Source of the DNA: an uncultured Staphylococcaceae bacterium
GTDB taxonomy: Bacteria; Bacillota_I; Bacilli_A; ML615J-28; CAG-313
Reading direction: 5' to 3'
Assembly (NCBI GenBank): GCA_964474685.1
Contig: CAYYTE010000003.1
Location: 1-46,527, forward strand
Length of the DNA stretch: 46,527 nt
Shown: one piece after another, positions 1 to 46,527 of the stretch
Numbering within the stretch: the stretch's first letter is position 1
Layout: each line of letters begins with the position of its first letter
Notes under the pieces: generated by a model
Databases searched by the model: none
What the model saw: only the letters and a program-made list of their open reading frames with translations
What the model was told of the DNA's origin: nothing
Program-made: the position numbers and the translations under genes

Positions 1-94
1 TTTTCCGGTCTATTTCTGAAAGATGGGTATAAAAAAGAATGTTCCTTTTTGATTGTAATATTTCCATATTTGTAGTATTATAAATTAAACTCAT
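1..94 (-). CDS. 5' end of an unidentified CDS running off the left edge (partial)
   Basis: Minus-strand ATG at 94 sits about 9 nt after a GAAAGGA Shine-Dalgarno (104-110). The frame is open to position 1 (MSLIYNTTNMEILQSKRNILFYTHLSEIDRK...). Too short to identify. Confidence 0.3.
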   Translation of the reverse strand, partial: MSLIYNTTNMEILQSKRNILFYTHLSEIDRK

Positions 95-226
95 AAAAAT
101 ATATCCTTTCATTTTTCGTCAAAATAATGATAGCATATTTTTATGGGTTTTTCAACTTATTAGGTGTTGCACTTGAGTATTTAATTCAGGCTATATTGAA
201 AAAAATATAATAAATTTATATATTTG

Positions 227-255
227 TTGCAATTTTTCTAACGAAATGCTATAAT
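227..255 (+). promoter_or_regulatory. sigma-70-type promoter of the abiEi/abiEii pair
   Basis: TTGCAA (227-232), 17-nt spacer, TATAAT (250-255). The ORF-track ATG at 254 lies inside the -10 box, so ATG 281 is the likely real start. Confidence 0.6.
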
Positions 256-280
256 GTTAGTAGAAAAGGAACAAATTAAT

Positions 281-856
281 ATGAAGAATAAAATTTTATT
301 ACTCGCAAAAAATGGATATATCTTTTCAAAACAATTAAAAGAACAAAATATACCAAGTGTATATATTACAAGAATGGTCAAAGAAGGTAGTATTGTAAAA
401 GTTGCTCCAGGAATTTATATTAAAAATGATGTAATTGAAGACTTTTTTTATATTTACTCAATGCAATATAAGTCAATTGTATATGATGGGCAAACAGCAT
501 TGTATTTAAATAAATTGACAAATAGACAATTCAATGGATATCAAGTAATAGTTCCTTATGGATCTAAAGTTATTAATTATAAGTTTAAGGTTAGGACAAC
601 AAGGAATAAAATATTTTACGATACAGGAATTAGTAATATTGAAACACCTTATGGAAACATTGTAAAATGTTATGATAAGGAAAGATGTATTTGCAATTTG
701 TTTTTATATAATGATTTCGATGAAGAGGAAAAATCATATGCTATTAGAGAATATAAAAACAATTATTTAGATATTAAAAAACTATATGAATATGCAACTA
801 TATTAGGATGCATTGAAGAAATGAAGAATGTTTTTGAGGTAATTATATGGGAATAG
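281..856 (+). CDS. AbiEi-family (type IV TA) antitoxin, wHTH protein
   Basis: N-terminal motif LLLAKNGYIFSKQLKEQNIPSVYITRMVKEGSIVKVAPGIY is typical of the AbiEi_4 wHTH. Size is about 190 aa. AAAGGA lies 10 nt upstream of ATG 281. The stop overlaps the start of the AbiEii-like ORF by 10 nt. Confidence 0.7.
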   Translation: MKNKILLLAKNGYIFSKQLKEQNIPSVYITRMVKEGSIVKVAPGIYIKNDVIEDFFYIYSMQYKSIVYDGQTALYLNKLTNRQFNGYQVIVPYGSKVINYKFKVRTTRNKIFYDTGISNIETPYGNIVKCYDKERCICNLFLYNDFDEEEKSYAIREYKNNYLDIKKLYEYATILGCIEEMKNVFEVIIWE

Positions 857-2229
857 GCAAAACTAATGCAATGGTTAGAAAACTTGCAGAAATAACTAAT
901 ATAGAAACTCAAGTATTATGGGATATGTACTTTTTTGAACATTTCTTATATCGTTTAACACATAGTGGATATGAAAATAATTTTGTTTTTAAAGGAGGTT
1001 TTTTGTTACAAAGCATAATTGGATTTGAAAATAGATCAACGATGGATGTTGATTTAAAAGTGCAAAGCATAGAATTAAGTGATAATATAATAACAAAAAT
1101 ATTTACTGAGATTATAAATATTGATTGTGATGATGGGTTATCTTATAAAATATTAGGAATAGATACTATTGCCAAAGATAAAAGGTATGGTGGCAAATCC
1201 GTTAAAATTTTTGGGCAATATTATAATATAAAAAAAACATTTAATATTGATTTAGCAACTGGCGATGTTGTTACTCCTTTTCCGATTAGACTAAAATATT
1301 ATTCTAAAATAACAGATTTAGAATTTGAAATATTATCTTATTCAAAAGAAACAATATTAGCAGAAAAGTTTGAAACACTAGTTATTAAGGGTACTAATAA
1401 TTCACGTGTCAAAGATATATTAGATATTTATCTATTAGTAAAAAAAGGGTTTGATGAATTTATATTTAATTCTGCATTAATAAATACATTTTACAATAGA
1501 AATACAATTTTAAATAAAGATATTAAAAATGTAGTAAATGATGTTTTAAATTTTAATCGTATTATGCAATTGTATGATTTATATATGAAAAAACATACTT
1601 TCGCACAAAATATATCATTTGATGAATGTGTTAAAGGGATATATAAATTAATTGATTGTATAGAGTTTAATGAACCAATAAAACTATTAACAGATGTAAC
1701 TTTAGTTAGACATGGACAAGATGAACAAGACAAAGTTGGTGGATGGTCTGATAATCATTTAACAAATGAAGGAATTAAAGAAGTAGAAGAATTAATATAT
1801 AGTCTTGATAATGATTATGATTTAATTTTATCTAGTGATTCACTTAGAACTAAAGAAACAACGGAATTAATTAACAAGAAATTAAAAATAGATGTAGTAT
1901 TTTTAGAAACTTTAAGAGAAACAAATAATGGGAGTTTAAAGAATTTAACAAAAGAACAAGCAAAAGAAAAATTTCCTGGCTTATATTTTAACACATTGAA
2001 GATGGATGAAACATATCCTAATGGTGAAAGCCCCTTAATGTTTTATGAAAGAGTTAAAAATAGCTTTTTAGATATTAATAAGAAATATATAGGTAAGAAA
2101 GTATTAATCGTTACTCATGGTGGTGTTATTACTGTGATTATGTGTTTAATTAATGGTTTGATGTATTCAAATTTATTAAAAATTACTCCTAAAACTGGTT
2201 CTAAAATAATGTATTATTCTTGTATGTAA
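847..2229 (+). CDS. AbiEii/DUF1814 nucleotidyltransferase toxin fused to a C-terminal histidine phosphatase (PGAM-like) domain
   Basis: Residues 1 to ~275 carry the NTase motifs FKGGFLLQ...RSTMDVDL (D67, D69), AEKFETL and SRVKDILDIYLL. Residues ~284-460 (nt ~1696-2229) carry VTLVRHGQ (R288-H289), LSSDSLRTKETT, ETLRETNNGSLKNLT and LIVTHGGVI. It is one uninterrupted reading frame. Confidence 0.72.
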   Translation: MGIGKTNAMVRKLAEITNIETQVLWDMYFFEHFLYRLTHSGYENNFVFKGGFLLQSIIGFENRSTMDVDLKVQSIELSDNIITKIFTEIINIDCDDGLSYKILGIDTIAKDKRYGGKSVKIFGQYYNIKKTFNIDLATGDVVTPFPIRLKYYSKITDLEFEILSYSKETILAEKFETLVIKGTNNSRVKDILDIYLLVKKGFDEFIFNSALINTFYNRNTILNKDIKNVVNDVLNFNRIMQLYDLYMKKHTFAQNISFDECVKGIYKLIDCIEFNEPIKLLTDVTLVRHGQDEQDKVGGWSDNHLTNEGIKEVEELIYSLDNDYDLILSSDSLRTKETTELINKKLKIDVVFLETLRETNNGSLKNLTKEQAKEKFPGLYFNTLKMDETYPNGESPLMFYERVKNSFLDINKKYIGKKVLIVTHGGVITVIMCLINGLMYSNLLKITPKTGSKIMYYSCM

Positions 2230-2313
2230 TTATAAAGTTTCGGGTCCCTTCACCTTCACTATTAGAATGTGTTTATTACTGTTTTGATTTGCAGTTCAAA
2301 TATATTTATTCAA

Positions 2314-2340
2314 CTATTTTGGCAAAATAGCTTTTTATTT
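2314..2340 (+). terminator. weak intrinsic terminator candidate downstream of abiEii
   Basis: CTATTTT-ggc-AAAATAG 7-bp AT-rich stem followed by CTTTTTATTT. The stem is weak. Confidence 0.3.
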
Positions 2341-2604
2341 TCGGAAGTAATGTTAAAAAACATATATAGGATTGAAAAAAAAGAAATAAGAATATTGTCT
2401 GTTATTCTAATAAAGAATATTTTGTATCACTCAATTCAAGTATATTTTTTGGCTTTTTAAAGTAGTTGGGGTTTTTCGAAATTCCCCTATAAAGAAGATA
2501 GGGACACCCTTTCAACTTAATAGGTGAATATAAAATTCCAACTTCTTTATATATTCGTAAATTTTTTTTGATAACGTGTTCATTGTTATTTTTTTACTTA
2601 TGTG

Positions 2605-2633
2605 TTGAATTATCCTAGATATTTTGATATAAT
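2605..2633 (+). promoter_or_regulatory. sigma-70-type promoter of the lysine-riboswitch leader
   Basis: TTGAAT (2605-2610), 17-nt spacer, TATAAT (2628-2633). Confidence 0.6.
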
Positions 2634-2649
2634 TTAAGAGCAAATTAAG

Positions 2650-2815
2650 TTAATTAGAGGTTGCGGTGTAAAAGAGTAGATTTAGATTCAGCAGGCATGC
2701 ACGCTAAATTGAAAGGTAATCACCGCCGAACGGGTTTTTTAGGCATAGAAAACTCGTGGGGTTATAAGGAATACTTGTAACACTCCTACGAAAGTAGAGG
2801 CGCTAAGATAACCAT
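2650..2815 (+). promoter_or_regulatory. lysine riboswitch (L-box) aptamer
   Basis: Matches L-box landmarks recalled from the B. subtilis lysC leader: AGAGGTTGCG...AAGAGTAG near the 5' end, then TGAAAGGTAATCACCGCCGAACGGG (compare GAAAGGGGAGCGTCGCCGAAGC). The 3' segment GAGGCGCT can pair with the 5' half of the downstream terminator stem, acting as an antiterminator. Confidence 0.7.
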
Positions 2816-2843
2816 TTTTATTTTTTAAATGAAGTGAGTTAGT

Positions 2844-2867
2844 AAAGCGCCTAAGGCGCTTTTTTTG
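2844..2867 (+). terminator. riboswitch expression-platform terminator
   Basis: AAAGCGCC-taa-GGCGCTTT stem followed by a T6 run, immediately upstream of the transporter RBS. Confidence 0.75.
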
Positions 2868-2894
2868 TTAATTAAAATCAAAGGAGAAAGAAAA

Positions 2895-3725
2895 ATGAGA
2901 AAGATTTTATTAACAGGGATGTTATTATTTGTAGCCTTAGGTTTGACGAGTTGTAAAAAGATTCAATTTGATGAATCTTCCAATACACTTGTTGTTGGAA
3001 TGGAATGTTGTTATGAACCATATAATTGGACTGAAAATGTTCAATCAAGTACCAATGTAGCTATATCAAATCAAACCGGGCATTATGCGGAAGGGTATGA
3101 TATTGCTATGGCAAAAAGGCTTTGTGAAAGTATGGGGTATAAATTAGAGATACAAGCTTTTAGTTGGGAAGGATTGGTACCAGCTTTATTAACTGGAAAG
3201 ATTGATGCAATAATTGCGGGGATGAGTCCAACGGAAAAAAGAAAAGAAACAATTGCTTTTACAGATGAATATTGGCATTCAGTTGAAGTGCTTCTTGTAA
3301 AAAAAGATGGTGCTTATAGTGATGCAAAGAAGTTTAGTGATTTAGATGGAGCAAAAGTGATAGGACAAAAAGGGACTCTTTATGAGACACTTGCTAACCA
3401 AGTTCATCAAAAGAATTCATCAACAACAGTTATTAATGCTTTAGATACTATGTCTGAAATAATGGTTGCTATGGCAAGCGGTAAAGTTGATATTACCGTT
3501 GTTGAGGAACCGGTTGCTAAAAGTGTTGTTGCTAGTAATTCAAATTACACTTATGTTGTACTAGATGAGAACTTTGATGTGGATGAAAGTGATGTAATGG
3601 TTTCAATTGGACTTCGATTAATTGATACAACATTATGTAATAAACTTAATGAAGCTTTAAAAAAGATTTCTCTTGCAGAAAGAGAAGAGTTAATGCAAAA
3701 GGCGGTTAGTCATAGTGGAAATTAA
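2895..3725 (+). CDS. polar amino-acid ABC transporter substrate-binding lipoprotein
   Basis: AAGGAGA RBS precedes ATG 2895. Lipoprotein signal MRKILLTGMLLFVALGLTSC. PBPb-type motifs (GLVPALLTGKIDAIIAGMSPT). The ORF-track TTG at 2865 lies inside the terminator T-run. Confidence 0.8.
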   Translation: MRKILLTGMLLFVALGLTSCKKIQFDESSNTLVVGMECCYEPYNWTENVQSSTNVAISNQTGHYAEGYDIAMAKRLCESMGYKLEIQAFSWEGLVPALLTGKIDAIIAGMSPTEKRKETIAFTDEYWHSVEVLLVKKDGAYSDAKKFSDLDGAKVIGQKGTLYETLANQVHQKNSSTTVINALDTMSEIMVAMASGKVDITVVEEPVAKSVVASNSNYTYVVLDENFDVDESDVMVSIGLRLIDTTLCNKLNEALKKISLAEREELMQKAVSHSGN

Positions 3726-4452
3726 CTTTTTAGGTTTTTTTAAGAATATTCAAAATATATTTTCAGATTGGTGGCTTACAATCTTAAAAGGAATAGGGGT
3801 TACTTTACTTTTATCAATCATTGGAACGTTGATTGGGCTTCTTATTTCGTTACCATTTGGAATTATGAGAATCAGTAAAACCGAGTCTTATGATACAAAA
3901 ACGTCAAAATTTCTTAAAAGATTTGGAAATTCACTTGTGAAAGCATATGTTACTTTCTTTCGTGGTACTCCGATGATGGTTCAAGCAATGCTTTTCTATT
4001 ATGGTTTTTCTTTACTTGGAGTTAATTGGTCTAGTTTTGTTGCGGCACTCTTTACTGTTTCTTTAAACACTGCCGCATATCTTACGGAGATTATACGTAG
4101 TGGATTACAATCGGTATCGGTGGGACAAAGTGAAGCATATTTAGCACTCGGAATGAAACCACGACAAGGACTTATGAATGTTTTATTTCCTCAGGCTTTA
4201 AAAACATCGATGGCTGCTATTGGTAATGAAATGATTATAAATATAAAAGATACTTCCGTATTCTGTTGTATAGGTGTTATGGACTTATATAATTCTACAA
4301 AAACTGCTGGAAATGATGGATTTCATTATGTTGAAACAATGGCGATTGCTGCAGTAATATATCTTATTCTCACGATGGTTACATCCAAGGTACTACAGAA
4401 AGTTGAATCCAGAATTGGGGCACCAACTAAAGATTTAACAAGTTGTAATTAG
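3715..4452 (+). CDS. polar amino-acid ABC transporter permease (His/Glu/Gln/Arg family)
   Basis: Multi-TM protein with an EAA-loop region, [28 protein letters not shown] start overlaps the stop of the binding-protein gene. Confidence 0.8.
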
Positions 4453-4460
4453 GAGGAGTT

Positions 4461-5195
4461 ATGAATTTAATTTTACAAGCAAAGAATATTTTTAAATCAT
4501 TTTCACAGAATCATCCTGTATTACAAGATATCTCTCTAGAGGTATGTTCCGGTGATGTTATTGCAATTATTGGACCTTCGGGAAGTGGTAAATCTACATT
4601 CTTACGTTCATTAAATGCTTTGACTATTCCTGATAGTGGTGAGGTGTTCTTTCATAATGAGAATATCTTTTTACATCCAAATAAATTTCATATTGTAAGG
4701 CAAAAAATTGGTATGGTGTTTCAGTCATTTAACCTTTTTGATAATTTGAATGTATTAGATAATTGTACATTAGCTTTACGAAAAGTAAATCATCTTAGTA
4801 GACAAGAAGCAAATGTTAAAGCTAAAAATAAATTAAAAGAAGTTGGTATGGATTCTTTTATTAAACAATCGGTTAAAAGTTTGTCCGGTGGACAAAAACA
4901 GCGGGTAGCAATAGCAAGAGCTTTAGCAATGGAACCAGAGGTATTATTATTCGATGAACCTACAAGCGCATTAGATCCGGAGATGGTAGATGAAGTATTA
5001 AATATTATGGCCGATTTAGCAAAAAAAGGAATGACAATGGTTGTAGTTACTCATGAGATGCGTTTTGCAAAAGGGGTATCAAATAAAACCGTGTTTATGG
5101 AAGAAGGTAAAATCGTAGAAAAGGGAGAAACGTCACTCATCTTCTCGAATCCGAAAGAGATTCGAACAAGAGAATTCTTGAAAAATTATATATAA
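4461..5195 (+). CDS. polar amino-acid ABC transporter ATP-binding protein (GlnQ-like)
   Basis: Walker [10 protein letters not shown], signature [15 protein letters not shown], Walker [13 protein letters not shown]-loop VTHEM. GGAGG RBS. Confidence 0.9.
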
Positions 5196-5200
5196 TATTA

Positions 5201-5230
5201 AAAATAGAAGTAATTTACTTCTATTTTTTT
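5201..5230 (+). terminator. intrinsic terminator of the ABC importer operon
   Basis: ATAGAAGTA-att-TACTTCTAT stem followed by a T run. Confidence 0.7.
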
Positions 5231-5297
5231 AGAATTATTTAAGTAATTTTCTTATTTTACCAAATGAAGTACTTTTGAGATTAATAGAATGAATCCC

Positions 5298-5326
5298 TTG
5301 AAGTTTAATTAAAAAAATGATATAAT
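5298..5326 (+). promoter_or_regulatory. sigma-70-type promoter upstream of pgsA
   Basis: TTGAAG (5298-5303), 17-nt spacer ending in TGA, TATAAT (5321-5326). Confidence 0.55.
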
Positions 5327-5349
5327 AAAACCTATGAAGAGGTGTTGAA

Positions 5350-6018
5350 ATGAATTTACCAAATAAACTTACAATGGTTAGGCTAATACTTATTCCTATT
5401 ATAATGATTGTTTATGGTTCCTCGGAAGCATTACGTACTGCTCAAGTTTTTGGGAATTTATCTGTAGCTTGCTTTATTATTCTTATATTATTTTTCATAG
5501 GTGCTATGAGTGATTATTTTGATGGTAAGATTGCAAGGTCTAGAAATTTAGTAACGGATTTAGGAAAATTTCTTGATCCTTTAGCGGATAAACTTCTTGT
5601 TACGACATTATTGATAATTTTACTATTTCAAAGTATGTACAATCAACAAAAGTTACCAGGAACAGCAAATCTTGTTGAATGGTGGATGGTAGTTATTGTA
5701 ATTGCTAGGGAATTTGTAGTAACAGGCATTCGGTTAATTGCGGCAAATAAAAATCGTGTGATTGCAGCAAGCTGGTACGGGAAAATCAAAACTACTATAC
5801 AGTTTGTTACAATATTAGTTATATTGTTTAATGGAAGTGTTGTTACTACATCTACTGGGTATGTAGGACCTGCAACTTGGATTATTATATTAGATAAAAT
5901 CTTATTATATTTAATGATGGTTATCACAGTATTTAGTGGTGTTGATTATGTTTTAAAAAACAAAGACTTATTTAAAGAAGGGGACAAAAAGAAGTCTAAG
6001 GTTGTGACTAAGAAATAA
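5350..6018 (+). CDS. pgsA: CDP-diacylglycerol--glycerol-3-phosphate 3-phosphatidyltransferase
   Basis: CDP-alcohol phosphatidyltransferase motif [27 protein letters not shown]. Multi-TM protein. Its position upstream of recA is conserved in Firmicutes. Confidence 0.85.
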
Positions 6019-6043
6019 TAATAGGGGGGTAAAGGAGATTATT

Positions 6044-7072
6044 ATGACAGAAGTTACTAAATTAAAAGAAGAAGCAGTGCCTGTTAAAGACACTGCAAAA
6101 GAAAGGGCATTACAAGATACTTTTAAGACGATTGAAAAAGCTTATGGAAAAGGCTCGATTATGCGTCTTGGAGATAATCCAATGGAAAAGATTGATATTA
6201 TTCCGTCGGGTTCTATTATGCTTGATGCCGCAATGGGAGTAGGTGGTTATCCTAAAGGAAGAATCATTGAAATTTATGGTCCAGAGTCAAGTGGTAAAAC
6301 TACATTTGCTTTACATGCTATTGCTGAAGCTCAAAAGAAGGGTGGCTATGCCGCATTCATTGATGCGGAACATGCTTTAGACCCAAAATATGCGAAAGCA
6401 TTAGGGGTGGATATTGATAATCTAATCTTATCACAACCAGATAATGGTGAACAAGCATTAGAAATTGTTGAAGCATTAGTAAGAAGTAACGCAATTGATA
6501 TTATTGTTATCGATAGTGTTGCTGCACTTGTACCGAAGGCTGAAATTGAGGGGGACATGGGCGATAGTCATGTTGGTCTTCAAGCGAGACTAATGAGTCA
6601 AGCTATGCGAAAGCTAGCAGGTGCTATTAGTAAAAGTAAAGCGGTAGCAATCTTTATTAATCAGATTCGTGAAAAAGTCGGAGTATTATTTGGAAGTCCT
6701 GAGACGACAAGTGGTGGTAGAGCGTTAAAATTTTATTCAACCATTCGACTTGATATTCGAAGAATTGATCAAATTAAAGATGGTACGAATCCAATTGGAA
6801 ACGTAACAAGGGTAAAAGTTGTTAAAAATAAGGTGGCACCGCCATTTAAAACAGCTGAAATAGATTTAATATTTGGGCAAGGAATTTCCCATGAAGGTGA
6901 AGTACTTGATCTTGCAGTTAATGAAGAAATCATTGATAAGAGTGGAGCTTGGTTTTCTTATAATGGTGAGCGAATTGGTCAAGGACGTGAAAATGTTAAG
7001 AAGTATTTAAAAGATAACAAGTCTATTTGTGAAGAAATAGAAACCAAAGTTAGAGCGAAGTTATTCGCATAG
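6044..7072 (+). CDS. recA: recombinase RecA
   Basis: GPESSGKTT Walker [11 protein letters not shown] and [11 protein letters not shown], with full-length RecA-like sequence. AAAGGAG RBS. Confidence 0.97.
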
Positions 7073-7098
7073 ATTTAATAATTTAGAGGAGATAGAAT

Positions 7099-7725
7099 AT
7101 GAGTAAAGTTGTAATTTTTAACCATCCATTGATGAGCCATAAGTTGGCACTTATTCGTGATGAAAAGACTAATACGAAAGATTTTCGTGAAACAGTAAGT
7201 GAAATTTCTAATTTAATGGCATACGAAGTAACGAGAGATTTACCTGTAGAAAAGATCCAAGTAAAAACCCCTTGTGGCGTAGCTGATTGTGCTACCCTTG
7301 CTTGTGATGTTGTTATTGTACCGGTATTAAGAGCGGGACTTGGAATGGTTGAAGGAATTCAATCTTTAATTCCTACTGCAAAGGTTGGTTATATAGGATT
7401 GTATCGTGATAAAAACACGAAGCTCCCACAACTTTATTATGCGAAATTTCCAGAAAATATTAGCAATGCTATGGTAATCTTATGTGATCCAATGCTTGCT
7501 ACAGGAGGATCTGCTGTAAAAGCAATTGATATCTTAAAAGAAAAAGGTGCTAAGAATATTAAATATATTGGCATCGTTGGTGTTGATGAAGGAATTAAGA
7601 ATATTGAAGACCATCACCCAGATGTAGATATTTATCTTGCTGCGCATGACCCTGAATTAAATGAAAACTGCTACATTGTTCCAGGTCTTGGAGATTGTGG
7701 CGATAGATTATTCGGAACGAAATAA
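7099..7725 (+). CDS. upp: uracil phosphoribosyltransferase
   Basis: PRPP-binding loop LCDPMLATGGS and C-terminal YIVPGLGDCGDRLFGTK. 208 aa. Confidence 0.95.
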   Translation: MSKVVIFNHPLMSHKLALIRDEKTNTKDFRETVSEISNLMAYEVTRDLPVEKIQVKTPCGVADCATLACDVVIVPVLRAGLGMVEGIQSLIPTAKVGYIGLYRDKNTKLPQLYYAKFPENISNAMVILCDPMLATGGSAVKAIDILKEKGAKNIKYIGIVGVDEGIKNIEDHHPDVDIYLAAHDPELNENCYIVPGLGDCGDRLFGTK

Positions 7726-7733
7726 TTATTACT

Positions 7734-7792
7734 AGTATTATTGCTTGATTGTTCAAACTCTTGTTTGCTATTAAGCGGTAATACTTTTTTTT
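7734..7792 (+). terminator. intrinsic terminator after upp
   Basis: 13-bp stem AGTATTATTGCTT/AAGCGGTAATACT (two G-U pairs) followed by a T8 run. Confidence 0.6.
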
Positions 7793-7806
7793 AGGAGTAG
7801 AGAAGT

Positions 7807-10323
7807 ATGAAAAAATTAGGAATAGTATTTTTAGTATTGTTTAGTTTAATGCTTTGTGGATGCAAGAAGAATCCTACGAGTATTGAATGTAGTTTAGATT
7901 TGCAAATGACATTAGGTGATAAACAAGAAGTAAGATGTTTAGTTAAGCCGGACAAGGCAGACCAAACATGTTCAATTATTATTGGCGATGAGTCTATTTT
8001 ATCACTGGATAAAACTGGTGGTACACCAGTACTCGTGGCTTCTAAAATAGGAAAAACAACGGTAAGAATTCAAGCAATAAGTGATGAGCTTATATTTAAA
8101 GAGTTTGAAATTACAGTTATTCTACCCAAAGCAACGGATATTGTTGTGGAAGAGTATTCTTCTGAATGTTTGGTTAACAAAAGATTTCAAATAATTGCAA
8201 AAGTAATACCTAGTAGCGCCGAGCAAACATTAATTTATTCTTCATTGAATCCGAATATTGCAAGTGTTGATGAAATGGGTAATGTTTTTTGCATAAAAGA
8301 AGGAGAAGTAACTATTTCTATGGAAACCTTAGATAAAAGCGTTAAAAAAACTATTACATTTAAAGTAATAGAACCGGATACAACGAAACCAAAGTTTTGG
8401 TTTGATGAAGGATTTATAAGTAATAAAACTATAAATTATAATGAGGCTTTTAATGAATTAGAAGGAATTCACGCAACTGATGAAGTGGATGGAGACGTGA
8501 CGAATTTAATTGAAGTCACTGGAATTGTAGATGTAAAAAAATGTGGAACATATGACCTAATTTATAAAGCCTTAGATAAATCGGGCAATTATGTTACTTT
8601 CAATCGTAAAATTGAGGTTATATATAATTATGGTGTTGAGTTCATTGGGCATGCGGGAAGTTACTATGGGATTATGAATAGTGAAGAAGCATTTTTAAAT
8701 GCTTGTAAAAAGTGTACATATCAATTACTTGAATGTGATTTAAGACAAACATCCGATGGTGTTTTTGTGTTATGTCATGATGAAACATTTGGAGGAGTTA
8801 CGATTGCTAGTACAACGTATGACAAGATTAAAGATGTTGAAGAAACAAAGAATCGTGGTGGAGTATCCTACACAACTACGATTTGTACATTAAAAAGATA
8901 TTTAGAGATATGTAAGACATATAATAAGATTGGTGTTATTGAGGTAAAATATTCAAATGGAATCAATAATAATGATCAATCACGTATGAAAGATTTTTTA
9001 GATTTTGTGAAATCAGTTGGAATGGATAGACAAATTATCCTATTAGGATCTCAGTATAAATGCTTAGAATGGACTAGAAATAATGGTTATGAATATATTC
9101 CATGTCAATATTTGGTAAAGTCAATAGAGTCTGAGGATACATTAAAACGATGTTTAGAAAATGATTTTGATATTAGTTTTAGTATTGATGACTCAAATTC
9201 TGAGGAATGGATAAAACGTTATAAAGATTATAATATAAAGGTTGCAAGTTATACATTTAGTCAATATAAAACAAAAACAGATTTACAAAAATGGATTAAC
9301 CTAGGCGTTGATTATGTAACTTGTGACTTGTTACAACCTTATGAAGTTGTTTTACCAAAAAAAGAAGTGGATACGACCGACTATTTCACTGTTACATTCA
9401 AGGACTATGATGGAACGATTTTAAAAACCTCAAAAGTAAAAGCAAAGCATAATGCGGTGTCTCCTCTTTCACCAAATAGAGAAGGCTATACATTTTTAGG
9501 ATGGGATAATTCATTAGAAAATATTGTGGAAGATACTACTTTTACAGCACAATATGAACTTAGTGTTTATAAGATTTTGTATAATTCCAATCTTTCAATT
9601 CGTGAAGAGGTAGAGTTTCCTACTAGAAAAGCATTTATTGAATTATTTTATCAAGACTTTTTTGATTGGTTAAAAACAAATTGTAATACTATTTTAGGAT
9701 TAACGAGTGCTACAACTAATGATGTTACGACATATTCTTATGTTGTTGGTTCTACAACCGCAACTTTTACAGATGTAAATAGTTTAATTAATGTGGATAA
9801 ATATATATTTGAAAAAACATTAAGTGGCTTAATCTATGCACCTACTTCCAGAACAACAGACGCGGCTGTTGTTCCAATCGTGAACGAAAGTTTCTTTTTA
9901 AATAGTAGTAAATACAGAGACAAATATATAAATATGGATGAATATTTTTTAGCATGTGCAGTTAGTTATTCGTATGATACGAATTACAAAAGAAATAGTT
10001 CAGGAAAGATTCAAGTGATGTTTCGTTTTCAACAATGGTGCCAAGGCTCTATGAAAGATGAAGCCTATAGTGCGATTGCATCACTAAATACTCTACCTAT
10101 TGTATATAATTTAAAATCAGTAGAGACAACGAATCTTGTTATGCCTAAAAATAGCACTTATACAATTTTACAGGAAGTTGTTTTAGAAGCTCCTACTTGT
10201 GATGGTTATACTTTTTTAGGATGGTATTTAGATTATCAAGGTACTTCAGATAAGATCACAGTTATTCCTTTAGGAAGCACAAAGGATTATACACTTTTCG
10301 CAAAGTGGGAAAAGAACGCTTAA
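7807..10323 (+). CDS. surface lipoprotein: Big_2-like repeats + glycerophosphodiester phosphodiesterase domain + Listeria/Bacteroides-type (flg_new) repeats
   Basis: Lipobox MKKLGIVFLVLFSLMLCGC. GDPD motifs FIGHAGS...NSEEAF...ECDLRQTSDGVFVLCHDETF. Two GYTFLGW repeat modules (FTVTFKDYDG...REGYTFLGWD and CDGYTFLGWY). Confidence 0.7.
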   Translation: MKKLGIVFLVLFSLMLCGCKKNPTSIECSLDLQMTLGDKQEVRCLVKPDKADQTCSIIIGDESILSLDKTGGTPVLVASKIGKTTVRIQAISDELIFKEFEITVILPKATDIVVEEYSSECLVNKRFQIIAKVIPSSAEQTLIYSSLNPNIASVDEMGNVFCIKEGEVTISMETLDKSVKKTITFKVIEPDTTKPKFWFDEGFISNKTINYNEAFNELEGIHATDEVDGDVTNLIEVTGIVDVKKCGTYDLIYKALDKSGNYVTFNRKIEVIYNYGVEFIGHAGSYYGIMNSEEAFLNACKKCTYQLLECDLRQTSDGVFVLCHDETFGGVTIASTTYDKIKDVEETKNRGGVSYTTTICTLKRYLEICKTYNKIGVIEVKYSNGINNNDQSRMKDFLDFVKSVGMDRQIILLGSQYKCLEWTRNNGYEYIPCQYLVKSIESEDTLKRCLENDFDISFSIDDSNSEEWIKRYKDYNIKVASYTFSQYKTKTDLQKWINLGVDYVTCDLLQPYEVVLPKKEVDTTDYFTVTFKDYDGTILKTSKVKAKHNAVSPLSPNREGYTFLGWDNSLENIVEDTTFTAQYELSVYKILYNSNLSIREEVEFPTRKAFIELFYQDFFDWLKTNCNTILGLTSATTNDVTTYSYVVGSTTATFTDVNSLINVDKYIFEKTLSGLIYAPTSRTTDAAVVPIVNESFFLNSSKYRDKYINMDEYFLACAVSYSYDTNYKRNSSGKIQVMFRFQQWCQGSMKDEAYSAIASLNTLPIVYNLKSVETTNLVMPKNSTYTILQEVVLEAPTCDGYTFLGWYLDYQGTSDKITVIPLGSTKDYTLFAKWEKNA

Positions 10324-10326
10324 TAT

Positions 10327-10357
10327 AAAAAGAAGAAAGTTTAGCTTTCTTCTTTTC
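10327..10357. terminator. bidirectional terminator shared by convergent genes
   Basis: AAAAGAAGAAAG/CTTTCTTCTTTT 12-bp stem with A/T runs on both sides. It overlaps the last codons of recU. Confidence 0.55.
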
Positions 10358-10976
10358 TTTCTTGAAAAAATATTTTATCCACAGTTTTTATATAATCAAC
10401 AGGTGCATTATAAGTTGTTTCTACCACTAAACAATTCTCTTCGCAATAATCAAAAGGAATTGATTTTCTTCCTCCTTTTTTTGATTGGTCATACAATTCT
10501 ACTAAGGAAGAGGCGGGGATTACAAATATTTTTTGTATAGGGACAAATTCTAATAGTAAAAAAGCAATACCACCTAATGATTGAATAAATCGTAGATGTT
10601 CGATTTGGTGAGCATATATATGAGTGAAAGCAAAACTTGTTGAGTGACAACTTTTTGCTTCAAAGTCGATATATTTATGGTTGTATATTCCATTGTAATC
10701 AGTTGTTGATGGAGTTCTGTAATATGCTTCGGTAATTCTTGCTTTACTACGGTTGGGGTAATCTACCGAAACAACTTGAATGGGTGTAGGTTTTTTATAG
10801 ATACAGGCGATTTTTTTGTTTCGATAATATTCGTTCGAGTGATTGATTCTAGTTTCAAAATCTTCTCCTAGTTTGGCTTTTTTTGTATTTTTCGTATGTA
10901 GGGGAGTTTGCTTTGTTTGATGTATCATCGTTCCTGCGGGATAGACTATTTTATTTTGTTTAATTGTCTCAGACAT
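10341..10976 (-). CDS. recU: Holliday junction resolvase RecU
   Basis: RecU-like sequence (NHSNEYYRNKKIACIYKKPTPIQVV...DYNGIY..YIDFEAKS). ATG 10976 has AAAGGA 7 nt upstream. The ORF-track start at 10991 is a TTG without an RBS. Confidence 0.85.
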   Translation of the reverse strand: MSETIKQNKIVYPAGTMIHQTKQTPLHTKNTKKAKLGEDFETRINHSNEYYRNKKIACIYKKPTPIQVVSVDYPNRSKARITEAYYRTPSTTDYNGIYNHKYIDFEAKSCHSTSFAFTHIYAHQIEHLRFIQSLGGIAFLLLEFVPIQKIFVIPASSLVELYDQSKKGGRKSIPFDYCEENCLVVETTYNAPVDYIKTVDKIFFQERKEES

Positions 10977-11127
10977 ATGAATTCCTTTCAAATCAATATA
11001 TTCAAATTATATCAAATATTCGTTGAACATTCAAGTGGATTTAACTATATTTAAAAAATTAAAAAAAAGTTGATTCTTTTCGTTTTTTGGATGCTTTTTG
11101 ATATAATATTACAAGAGAGGTAATAAT

Positions 11128-11829
11128 ATGTATTATTTAGCAACACCTAAAATCTTTGGGTTCGGTCATCTTTTATTCATTTTTGTATTTATAGTGCTAA
11201 GTGTAGTTTCTATTTACTTGGTTAAGAAGAATTGTACTACAGAGGCATCATTAAAGAAAGTAGTGAAGGGCTTTGGATGGTTTCTTCTTGCTATGATTAT
11301 TTTTAGTAGAGTTTCTATTACCGTTGTATCTAAGAGGTGGTTTGATATATTTCCGGATAGTTTTTGTGCTACAAGTAGCCTTTTATTTGCACTTGCTATT
11401 ATTATTGGAAAAAAAGATAATATTGCTTTACATGGCTTTGCCTATATCGGGGTAATGGGTGGAATTGCAACCCTCATTTATCCTGACTTTATTACTCAAA
11501 GTACAACTTATTTATTTCTTCCGACAATATCAGGGTTACTTCATCATTCGGTATCGGTATATTTATTTTTCTTAATTCTTTGTACTGGATATTTGAAACC
11601 GACGATTCGGAAGTGGTATGTGATTTTATTATGTGGATGTATATTTATGACTTATGGACTTTTATTATATCAGTTATTTAACCTTCCGGGCGCAATGTTG
11701 ATTGGACAGCCGGTAATCCCGAATACTATCTTTTATTGGTATGTGATTGGGCCTTTATTCTTATTAGCCTATTATATATTTATATTGATATGGGAGTATT
11801 GTAAAAACAAAAGGCAAACTTCCTTATAG
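11128..11829 (+). CDS. integral membrane protein, possibly YwaF/TIGR02206-like
   Basis: About 7 predicted hydrophobic helices. FPDSFCATSSLLF resembles the conserved P..LC motif of the family. The family call is tentative. Confidence 0.45.
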   Translation: MYYLATPKIFGFGHLLFIFVFIVLSVVSIYLVKKNCTTEASLKKVVKGFGWFLLAMIIFSRVSITVVSKRWFDIFPDSFCATSSLLFALAIIIGKKDNIALHGFAYIGVMGGIATLIYPDFITQSTTYLFLPTISGLLHHSVSVYLFFLILCTGYLKPTIRKWYVILLCGCIFMTYGLLLYQLFNLPGAMLIGQPVIPNTIFYWYVIGPLFLLAYYIFILIWEYCKNKRQTSL

Positions 11830-11830
11830 A

Positions 11831-11882
11831 ACTATTTCATTTGGATATTTCGTATTTGGTTCTATGAATTAAATGAAATAGT
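11831..11882 (+). terminator. hairpin / possible terminator after the membrane-protein gene
   Basis: Perfect 12-bp stem ACTATTTCATTT/AAATGAAATAGT with a 28-nt loop. There is no clear T-run. Confidence 0.35.
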
Positions 11883-11976
11883 ATTATTCGATATTATATT
11901 TTGTTCTAATTTCATTTGACAAAATATCTAATTTTAATCTCTAGTGTTATCGTTTACATTTTTTCATTAATATTCA

Positions 11977-12005
11977 TTGACTTATAGAATGAAAAATGGT
12001 ATAAT
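11977..12005 (+). promoter_or_regulatory. sigma-70-type promoter upstream of rny
   Basis: TTGACT (11977-11982), 17-nt spacer ending in TGG, TATAAT (12000-12005). Confidence 0.6.
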
Positions 12006-12081
12006 AATAAGGTATGAATTATAATTAATTGAAAGTATATATATTTATTCTTTATACAAATATAATAAAAGAGGAGAAAAT

Positions 12082-13662
12082 ATGACTATTGAAGTATGGT
12101 TATTTATTCTTCTCCTTGTTCTTGCAATCGCCTTGGGCGGTTTTATTGCGGGTATAATTTCTTTCAACAAAGGTAAGGCGATAACAGAAGAAAAGTATGT
12201 TCGTCTTGGCAAAGAGGCTGATAAGATTATTGTGGATGCTACTAAAGAAGGAGAATCTAAGAAAAAAGAATTACTTCTTGAAGCAAAAGCAGAAATTGCG
12301 GATTTAAAAAATTCACAAGCAAAAGAATATCAGGATAAAAAACAAGAATTATTACAGGATTCTCAAAAGTTATCAAAGCGTGAAGACAGTTTAGATACTA
12401 GAACTTTAAACCTTGATAAAAGAGAAGACACGTTAATTCTTAAAGAAAACAAATTAGAAACTCGTATTTCTGAAGTAGAAAAACGCAATGAACAAGTAGA
12501 AGAGTTAATTACACAACAAGAAACAAAATTAAATGAAATTGCGGCTTTAACACAAGACCAAGCACGTCAAATTATTCTTTCAAAATTAGAAACTGAAATG
12601 AATCAAGAACTTGCATTGTATGTTAAAGATGAAACAGAAAAAGCAAAGAGTGAAGCATCGAAGAAATCGCAAATGATTTTAGCAAATGCTATTCAACAAT
12701 ATGCAAATGAAACAGTACAAGAAAAAACTGTATCGGTTATTGCATTACCCAATGATGAAATGAAAGGTAGAATTATTGGACGTGAAGGTCGTAATATTCG
12801 TGCCATTGAATCAGTTACAGGAGTAGATTTAATTATTGATGATACTCCAGATTCAATTGTTATTTCATGCTTTGATCCAATTCGTAGAGAAATTGCAAGG
12901 AGAACTCTTGAAACTCTTATTCAAGATGGAAGAATTCAACCTCCAAGGATTGAAGAAGTATTTGCGAAATGCACAAAAGAGTTAGAAAATGAAATGCGTG
13001 AAGAGGGAGAAAAGGCTGTCTTTGAAGTTGGTATTGGAAAGATTCATCCAGAATTAATTAAGCTTATTGGACGTTTATATTTCCGTACAAGTTATGGACA
13101 AAATGCTTTAGCTCATTCAAAAGAAGTGGCTTTCCTTGCGGGAAAGATGGCATCTGAAATTGGTGCGGATGAAACACTTGCGCGTAGAGCGGGTCTTCTT
13201 CATGATATAGGAAAAGCAGTTGACCATGAACAAGAAGGTAGTCACGTTGAGATTGGTGTTGAGATTGCCACAAAGTTTAGAGAAAACGATGTTGTAATTA
13301 ATGCAATTGCATCTCATCATGGCGATGTAGAAGCAAACAATGTTATTTCATTCTTAGTTGCGGCTGCGGATACGTTATCAGCTGCTCGTCCAGGGGCAAG
13401 ATCTGAATCTTTGGATAACTATATTAAACGTTTGGAACAATTAGAACAATTATCAAATGAATTCAAAGGTGTTGACAAGACTTACGCTTTACAAGCAGGT
13501 CGTGAAGTAAGAATTATTGTAAAACCTGAAGAAATCAATGATGCGGAAGCAGTTAAACTTGCACGTGATATTAAGAATAAGATTGAGACTACTATGAATT
13601 ATCCAGGTACAATTAAGGTAATGGTAATTCGTGAAACTCGTGCAACAGAGACGGCAAGATAA
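12082..13662 (+). CDS. rny: ribonuclease Y
   Basis: N-terminal TM helix, coiled coil, KH domain ([15 protein letters not shown]) and HD domain ([12 protein letters not shown]). Confidence 0.95.
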
Positions 13663-13667
13663 TTTCT

Positions 13668-14444
13668 ATGAATATTTTATTTGTTGGTGATGTATTTGGT
13701 GAAATGGGACGTGCTGCTTTTACTAAATGTTTAAAAGAAATAAGAGAAACAAAAATCATTCATTATTTAATTGTGAATGGTGAGAATATTGCTCATGGAA
13801 CCGGAATCACTGAAGAATATTATAAGTATTTATTACAACAAAATACGAATGTGGTTACATTAGGAAATCATGCTTTTAGTAATCGTAGTGTATTTGATTT
13901 TATTGATAGTGCATCAAAATTGGTGCGGCCGCTCAATTATCCAGATCATACTCCGGGAGTTGGTTATGTCACACAGACTTTCAATTCAAAAACAATTACG
14001 GTATTTCAAGTAATGGGAAGAACATTTATGAACTCAGCTTTAGATTGCCCCTTTCAAGCAACTGAAAAGTTATTGAAAGAAGTAAAAAGTGATATTTATA
14101 TTTGTGATTTTCATGGTGAAGCTACATCAGAAAAGATTGCTTTCGGGCTGAATTTTGATGGAAGAGTTCAAATGGTAGTTGGAACACACACCCATGTTCA
14201 AACCAATGATGCTCATATTTTGCCAAAAGGCACACTATTTATGAGTGATGCGGGTATGACTGGTTCTTTAGATGGTGTTATTGGTGTACAACCTGAAATT
14301 ATTATTAAAAAATTTGTTACGGGTCTTCCTGAACGGCATGTGCCAATGTCGAAAGGAAAGCACCAATTTTCAGGCCTTTATGTGGAGTTAAATGATTCTA
14401 CATCACGTATAGACCGTTTTGAAATAATTCATAAAATTTATTAA
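13668..14444 (+). CDS. ymdB: YmdB-family metallophosphoesterase (2',3'-cyclic-nucleotide phosphodiesterase)
   Basis: MNILFVGDVFG, NGENIAHG and LGNH metallophosphoesterase motifs. The rny-ymdB adjacency is conserved. Confidence 0.85.
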   Translation: MNILFVGDVFGEMGRAAFTKCLKEIRETKIIHYLIVNGENIAHGTGITEEYYKYLLQQNTNVVTLGNHAFSNRSVFDFIDSASKLVRPLNYPDHTPGVGYVTQTFNSKTITVFQVMGRTFMNSALDCPFQATEKLLKEVKSDIYICDFHGEATSEKIAFGLNFDGRVQMVVGTHTHVQTNDAHILPKGTLFMSDAGMTGSLDGVIGVQPEIIIKKFVTGLPERHVPMSKGKHQFSGLYVELNDSTSRIDRFEIIHKIY

Positions 14445-14445
14445 T

Positions 14446-14475
14446 AAAAGTTGGCGACGTGCCAACTTTTATTTT
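14446..14475 (+). terminator. intrinsic terminator after ymdB
   Basis: AAAAGTTGGC-gacgt-GCCAACTTTT stem followed by TTTTATTTT. Confidence 0.7.
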
Positions 14476-14491
14476 AATAGGAGATGATAAT

Positions 14492-15052
14492 ATGAGTTTA
14501 CCAATTCTTGTAACAGACCGTTTGATTATTCGGCCATTATCTATTAGTGATGCGGAAGATATGTATGAATATGCGAAAACGGATTTTGTTGGTCCTTGGG
14601 CAGGATGGGAGCCACATAGGTCGATTAGTGATACAATGGCAATCATTCGGGCAATGACTTCTTTAACTGGATATCATCAATTGGGAAATTGGGCAATCAT
14701 CTACAAAGAAAATCATAAGATGATTGGGACAATTGAATTTTTCAATTATACACCGATGTTTAAAGCGGAACTTGGATATGCGTTAAACAATAATTATTGG
14801 GGGCAAGGCATTGTTCCTGAAGCGGGTTTTGCTGTGCTCGAGTATGGATTTTGTGTTTTAAAATTAAAACGCGTTGAAGTAGAGGTTTTTACGAATAATA
14901 TTCGGTCTCAAAAGGTTTGCGAAAAACTTGGTTTTGTATATGAAGGTACCTCTCGAAATGGATATCTTCGATATGATGGAAAGGTATTTGACAAGATGAG
15001 TTATGGTATGACCGATACGGATTATTTCAAAAAGAAAAAAATAGAAAACTAG
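14492..15052 (+). CDS. GNAT family N-acetyltransferase (RimJ/RimL-like)
   Basis: LIIRPLSISDAEDMYEY and an acetyl-CoA motif region, WGQGIVPEA. TAGGAGA RBS precedes ATG 14492. The ORF-track GTG at 14459 lies within the terminator hairpin. Confidence 0.75.
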   Translation: MSLPILVTDRLIIRPLSISDAEDMYEYAKTDFVGPWAGWEPHRSISDTMAIIRAMTSLTGYHQLGNWAIIYKENHKMIGTIEFFNYTPMFKAELGYALNNNYWGQGIVPEAGFAVLEYGFCVLKLKRVEVEVFTNNIRSQKVCEKLGFVYEGTSRNGYLRYDGKVFDKMSYGMTDTDYFKKKKIEN

Positions 15053-15060
15053 AGGAAGTT

Positions 15061-16506
15061 ATGGAAAATAATAAGTATAGTATAGAATTAGATCCTTCAA
15101 TAAATCAAGCAAGAAAAAGAAGAGGTACTCCTGTTCAAATTATTGATTTTTGTTTAAATTCACAATTTATAAATCTTGGTAGTGGTAAAACATATATGGT
15201 AAAAACCTATGGTTGTCAAGGTAATCTTGCGGATGGGGAAACCATTATGGGTATTTTAGAAGCTATGGGATTTGTAGAAACAACGGAAGAAACTAAAGCG
15301 GATGTAGTAATATTTAATACTTGCGCAATCAGAGAAAATGCGGAAGACCGTGTATTTGGTGAAATTGGTCGTTTTGAAAAGTTTAAAAGAAAACACCCGA
15401 ATATGATTATTGGTGTATGTGGGTGCATGAGCCAAGAAGAAAAAGTTGTTAATAAGATAAAAACTACCTACCCACAAGTGGATTTAATTTTTGGTACTCA
15501 TAATATTGCTAGTCTTCCTACATTATTAAATGATGTAATAAAAAATCATTTAAAAGTGGTTGAAGTATTATCTGTTGAGGGTGATATTTACGAAGGTGTA
15601 CCGATGAAGAGATTGAACGAATCAAAAGCATGGGTAGATATTATGTATGGTTGTGATGAATTTTGTACCTATTGTATAGTTCCTTACACGAGAGGAAAAG
15701 AAAGGTCAAGAAAACCAGAGGCTATTATTAAAGAAGTGGATCAATTAATTCAACTTGGATATAAAGAAGTAACTTTACTAGGACAAAATGTAAATGCTTA
15801 TGGGAAAGATTTTAGTGATTGTAATTACACTTTTGGTAATTTATTAATGGATTTACATAAGTTGCCTATTGAACGTATTCGATTTACTACCTCGCACCCA
15901 AGGGATTTAGATGAACTTACCATGCAAGCAATGGCGCTGGGTGGTAACATTATGCCACACCTACATTTGCCTGTTCAATCTGGAAATGATGAAGTATTGC
16001 ATCGGATGAATCGTAAATATACAAGAGGAGAATATCTTAGTAAGATTAACAGATTAAAAGAATTAGTTCCTGGTATTAGTATTACGACTGATATCATCGT
16101 TGCGTTTCCTGGAGAAACTGAAAAACAATTTGAGGATACTATTTCTCTTGTGAAAGATGTTGAGTTTGAAGGTGCCTATACTTTTATATACTCACCTAGG
16201 GAAGGTACTCCTGCATCAAAATATGAAAACTCGTTAACTGAAGAGGAAAAACATATTCGCTTAAACAAACTAAATGATGTTGTAAATGAGTATAGTTTAA
16301 AAGGAGAGTTACGTTTCGAAAATAAACTTGTAAAAGTGCTAGTAGAAGGCCCTAGTAAAAATAATAAGGATATGATGTGTGGTTATACTGAACATGAGAA
16401 ACTTGTAAATTTTAAAGGAGATAAATCTTTAATTGGTAAAATAGTCACAGTTAAGATATCTAAAGCTTATTCTTGGCATTTATTTGGTGAGATTGTTGAT
16501 AATTAG
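15061..16506 (+). CDS. miaB: tRNA-2-methylthio-N6-dimethylallyladenosine synthase
   Basis: N-terminal UPF0004 cysteines (TYGCQGN, NTCAIRE, GCM), radical-SAM motif CDEFCTYCIVP, and a C-terminal TRAM-like region. Confidence 0.9.
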   Translation: MENNKYSIELDPSINQARKRRGTPVQIIDFCLNSQFINLGSGKTYMVKTYGCQGNLADGETIMGILEAMGFVETTEETKADVVIFNTCAIRENAEDRVFGEIGRFEKFKRKHPNMIIGVCGCMSQEEKVVNKIKTTYPQVDLIFGTHNIASLPTLLNDVIKNHLKVVEVLSVEGDIYEGVPMKRLNESKAWVDIMYGCDEFCTYCIVPYTRGKERSRKPEAIIKEVDQLIQLGYKEVTLLGQNVNAYGKDFSDCNYTFGNLLMDLHKLPIERIRFTTSHPRDLDELTMQAMALGGNIMPHLHLPVQSGNDEVLHRMNRKYTRGEYLSKINRLKELVPGISITTDIIVAFPGETEKQFEDTISLVKDVEFEGAYTFIYSPREGTPASKYENSLTEEEKHIRLNKLNDVVNEYSLKGELRFENKLVKVLVEGPSKNNKDMMCGYTEHEKLVNFKGDKSLIGKIVTVKISKAYSWHLFGEIVDN

Positions 16507-16514
16507 ATATAATT

Positions 16515-16560
16515 AGTTCTATTGGTAATTTTATTATAAATTCCAATAGGACTTTTTTTA
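16515..16560 (+). terminator. intrinsic terminator after miaB
   Basis: AGTTCTATTGG/CCAATAGGACT stem (one G-U pair) followed by a T6 run. Confidence 0.65.
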
Positions 16561-16672
16561 TCACTATTTTATTTAATCGAAGTCTTGTTTATATAATATA
16601 TTTTCAAATTACTTAATTTATAACATGCTAAAACGCAAACGAACTAATATATCATCCGTACTCTAAGTTTTC

Positions 16673-16691
16673 TTTTAGAGTTGTTGTACTA
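16673..16691 (-). repeat. inverted copy (18/19) of the 23-nt repeat core
   Basis: TTTTAGAGTTGTTGTACTA compared with the reverse complement of the 17067/17132 repeat (TTTTACAGTTGTTGTACTA). A further GTTGTACT lies at 16696-16703. Confidence 0.6.
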
Positions 16692-17066
16692 TAATGTTGT
16701 ACTTTTTAAAAAGTAAGATGCAAATATTAATATATAATGATGAATATTATTCTTTTTTGTGATAAAAGGACTGGGGTCCTTTCCTGAATCATTATCTAGT
16801 TTCTCATTCATTTGGGCTTTAAATTGTTTCAAAAGATCAAGTTAAAAAATTTCAAAATAAACCTATTTTATATTTCAAAAAAAGTGATGAAGTTAAAGAG
16901 TTTCTTAAGGAAAAGTGTTGGTATAGAATGTAATAATTTAACAATCATTTGTCCGCTAATATTTCTTTGATAATGTTTTTTTACTATTAAATAAATTACC
17001 ATATGGAAATTACTATTATTAGATAAGAATACTTATTTAAATATGTGTTCATTTAGTATATAATTC

Positions 17067-17089
17067 TTCTTAGTACAACAACTGTAAAA
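17067..17089 (+). repeat. 23-nt direct repeat, copy 1
   Basis: TTCTTAGTACAACAACTGTAAAA, identical to 17132-17154. Confidence 0.85.
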
Positions 17090-17131
17090 GAAACAATAAA
17101 TTCGTTAGCCCCTAGAATTCTACTTGTGGTA

Positions 17132-17154
17132 TTCTTAGTACAACAACTGTAAAA
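17132..17154 (+). repeat. 23-nt direct repeat, copy 2
   Basis: TTCTTAGTACAACAACTGTAAAA, identical to 17067-17089. It starts 65 bp after copy 1 and ends 27 bp upstream of the -35 box. Confidence 0.85.
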
Positions 17155-17181
17155 TAAGAATTTATAAAAAGATAAAACTAA

Positions 17182-17210
17182 TTGAATTGAATTTCTATCT
17201 ATGGTATAAT
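17182..17210 (+). promoter_or_regulatory. sigma-70-type promoter of the mgtE leader
   Basis: TTGAAT (17182-17187), 17-nt spacer ending in TGG, TATAAT (17205-17210). Confidence 0.6.
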
Positions 17211-17233
17211 ATATATATTGGAGGAATAATTAT

Positions 17234-17347
17234 ATGAATAGTGTGCCTGACCCGTGTCAGCCTTTAGAAAATGAAATTAAAGTTAAAAATTCAACAAATA
17301 CATTTATAGAAGTTTGGGAAGAAACTAGAGATAAAGATAAAGAATAG
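17234..17347 (+). CDS. 37-codon leader ORF / small protein upstream of mgtE
   Basis: GGAGG (17220-17224) lies 9 nt before ATG 17234. Product is MNSVPDPCQPLENEIKVKNSTNTFIEVWEETRDKDKE, with stop TAG at 17345-17347. The ORF is below the ORF-track length cut-off. Whether it encodes a functional product is unproven. Confidence 0.45.
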   Translation: MNSVPDPCQPLENEIKVKNSTNTFIEVWEETRDKDKE

Positions 17348-17350
17348 TTA

Positions 17351-17388
17351 TTTTCCCTCTTACTAGATGTATTAGAAAAGAGGGAAAA
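17351..17388 (+). promoter_or_regulatory. RBS-sequestering hairpin in front of mgtE
   Basis: Perfect 11-bp stem TTTTCCCTCTT (17351-17361) / AAGAGGGAAAA (17378-17388) with a 16-nt loop. The 3' arm contains the GAGGG Shine-Dalgarno and the A of the mgtE ATG. No T-run follows. Confidence 0.55.
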
Positions 17389-18764
17389 TGGATGAATTAA
17401 CGATTCATGATACAATCTTAAAGATTGTTCAAGAAACTCCAGATTCTTCACTTCTTCATGAAAAGCTTTGTACGTATCACCCTTATGATATTGCTAAAGT
17501 TTTTCCAGATTTAACTCAAGCGGAGAAAACGCATGTTTGTAAGTCTTTTAGTTTAAAGGAACTTGCAGATATATTTGAGTATTTAGAAGATGAAGATGCT
17601 GTAGAATATTTGAGTGGAGTAGATACATTGACGAGTGCAAATATCATTAACGAAATGGAAGTTGATGATGCGGCGGATGTATTAAATGAAATGGAAGAAG
17701 AGAATGCTTCTCAAACGGAAGCAATTTTAACTCAGTTAAATCAAGATGATAGAGAAGAACTGACCTATTTAAAACACTATGCGGATGGAACCGCTGGTTC
17801 AATTATGACTACGAATTATTTTACCATCACTTCTGGAGTGGATGTAAAAGATGCTATGAGAGCACTGGTTGGTAAGGTAGATGAATCAGAATTAATTGAT
17901 CCGCTGTTTGTTGTAAAAGATAAGGTGTTAGTAGGTTTTTTAGAGTTAAAAGATTTAATCATTGCTCGGTCTCCTTGTTTGATTGATAGCATTATGAATA
18001 CGAATCTAATTAGTGTAACAACATTGGATTCAGTCACTGATGCCGCAAACAAGATTAATGATTATGACTTATATGCTTTGCCGGTAACGGAGAATAGTGA
18101 ATTTGTTGGTGTTATTACCATGGATGATGCTATGGACGTTACCAAAGAAGAGATTACAGATGACTATAATAAGATGGCAGCAGTTGGTGATGAAGTAAGT
18201 AAAGAAGGACTTGGAAAGTCTTTACAAAAAAGACTTCCTTGGCTTTTAGTTTTACTTGTTTTGAGCCTTGTTGTTTCGAATATTATGGGTAGTTTTGAAA
18301 AAGTTATTCAACAAGTAACGGTACTTGTGTTTTTCACCACGATGATACTTGATATGGCTGGTAATGTTGGGACTCAATGTTTGGCTGTTACTGTTCGTAA
18401 GATTAGTAAAGGTGAACTCAACACTCCAAAGAAGATTGGGAAGCATTTTTTAAGAGAACTAGGTATCAACACATTAGATAGTTTCATGCTCGCTTTTCTT
18501 GCTTTTGTTGTGTGTTTTATTGTAATCTTTATTAGAAAAGATATGGTTCATATTGGACTTACATCCTTTGTAATTGCATTGTCGATGTTTATCACTTTAA
18601 TTATTACAGGATTGCTTGGTTCTTTTATTCCTTTGTTTTTTGATAAAATCCATGTTGACCCTGCGGTTGCGTCGGGACCTTTGATTTCTACAATTAATGA
18701 TATGATTGCAACTCTTACTTACTTTGGACTTGCTGAAGCCTTTTTAAAGGCAATTGTTGGATAG
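17388..18764 (+). CDS. mgtE: magnesium transporter MgtE (paralogue 1)
   Basis: MgtE N-domain (IINEMEVDDAADVLNEM), a CBS pair, and a TM domain with GNVGTQCLAVTVR and DPAVASGPLISTINDMIATLTYF. Confidence 0.9.
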   Translation: MDELTIHDTILKIVQETPDSSLLHEKLCTYHPYDIAKVFPDLTQAEKTHVCKSFSLKELADIFEYLEDEDAVEYLSGVDTLTSANIINEMEVDDAADVLNEMEEENASQTEAILTQLNQDDREELTYLKHYADGTAGSIMTTNYFTITSGVDVKDAMRALVGKVDESELIDPLFVVKDKVLVGFLELKDLIIARSPCLIDSIMNTNLISVTTLDSVTDAANKINDYDLYALPVTENSEFVGVITMDDAMDVTKEEITDDYNKMAAVGDEVSKEGLGKSLQKRLPWLLVLLVLSLVVSNIMGSFEKVIQQVTVLVFFTTMILDMAGNVGTQCLAVTVRKISKGELNTPKKIGKHFLRELGINTLDSFMLAFLAFVVCFIVIFIRKDMVHIGLTSFVIALSMFITLIITGLLGSFIPLFFDKIHVDPAVASGPLISTINDMIATLTYFGLAEAFLKAIVG

Positions 18765-18773
18765 GAGGCTTAT

Positions 18774-20180
18774 ATGGATACATTAGATGAGAATAAAAGT
18801 GTAGATGATATCATTGGTTTGATTAATTCAGGAAAAGTAGATGAGTCACTTCATACAGCTTTAATGGAATATCATGACTATGATTTAGCAAAAGCCTTTT
18901 TAACGCTTGCTGAAGATGAACGCAAGCAAATTATGTTGCTATTTACAAATAATGAATTAGCAAAGATTATTGCCTATTTTGATATACCTATTGCTATAGA
19001 TACTTTTGTATCATTTGGTAGAGATAAAGCCGCTGAAATCATTAATGAGATGGAACCGGATGATGCCAATGATATATTAAATGAGATGACAGAAAAACAA
19101 GTAGCAATTGTGATGCCTCTTCTAGATAAAGAAGTACAAGAGGATATCTCAAGTCTATCTCTTTATGACAATTTATCCGTTGGTTCGATTATGAATAGTA
19201 ACTACTTGCATATTGGAATTGGTAGTGATGTAAAAGATGCAATGAGACTTGTTGTTAAAGAAGCACCAGATGTTGAAACCGTATCGACAATTTTTGTAAC
19301 GGATTCCAATGGAATGTTTGAAGGAGCGATAGATTTAAAGAAATTAATTGTTACAAAAAGTCCTTGTTTGGTAGAAACTATTATGAATGCCAACGTGCAT
19401 ACAGTAGAAGCTACTGCCGATTATCATAGTGCATTAAAAGATGTTCAAGATTATGATATTTATGCACTTCCTGTTGTTGATAAAGGAGTATTAAAAGGTA
19501 TCATTACCATGGATGATGCTTTTGAAGTTTTAACTGATGAAGCGGAAAGTGATTATGCTCACTTGGCTGGTTTAACAGAAGACCAAGATGTTGATGAAAC
19601 GATTAAACAATCGATTAAGAAACGTATTCCTTGGCTTGCAATTTTGTTGGTGTTAGATATTGGAGTTTCCATTATTGATTCCTTCTTTGAGGGAGTGATA
19701 GAAAATTGGCCGGTTTTGATTTTATTTCAATCATCTATTTTAGGACTTGCGGGAAACTGTGGTACTCAAAGTTTAGCAGTTGCTGTACGTAAACTTAGTG
19801 ATAATGATTTAAATGATAAAGACGCAATAAAGCATCACTTATTTAAAGAATCTAGTTTAGGATTTTGCTTAGGGCTTATTTTAGGTATTGCTAGTTTTTG
19901 TTTTGTTAGTATTTTGCTAACTGTAATTCCTAGTTTAAATATTGTGGGTGCTCATGAAACTTTAGCAACTCCAGTTGCGGTTGGATTTGCGGTTGGGTTT
20001 GCTATTTTTGTGGCAATCTCTATTTCAAATTTCGTTGGAAGTTTTACACCGATTATATTTGACAAATGTCATATTGACCCAGCAGTAGCATCTGGTCCAT
20101 TTATTACTACAATTAATGACATTGTTGCCTTAGTTGTTTATTTCTTAGTTGCATATTTAGTTTTAGCTATTATTATATAG
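18774..20180 (+). CDS. mgtE: magnesium transporter MgtE (paralogue 2)
   Basis: Same architecture as paralogue 1: IINEMEPDDANDILNEM, a CBS pair, GNCGTQSLAVAVR and DPAVASGPFITTINDIVALVVYF. GGAGG RBS 9 nt after the upstream stop. Confidence 0.9.
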   Translation: MDTLDENKSVDDIIGLINSGKVDESLHTALMEYHDYDLAKAFLTLAEDERKQIMLLFTNNELAKIIAYFDIPIAIDTFVSFGRDKAAEIINEMEPDDANDILNEMTEKQVAIVMPLLDKEVQEDISSLSLYDNLSVGSIMNSNYLHIGIGSDVKDAMRLVVKEAPDVETVSTIFVTDSNGMFEGAIDLKKLIVTKSPCLVETIMNANVHTVEATADYHSALKDVQDYDIYALPVVDKGVLKGIITMDDAFEVLTDEAESDYAHLAGLTEDQDVDETIKQSIKKRIPWLAILLVLDIGVSIIDSFFEGVIENWPVLILFQSSILGLAGNCGTQSLAVAVRKLSDNDLNDKDAIKHHLFKESSLGFCLGLILGIASFCFVSILLTVIPSLNIVGAHETLATPVAVGFAVGFAIFVAISISNFVGSFTPIIFDKCHIDPAVASGPFITTINDIVALVVYFLVAYLVLAIII

Positions 20181-20200
20181 TATAAGGAAAGGAAGGTTTA

Positions 20201-23200
20201 ATGAACAAATCCATTCGTTTGGTATTATCAGATTATGCACAGCGTTTAATTGAAAGTGACGCTCGCACGAGAAGTTTCTATTTATCAAAAGTAAATAATA
20301 AATATTGTGTGGATATTGTACGTTTTGCTTATAGTTTTATTGAACGGGATAATTTTCAAAATGTTCAAGAATCAATTGATATACTAAGTGCCTCGCTTAT
20401 AGAACACACGCCAATTGACTTTATCTATCGTCCCTATAGTGGAAATGATCTTTCTATTCTATTTAGTTCTATTGCAAATAATTTAGTTGATTTAGAAGTT
20501 GCATCGAAAATACTCGTTGGGTTGACGGAAAAAGAATTTCTAACTATTCAAGGTCTTTATAGTGATTCTTCAAAAAGTTCAAAAAAATCTTTAGGTAAAA
20601 CTAAAAATGATTTAATTCAAGGGTTGGAGAAAAAACATTTGGAGTTTTTTTCCTTGATGAAGGATGTATTGCAAACGAGTCGGCAAGTAGAACGGCAATA
20701 TGGTAAGAATGATTTGTATTTAGGATATCCTTTTATTGAAGGACTATTTGTTTCAGGGAAACCTTTTCGTGCCCCCATCCTTTTATATAAAGTCTCATGT
20801 TTGATTGGACTTCATAAAGTTCATTTGGAGTTTTTGGAAGATGCTTATATAAATCCGGTGTTTGTACAATCTTATTTAATTGAAAATAATGAGAAATTTA
20901 TGCGTTATAATTTTTCAATTGATGCATATGGTTCTCTTGATGCATTAAATAAATTTTTAAAAGAAAAATTAGAATTTAATACGACAAAAATTGACGATGT
21001 TTGCTTTAAAAATCTTTTGCCCCTTATAGACTGCACTAAAAATGATTACATTGAATCTGTGCATTCTATCAATCAGTTTGTTATTTCTTATCATGCTTGT
21101 TTTGGATTGTTTCCGATATCTGGTAGTAGTATTTTTGATGATTGTGAGGAATTAGCAAGTCTTGATAATTTAAATCTTCTAACTACTGATTTTTTGTATA
21201 AGGATACAAATGTTGATAATCAGACAATTCAAAAGATTTTTGGCATTAATAAGCAAGGGGTGATTCACGAGGATAAATTTGTTAATATTACGCCACTCGA
21301 TTTCACTCAAAAGATGATTTTAGAAGAAGCACTGTTTCATGATGAGAGATCTGTTCATAACTTAGTTATTCAAGGACCACCGGGAACAGGAAAAAGTCAA
21401 ACAATTGTTAATTTAGCTTTAAATTATATTATACAAGGGAAAAAGGTTTTGCTTGTTTCAGAAAAGAAAAGTGCATTAGATGTTGTATATAATCGTTTAG
21501 GTATGTTAAATCGTTTTGCGATTTGTATTGTAGATGTATTAAATTCTAAAAAAGAATTCTATGAACATTTAAAAAATGCATTTGAGTTTCAAAATAAAGT
21601 TGTCAGTGAAAAAGATAGTTTTATTAAAACTGCTCGCGGGATTGAATCTTTTTTTATCCAAAATAAGTTATATAGTGATTTATTAAAGAGTTCTTATCGA
21701 GGCCTAACGATTGAGGAAATTTGTAAGGTGACACTTATAGATCCTTTAAAAAATAAATTGAAAGACTTTTTGTATTTTGCTCCAGTAGGGCTTGATTATT
21801 TACAATTTGTATCTTTTTGTGAAACCAATTTTTCCCAGGAGAATATAAAAAAATATGATTTTTGTTATAATGAATTAACCACACATCATACTTATCAGAT
21901 AATTAAATCCTTTGATAAGATAATCCTATTAAAGAATTCTATTTTTAATGGTAAAGATGAGTGGGAACGAAAAACAATTTTTGATAAAGTGATTCGAGGG
22001 AAAAAGCCTCATATTAATTTATTTGATAGAATTAAAAAAGCATTTCATATAGATAAACATTTAGAGATAACTACAAAAGAGTATACTAATGTAGTTTCAG
22101 AATTAAATGATTTAAAAATTGAAGAAGTCTCTATGTATCAACTTGACTTTAAAATATATAACTTCTATCAATATTTAAAGGCAAATAATATATCACGTTC
22201 GATGACTTATCTAATGTATCAATATCAAATTGCAAGTGAGTACTTATCTACTCATAGTGATACTATTCGTTTTTTTCAAAACTATGAACAAGAACTTAAA
22301 GATGTTCAACAGAGTTATAATGATAAAATTGATGAGTCTTTCTTATATACAGAAGAGTATTTAGAGAAATCGATTCTTTCAACAATTGAAAAGAATCCTC
22401 AATTATCGAGTGATATTAAGGCACTAAAAGTACTATCGAATCAAATACGTAAGAAAGCTCTGACTACCGTATTTTCAAATTACTCGGATGCATTATTTAC
22501 TTTATTTCCTTTAGTTTTTTTAACACCGGATGTTGTATCTACTCTATTGCCTTTAAAAAAAGATATGTTTGATGTTGTAATTTTTGATGAAGCAAGTCAA
22601 ATGTTTATTGAAAGAAGTATTCCTTCTATTTATCGGAGTAAGCAAATGATTGTTGCGGGGGATGAAAAACAATTATCCCCCAGTAGTTTATTTAGTGTTC
22701 GTTTGGTGGAATCAATTGAAGATATTGAATATAATGATGAATATGATGAATTAATGAAGAATGCTATGAGTGCTGTAAGTTTACTAAGTTATGCTAAGAC
22801 AAAATACGCACCGCCTGTGATACTGGAGTATCATTATCGTTCAGAGAGTAAAGATTTAATTGAATTCTCGAATCGTGCATTTTATGATTCGCAGTTAGTT
22901 TATGCATCTTTATGTCATCAAACAATTCATCAAGCAATTGAAGTGATTGATGTAGATGGTGTTTGGGATAATAATAAAAACATAAAAGAAGCTGAAACAG
23001 TTGTTTCAGAAATACTGAATATACTAGTTAATCGAACAAATAATGAGACAATTGGTGTAATTACATTCAATGCTATTCAGCAATACCTAATTCAATCTCT
23101 TTTTCAAAAGTATATAGAAAACAAGTTACCAAATTATAAACTTCTAGAACAAGAATTAATCAGGCAGAATGATATTGGGGAAGAGGAAAACTTATTTGTA

Positions 23201-23893
23201 AAAAATATTGAAAATGTTCAAGGAGATGAAAGAGATATTATTCTATTCTCTGTTGGCTATGGAAAGAATCCTCAAGGAGTTGTTTTGAACTCTTTTGGTA
23301 GTTTAAATATGCCTGGGGGTGAGAATCGATTGAATGTGGCGATTACTCGAGCAAAAGAAAAAATCTATATTATTAAGAGTGTTCCCGCAAGTTCATTTCA
23401 TCCTTCCATTGATACAAGAGGAGCTTATTTGTTACAAAAGTATTTAGTGTATGCGGAATGCATAACAAATAAGGATGAAGCGGGGTTGGAACTGGTATTA
23501 AATGATATAGGAAGTAAATCAAGTCTCAAGTTTAAAGATAATATTACTTTTACAAATACTTTTGCTAGTTTACAGACTTTATTACGAAAGGCCTTAGAAG
23601 AATTACCTTACAAGGTTTGTTCAAATTATTCTGTTGGTTCTTTTCAACTTGATTTTGCAATTCAGGATACTATGAATAAAGAGTTTGTTCTTGCGATTAT
23701 ATTAGATGGTGCATATTTAGGTGATAGTGATGCCATTTATCGTGATTATTATCGAGGTGCTTATTTAAATACAAGAGGGTGGCGAATCTACCGAGTTTGG
23801 TCTATTAATTATTGGTTGAATCCTATTCTTGAGATTCACAATATAGTAACATGTTGTTTAAATCAATCGAAAATCTTTACGCTTGATAAATAA
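20201..23893 (+). CDS. DUF4011-like N-domain + SF1 (Upf1/AAA_11-AAA_12-like) helicase + C-terminal Vsr/DUF559-like (REase_MTES_1575-type) endonuclease domain
   Basis: Helicase motifs: Walker A LVIQGPPGTGKSQT (~aa 392), motif II VVIFDEASQM (~aa 795), VAGDEKQLSP, LEYHYRSESKDLIEFSN, NVQGDERDIILFS and RLNVAITRAKEKIYI. N-terminal region has LYLGYPFIEG...FRAPILLYKV (DUF4011-like). C-terminal region has QLDFAIQD...LAIILDGAYL...TRGWRIYRVWSINYW. Confidence 0.75.
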   Translation: MNKSIRLVLSDYAQRLIESDARTRSFYLSKVNNKYCVDIVRFAYSFIERDNFQNVQESIDILSASLIEHTPIDFIYRPYSGNDLSILFSSIANNLVDLEVASKILVGLTEKEFLTIQGLYSDSSKSSKKSLGKTKNDLIQGLEKKHLEFFSLMKDVLQTSRQVERQYGKNDLYLGYPFIEGLFVSGKPFRAPILLYKVSCLIGLHKVHLEFLEDAYINPVFVQSYLIENNEKFMRYNFSIDAYGSLDALNKFLKEKLEFNTTKIDDVCFKNLLPLIDCTKNDYIESVHSINQFVISYHACFGLFPISGSSIFDDCEELASLDNLNLLTTDFLYKDTNVDNQTIQKIFGINKQGVIHEDKFVNITPLDFTQKMILEEALFHDERSVHNLVIQGPPGTGKSQTIVNLALNYIIQGKKVLLVSEKKSALDVVYNRLGMLNRFAICIVDVLNSKKEFYEHLKNAFEFQNKVVSEKDSFIKTARGIESFFIQNKLYSDLLKSSYRGLTIEEICKVTLIDPLKNKLKDFLYFAPVGLDYLQFVSFCETNFSQENIKKYDFCYNELTTHHTYQIIKSFDKIILLKNSIFNGKDEWERKTIFDKVIRGKKPHINLFDRIKKAFHIDKHLEITTKEYTNVVSELNDLKIEEVSMYQLDFKIYNFYQYLKANNISRSMTYLMYQYQIASEYLSTHSDTIRFFQNYEQELKDVQQSYNDKIDESFLYTEEYLEKSILSTIEKNPQLSSDIKALKVLSNQIRKKALTTVFSNYSDALFTLFPLVFLTPDVVSTLLPLKKDMFDVVIFDEASQMFIERSIPSIYRSKQMIVAGDEKQLSPSSLFSVRLVESIEDIEYNDEYDELMKNAMSAVSLLSYAKTKYAPPVILEYHYRSESKDLIEFSNRAFYDSQLVYASLCHQTIHQAIEVIDVDGVWDNNKNIKEAETVVSEILNILVNRTNNETIGVITFNAIQQYLIQSLFQKYIENKLPNYKLLEQELIRQNDIGEEENLFVKNIENVQGDERDIILFSVGYGKNPQGVVLNSFGSLNMPGGENRLNVAITRAKEKIYIIKSVPASSFHPSIDTRGAYLLQKYLVYAECITNKDEAGLELVLNDIGSKSSLKFKDNITFTNTFASLQTLLRKALEELPYKVCSNYSVGSFQLDFAIQDTMNKEFVLAIILDGAYLGDSDAIYRDYYRGAYLNTRGWRIYRVWSINYWLNPILEIHNIVTCCLNQSKIFTLDK

Positions 23894-23970
23894 AACTTCA
23901 GTTAAAATTCATTCAATAATGTCAAATAATGCTATATTTGATAATTTCAGCCTCTATTTCAAAAAAATTG

Positions 23971-23979
23971 TGGTATAAT
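23971..23979 (+). promoter_or_regulatory. extended -10 promoter element upstream of the 24051 gene
   Basis: TGGTATAAT (TGnTATAAT) with no convincing -35 box. Confidence 0.35.
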
Positions 23980-24050
23980 ATAAGTATGAATAAATATTTC
24001 TATGAATTATTATATATTTATTCGAATGATGTATAAAGGATAGGATAATT

Positions 24051-24971
24051 ATGATTAAAAGTTTTAAAGACAATAAGATATATCAAATCATTTCAGGTTC
24101 ATTTTTAATTATTGCGGGGATAGCTACTTGTTTATCACCAATGTTTAGTATTAAAATTATAACAATTATTTTTGGTATATTCTTTTCTTTATCGGGTATT
24201 TTTTCTTTGACGAGTTATTTTATTGCAAAAAGAAAAAAGGTAAGTGTAAATAGTTGGTATGTCGTTGATGGTATTATTGATATATTATTTGGAGGAAGTG
24301 TATTATTAGATATTGAAGGTTTTTCTCAATTCTTACCTTTGTTTTGGGTATTATGGATGTTCTTTGGTGGTATATCCAAGATTGTTCAAAGCACTATGTA
24401 TCGAAAAATTGGTGTGAAACACTCGATTATGATTCTAGTTATTGGAATTGCGGATTTAGTTATTTCTGTTGGTTGTTATGTAGCCCTTCCAAATTCTACT
24501 ATGGGCGATACTTTATTAGCAATTGTAATGGGAGCGTTATTTGTTCTTGAGGGCATTTATGTGATATTACGCGAAAAAGTTATTGCTCCACAGATGATGG
24601 AAAAAATAAAACAAGCAGAGGAAATGCAAAAAGCAGCACAGTCACTTCGTGATGCAATGCTTCATCAAAATGATATGGTTTGTCCAAAATGTGGAAGAGT
24701 ATATCAAAGTGGAAATGAATTTTGTCAACTTGATGGTACCCCTCTTGTACCTGTAAACCAACAAAAAAATCAATTTGTTGATACAAGCGCTGAAGATGTA
24801 AGTGAAAGTAATTTAAAGGATGATGATCCTTTCAAGTATTATGGTGGCAAAACTCCGGATGCTCATGATGGTATACAAGAGGATAATGATAAAAGTGTTG
24901 TGGATGATTATAAAGTGAATTATTATCGAAGAGATGATGACGATGATGATGATGAGGACAAGTCAAAATAG
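24051..24971 (+). CDS. membrane protein: DUF308/HdeD-like multi-TM N-domain + cytoplasmic zinc ribbon + acidic tail
   Basis: About 5-6 hydrophobic helices (aa 10-175). CPKCGRVYQSGNEFCQLDG zinc-ribbon-like CxxC...C motif. C-terminal RRDDDDDDDEDKSK. Confidence 0.55.
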   Translation: MIKSFKDNKIYQIISGSFLIIAGIATCLSPMFSIKIITIIFGIFFSLSGIFSLTSYFIAKRKKVSVNSWYVVDGIIDILFGGSVLLDIEGFSQFLPLFWVLWMFFGGISKIVQSTMYRKIGVKHSIMILVIGIADLVISVGCYVALPNSTMGDTLLAIVMGALFVLEGIYVILREKVIAPQMMEKIKQAEEMQKAAQSLRDAMLHQNDMVCPKCGRVYQSGNEFCQLDGTPLVPVNQQKNQFVDTSAEDVSESNLKDDDPFKYYGGKTPDAHDGIQEDNDKSVVDDYKVNYYRRDDDDDDDEDKSK

Positions 24972-25021
24972 TAAAAGCATTATTTGCTTGAATATAATCT
25001 TTATAATTTTATAAATGAATG

Positions 25022-25054
25022 AGGCATTTACGATTATTTGTAAGTGCCTTTTTT
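25022..25054 (+). terminator. intrinsic terminator after the 24051 gene
   Basis: AGGCATTTAC/GTAAGTGCCT 10-bp stem followed by a T6 run. Confidence 0.7.
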
Positions 25055-25064
25055 AATTATAGTA

Positions 25065-25093
25065 TTGAATTATTTGTTCATTTCTAGTATAAT
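25065..25093 (+). promoter_or_regulatory. sigma-70-type promoter of the LURP-one-like gene
   Basis: TTGAAT (25065-25070), 17-nt spacer, TATAAT (25088-25093). The promoter lies inside the ORF-track 5' extension, which supports ATG 25122 as the start. Confidence 0.6.
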
Positions 25094-25121
25094 ATACGTA
25101 TTCAATAGAAAGAAGGTATTT

Positions 25122-25634
25122 ATGGTTTATATTGTTGATCAAGCTTATTTTTCATTAAAAGATAAATTTGCAGTTCTAAGTGAATCAGGGGAAGTCGTTT
25201 ATACCGTGAATAGCCCGCTCTTTGCAATTACGAGTCGTTTTCAATTTTTTAATAAAGAGAACAAGGAAATAGCCTATGTAAAAAGAACTCCAAGTCAGAT
25301 TACTTCTTATATATGGTATAAGTCGAAAAAGAGGCATTCGAATGAAGATGTTATTGGTGTTTTAGAAGATAATGTTAAACTATTAAAACATAGTTATGAG
25401 GTTACGCTCCCAATCGATATTATTTGGAATGTTGAAGGAGATTTTTTAGGATGGAAGTTTGTTATTAAGTGTAATGATGAAATCATTGCAACAGTACAAA
25501 AAGAAATGCCGGAATTAAAAGATCGTTATGTCGTAAGTGTTGTTAAGGAAGAGAATGTTGAAAATGCAATTATTACAGCAGTGCTCGTGGATAATGCGGC
25601 GCACAGGAGTAAGAAATTTCGATTATTCTTTTAA
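25122..25634 (+). CDS. LURP-one-related / YxjI-like (tubby C-terminal-like fold) protein
   Basis: Pattern resembles B. subtilis YxjI as recalled: YFSLKDKFAVLSESGEVVYTVNS, FQFFNKENKEIAYVKR, NVEGDFLGWKFVIKCNDEIIATVQKE and YVVSVVKEEN. GAAGG RBS. Confidence 0.55.
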   Translation: MVYIVDQAYFSLKDKFAVLSESGEVVYTVNSPLFAITSRFQFFNKENKEIAYVKRTPSQITSYIWYKSKKRHSNEDVIGVLEDNVKLLKHSYEVTLPIDIIWNVEGDFLGWKFVIKCNDEIIATVQKEMPELKDRYVVSVVKEENVENAIITAVLVDNAAHRSKKFRLFF

Positions 25635-25646
25635 CATTATCAAAAT

Positions 25647-25687
25647 ATGCATTTTGTTTAATTTATTTATACAAAATGCATTTTTTT
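25647..25687 (+). terminator. intrinsic terminator after the LURP-one-like gene
   Basis: ATGCATTTTGT/ACAAAATGCAT 11-bp stem followed by a T7 run. Confidence 0.7.
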
Positions 25688-25780
25688 ACCCAATTAATGC
25701 ATTTAATTATAATGTTTTGCGGTATGCTTTATTTTTAGGGGTTTTTGTGATAGAATATATATAATAGGATTGGTGAGAAT

Positions 25781-28495
25781 ATGGCGAATAAGAAAAAGAT
25801 GATAGTTATTGATGGAAACAGTTTGATGTTTCGGGCGTATTATGCAACCGCATATACAGGAAATTTAATGCAAACAAGAAGTGGGATTTATACAAATGCT
25901 TTGTATGGTTTCATTAATATGATGAAACATTTGTTGTCTTTGAATTGTTCTTCCAATTCTTTGCCTAATTTAGATTCATCAATCTTTGTTGCTTTTGATA
26001 AAGGTAAAAAAACCTTTCGTCATAAACTCTATGACAATTATAAAGGAACTAGAAGTAAAACACCGGATGAGTTTATTATGCAAATCCCATTTATAAAAGA
26101 ATATTTAGATGCAATGAATATTTTTCATTATGAAGTAGATGACTATGAAGCGGATGATTTAGTGGGAACAGTGGCAACTCTTGCGAAAGACTATGAATGT
26201 GTTGAAATATATTCTGGGGATAGAGACTTGTTACAACTTGTTGGGGATAATAGAATTGTTTGTTTAAATAAAGTAGGGATTACACAATTGGATTGTTTTG
26301 ATTCAAAGAATTTTTTTGAGAAGGTTGGCTATATCCCTAGTGAAACCCCAGATTATAAAGCATTAGTAGGTGATTCTAGTGATAACTTACCTGGTATTGT
26401 AGGAGTAGGACCTAAAACGGCTGTTCGTTTAATTAATGAATATCATTCAATTGAAAATATTGAAGCTCATATCGATGAATTAAAAGGTAAATTAAAAGAG
26501 AATGTCGAGTTAGGAATTGAAAATGCCAAAAAAACAAAATACCTTGCTACCATTATTACAAATGTTTCATTACCTTTTTCCATCGATGATTGTGAGTTTA
26601 AAAAGCCGGACTATAATAAATTAAGAACTCTATATGAAAAGATGGAGTTTAAAAGTTTCTTAAAAGATATTCCTACTACAGAAGATTTTACTCAAGTAAG
26701 TTTTTTTTCTACACCTTCTGAAGTGGTAAATCTTCCAAAGATAGAAAAGAATGAAAATATAAAGAATTATCATATTCATGACATAAAAGATTTATATGCG
26801 ATTCTTAATCAAGCGAATGAATTTTGTTTTGATGTTATATTAAGCCAAGATAATTATCATCTTGCTTCTATTGTTGGAATTACTCTAGCTACGTTAAATG
26901 ATGTGTTTTATCTATCCTTGGATGAGTTTGTTGCTTCCAATGTATTTTCCCTATTTAAAGAAAAGGAAGTTATTACCATCGATAGTAAGAAGGTATTTGT
27001 TGCTTTATCTCATTATGGAATAAACTTGCCTAAAGTTGCTTTTGATATTTCTCTTGCGGGATATGTTGTTAATCCGTCTTATGGGAGTATTGATTTAAGC
27101 ATACTCTATCGCTATTTTGATATGGATAATCTACCTTTACAAAGTGAAGTATATGGCAAGAAGACTATTTATAATATGGAAAATATAGAAGTTTGTGAAA
27201 AATATGCGATGAATCTTGCTTATGGAGCAATGGTGATATACCCGAGATTGAAAAAAGAAATTCATGATATCAGTTGTGATTATTTATTTTATGAAGTAGA
27301 ATTACCACTGGCAAGAACTTTAGGAATTGTTGAGGGAAATGGTTTTAAAATTGATGAAGCAACTTTAGATCAAGTTGGTTTTGACCTTTTAAAACAAATG
27401 AATGAACTAGAAAAAAAGATATATGAAGAAGCGGGCGAAGAGTTTAATATTTCTAGTCCGAAACAATTAGGAGAAGTATTATTTGATAAATTAAACCTTG
27501 GGAAAGGCAAAAAGAATAAAACTGGTTATGTGACAAATGCGGAAGTATTAGAAAAACTATCGGAACGTCACATAGTTCCATCACTTGTTTTGAAATATCG
27601 TAAATATAGTAAGCTTTATAGTACATATGTTGCGGGGCTTAAGGATGTTATTAATAAAGAAGATGGGAAAGTTCATACTATTTTTAAACAAAACTATACA
27701 CTAACCGGTCGTTTATCATCGGTGGAACCAAATATTCAAAATATACCTGTACGTACGGAAGATGGGAGACTTATCCGCCAGGCGTTTATTCCTTCTTTTA
27801 AAGATGGTTTATTAATCAGTGCTGATTATTCCCAAATAGAACTTCGTATTCTTGCACATATGTCCAATTGCCCAAGTATGATTCATGATTTTCAAACAGG
27901 CGTAGATTTCCATTCCAATACCGCATCGAAGATTTATGATTTACCTTTAAATATGGTTACAAAAGATATGAGAAGAATTGCAAAAGCAGTAAATTTTGGT
28001 ATTATTTATGGAATGAGCACTTGGGGATTGAGTGATGAGATTCACATAAGCCCTTTAGAAGCCGCAAATTTTATTGAGCGATATTTTCTTATCTACCCGG
28101 AAGTTAAAGAGTTTTTAGATAAACTTGTAAGTGATGCGAAATCACTTGGATATTCTAAGACTCTATATAACAGAAGGCGTTATATTAATGAAATTAAAAG
28201 TAGTAACCGTGTACTTGCTAAGTTTGGAGAACGAACCGCAATGAATGCTCCGATTCAAGGAACAGCGGCGGATATTATTAAGATTGCTATGAATGAAGTA
28301 CAAAATGAGATTGAATCACATGGATTAAAAGCCTGTATGGTTGCGCAAGTCCATGATGAATTAATTATTGATACCCCAGCGGATGAGGTAGAAATTGTTA
28401 AAAAGATATTAAAAGAACAAATGACAAAAGTTGCTCAGTTAAAAGTCCCACTTGAAGTAGATGTTGAAACTGGTTCAACTTGGGATTTGAAGTAA
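25781..28495 (+). CDS. polA: DNA polymerase I
   Basis: 5'-nuclease domain at the N-terminus (IVIDGNSLMFRAYYA). Polymerase motif A DYSQIELRILAH, motif B RRIAKAVNFGIIYG, motif C QVHDELIID. Confidence 0.95.
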   Translation: MANKKKMIVIDGNSLMFRAYYATAYTGNLMQTRSGIYTNALYGFINMMKHLLSLNCSSNSLPNLDSSIFVAFDKGKKTFRHKLYDNYKGTRSKTPDEFIMQIPFIKEYLDAMNIFHYEVDDYEADDLVGTVATLAKDYECVEIYSGDRDLLQLVGDNRIVCLNKVGITQLDCFDSKNFFEKVGYIPSETPDYKALVGDSSDNLPGIVGVGPKTAVRLINEYHSIENIEAHIDELKGKLKENVELGIENAKKTKYLATIITNVSLPFSIDDCEFKKPDYNKLRTLYEKMEFKSFLKDIPTTEDFTQVSFFSTPSEVVNLPKIEKNENIKNYHIHDIKDLYAILNQANEFCFDVILSQDNYHLASIVGITLATLNDVFYLSLDEFVASNVFSLFKEKEVITIDSKKVFVALSHYGINLPKVAFDISLAGYVVNPSYGSIDLSILYRYFDMDNLPLQSEVYGKKTIYNMENIEVCEKYAMNLAYGAMVIYPRLKKEIHDISCDYLFYEVELPLARTLGIVEGNGFKIDEATLDQVGFDLLKQMNELEKKIYEEAGEEFNISSPKQLGEVLFDKLNLGKGKKNKTGYVTNAEVLEKLSERHIVPSLVLKYRKYSKLYSTYVAGLKDVINKEDGKVHTIFKQNYTLTGRLSSVEPNIQNIPVRTEDGRLIRQAFIPSFKDGLLISADYSQIELRILAHMSNCPSMIHDFQTGVDFHSNTASKIYDLPLNMVTKDMRRIAKAVNFGIIYGMSTWGLSDEIHISPLEAANFIERYFLIYPEVKEFLDKLVSDAKSLGYSKTLYNRRRYINEIKSSNRVLAKFGERTAMNAPIQGTAADIIKIAMNEVQNEIESHGLKACMVAQVHDELIIDTPADEVEIVKKILKEQMTKVAQLKVPLEVDVETGSTWDLK

Positions 28496-28504
28496 GGAGT
28501 ATTT

Positions 28505-29929
28505 ATGCCAGAATTACCAGAAGTGGAAACAGTTAAAAAAACACTGAATCATTTGATATTAAATCAAACAATTCAAAGTGTTGTTGTAAATTGCAATAGA
28601 ATGATTCAAACGGATTCGGTTGATAGTTTTTGTTCGAAGCTTGTTGGTGAAACTTTTCAAAAAATTGAAAGGTATGGAAAATATTTAATATTCTACTTAA
28701 CAAATTATGTTTTAGTGAGCCATCTACGTATGGAAGGTAAGTATTTTTACCAAAAAAGTAGTGAACAATTAAATCCTTATATTCATGTAATATTTCATTT
28801 AACAAATGGTTTTGATTTACGTTATCAAGATGTTCGTAAGTTTGGTACTTTTCAACTTATGAATATGTGTAGTTTTAATGAATTATTAAAAAAACCTCCC
28901 TTTTGTAAAATGGGGCCGGAAGCTACGAATTCTTCTTTAACGGGGGTTTGGTTGCATCAAATATTATCTACTAAAACAGCTCCTATTAAGTCTATTTTAT
29001 TAGATCAACAAGTAATTTCTGGTTTAGGGAATATTTATGTGGACGAAGTATTATTTCTTGCGGGGGTAAATCCTTTAACTATAGGAAAAGATGTAGATGT
29101 TATATCTTGTAACCGAATTCTCTTTTTCATGAATCATATTATGCGACAAGCGATTCTTGCGGGGGGAACTACAATAAGAAGTTATACAAGTAGTTTAGGT
29201 GTTAGCGGCTTATTTCAGTTTTCTTTAGTCTGTCATAGTTTAGTTGACAAGCCTTGTTATATATGTAACAGTCCTATCAAAAAAATAAAGGTAGGAGGAC
29301 GTGGCACTTATTTTTGTCCTCATTGTCAGATGATTCCCTGGCCGAAGGTCATAGGTGTTACTGGTTCGATTGCCAGTGGAAAGACGCAAGTGGATCTATA
29401 TTTAAAGAAGCTTATGTTTGATGTAATTGATTGTGATTCAATTGCTCATGATGTGTTGAAAAGTGATATTGATGTTAAAAAGGAAATTGCAAAATATTTT
29501 GGCCAGGAAGTGTTACTTCCAAGTGGTGAGATTAATCGTGAGAAATTAGGTTATATTGTTTTTCATTCTGAAGAGTCAAAAACTAAGTTAGAACAAATCA
29601 CGCATCCATCCATTTATAAAACCATTGTATATAGGATTCGAAATGAAAAAGCACCGATTGTTTTTTTGGATGCTCCTTTATTATTTGAGACGGGCTTAGA
29701 CAAAATTTGTAATGAAACAATTGTTGTTTCAACTTCAATTGAAACGCAAATACAAAGATTAATGGCTCGTGATGGTATCGATAAAGAGTATGCAATTCAA
29801 AAGATAAAAGGACAAATGTCACTGGCTGATAAGATTAAAAAAGCTACCTATGTGATTGATAATACAGGTAGTATTGATGAAACAAATAAACAAATAGATA
29901 AAATAATAAAAGAAATATTGAAAGGATAG
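28505..29929 (+). CDS. mutM/coaE: fused formamidopyrimidine-DNA glycosylase (Fpg/MutM) and dephospho-CoA kinase (CoaE)
   Basis: Fpg part: N-terminal MPELPEVETV, H2TH region, and zinc finger CYICNSPIKKIKVGGRGTYFCPHCQ ending at aa 275. The frame continues directly with MIPWPKVIGVTGSIASGKTQ (CoaE P-loop) to aa 474. There is no stop and no RBS at the junction (nt 29330). Confidence 0.85.
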   Translation: MPELPEVETVKKTLNHLILNQTIQSVVVNCNRMIQTDSVDSFCSKLVGETFQKIERYGKYLIFYLTNYVLVSHLRMEGKYFYQKSSEQLNPYIHVIFHLTNGFDLRYQDVRKFGTFQLMNMCSFNELLKKPPFCKMGPEATNSSLTGVWLHQILSTKTAPIKSILLDQQVISGLGNIYVDEVLFLAGVNPLTIGKDVDVISCNRILFFMNHIMRQAILAGGTTIRSYTSSLGVSGLFQFSLVCHSLVDKPCYICNSPIKKIKVGGRGTYFCPHCQMIPWPKVIGVTGSIASGKTQVDLYLKKLMFDVIDCDSIAHDVLKSDIDVKKEIAKYFGQEVLLPSGEINREKLGYIVFHSEESKTKLEQITHPSIYKTIVYRIRNEKAPIVFLDAPLLFETGLDKICNETIVVSTSIETQIQRLMARDGIDKEYAIQKIKGQMSLADKIKKATYVIDNTGSIDETNKQIDKIIKEILKG

Positions 29930-29932
29930 TAT

Positions 29933-30304
29933 ATGGGATTAAGTAAGAGTTTTTCAAATAGTTTTCAAACAGCGGATATTGAGACAGATAAAAGATTATT
30001 AACGAGGTATTATCATAATAATTATGATACTGTGAAAGAGGCAATTCTTTCTATAGCAAAAAAACATCAATTTAAAATCGATGGTATTGATGATCGTTAT
30101 AAGGAAATTGGAATTTCATCTAAGAAAGAAATGTATATTTTTAATTTAGCAAATCCTAATTATACAATTACAAGTGTTGATATCAAGATAGTTTGTCATT
30201 TCTTATTACCATTTATGCGTCCCGCAAAAATGATTAATGAATTTTATGATGAATTAAACAAACTTCTCGAGCTCAATCACGTAGGAGGAAAAAATGAGCA
30301 GTAA
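29933..30304 (+). CDS. hypothetical cytoplasmic protein
   Basis: 123-aa ORF with an AAAGGA RBS, tightly packed between coaE and the dnaB-like gene. I recognise no motif. Confidence 0.5.
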   Translation: MGLSKSFSNSFQTADIETDKRLLTRYYHNNYDTVKEAILSIAKKHQFKIDGIDDRYKEIGISSKKEMYIFNLANPNYTITSVDIKIVCHFLLPFMRPAKMINEFYDELNKLLELNHVGGKNEQ

Positions 30305-31604
30305 GGCATATAATCTTGGAATCGTGGACATGTTTTTTGGAGTAATCAATGAACATCCATTTTTAGACTATGAACAAGAATGCTTTACAAATCTTTATTT
30401 ACCGATAGTAGGTGGAGTTGCTGAAACTATTTACCGAGTGTTAAATCAATTAATTGACCCAATATCGAATGAATCCCCATATTATTCTCATAAACAATTA
30501 TTCTTAAAATGTGGTGATTTAAGTGAAATGCCCTTTTTAGAAGCAAGAGGAAAACTTGAGGCAGTAGGGCTTTTAGAAACTTATACAAAAGACCAATCCT
30601 TTATTTATCTATTAAAGCCTGTAAAAAACTATGGGGCTTTTTTCAAAGATGATATTTTATCTTGTGCGTTATTAGGGACTTTAGGGATGGATGAAACATC
30701 AAGAATTCATAAAGAACATTTAATTCATCGCTATGACCCTATTTCTATGAAATTTAAAGATATAACAAAAAGCTTTGATGATGTCTTTGAGTTTTCGAAC
30801 CATTCGAATCCCTTTGGTATGAATACCTTTGAGGGAGAAAATAGTGATGTACAAGTGATCAACAAAGATTTCAATTTTGAGGGTTTGCAAGTTCTATTGG
30901 ATAGTTCGGATATATTAAATAAATCCACACTTAGTAGCCCTCTATTTCTTGAAATGATGAGTAGATATAATTTTCTTTATAAATTAACGATTGAAGAATT
31001 AAAAGAAGCGGTTTTGAAAAGTAGTGATATAAATAAACAAATTGATTATGATTTGCTTTCCCTAAATTGTAAAAAGCTATATGGGGAAAAGAATAAAGGG
31101 ACTGGAATTCATTTAAACAAGGTTGCAAAACCGAGTGAGCAAATGAAAGATTCACTGGAGAACTATTTAACTTCTGCTTCGCCTTACGATGTTGTTTTAC
31201 AAAAGTATGGATCGAAATTAACACCAAATGAGGTTCAAATGTTTGAAGACTTGCAATATAAGGAAAAGACTCCATTAGGTGTGTTAAATGTTTGTATTAT
31301 TTTTGTTATGGATAATAAAAAGGGAGAAATTCCTTCTTATAACTATTTTTTAAAAATATTGAACTCTTGGAAACGTGATAATATTTTAACTATTAAAGAC
31401 GCTCTTAATAAGATTAACGAACCACGCGGGGGAAAGAATACGTATTCTAAAAAACCAGAAGTCAAATCACCTGAGTGGTATGAGTCTTATAAAAAGAATC
31501 GTTTTGATAATGAGGTTGATGATAAGAATCAACAAAAAATGAGTCCTGAAGAAGCAAAAGAATTTGCGGACTTTTTTAAACCAAAGGAGAATGAAGATGA
31601 GTGA
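30294..31604 (+). CDS. dnaB: Firmicute DnaB/DnaD-family replication initiation and membrane attachment protein (not the replicative helicase)
   Basis: Position immediately upstream of dnaI. DnaD/DnaB_2-like C-terminal repeat (SYNYFLKILNSWKRDNILTIKDA). GGAGG RBS. Confidence 0.6.
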   Translation: MSSKAYNLGIVDMFFGVINEHPFLDYEQECFTNLYLPIVGGVAETIYRVLNQLIDPISNESPYYSHKQLFLKCGDLSEMPFLEARGKLEAVGLLETYTKDQSFIYLLKPVKNYGAFFKDDILSCALLGTLGMDETSRIHKEHLIHRYDPISMKFKDITKSFDDVFEFSNHSNPFGMNTFEGENSDVQVINKDFNFEGLQVLLDSSDILNKSTLSSPLFLEMMSRYNFLYKLTIEELKEAVLKSSDINKQIDYDLLSLNCKKLYGEKNKGTGIHLNKVAKPSEQMKDSLENYLTSASPYDVVLQKYGSKLTPNEVQMFEDLQYKEKTPLGVLNVCIIFVMDNKKGEIPSYNYFLKILNSWKRDNILTIKDALNKINEPRGGKNTYSKKPEVKSPEWYESYKKNRFDNEVDDKNQQKMSPEEAKEFADFFKPKENEDE

Positions 31605-32472
31605 TTATTTAACAGAACAATTATATCATGATGTCATAATGACTTCATATCTTACAAAATGGTTTACAGATAACTTTTTATCGAGAGAAGATGTGTTAAA
31701 TAATCTTCCAGTTTTGTATTCTTATAAATTAAAAAAAGATATTTGTGTGAGTTGTAAAAAAGGGAGTTGTCTTCAAGAATCACCAGGACAAGAACCTTGT
31801 CTTGTATATCAAGAAGGTATTGTTTCCATTGAATATAATTGGTGTAAGTTTGCAAGTTCTTTATTTAAAAAGAACGCTTCGAGTTTTAATTTAAAACTTG
31901 TTTGTTGCAATTTTGATAATTATAATTTTAATGATGTATATATGCCCATTGCTCGTAGTTCTATTTATAAGATGGGAAAAGATATGGTTACAAATTTAAC
32001 TTCAAATAAACCAACGAAAGGAATCTATCTTTATGGTCCTTTTGGTACTGGTAAGAGCTATATTATGGCTAATCTTGCTAATCAAATGGTTGCAAGTGGT
32101 CACAAAGTTGTATTTGCTTTTTATCCAGATTTAATGAGATTACTTAAAAGCTCTATTGGAACAGGAGATTTAGAACAAAATATTCTTGAACTTAAAACTG
32201 CTGAAGTTTTAATATTTGATGATTTTGGTGTAGGACAAGTATCGCAATTTATACGAGATGAAGTGCTAGCACCAATTATTCAATACCGGTTAGATAACAA
32301 CTTAGTTACTTGTATGACATCGAATCTATCTTCCGATTTAGTTGAAAATTATTTAGCAGAATCCAATCAAAATACAAATAATCTTTGTGCCTCTAGAATT
32401 TTTGAACGAATGAAAGCAATGATGGATTTCGTTAGTTTAAATGATGTTGATTATAGGCATAAGAAGGAGTAG
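31597..32472 (+). CDS. dnaI: primosomal helicase loader DnaI
   Basis: N-terminal Cys-rich zinc module (CVSCKKGSCLQ...PCL). AAA+ Walker A LYGPFGTGKSY and Walker B LIFDDFG. AAAGGAGA RBS. ATG 31591 is an alternative start. Confidence 0.8.
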   Translation: MSDYLTEQLYHDVIMTSYLTKWFTDNFLSREDVLNNLPVLYSYKLKKDICVSCKKGSCLQESPGQEPCLVYQEGIVSIEYNWCKFASSLFKKNASSFNLKLVCCNFDNYNFNDVYMPIARSSIYKMGKDMVTNLTSNKPTKGIYLYGPFGTGKSYIMANLANQMVASGHKVVFAFYPDLMRLLKSSIGTGDLEQNILELKTAEVLIFDDFGVGQVSQFIRDEVLAPIIQYRLDNNLVTCMTSNLSSDLVENYLAESNQNTNNLCASRIFERMKAMMDFVSLNDVDYRHKKE

Positions 32473-32476
32473 GTGA

Positions 32477-34615
32477 ATGGAAAAGAAATTAAATGATAAT
32501 AACTTTATTGAGATAAAAGGTCTTAATAAATATTATTCAAACGAATCTCAAGTTGTTGTAGGTTTAAAGAATATTGATTTATCTTTAAACATCGGGGAAT
32601 TCATTGCGATTACTGGTGCATCTGGGAGTGGTAAGACCACTCTTTTAAATGTAATTAGTGGTATGGATACATATAATGATGGTTATTTTATGGTTGGTGG
32701 TAAGGATGTAAATACCTTTACTCCCATTGATTATGAGAATTATCGAAGAAACTCTGTACGTTTTATTTTTCAAAATTATAATCTTATTGATTCTTTTACG
32801 GTGTATGAGAATGTCGCAATTGCTTTTGATCATCAAGATATTGATAAAACTACAAAAGATACTAAAATTAAGGAATTATTAAAAGAGGTTTTTCTTGAAA
32901 ATATGAAAGATAAGAAAGTCTCTTATTTATCTGGTGGTGAGAAACAAAGGGTTGCAATTGCAAGAGCGCTTGCAAGTGATGCCCAGATCTTAGCGTGTGA
33001 TGAACCGACTGGAAATCTCGATAGTGAGAATAGCAAGAAAATAGTTGAAATTCTAAAAAGACTTAGTAATAAACGGTTAGTTCTTTATGTTACTCATGAT
33101 ATTGAAGAAATACAAGATGTTGCTACACGAGTGATTAAAATGCATGATGGACAAATTGTATATGATAAAATTCAAAAAGAGGTTGTAAAAGAGGAATTTA
33201 CTCCACTTGAAGATAAACCTTTAGTTGAGAAAACATTTAAAGTTAGTAATCGGTTATTACTTTCTACACCAAGAAGATTTGTATTATGGACATTAATCTT
33301 ATTTATTAGTACTCTATCTTTTGGTATTATTTATCAAATGTTGTTCAATCAATCCGCTAGTTCAAATAGTGATTATTATAAAAACTCATTTAGTAATTCT
33401 TATGATGAGCGAATTGTTGTGAAAAATAGTAATTTTGAGCCTTTTACGGTTGAACAATTAGAAACTATGTCTCGTTTAGAACATGTGAATGGGGTGATCA
33501 AAAATGATCTAGGATTAGATAATTCTTTTATGATCGATGATGATTCATTTTATTATCAGTTCTTTTACTTTCGTTCAAAAAACCTTATTAAGAATCAAAG
33601 AGTAAGTGTTGGAAAGTTTGCGACAAACGAAGATGAAATTGTGATTCAAAATGATTTTAAATACTCAGGAATTCATGATGAAGATTTATTAAATCGCAGT
33701 TTGAAATTTAAAAACAATCGAAACGAAAATAAGGTATATGAATTTAAAGTTACTGGAATCCTTCACGGAAGTAGGGGTTACATATTTGCAAGTAATTCTA
33801 AAATCGATGAAATTGGAAATGATCTGTTGTTATCTAAGTTAACTTTAAATGTGGGAGATGTGGAATTAACTGATTTAAAAGTAGTATTTGATGATACACT
33901 GGATTCAAATATGATTAAAATCAAGCGCAATGGATCCGCCTATGTTCCATATAATCCAACTAAGATTACTTTTAAATGTCCATTTTTCTCCTTTGAAATT
34001 AAAGATCCAACAGTTGAAGTTTCCCATGGTGATTTCTATGATTACTCATATGTTGTTTCTTGTAATAAGAGCTTGTTTCAGGAATATATTGATAAATCTT
34101 ATGAAGTAACAATTGATTGTACGAGTGCTAGTAATGTGGAGACATTAACGGCTGAACTAGAAAGTAAGGGCTTTTTAGCATTACCTATTCTTAAGACAAA
34201 ATCATCCGTACTTGAAATTACAAACTTCATTTCGAATATATTTAAAACTATCTTTTCATTTATTTTATTATTGTTGATTGCTTTCTTAAGCTATATATCT
34301 TTAAAAAATATTGTAATGAGCGAATCAAAAAGTTTTCAAACCCTAAGGGCTTTAGGCTTTTCTAGAAAAGGGATACTTAAAATATTAATTCATCAATTTA
34401 TTGGTGTTACTATCATTTGCTTCTTGATTTACTCCATTCTATTCCCAATTGTGATTTATTTATTTTCCTCTATTCCTCTTATTGCGAATATGAGGTATAA
34501 TCTATTTGATGCTTTCATTCTTTTATGTGCTATGAGCTTTTTATGTTTTGAGTTGATATTAAAATATTATAAGTTCATTTCAAAATTGAATGTATCAAGT
34601 AAGATTTTAGAGTAA
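32477..34615 (+). CDS. MacB-like fused ABC ATPase / FtsX-family permease (712 aa)
   Basis: [35 protein letters not shown] and VTHD at the N-terminus. Then TM1 (~aa 265-290), a ~300-aa extracytoplasmic domain, and a C-terminal FtsX 3-TM bundle. Confidence 0.8.
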   Translation: MEKKLNDNNFIEIKGLNKYYSNESQVVVGLKNIDLSLNIGEFIAITGASGSGKTTLLNVISGMDTYNDGYFMVGGKDVNTFTPIDYENYRRNSVRFIFQNYNLIDSFTVYENVAIAFDHQDIDKTTKDTKIKELLKEVFLENMKDKKVSYLSGGEKQRVAIARALASDAQILACDEPTGNLDSENSKKIVEILKRLSNKRLVLYVTHDIEEIQDVATRVIKMHDGQIVYDKIQKEVVKEEFTPLEDKPLVEKTFKVSNRLLLSTPRRFVLWTLILFISTLSFGIIYQMLFNQSASSNSDYYKNSFSNSYDERIVVKNSNFEPFTVEQLETMSRLEHVNGVIKNDLGLDNSFMIDDDSFYYQFFYFRSKNLIKNQRVSVGKFATNEDEIVIQNDFKYSGIHDEDLLNRSLKFKNNRNENKVYEFKVTGILHGSRGYIFASNSKIDEIGNDLLLSKLTLNVGDVELTDLKVVFDDTLDSNMIKIKRNGSAYVPYNPTKITFKCPFFSFEIKDPTVEVSHGDFYDYSYVVSCNKSLFQEYIDKSYEVTIDCTSASNVETLTAELESKGFLALPILKTKSSVLEITNFISNIFKTIFSFILLLLIAFLSYISLKNIVMSESKSFQTLRALGFSRKGILKILIHQFIGVTIICFLIYSILFPIVIYLFSSIPLIANMRYNLFDAFILLCAMSFLCFELILKYYKFISKLNVSSKILE

Positions 34616-34627
34616 GGGGAATCGAGT

Positions 34628-37084
34628 ATGATTAAAGTAAAGAATTTAAAGAAATCATTTATACAAAAAAATAAATCTACTCAAGCAGTATTAAAAGGAA
34701 TCACTTTAGATTTTTCGGAGTCTGGTTTTGTAATGATTGTTGGTGCCTCCGGCGCTGGTAAAACTACACTCTTGAATACTATGTGTGGGTTAGAAAAAGT
34801 AACGAGTGGTTCGATTGAATTTGATTCAATTGTATTTGATAAGTATAATTATAGTAAGTGGGACAATTTAAGAAATCATGAGATTGGTTATATTTTTCAA
34901 AATTATGAACTATTTAATAATTTAAGTGTTTCTGATAATGTTGGAATGACTCTAACGATGTTAGGAATTACGGATAAAACATTCATTGATGAAAGAATTA
35001 AAGAAGTATTAAAAGTTGTTGATATGAATCAGTATCAAAACAGACTGGTATCAACGTTATCAGGTGGTCAAATGCAAAGGGTTGCTATTGCGAGAGCTTT
35101 AGTGAAAAATCCTCATGTTATTATTGCGGATGAACCAACGGGTAACTTAGATGAAAAGAACAGTTTAAGAATACTGGAAATATTAAAGAAAATTAGTGAA
35201 GATCGGTTAGTTGTAATGGTTACTCATGATATGGATTTTGCTAATTTTTATGCGACAAGGATTATTACATTAAAAGATGGATTAGTTGAAACGGATGAGG
35301 TCAATTTAAGAGAAGGCAAGAATTTACAATTAGAGGATAATCAAGACTTATATTTATTAGATTACACCAAAGAAGAATCCCTTCCTTTGAACCCAAAAAG
35401 TATTATTGATGTATACAGTGCAAATGATGGTTCGAAAGATGATTTTCAAATTGACATTCGAATGGTTATCAGAGGTAATACACTATATATTGACCCGCAA
35501 TCTCTTACTCATAAGATTGAAATCATTGATTCAAAATCTTCTATTCAAATGAGGGATGCTCATCAGAAGAAATTTGTTCAATTAAATGAAATAACAGAGA
35601 ATACCCAATTATCAAAATTAGATGATTCATTAATTAAACCATATAAATATCGGTTTTGGGAACATGTTGGGTTAAAGATAAAAGAACTATTCTTTATGAA
35701 AAAACGTAAAAACAGTTTCTTGATAGGATTCTTTATTGTATCTTTAATGTTGGTATTATCTACTACTTTATATGTGGGTAGTAAAAATCCTCCAATTGAA
35801 CAATTTCAAGATAGTGATAAATACTTAATAAAGGTGGATTTAGATAGTGCTTCTAAGGTTTGTGATGATAAAACATTTGATTATAATGATTTAGAAAAAT
35901 ATGAAACAAACACGATTAAGATGTATCCACAAATAACATATCCTATTGAAATATCTTTGGAAAATTACTCTACGAGTTATCAATTAAATGAACGTAAAAC
36001 TTTAAATGATATTGGTTGGATTCCTTATACGTCGATTCCTAATTATAAAGGTGTCAAACCGGGTAGGAATGAAGTAGTCATTGATAATATGTTATTTCAA
36101 AAGATGCTTGATCCAAAGAGTGATTTTTGTGTAGAGCCTAGTCCTGCTTTAATTATGAATCAAACAATCTATGTAAATAATGAATCTTATAAGATTGTAG
36201 GGACAACAAATAATTCAAATATGACGATCTATTGTAATCCGATTGATGAATTTGATGTATATTCTACGAGCCTAGATTTTGATTGTAAAACCATTGATAA
36301 AATTCAAGGATTTGATGATAGCGGGAATGTTATTAATACAATAGATGATACCTCTTGTTTAATTCCTTTGAAGTGGAAATCTTCTTTTGCAATCGGGTCA
36401 TCTATCCGAATACAAGTATATAATATTTCGAACCCTTCTTTGAAAGTAGTTGGTTATTACGATAATGCAAGTGCTGACTATGCGAAAACAATTGTTACAT
36501 CAAAAAATGTTATTCGGAGATTTGCATTTGAAGCGGGTGTCAAGGGTTATATGTCTTATGTTCAATCCGGTCATGGATTTTGTTTATATGCAATTGATTC
36601 TACGGACTTAGTTAATCAATTTAAAAAGGATAAAATACAATATATAAACTCTTATGAGAACAACTTAAAAGAATATGAATCAAGGTATTCCGGTGTTTAT
36701 CAAACCCTATTACTTGTAACTCTTGGTTTCTTCATTCTTCCTTTGATATTCCTTTTATTCTTTATGCGTTCAGAACGAATAAAGAATATTCGAAATATTA
36801 CAATTTATCGCAGCTTGGGAATGAAACGGACTTATATTTTGCAATCTCAATTCTCGAATATATTTACTGTTTTTCTCATTTCTAGTTTACCTGGATATAT
36901 TGTTGGTATAATATTAAATTTAATTTTAAACATTAAATATAAAATATTGATATCATCGAACCCATTACTTCTTATTGGAATATTTTTGTTTGTATTTATT
37001 ATGAATGTTATTGTAGGTATGTTACCTTCCATTTCCTTAATTAATAAAACACCTCATGATTTAATGGCGGAGTATGATATTTAG
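34628..37084 (+). CDS. MacB-like fused ABC ATPase / FtsX-family permease (818 aa)
   Basis: [35 protein letters not shown] and VTHD. Then TM1 (~aa 365-385), a ~300-aa extracytoplasmic domain, and a C-terminal FtsX bundle. Confidence 0.8.
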   Translation: MIKVKNLKKSFIQKNKSTQAVLKGITLDFSESGFVMIVGASGAGKTTLLNTMCGLEKVTSGSIEFDSIVFDKYNYSKWDNLRNHEIGYIFQNYELFNNLSVSDNVGMTLTMLGITDKTFIDERIKEVLKVVDMNQYQNRLVSTLSGGQMQRVAIARALVKNPHVIIADEPTGNLDEKNSLRILEILKKISEDRLVVMVTHDMDFANFYATRIITLKDGLVETDEVNLREGKNLQLEDNQDLYLLDYTKEESLPLNPKSIIDVYSANDGSKDDFQIDIRMVIRGNTLYIDPQSLTHKIEIIDSKSSIQMRDAHQKKFVQLNEITENTQLSKLDDSLIKPYKYRFWEHVGLKIKELFFMKKRKNSFLIGFFIVSLMLVLSTTLYVGSKNPPIEQFQDSDKYLIKVDLDSASKVCDDKTFDYNDLEKYETNTIKMYPQITYPIEISLENYSTSYQLNERKTLNDIGWIPYTSIPNYKGVKPGRNEVVIDNMLFQKMLDPKSDFCVEPSPALIMNQTIYVNNESYKIVGTTNNSNMTIYCNPIDEFDVYSTSLDFDCKTIDKIQGFDDSGNVINTIDDTSCLIPLKWKSSFAIGSSIRIQVYNISNPSLKVVGYYDNASADYAKTIVTSKNVIRRFAFEAGVKGYMSYVQSGHGFCLYAIDSTDLVNQFKKDKIQYINSYENNLKEYESRYSGVYQTLLLVTLGFFILPLIFLLFFMRSERIKNIRNITIYRSLGMKRTYILQSQFSNIFTVFLISSLPGYIVGIILNLILNIKYKILISSNPLLLIGIFLFVFIMNVIVGMLPSISLINKTPHDLMAEYDI

Positions 37085-37099
37085 TTCAATTGATAAAAC

Positions 37100-37133
37100 A
37101 AGTAGATTTTACCTTGGTAGAATCTACTTTTTT
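37100..37133 (+). terminator. intrinsic terminator after the ABC pair
   Basis: AAGTAGATT/AATCTACTT 9-bp stem followed by a T run. Confidence 0.7.
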
Positions 37134-37177
37134 ACGATTTTAACAATCCTTTGGTTAAACGTTTACGTGGGCATTTT

Positions 37178-37207
37178 TTACCAATAAAATAATCAATATG
37201 GTATAAT
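37178..37207 (+). promoter_or_regulatory. candidate promoter of pyrG
   Basis: TTACCA, 18-nt spacer, extended -10 TGGTATAAT (37199-37207). Confidence 0.45.
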
Positions 37208-37240
37208 ACAAGAAGTATTTTTTAAAAAGGAGTAGTGTAT

Positions 37241-38860
37241 ATGGCAAATCAGGCAAAGTTTATTTTTATTACAGGTGGTGTTGTATCGAGTCTTGGAAAG
37301 GGCATTGCTGCTTCTAGTATCGGAAGACTTTTGAAAAATCGTGGATTAAAAGTATTTATGCAAAAGTTTGATCCCTACATTAACTGTGACCCGGGAACGA
37401 TGTCTCCTTATCAACATGGAGAAGTTTTCGTGACTACGGATGGTGCCGAAACTGATTTGGACTTAGGCCATTATGAGCGATTTATTGATGAAGAGTTAAC
37501 GAAAAGATCGAATATTACGACAGGAAAAGTATATTTACGAGTTATAGAAAATGAACGAGCTGGAAAATATAATGGAGGTACTGTTCAAGTAATCCCTCAT
37601 ATAACAAATGAAATAAAAAGACAATTAACGGTTGCGGCGAAAGAGTCGGGAGCCGATGTAATAATAACTGAGATTGGTGGTACTGTTGGTGATATTGAGG
37701 GGCTTCCTTTTTTAGAAGCAATCAGGCAAGCACGTCGTGAATTTGGGTATGGGAATACTATATTCATTCATAATACTCTCGTTCCTTACCTTCGTGCCGC
37801 AAAAGAAATTAAAACAAAGCCTACTCAACATAGTGTAAAAGAATTAAGAGAATTAGGTATTCAACCAGATATGATTATTCTTCGTAGTGAGGTTAAGGTA
37901 CCGAAAGAGCAAAGAAACAAAATTGCATTATTTTGTGATGTTCCGGACAATTGTGTATTTGAGGCACAAGATGTGGATATCATTTATGAAATTGCCAATA
38001 AACTTCATAGTCAACATATTGACGATTTAATTTGTGAACATTTTGGTTTACAAACTCCTCCTTGCGATATGACGGAATGGGATGAAATGATATCAAGAAT
38101 TAAAAAGTCAAAAGAAAAACTTACAATCGCATTAGTAGGTAAATATACGGTTTTGCATGATGCGTATAAATCAGTAACTGAGAGCCTTTCTCATGCGGGA
38201 TATTGGTATGGAAATCAAATTCAAGTTATTTGGGTTGATTCTGAAACTGTAACAAAGGATTCAGCACCGGAAATATTCAAAGATGTTTCGGGTATTATTG
38301 TTCCTGGTGGTTTTGGTCCAAGAGGAATTGATGGAATGATAGTATCGAGTGAATATGCTCGAATGAATAAAATTCCATATTTTGGCATTTGTTTGGGTAT
38401 GCAAGTAGCATTAATCGAGATTGCAAGAAATATGGTCGGTTTACAAGATGCAGATTCTACTGAGTTTAACCCTGATACTACGAACCCGATTGTACAATAT
38501 CTTCCTAACCAATATGATGGAATCAAGATTGGTGGAACATTAAGACTTGGTAGCTTTGCTTGTAAATTAGATCCTGCTTCTCATGTGTATAATGAATATA
38601 AAGAAGAATTGATTAAAGAGCGTCATCGTCATCGTTATGAGTTCAATAATAATTATGAAGAAGTTCTCCATAAGGTTGGAATAGATTTTGTTGGAAGAAA
38701 TCCTGAGGGAGGATTTGTAGAAGTCATTGAACTTCATGATTTACCTTGGTTCGTTGGATGTCAATTCCATCCTGAATTCACTTCTCGTCCGAATAAACCA
38801 AATCCTTTATTCAAAGGCTTCATTCGTAATGCGATAGAATATAGAGACAGTCATAAATAA
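37241..38860 (+). CDS. pyrG: CTP synthase
   Basis: KFIFITGGVVSSLGKG at the N-terminus and glutamine amidotransferase motif GICLGMQ. AAAGGAG lies 8 nt before ATG 37241. The ORF-track GTG at 37235 is too close to the RBS. Confidence 0.95.
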   Translation: MANQAKFIFITGGVVSSLGKGIAASSIGRLLKNRGLKVFMQKFDPYINCDPGTMSPYQHGEVFVTTDGAETDLDLGHYERFIDEELTKRSNITTGKVYLRVIENERAGKYNGGTVQVIPHITNEIKRQLTVAAKESGADVIITEIGGTVGDIEGLPFLEAIRQARREFGYGNTIFIHNTLVPYLRAAKEIKTKPTQHSVKELRELGIQPDMIILRSEVKVPKEQRNKIALFCDVPDNCVFEAQDVDIIYEIANKLHSQHIDDLICEHFGLQTPPCDMTEWDEMISRIKKSKEKLTIALVGKYTVLHDAYKSVTESLSHAGYWYGNQIQVIWVDSETVTKDSAPEIFKDVSGIIVPGGFGPRGIDGMIVSSEYARMNKIPYFGICLGMQVALIEIARNMVGLQDADSTEFNPDTTNPIVQYLPNQYDGIKIGGTLRLGSFACKLDPASHVYNEYKEELIKERHRHRYEFNNNYEEVLHKVGIDFVGRNPEGGFVEVIELHDLPWFVGCQFHPEFTSRPNKPNPLFKGFIRNAIEYRDSHK

Positions 38861-38917
38861 CTGAAGAAATTTCAAACGATTGTTTGTATCTTTTAAATTC
38901 AATTAAGTAGATGAAAG

Positions 38918-38957
38918 AAAAAACGTAAGTATTAGCATTGCCTTACTTACGTTTTTT
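38918..38957. terminator. bidirectional terminator between pyrG and the convergent minus-strand operon
   Basis: AAAAAACGTAAGTA/TACTTACGTTTTTT stem with an A-run on one side and a T-run on the other. Confidence 0.75.
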
Positions 38958-38975
38958 ATATGGAGAAAAAATGTT

Positions 38976-39935
38976 TTAGTTTTCTTTTATTTTGGGAATG
39001 AAATAATCAACTTTCGTTGGTGAATCATCGATTTCTTCTTTTGAACATAATATAGAAAGAATCTCATTTTTATCTAATGGGATAAATTTTGTTTCTTCAA
39101 CTATTTCAAAATCATCTTTTTCTCTTTTCTTCCTTTTGTGTTCAGTTATAATTATACCTATAGTTCCAAACACGCTACAAGAAAAGACGAGTACAGTATT
39201 TATAGTAGATAAAAGCGAGGAAAAGATATATTCAAAAGGAAGGTCGCCGAGCGATACTTGGTAGGTTCCTGTATCAAACCTCTTCCCGAAACCATCTCCA
39301 AAGTCTTTAAAATCAAAATCATCCATAGGAAGACTTCCGGGATCTTTACCTTCAAAGAAATCATCGGGTGGTGTCATGCCATCCATTTTGTCATGTAAAT
39401 CATCTTTATTCGAGATAAAACCTTCAGGTGCATCTTTTGTTCCAAATTTAAATTGATGATTATTACCAAAGAGGGTTCTTGATCCTGTAAGTAATGTAGA
39501 TAAATTTGTTATATTTGTTACGAAGGTTGATTCTGTTTGACGTTTAAAGTTGCTTTGTTTTGTTTTTGTAGTAAACCCCATACAAACACTAAAGATAGAA
39601 ATAACAATAGCTAAGAGTGCAATTGCACTATCTAGTTTTACAATATAAACGTAATTTGTTTTTAAAACACTCCGATTTATTGTCTTTTCAACTCGGAAGG
39701 ATAAAAAGAAGAGAAATATAAATGCGAGCATAGAAGCAATTAATAAAGGAGAATAGAGAAAGTAAAAAAGAGGAACCGATACAATTGTGATAATCTTTAA
39801 TATACAAAATAATGAATATGAGAAAGGGTTTTTTACTTTCTCATGTTTTAAACCAGATTTATCTAATCTTTCTTTTCTTCTGTTTTGTTTTTCTTGGTTA
39901 TGAATACGCCGTTCTTTAACTGTTTTCTTAGCCAT
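38976..39935 (-). CDS. membrane protein of unknown function, translationally coupled to the FtsX permease
   Basis: ATG 39935 overlaps the permease stop (TAATG). Basic N-terminus (MAKKTVKERRIHNQEKQNRRKER), then about 3-4 TM helices. An acidic/Pro-rich loop (PPDDFFEGKDPGSLPMDDFDFKDFGDGFG) is followed by a final TM helix. I recognise no family. Confidence 0.6.
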   Translation of the reverse strand: MAKKTVKERRIHNQEKQNRRKERLDKSGLKHEKVKNPFSYSLFCILKIITIVSVPLFYFLYSPLLIASMLAFIFLFFLSFRVEKTINRSVLKTNYVYIVKLDSAIALLAIVISIFSVCMGFTTKTKQSNFKRQTESTFVTNITNLSTLLTGSRTLFGNNHQFKFGTKDAPEGFISNKDDLHDKMDGMTPPDDFFEGKDPGSLPMDDFDFKDFGDGFGKRFDTGTYQVSLGDLPFEYIFSSLLSTINTVLVFSCSVFGTIGIIITEHKRKKREKDDFEIVEETKFIPLDKNEILSILCSKEEIDDSPTKVDYFIPKIKEN

Positions 39936-41086
39936 TATTCGTACCTCAAACAATCTACAGGATCTAAGTGCGATGCTTTCATTGATGGAGCAATTCCTGC
40001 TAGGATACTAATAATTGTTGATAAAACTAAGCCTAATAAGTAGTATAGGATATTATAACTAATAAGGGTTGTATGAAGTGTGATGGAGCAAATCGAATTT
40101 GTAATAATTGTAAGTGTTAAACATCCGATACAGGCAATGGCACCGCCTATGAATCCCATAATTCCCGCTTCAAAGAAGAATATTTTTTGAATATCTTTTC
40201 TTCTTGCTCCGATACTTCTTAGAATTCCGATTTCTTTCATTCTTTCACTAATTGAAATGTATAGAACAATAAATATCATGATTGCTGAAACAATCATTGA
40301 TATACCACTAACACCACTTAATACACTTGTTCCAAGGTCAACATATTTTGTTACGCTTGATACATTCGAATCTTCTTGGAATATGGAATATCTAGGATTA
40401 ATTGCTTTGATATCTTCCATAACCGCATTCACATAACTTGCACTCGCACATTCTACATATAATAAATTTTTTGTAAGGTTTGTATTCGTAAAATAGGAAC
40501 TCATTGCATTATTATATAAATAAATATTATAAGCCTCATAATAGGAAGTATTATCTTGATAGATTCCTCCAATAGTAAATTCTTGAGTATCTGTTCCTAG
40601 AGTTAATGTGATAGATGTTCCTACACAATCAATTAAGGCACTATCCGATATTTTTTGGGCAAGGGTTTCGTTTATTAATATCTCATTCCTTGTAAGATTG
40701 GCATTCCCATATAGAATGGTCGGTACGAAGTTTTCATAGTAGGTATAAGCGAAGGCAATGGTTTGGTCAGAATATTTCTCATTCGTAAAGGTCATGTTGG
40801 TGTCCACATGGGTAGCTTCCGTAGTTTTTATACCTTGTATATTTGAAATAGAAGTTAATACATCACTTGAAAAGGTAGAATCATCGATTGTTGTTACTAC
40901 CATTTGTAAAGATGTGGAGTCTTCACTATAGACATCATTGATATAATTGGTAATTCCTTCGGATAAGGATAATATTAAAATTACACAACAAATTCCTATA
41001 GATAAACCAAAGGAAACGAGTATACTTCGTGATTTTGTTTGTAATAGATTATCAATAGCGATTTTAAATAATGATTTGTTTTTAAT
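39935..41086 (-). CDS. FtsX/MacB-type ABC permease (4 TM) with a probable non-canonical ATT start
   Basis: The ORF track starts at ATG 40903. The same frame is open up to 41104 and encodes (I)KNKSLFKIAIDNLLQTKSRSILVSFGLSIGICCVILILSLSEG, the expected TM1 of an FtsX permease. That stretch has no ATG, GTG or TTG. ATT 41086 overlaps the ATPase stop. Confidence 0.6.
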   Translation of the reverse strand: MKNKSLFKIAIDNLLQTKSRSILVSFGLSIGICCVILILSLSEGITNYINDVYSEDSTSLQMVVTTIDDSTFSSDVLTSISNIQGIKTTEATHVDTNMTFTNEKYSDQTIAFAYTYYENFVPTILYGNANLTRNEILINETLAQKISDSALIDCVGTSITLTLGTDTQEFTIGGIYQDNTSYYEAYNIYLYNNAMSSYFTNTNLTKNLLYVECASASYVNAVMEDIKAINPRYSIFQEDSNVSSVTKYVDLGTSVLSGVSGISMIVSAIMIFIVLYISISERMKEIGILRSIGARRKDIQKIFFFEAGIMGFIGGAIACIGCLTLTIITNSICSITLHTTLISYNILYYLLGLVLSTIISILAGIAPSMKASHLDPVDCLRYE

Positions 41087-41819
41087 GCTTCTGGGATGGA
41101 TTGTTCACAAATCTTTTCTCATAATCGATGGTATTTATTTGCTTATCTACTTTTACGATTCCATCATCAATTTGAATAATTCTCGAACAATTATCCGCAA
41201 TCTTTTGACTATGAGTAACTATGATGACAAGTTTTCCTGTTTTAACTATTTCAGTTAAAATTGCAAGTACTGTATCCGTTGCTTCTTTATCGAGTGCTCC
41301 TGTTGGTTCATCCGCAAGTATGATATCTGGATCATTTGCGAGTGCCCTTGCAATTGCTACCCTCTGTTTTTGACCACCGGATAGTTGACTGGGCATTTTA
41401 TCCGCAATTTTATCGAGTCCCACCATTTTCAGTAAATCCATAGCATGTTGTTTTCGTTCAGCGGGGTTTATATCCGACATTGTCATTGCTATTTCTACAT
41501 TTTCTAATAGATTCATATGACCGATTAGTTGATAGTTTTGAAATACCATTCCGATGTTTTTCTTTCGGTAATCATCCATTTCTTTTTCACTGTAATCACG
41601 TAAGTATTTTTTTTTGAAAATTACGCTCCCAGTGTAGGTTGTATCAAGACCCCCTAAGATATTAATTAATGTTGATTTTCCACTACCTGACTCTCCTAAG
41701 ATAGCAACTAGTTCTCCTTTGAAAAAACCAGCTTCGACACCTCTTAAGACTGTTTGTTTTTGAGTCTTTGAAATGTCATAACTTTTTTCAATGTTTGTAA
41801 TTTCTAATAAATAACTCAT
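41082..41819 (-). CDS. ABC transporter ATP-binding protein (MacB/LolD-like)
   Basis: [35 protein letters not shown] and VTHS. Confidence 0.9.
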   Translation of the reverse strand: MSYLLEITNIEKSYDISKTQKQTVLRGVEAGFFKGELVAILGESGSGKSTLINILGGLDTTYTGSVIFKKKYLRDYSEKEMDDYRKKNIGMVFQNYQLIGHMNLLENVEIAMTMSDINPAERKQHAMDLLKMVGLDKIADKMPSQLSGGQKQRVAIARALANDPDIILADEPTGALDKEATDTVLAILTEIVKTGKLVIIVTHSQKIADNCSRIIQIDDGIVKVDKQINTIDYEKRFVNNPSQKH

Positions 41820-41969
41820 ATTTTCACCTCTGTATGGTTATTATTATATACCTCGATTCTAAAGTTTAGGTAAAGTTTTTAAAAAAGAATAATAAACAAT
41901 CTCTGAAATTTTATCTTTCAGGTTTTATGTATTCTATCTATATAAAAAAGCAATCTATTATAATATTAG

Positions 41970-41998
41970 TTGAAATAGAATCCAAAAAGTTGTATAAT
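41970..41998 (+). promoter_or_regulatory. sigma-70-type promoter of the dlt-like operon
   Basis: TTGAAA (41970-41975), 17-nt spacer, TATAAT (41993-41998). Confidence 0.6.
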
Positions 41999-42048
41999 AT
42001 ACTAAAGTAAGATGAATGATATATCCTGCTTTTTTGAAAGGAAAGAAT

Positions 42049-43551
42049 ATGAATCCAATTGTTGAAACATTTTTAAATAATGTTGAATTAACACCTAATA
42101 AAATGCTGTTTCAATATAAAGATAAAAGTGTAACCTATCAAGAGTTTTTAGAACAATCTTCCTTTATTGCGACGTCTATTATCGCAACAAATTCTCATAA
42201 AACAGTTGCTATCTATTGTGATCGCAGCATTTGGTGCTTAGCTTCAATGTTTGCGTGTGTTTTAGCAAATGTAAGTTATACAGTATTAGATGTTCATTCG
42301 CCACTAACTAGAGTTCAAAAAATCCTAGAATTGCTGGATTCAGATATTCTATTAACTTGTAAAGAAGATGCTTTGATAGTACCAATGGAATTAATTGGTT
42401 CTAGAAAAGTTATTGTTTGTGATGAATTGTGTGTAAAAGAAGAAGAGTTGATTCGAACGAGACAATTGGAGTATGTTTCTAGTAATGTGATGTATATTCT
42501 ATTCACCTCTGGTTCTACGGGTACTCCGAAAGGTGCAGTAATCAGTTATGATAATTTAATTCATTATCAAACATGGTTTATGAATTGTTTTGATATAACA
42601 AAAGATACTATTTTTGCTTCTCAAACCCCATTCTACTTTAGTATGTCGGTATCGGATGTTTTTGCGACAATCCTTGCGGGGGCGAGTTTAGTTATCTTGT
42701 CAAAAAGTGATTTTTCCTTTCCTGTTCGTATTGTTGAACAAATGAATCGATATCTCGTGAATACTATTTATTGGGTACCTTCCGCATACGGTATTTTTAT
42801 GTTTTATGATTTATTTAAATATATGAAGTTTAATACTTTACGCAAGTGCTTGTTTGCGGGGGAAGTAATGAATACAAAATTCTTAGATTATTGGCGGAAG
42901 AATAATAAGGATTGTTTATTTGCAAATTTATTTGGTCCAACAGAGACAACAGATATATGTACATATTATAAAATTGGAAAAGATGAGGTTATTCATGCCT
43001 CTGTTCCTATTGGTATTTCGTGTGAAGGAATTGATTCCTTCTTATGGAATGAAGACCATATTGTTACATCTCCCGATGAACAAGGAGAACTCTATGTAAG
43101 AGGTGCATTTGTAGGACTCGGATATTTTAAAAACAAAGAAAAAACACTTACTACATTTGTACAAAATCCTGCTCAAAACAATTACCCTGAAATTGTTTAT
43201 AAGACCGGAGATTTATGTTGTTATAATAATTCAATGCAATTAATCTATGCAGGGCGTAGCGATTATCAAATTAAACATCAAGGAAACCGAATTGAACTTG
43301 GTGAAATTGAACAAAATGTTTTAACAATTGATGCCATTCAAAGCGTTATCGCTCTATATAATAAGGAAGAGGATAATATTATTTTAATCTATCAAGGTAA
43401 AATTAAAATAGAAGAATTAATACCTATTTTAAACATTACTCTTGTTAGTTATATGGTTCCACAGGTTGTTAAGAAAGTACAGAATTTCATTTTTAATGCC
43501 AATGGAAAAATTGATCGTAAATGGTATAATGAAAATTATAAAACTATGTAA
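42049..43551 (+). CDS. dltA: DltA-like carrier-protein ligase (adenylation enzyme)
   Basis: Adenylation cores FTSGSTGTPKG, YKTGD, GRSDYQIKHQGNRIELGEIE and NGKIDRK. About 500 aa. GAAAGGA RBS before ATG 42049. Substrate cannot be read from the sequence by eye. Confidence 0.8.
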   Translation: MNPIVETFLNNVELTPNKMLFQYKDKSVTYQEFLEQSSFIATSIIATNSHKTVAIYCDRSIWCLASMFACVLANVSYTVLDVHSPLTRVQKILELLDSDILLTCKEDALIVPMELIGSRKVIVCDELCVKEEELIRTRQLEYVSSNVMYILFTSGSTGTPKGAVISYDNLIHYQTWFMNCFDITKDTIFASQTPFYFSMSVSDVFATILAGASLVILSKSDFSFPVRIVEQMNRYLVNTIYWVPSAYGIFMFYDLFKYMKFNTLRKCLFAGEVMNTKFLDYWRKNNKDCLFANLFGPTETTDICTYYKIGKDEVIHASVPIGISCEGIDSFLWNEDHIVTSPDEQGELYVRGAFVGLGYFKNKEKTLTTFVQNPAQNNYPEIVYKTGDLCCYNNSMQLIYAGRSDYQIKHQGNRIELGEIEQNVLTIDAIQSVIALYNKEEDNIILIYQGKIKIEELIPILNITLVSYMVPQVVKKVQNFIFNANGKIDRKWYNENYKTM

Positions 43552-43562
43552 TGGAGGATTTT

Positions 43563-43790
43563 ATGGACAAGTTATTAAAAATATTAGAGGGAATTAAACC
43601 GGGAATTGATTTTAAAAATGAACAACATATAATTTCCAATCAAGTATTGACATCAATGGAAATTGTTCGTTTAGTGATGGAAATCTCGGATGAATTCGAT
43701 GTTACTATTTCTCCTTTAAAAATTATTCCTGAGAACTTCGAAACAGTAGACGCAATCATGCATCTAATTGAGGAATCAGGGGACGAGTAA
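43563..43790 (+). CDS. dltC: DltC-like acyl/D-alanyl carrier protein
   Basis: 75-aa acidic protein with a probable phosphopantetheine serine in QVLTSMEIV (compare GILDSF). GGAGG lies 5 nt before ATG 43563. ATG 43551, overlapping the dltA stop, is an alternative start. Confidence 0.75.
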   Translation: MDKLLKILEGIKPGIDFKNEQHIISNQVLTSMEIVRLVMEISDEFDVTISPLKIIPENFETVDAIMHLIEESGDE

Positions 43791-43795
43791 TTTAT

Positions 43796-45334
43796 ATGGA
43801 AAGTTATCGTCAATTACTATGCTTAGTAATATTTATGAGTGTAGTGTATGGTCTTCACTTTCTATTTCCTAAAAAGTATCGTTATCTTTTTTTACTAGTA
43901 GTTAGTCTTGGTTTCATTGTATATTTTTCGCTCTATTCCGCTATTTTCATTGTTATATCTGCCGGTTCTATTTATTTTGTTGGTAAATGGATGGGGCAAA
44001 TTCATGAAAAAATGTTGGAACAAAAAACAAAGGTTGAAAAAGATGAATATCAATTAATTAAAAAGAAGGCAAAAAGCAAAAAGAAGCTACTGGTTGTACT
44101 AGGTATTATCCTTAATGTAGGTATCTTATTTGTTTTAAAATACCTTAATATGTTTTTATCGATTGGAAATAAATTATTTTCAACAAATGTTTCTTTAATC
44201 CAAGTGATTATTCCTTTAGGCATTAGCTATTATACTCTTTCCGCAATCTCTTATATTGTGGATTGTTATGTAGGTAAATATAGTTATGAGAAGAATTTCT
44301 TTAAAGTGCTATTCTTTTTATGTTATTTTCCTCAGTTACTCGAAGGGCCCATCGCTCGTATGAATGAAGTAGGACAAGATTTAATTAATTCTCCTACAAT
44401 TACCAAACAGGATGCGTCTATAGGGATTATAACTTTCTTCATTGGTTTGTTTAAGAAAATTGTAATTGCAGATCGATTAAGCATATTAGTTACTGCGGTT
44501 TTTGCAACTACTACTATGACTGGATATATTGTTACACTTGGGATTTTTGCTTTCACATTACAATTGTATACAGAGTTTTCTGGTATTATAGATATGGTTA
44601 CCGGTATTAGTAGAATGTATGGATTTAAACTTGCTAAAAACTTTGATCACCCATTCTTCTCATTTTCTATTGGTGAGTTTTGGCGTAGATGGCATATTTC
44701 ACTGGGAGTATGGTTTAAAGAGTATGTTTTCTATCCAATTTCTATGTCGAAACCGATGATGAAATTGTCAAAATTCTTTCGTACTCACAACCATAGTTTT
44801 TTACAAACATTTGTTCCCGCAACCATTGCTTTATTTTGTGTATGGTTTCTAACAGGACTCTGGCATGGAGCAAGTTTGAAATATGTTGTTTATGGACTTT
44901 ATTATTTTCTAATTATTCTCATTGAAACGATTTGTAAAGAGATATTTAAAAATAAAACCTGGACGAAAAAAATGTGGGTAAAAGTATTTCAAATTATTCG
45001 AATGATTATTCTTGTTAACATTGGTATGTTAATATTTAAAGCGCCTACAGTTATGGATGCATTTACGATATTTTTAAATCAATTTAAAACACCATCTACT
45101 AGTTTATTTAAATTATTTGATTTAAAAGAGTCTATTATCGCTTTACTTAGTATTATAGGTTTATTCTTATTTGAGTTCTTTGAAAGTAAAGGTATCTCTT
45201 TTGTGAATTTTACACAAAAGCAATCAATCTACTTTCGAGTAGCTGTTTATTTTATATTTATTATGTTAATTGTTATTTTTGGTGCATATGGAGAAGGATA
45301 TCTTCCCCCAGACCCAATTTATGGAGGTTTTTAA
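43796..45334 (+). CDS. dltB: DltB/AlgI-like MBOAT family membrane O-acyltransferase
   Basis: Multi-TM protein with MBOAT motifs FWRRWHISLGVWFKEYVFYPI and LTGLWHGAS. Confidence 0.85.
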   Translation: MESYRQLLCLVIFMSVVYGLHFLFPKKYRYLFLLVVSLGFIVYFSLYSAIFIVISAGSIYFVGKWMGQIHEKMLEQKTKVEKDEYQLIKKKAKSKKKLLVVLGIILNVGILFVLKYLNMFLSIGNKLFSTNVSLIQVIIPLGISYYTLSAISYIVDCYVGKYSYEKNFFKVLFFLCYFPQLLEGPIARMNEVGQDLINSPTITKQDASIGIITFFIGLFKKIVIADRLSILVTAVFATTTMTGYIVTLGIFAFTLQLYTEFSGIIDMVTGISRMYGFKLAKNFDHPFFSFSIGEFWRRWHISLGVWFKEYVFYPISMSKPMMKLSKFFRTHNHSFLQTFVPATIALFCVWFLTGLWHGASLKYVVYGLYYFLIILIETICKEIFKNKTWTKKMWVKVFQIIRMIILVNIGMLIFKAPTVMDAFTIFLNQFKTPSTSLFKLFDLKESIIALLSIIGLFLFEFFESKGISFVNFTQKQSIYFRVAVYFIFIMLIVIFGAYGEGYLPPDPIYGGF

Positions 45335-45335
45335 A

Positions 45336-46322
45336 ATGAAAAAAGCAATAAAAATTATCATTATATGCTTATTCTTTTTCTCAATTTATTCCTATATATG
45401 TTTTGTCTTTACGCCAAAAACAGCTCATGCGTATGGAGGTAATAAATATTATGAGGGAAAAGGATTTGAAGCAGAAGATACAAATACAATTGATGTGTTT
45501 GCGATTGGAAACAGTGATTTATATAGTGGGTTTATACCTTTAGACCTATATGAAAAGTATGGGTATACTTGTTATAATGCGGGTGTAGCAAAACAAACAC
45601 TCGGGCCTTCTATTAAATTTATTAAACAAGTTCGAAAGAATCAAGATATTAAATTGGTTATTGTAGAAGCAGATTATTTATTTGAAAACGAAGTAATTGG
45701 GCAAAGCGTCCAAAAACTTTCCGCATTAAAGTTTTTTGCAACTCCTTTCTTATATCATGTACGTTGGAAAAAACTTCAAAAAGAAGACTTTTATAAGATT
45801 CCAAATAAAGAATCAAATTATGATTATTTAAAAGGATATCGGTTTGAAACGAAAGTTCAACCTTATGAAAAAAAGGAACTTAGAACCAACAAAATCACTT
45901 CCTTATCAAAAAGAAATTTAAGGAATTTAGAGTTGTTAAAAACTTATTGTGATAACAATAATATTGAGTTGATGATGATGATGCTTCCGACACCATATAA
46001 CTGGAATGAAGGGAAAAATAAAGTATTAACCTCTTTATGTAAAGAAAAAAAGATTCCTTTTCTAGATTTCAATACAAATTATTATGACACTGGTTTTGAT
46101 TATGCGAAAGATTTTCGTGATAATGGAAACCATCTGAACTATTTCGGTGCTAAGAAAATCACTACCTATTTAGGAGAATACATTCATAAAAATTATACAT
46201 TAGAAAACCATTTAGGTGATTCTAAGTATATAAAATGGGATGCTTCTCTTCAAAAATATCATGCTTTTTTAAAAGATAGCAACTTGAATTATGATAATAT
46301 GAATTCAGATTATAAGATTTAG
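45336..46322 (+). CDS. short DltD-like / SGNH-fold membrane-anchored protein
   Basis: N-terminal anchor MKKAIKIIIICLFFFSIYSYICFVF. VFAIGNSDLY resembles the GSSEL nucleophile block of DltD. DNGNHLNYFG resembles the D..H block. GGAGG RBS before ATG 45336. At about 328 aa it is shorter than canonical DltD. Confidence 0.55.
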   Translation: MKKAIKIIIICLFFFSIYSYICFVFTPKTAHAYGGNKYYEGKGFEAEDTNTIDVFAIGNSDLYSGFIPLDLYEKYGYTCYNAGVAKQTLGPSIKFIKQVRKNQDIKLVIVEADYLFENEVIGQSVQKLSALKFFATPFLYHVRWKKLQKEDFYKIPNKESNYDYLKGYRFETKVQPYEKKELRTNKITSLSKRNLRNLELLKTYCDNNNIELMMMMLPTPYNWNEGKNKVLTSLCKEKKIPFLDFNTNYYDTGFDYAKDFRDNGNHLNYFGAKKITTYLGEYIHKNYTLENHLGDSKYIKWDASLQKYHAFLKDSNLNYDNMNSDYKI

Positions 46323-46527
46323 TGTATACTAAATCTTTTTCTTTTGATGATTGTTTATTTTTTTTATATATTGGTATCAGTAGCATATACGAACCTTTAT
46401 TTAATTTTATATTGTATGATATATTCATATAATAAATATATTGTACTTGGAATTATTATAGGAATATTTAGTTTTGGAACACGATATAACTAGGAAAAGT
46501 ATAAAGAATATGTTAAATCCTTAAAAT

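Follow-up and report, generated by a model that had tools for sequence, protein, structure and literature searches.

An AbiE-type toxin–antitoxin pair whose nucleotidyltransferase toxin is fused to a histidine phosphatase, a possible toxin-reactivating domain

Profile and structure comparisons confirm that the 46.5-kb window (the whole stretch of DNA that was analysed) encodes an AbiEi/AbiEii module in which a His_Phos_1 domain with its full catalytic set is joined to the nucleotidyltransferase (NTase). We tentatively propose, with a probability of about 0.45, that the fused phosphatase removes the phosphate from phosphorylated T65 of the toxin and thereby re-arms it. No description of an AbiE system with a built-in phosphatase was found in the literature searched or in the key papers, in agreement with the earlier note, which had recognised none among the described systems. 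The coordinates of the features are collected in Table 1.

Table 1. Features of the fused AbiE cassette and its borders (positions in the window)
Feature	Position	Strand	Basis
Left copy of 17-nt direct repeat, TTTCAACTTATTAGGTG	150..166	+	Brackets cassette
Putative AbiEi operator, imperfect inverted repeat (arms 217-242 and 256-281)	217..281	+	Centred on −10 box
Candidate sigma-70-type promoter: TTGCAA (227-232), 17-nt spacer, TG-extended TATAAT (250-255)	227..255	+	
RBS of abiEi, AAAGGA	265-270	+	
abiEi, 191 aa, wHTH plus C-terminal domain; predicted antitoxin/autorepressor	281..856	+	Pfam, PADLOC and PDB matches
AbiEii/DUF1814 NTase domain, aa 1-271 of the fusion	847..1659	+	PF08843, PADLOC, 9HLO_B, invariant residues
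T65 of the fusion, putative phospho-acceptor	1039-1041	+	Alignment to 9HLO_B
Catalytic D67/D69 of the NTase half	1045-1053	+	
Inter-domain linker, aa 272-283, predicted ordered	1660..1695	+	AlphaFold2 pLDDT
His_Phos_1 domain, aa 284-460, and stop codon	1696..2229	+	PF00300, PDB, Foldseek
Phosphatase catalytic residues R288, H289, R334, E358, H424	H289, 1711-1713; H424, 2116-2118	+	
Non-coding 3′ tail of cassette, up to the right repeat	2230..2509	+	No ORF with family match; inside repeats
Right copy of 17-nt direct repeat, TTTCAACTTAATAGGTG	2510..2526	+	Brackets cassette

The gene pair and the two halves of the toxin

The pair consists of an abiEi-like ORF (254/281..856) followed by a 460-aa ORF (847..2229), both on the forward strand, and the antitoxin gene overlaps the fusion gene by 10 nt (847-856), with the coordinates that the earlier note had claimed. 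The AbiEi protein was matched by the Pfam AbiEi_4 wHTH model (PF13338; E=1e-6, above the cut-off), over its full length by the PADLOC AbiEi profile (E=1e-41), and over aa 9-189 by the PDB sequences 9HLO_A and 6Y8Q (E=3e-23). All of the motifs that had been quoted for the two halves of the 460-aa protein were found in its sequence, and profile searches performed on each half separately returned AbiEii for the N-terminal half and His_Phos_1 for the C-terminal half. The identification as an AbiE pair with a fused His_Phos_1 domain held on every profile and structure test.

The NTase half carries the motifs FKGGFLLQ, RSTMDVDL (which includes T65, D67 and D69) and SRVKDILDIYLL. It matched Pfam AbiEii (PF08843) over aa 33-261 with E=2e-32 and 113 bits against a cut-off of 22.5, and the PADLOC AbiEii profile matched the fusion protein with E=1e-77. 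The S. agalactiae AbiEii structure 9HLO_B aligned with the NTase half (E=2.6e-42) without gaps through residue 65, and T65 of the window toxin, two residues before the DxD motif, corresponds residue-for-residue to the phospho-acceptor T65 of the S. agalactiae protein. Positions K49, G50, D67, D69, E173, K174, D190 and D193 are conserved in this half, and T65, D67, D69, K189, D190 and D193 are invariant among 56 family members; the T65 column held a threonine in all 16 fused and all 151 unfused AbiEii sequences. A further set of NTase positions (D26, F29, F52, K130, F132, N213 and F252) is conserved in a clade-specific manner and may mark an interface.

The phosphatase half contains VRHG (R288-H289), SSDSLRTKETT (R334), ETLRETNNG (E358) and VTHGGVI (H424), and matched Pfam His_Phos_1 (PF00300) at aa 285-449 with E=1e-34 for the whole protein and 9e-36 for the C-terminal half alone. 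In alignments to PDB entries 4IJ5 and 1FZT, R288, H289, R334, E358 and H424 fall on the catalytic motifs, and these five residues are invariant in the 56 family members; the catalytic set, described as full from the motifs, is also complete on alignment. After RHG, the fused phosphatase has a clade-specific GGWSD motif. Foldseek assigned the domain to the PGAM fold, with a probability of 1.0 and target-normalised TM scores of 0.65-0.74 against PhoE, CobC and TTHB049; a Foldseek search of PDB and BFVD for a two-domain precedent returned none, the phosphatase half aligning alone. AlphaFold2 modelled the whole chain with a pLDDT of 93 and a pTM of 0.90, the values being 95-98 for the linker region (aa 271-290) and 94-98 for the phosphatase domain. 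Because the chain is modelled as a confident single body with a well-ordered linker, the prediction points to a fixed arrangement of the domains rather than a loose tether.

The S. agalactiae AbiEi–AbiEii pair (9HLO, 6Y8Q; Dy et al. 2014, PMC3985639) is likewise a bicistronic operon with overlapping genes, its AbiEi likewise combines a wHTH and a C-terminal domain, and its AbiEii shares an identical RST-x-D-x-D core, with T65 at the same residue number. By contrast, S. agalactiae AbiEii is only 287 aa long and depends, at most, on SaSTP, a PP2C phosphatase supplied separately by the host, for its dephosphorylation, whereas the 460-aa window toxin has a C-terminal His_Phos_1 domain of its own. 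The Type VII systems MenA3-MenT3 (TakA-TglT) and MenA1-MenT1 of M. tuberculosis also use DUF1814 toxins that act as tRNA 3′-end NTases, but the MenT toxins are distant in sequence from the window toxin (the PDB sequence search did not return them), and their actinobacterial systems lack a fused phosphatase. On the phosphatase side, CobC/TTHB049, PhoE and PspA (PDB 2P77, 6E4B, 1H2E and 4IJ5; ~175-205 aa) have the same fold and the same RHG/R/E/H set, but all are stand-alone small-molecule phosphatases, whereas the window domain is fused and carries GGWSD. The Rv2228c-type RNase H/CobC-like acid phosphatase (NF005567) likewise has a nucleic-acid enzyme N-terminal to His_Phos_1, but this partner is an RNase H instead of a DUF1814 NTase, and the protein does not belong to a toxin–antitoxin module.

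Distribution and origin of the fusion

Both domains were present, at about 460 aa, in 107 of 120 homologue clusters among the matches listed, with 35-56% identity. The fused clusters, at least 107 in number, came from independent ENA, Logan, NCBI and JGI assemblies, and a protein identical to that of the window was encoded on an independent ENA contig (P0001). This spread, together with the ordered linker, rules out the assembly-made fusion that the earlier note had wished to exclude, and the fusion is real. For 19 family loci (the window, 15 loci and 3 further loci) the upstream DNA was readable, and in every one AbiEi was encoded upstream of the fusion gene and adjoining it, in the same arrangement. 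The fused cassette occurred in differing genomic neighbourhoods, one of them a prophage end; the full-length fusion was absent from 50,697 phage and 72,556 plasmid records of sequenced phages and plasmids. One lineage (P0108; loci L173-L175) retained AbiEi and an intact NTase and lost the phosphatase catalytic residues. In three proteins from short contigs (P0114, P0115 and P0116), possible chimeras, the same phosphatase module follows N-termini of unrelated sequence.

Small stand-alone phosphatases 42-53% identical to the fused domain were found that have no link to AbiE. We conclude that the fused phosphatase is recruited from such stand-alone enzymes, an origin that fits a specificity supplied by tethering and not by a dedicated enzyme. 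The closest of these (P0122, P0124 and L069) lie in housekeeping contexts, with no AbiE link and no clue to the substrate. An exhaustive search with the phosphatase domain also recovered 30-38%-identical domains that interrupt class-I aminoacyl-tRNA synthetases and, in one case, a CCA-adding enzyme, as well as a 45%-identical domain fused to NUDIX. In a neighbour-joining tree, the synthetase and CCA-enzyme domains fell outside the fused clade, and they formed rare single clusters.

Among 89 unfused AbiE modules, no phosphatase gene recurred just downstream, and a NUDIX gene followed AbiEii at three of the 89 loci. Scanning about 225 unfused AbiE loci with a His_Phos HMM revealed such neighbours in L041 and L187 only, and the phosphatase gene of L041 seems in reality to be paired with the adjoining Nudix gene. 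Since no other type of phosphatase was recurrent beside unfused AbiE, these loci lend no convergent support to re-arming.

Possible roles of the fused phosphatase

In S. agalactiae, AbiEi neutralises AbiEii by causing it to auto-phosphorylate at T65, and SaSTP, an unrelated host PP2C phosphatase, reverses this modification in vitro; the authors describe the role of phosphatases in AbiEii reactivation, and its route in vivo, as unexplored (bioRxiv 10.64898/2026.01.19.700257). The same preprint (Arrowsmith et al. 2026, bioRxiv 10.64898/2026.01.19.700257) reclassifies AbiE as Type VII, which makes the type IV label used in the earlier note outdated. That MenT3/TglT is neutralised through phosphorylation had been correctly stated there (PMC11375011), and the principle now extends to AbiEii (bioRxiv 10.64898/2026.01.19.700257). 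The residues concerned, S78 in MenT3 and T39 in MenT1, are active-site Ser/Thr residues whose auto-phosphorylation is induced by the antitoxin, and the housekeeping phosphatase PstP dephosphorylates MenT3 in vitro, the idea of reactivation having been raised there too (PMC11375011, PMC11541572).

We propose that the window encodes a self-contained AbiE-type (Type VII) toxin–antitoxin or abortive-infection module whose toxin would carry its own reactivating phosphatase. A promoter embedded in the AbiEi operator would drive two translationally coupled genes and would be repressed by AbiEi. By homology, the N-terminal domain is probably an active DUF1814 NTase that extends tRNA 3′ ends and halts translation. 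As in S. agalactiae AbiEii, binding of AbiEi would cause the NTase to phosphorylate its own T65 and switch off, while the C-terminal histidine phosphatase may hydrolyse phospho-T65 on its own or on a neighbouring chain. Neutralisation would then be a kinase/phosphatase cycle that needs AbiEi and NTP continuously, and not a one-way covalent lock. Once AbiEi disappears, is titrated away or ceases to be produced, as in phage infection or upon loss of the element, the stored toxin would be dephosphorylated without the help of host phosphatases, and the resulting pool would quickly arrest translation.

Of the three functions proposed earlier, namely remodelling of RNA 3′ ends, reversal of an inhibitory phosphorylation and hydrolysis of a nucleotide signal, reversal of phosphorylation is the best supported, and RNA-end remodelling is a live rival. 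Re-arming is favoured because the closest characterised homologue, S. agalactiae AbiEii, is neutralised by reversible phosphorylation of the T65 with which the window T65 aligns, because the catalytic residues of both halves are invariant in an architecture kept across the family with AbiEi always upstream, because the AlphaFold2 model forms a confident single body, and because recruitment from stand-alone phosphatases fits a specificity given by tethering. It also has established precedents: His_Phos_1 members include the protein phosphatases SixA, PGAM5 and Sts-1, and in PFK-2/FBPase-2 a kinase is fused to a His_Phos_1 bisphosphatase that reverses the kinase reaction, giving a tunable cycle, although that enzyme acts on a sugar phosphate instead of a protein side chain and belongs to eukaryotic metabolic regulation, not to a toxin. 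More guardedly still, we suggest that a covalently neutralised toxin here has a dedicated enzyme, encoded in cis, for its re-arming.

Several considerations weigh against re-arming. A constitutive phosphatase in cis would oppose the antitoxin, so that a futile cycle, shielding by bound AbiEi or the like would have to be assumed in addition, and the P0108 lineage keeps AbiEi and the NTase without the catalytic residues of the phosphatase. A further consideration is the antitoxin loop. In S. agalactiae AbiEi, the loop D85-E86-I87 contacts T65 and enters the toxin active site, and a single D85A substitution does not abolish phosphorylation; in the fused clade the loop is of the same length and reads N-R/K-Q (N-R-Q in the window), and most unfused AbiEi loops read [DE]-[RK]-x-P. 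Because of this replacement, the mechanism of neutralisation may differ in the fused clade. Co-evolution of the D to N change with the fusion was considered and rejected, since an unfused sister (L020) shares the change.

The main rival, less likely than re-arming, is a phosphatase that targets RNA or nucleotides and not the toxin: it would either strip a 3′-phosphate, 2′,3′-cyclic phosphate or 3′-pyrophosphate from tRNA ends for extension by the NTase, or dephosphorylate a nucleotide substrate, product or signal. The best NCBIfam match of the domain is the nucleotide-like CobC alpha-ribazole phosphatase (TIGR03162; 93-96.5 bits) followed by the bifunctional RNase H/acid phosphatase NF005567 (E=2e-17; 64 bits against a cut-off of 326). 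The nearest relatives in sequence and structure, CobC, PhoE, PspA and TTHB049, three of which (CobC, PhoE and TTHB049) are the best Foldseek matches, are phosphatases of small molecules or nucleotides, which also speaks against re-arming. However, the CobC score lies under the equivalog cut-off of 162.9, and the phosphatase half is below every NCBIfam equivalog cut-off, with 22-24 bits against 74.5 for SixA (TIGR00249) and 31-34 against 81.7 for the dPGM pgm_1 (TIGR01258). Several partners of related domains, which are enzymes of tRNA 3′ ends or nucleotides (class-I synthetases, the CCA-adding enzyme and NUDIX), speak for this rival, as do the NUDIX genes that follow a few unfused AbiEii genes, but the synthetase and CCA-enzyme domains are rare and do not group with the fused clade, and the nearest stand-alone relatives lie in unrelated housekeeping contexts. 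Moreover, the characterised AbiEii and MenT toxins use ordinary 3′-OH CCA ends, and no phosphorylated-end substrate has been described for them.

We consider it improbable that the phosphatase is a second, independent effector depleting a phosphorylated metabolite, or a product-removal module hydrolysing the pyrophosphate released by the NTase. Its invariant catalytic residues would be compatible with such a role, and release of pyrophosphate by the synthetases, the CCA-adding enzyme and some Nudix enzymes may be the common denominator; yet the P0108 lineage keeps its NTase and AbiEi without phosphatase catalysis, and abundant pyrophosphatase is already present in cells. We know of no branch-1 histidine phosphatase that serves as a pyrophosphatase or a toxic effector. 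Finally, the notion that the fusion is meaningless (an assembly chimera, a two-gene read-through or a passenger housekeeping enzyme), to which the close stand-alone phosphatases and the possibly chimeric short-contig proteins might lend colour, is effectively refuted by the number, constant length and diverse sources of the fused clusters, the invariant catalytic residues of both halves, the confidently modelled linker and the differing neighbourhoods of the cassette, prophage end included.

AbiE and MenAT are among the most widespread toxin–antitoxin and defence modules. Work from 2020 to 2026 has described how their toxins are turned off by phosphorylation of an active-site Ser/Thr, and its authors have themselves stated the gap concerning reactivation; a natural family of toxin–phosphatase fusions offers comparative-genomic evidence that dephosphorylation matters, in a compact two-gene system where the question of toxin reactivation is directly testable by point mutants. 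If re-arming is correct, this would be the first known case of a toxin–antitoxin system with a reactivator of its own, DUF1814 toxins under Type VII control would be neutralised in a dynamic kinase/phosphatase cycle, or dead-man's switch, and unfused AbiE and MenAT systems would depend on host phosphatases for firing. If the phosphatase instead acts on RNA or nucleotides, tRNA-targeting NTase toxins would have an end-processing or nucleotide-dephosphorylation requirement that is so far unknown. Current annotation of these proteins as 'histidine phosphatase family protein' or 'AbiEii/AbiGii toxin family protein' masks the fused architecture.

Promoter, operator and borders of the cassette

A consensus promoter (TTGCAA-17-TATAAT) had been proposed upstream of abiEi. 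Hexamer matches of this kind numbered 23 in this AT-rich DNA against 23.7 expected from shuffles, and since they are as frequent in shuffled sequence, the hexamers alone are no evidence; the sequence is indeed present, and its assignment as a promoter relies on its position within a putative inverted-repeat operator, which other family loci conserve. The operator arms are 26 nt long, 73% complementary and separated by a 13-nt spacer, the left arm comprising TGTTGC and the −35 box and the right arm GGAACA and the RBS. The same layout, with covarying inner arms, was present in the seven other loci read (L081, L082, L084-L087 and L094). The outer half-site TGTTGC, which overlaps the −35 box in both systems, matches that of the S. 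agalactiae operator, TGTTGCTTTTA-N27-TAAAAGCAACA (PMC3985639). The promoter is thus overlapped by an inverted repeat, as in the negative autoregulation of AbiE, and AbiEi is predicted to bind there.

The 17-nt direct repeat that brackets the cassette has two copies in the 46.5-kb window, identical at 16 of 17 positions, compared with 0.02 expected from shuffles. The repeat was absent from the 172 loci examined; when the DNA of the metagenome collection was scanned for an empty site with the repeat plus the right flank, nothing matched, and exact matching of the transporter protein encoded next to the cassette, for the same purpose, led only to a 981-nt contig. Together with the repeat, the genes neighbouring the cassette, which encode RecA, PgsA, Upp, RecU and RNase Y, support the earlier proposal that the cassette was inserted beside core genes.

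Domain content and conservation of the fused toxin

The earlier note had described an AbiEi/AbiEii pair whose nucleotidyltransferase (NTase) toxin is fused to a complete histidine-phosphatase domain, and this identification is supported by Pfam, PADLOC and the invariant residues. Both overlapping ORFs and every quoted motif were located in the sequence. In the 460-aa protein, the Pfam domains AbiEii (PF08843; residues 33–261, E=2e-32) and His_Phos_1 (PF00300; residues 285–449, E=1e-34) do not overlap, and each half, when searched separately, returned the same domain as it did within the whole protein. The PADLOC AbiEii model matched the 460-aa protein with E=1e-77, and the AbiEi model matched the upstream ORF over its full length (E=1e-41); an alternative in-frame ATG at 254 overlaps the −10 box and is unlikely to be the abiEi start. 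The nearest NCBIfam model to the C-terminal half was the alpha-ribazole phosphatase CobC (93 bits against an equivalog cut-off of 163), and this half also remained under all the other NCBIfam cut-offs. On every feature that could be tested, the system belongs to the AbiE family.

Features of the cassette and of the adjoining region
Feature	Position (nt)	Strand	Remarks
abiEi ORF	281-856	+	start at nt 281
Fusion ORF, 460 aa	847-2229	+	10-nt overlap with abiEi ORF
Imperfect inverted repeat around promoter (putative operator)	arms 217-242 and 256-281	+	
17-nt direct repeat flanking whole AbiE cassette	150-166 and 2510-2526		16/17 identical; chance expectation 0.02
Lysine riboswitch RF00168	2647-2813	+	77 bits, E=1e-18
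Terminator-like hairpin	2844-2862		3′ of riboswitch, upstream of transporter operon
Amino-acid ABC transporter operon	2895-5195	+	SBP_bac_3, permease, ATPase

The fusion is real. When homologues were sought in 5.8 billion clustered proteins, both Pfam domains were present in 107 among the 120 homologues listed, mostly 455–476 aa long and with 35–56% identity; they derive from assemblies in ENA, Logan, NCBI and JGI. Source annotations, where there were any, went no further than "histidine phosphatase family protein", "AbiEii/AbiGii toxin family protein" or [quoted passage not shown]. Across 56 aligned full-length members, T65, D67, D69, K189, D190 and D193 in the NTase were invariant, as were R288, H289, R334, E358 and H424 in the phosphatase. 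The AlphaFold2 model built from this alignment had a mean pLDDT of 93.1 and a pTM of 0.90, with the 12-residue linker at pLDDT 95–98, and the two domains are therefore predicted to form a single rigid body. A Foldseek search of the PDB aligned the C-terminal domain only, to compact CobC/PhoE/TTHB049-type phosphatases, and no two-domain structural precedent was found in the PDB or in a viral structure library.

Homologue cluster P0108 (loci L173-L175) has lost the RHG motif and H424 but still has AbiEi together with an intact, T65-containing NTase, indicating that phosphatase catalysis is dispensable, at least in this lineage. In P0111 the phosphatase domain is decayed (RHG and the second His lost) and D67 is also lost (D to Y). 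On short contigs, P0114, P0115 and P0116 carry a phosphatase module, 53–60% identical and cut exactly at the linker, behind N-termini unrelated to the NTase (one Cys-rich and apparently secreted, one of unknown type and one a SAP domain); these represent either domain shuffling or chimeric assemblies.

Pairing with AbiEi and the putative operator

AbiEi neighbours of the fusion proteins were found directly upstream in the window and in 15/15 of the fused loci first examined, where the AbiEi alignment ended within 6 nt of the toxin start on either side (−6 to +6), and upstream in 3 further metagenome loci. AbiEi proteins of fused loci were 39–55% identical to the window AbiEi, whereas those of unfused AbiE loci were 25–37% identical, and we conclude that antitoxin and fused toxin form one co-inherited clade. 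The putative operator consists of TGTTGC at −35, an inner arm, the −10 box, the complementary inner arm and GGAACA at the RBS. This layout recurred in the 7 other family loci with a readable upstream region, and the inner arms covaried (CTAAC/GTTAG, GCC/GGC, GTGCCT/AGGCAC). The outer half-site equals that of the operator determined by experiment in S. agalactiae, TGTTGCTTTTA-N27-TAAAAGCAACA (PMC3985639). Just inside the toxin gene, positions 874-888 (GTTAGAAAACTTGCA) are 14/15 complementary to 228-242, in the left arm of the operator/promoter (TGCAATTTTTCTAAC); this stretch could be an additional AbiEi half-site or a chance match.

Toxin phosphorylation and the fused phosphatase

The N-terminal half matched chain B of one solved structure, 9HLO ("AbiGII", 287 aa; E=2.6e-42), the alignment being ungapped through residue 90, so that RSTMDVDL in the window corresponds residue for residue to RSTVDIDF; the window AbiEi matched 9HLO_A and 6Y8Q (E=3e-23). 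In S. agalactiae, AbiEi binding to AbiEii leads to auto-phosphorylation of AbiEii at T65, which abolishes NTase activity and makes AbiE a Type VII rather than a Type IV system; a toxin with the T65A change escapes neutralisation in vivo, and the phosphorylation is reversible, as the host PP2C phosphatase SaSTP dephosphorylates AbiEii fully in vitro (bioRxiv 10.64898/2026.01.19.700257). The "type IV" label of the earlier note is superseded by this work. The same reactivation logic has been raised for MenT3 and PstP (PMC11541572; PMC11375011). Threonine occupied the T65 column in all of the AbiEii sequences collected (16/16 fused, 151/151 unfused). The key AbiE and MenT papers make no mention of a fused phosphatase on AbiE/MenAT toxins, and a full-text literature search found nothing on an AbiEii/DUF1814 toxin with a histidine phosphatase, which agrees with the earlier note, where no built-in phosphatase was recognised in described AbiE systems. 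What the system adds to AbiE, a His_Phos_1 domain with intact catalytic residues carried by the toxin, is undescribed in the literature searched.

Read from sequence or strong homology, the cassette is a two-gene, putatively autoregulated operon encoding an intact DUF1814 NTase with a conserved phospho-acceptor, and an intact histidine phosphatase predicted to be held rigidly at the NTase C-terminus. We give slightly less than an even chance (about 0.45) to a scheme in which AbiEi would induce auto-phosphorylation of T65, as in S. agalactiae, and the fused phosphatase would remove the phosphate. The toxin would then be off only while AbiEi and NTP kept re-phosphorylating it; were AbiEi titrated, lost or no longer made, the toxin would fire rapidly with no need of host phosphatases, an independence that would suit a mobile cassette passing between hosts. 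The phosphatase would have been recruited from ordinary stand-alone enzymes, whose present relatives (~190 aa, 42–53% identity) lie in housekeeping contexts, and such an origin fits substrate specificity through tethering. No phosphatase of any fold was recurrently found beside unfused AbiE in ~225 modules, which counts against this scheme. The AbiEi loop contacting T65, D85-E86-I87 in S. agalactiae, is replaced by N-R/K-Q in the fused clade and also in the unfused sister locus L020; this replacement and the loss of catalytic residues in P0108 both appear to argue against re-arming. Control of the closest homologue by reversible phosphorylation at the same conserved residue has only recently been demonstrated, and its reactivation is an acknowledged open question, which can be tested directly with this cassette of two genes.

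The strongest alternative to re-arming is that the fused phosphatase acts on an RNA end or a nucleotide. Its nearest enzymes use small, often nucleotide-like phosphoesters, and an exhaustive search that used only the phosphatase domain as query found related domains inserted in class-I aminoacyl-tRNA synthetases and in one CCA-adding enzyme or fused to NUDIX. The substrates of these partners are tRNA 3′ ends or nucleotides, and several of the partners release pyrophosphate. However, the synthetase and CCA-enzyme domains are rare and more distant (30–38% identity), and in a neighbour-joining tree they do not fall with the fused clade, and ordinary 3′-OH ends are the substrate of characterised AbiEii and MenT toxins.

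The synthetases (P0169, P0216, P0229, P0238 from Candidatus Peribacteria, and P0254; 30–38% identical to the fused domain) are of Ile/Leu/Val type and carry the often tandem insertion at tRNA-synt_1 (Pfam) position ~286; the PolyA_pol/HD CCA-adding enzyme P0198 has one more inserted domain of the same identity range. To our knowledge, His_Phos_1 insertions in tRNA synthetases or a CCA-adding enzyme have not been described. The NUDIX fusion P0143 (357 aa; phosphatase 45% identical) has a counterpart in two neighbouring genes, His_Phos and Nudix, at 5101-6103 of locus L041, where they lie just 3′ of an unfused AbiE module. A NUDIX gene follows AbiEii in 3/89 unfused loci and lies two genes downstream in L081.

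Probable insertion and the distribution of the cassette

The view that the cassette was inserted beside core genes is supported: it is flanked by the direct repeat and has as neighbours a divergent gene on one side and, on the other, a lysine-riboswitch-controlled amino-acid ABC transporter followed by PgsA, RecA, Upp, RecU and RNase Y, indicating a chromosomal core location. There is no integrase inside the repeat-flanked cassette. Public data yielded no empty insertion site, and none of the 172 other loci searched contained the repeat. The riboswitch and transporter operon are probably a lysine-regulated uptake system.

Elsewhere, one cassette lies beside an Abi_2 gene, another near a Schlafen/AlbA_2 protein, and a third at the end of a prophage, with XhlA/holin on one side and two large serine recombinases on the other; these differing neighbourhoods indicate that the cassette is mobile. 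It is also rare. Full-length fusions numbered 6 among the best 80 of 564 relatives in species-representative genomes, two fusions were found in IMG/VR, and none at full length occurred in 50,697 phage and 72,556 plasmid records. Hosts, where a name was given, were Bacilli-type MAGs of gut or anaerobic origin (Erysipelotrichaceae, Acholeplasma, "Bacilli bacterium"). In L082-L084 (P0088 lineage), a 130-aa DUF4275 gene begins 10 nt after the fused toxin and a LigT/2′,5′-RNA-ligase-family gene lies close by on the opposite strand, both absent from the window. Of the 89 genes next after an unfused AbiEii, 9, at IMG/VR loci among L095-L172, encode a phage portal protein, so that AbiE modules are often accessory genes just ahead of the portal gene in prophages or phages.
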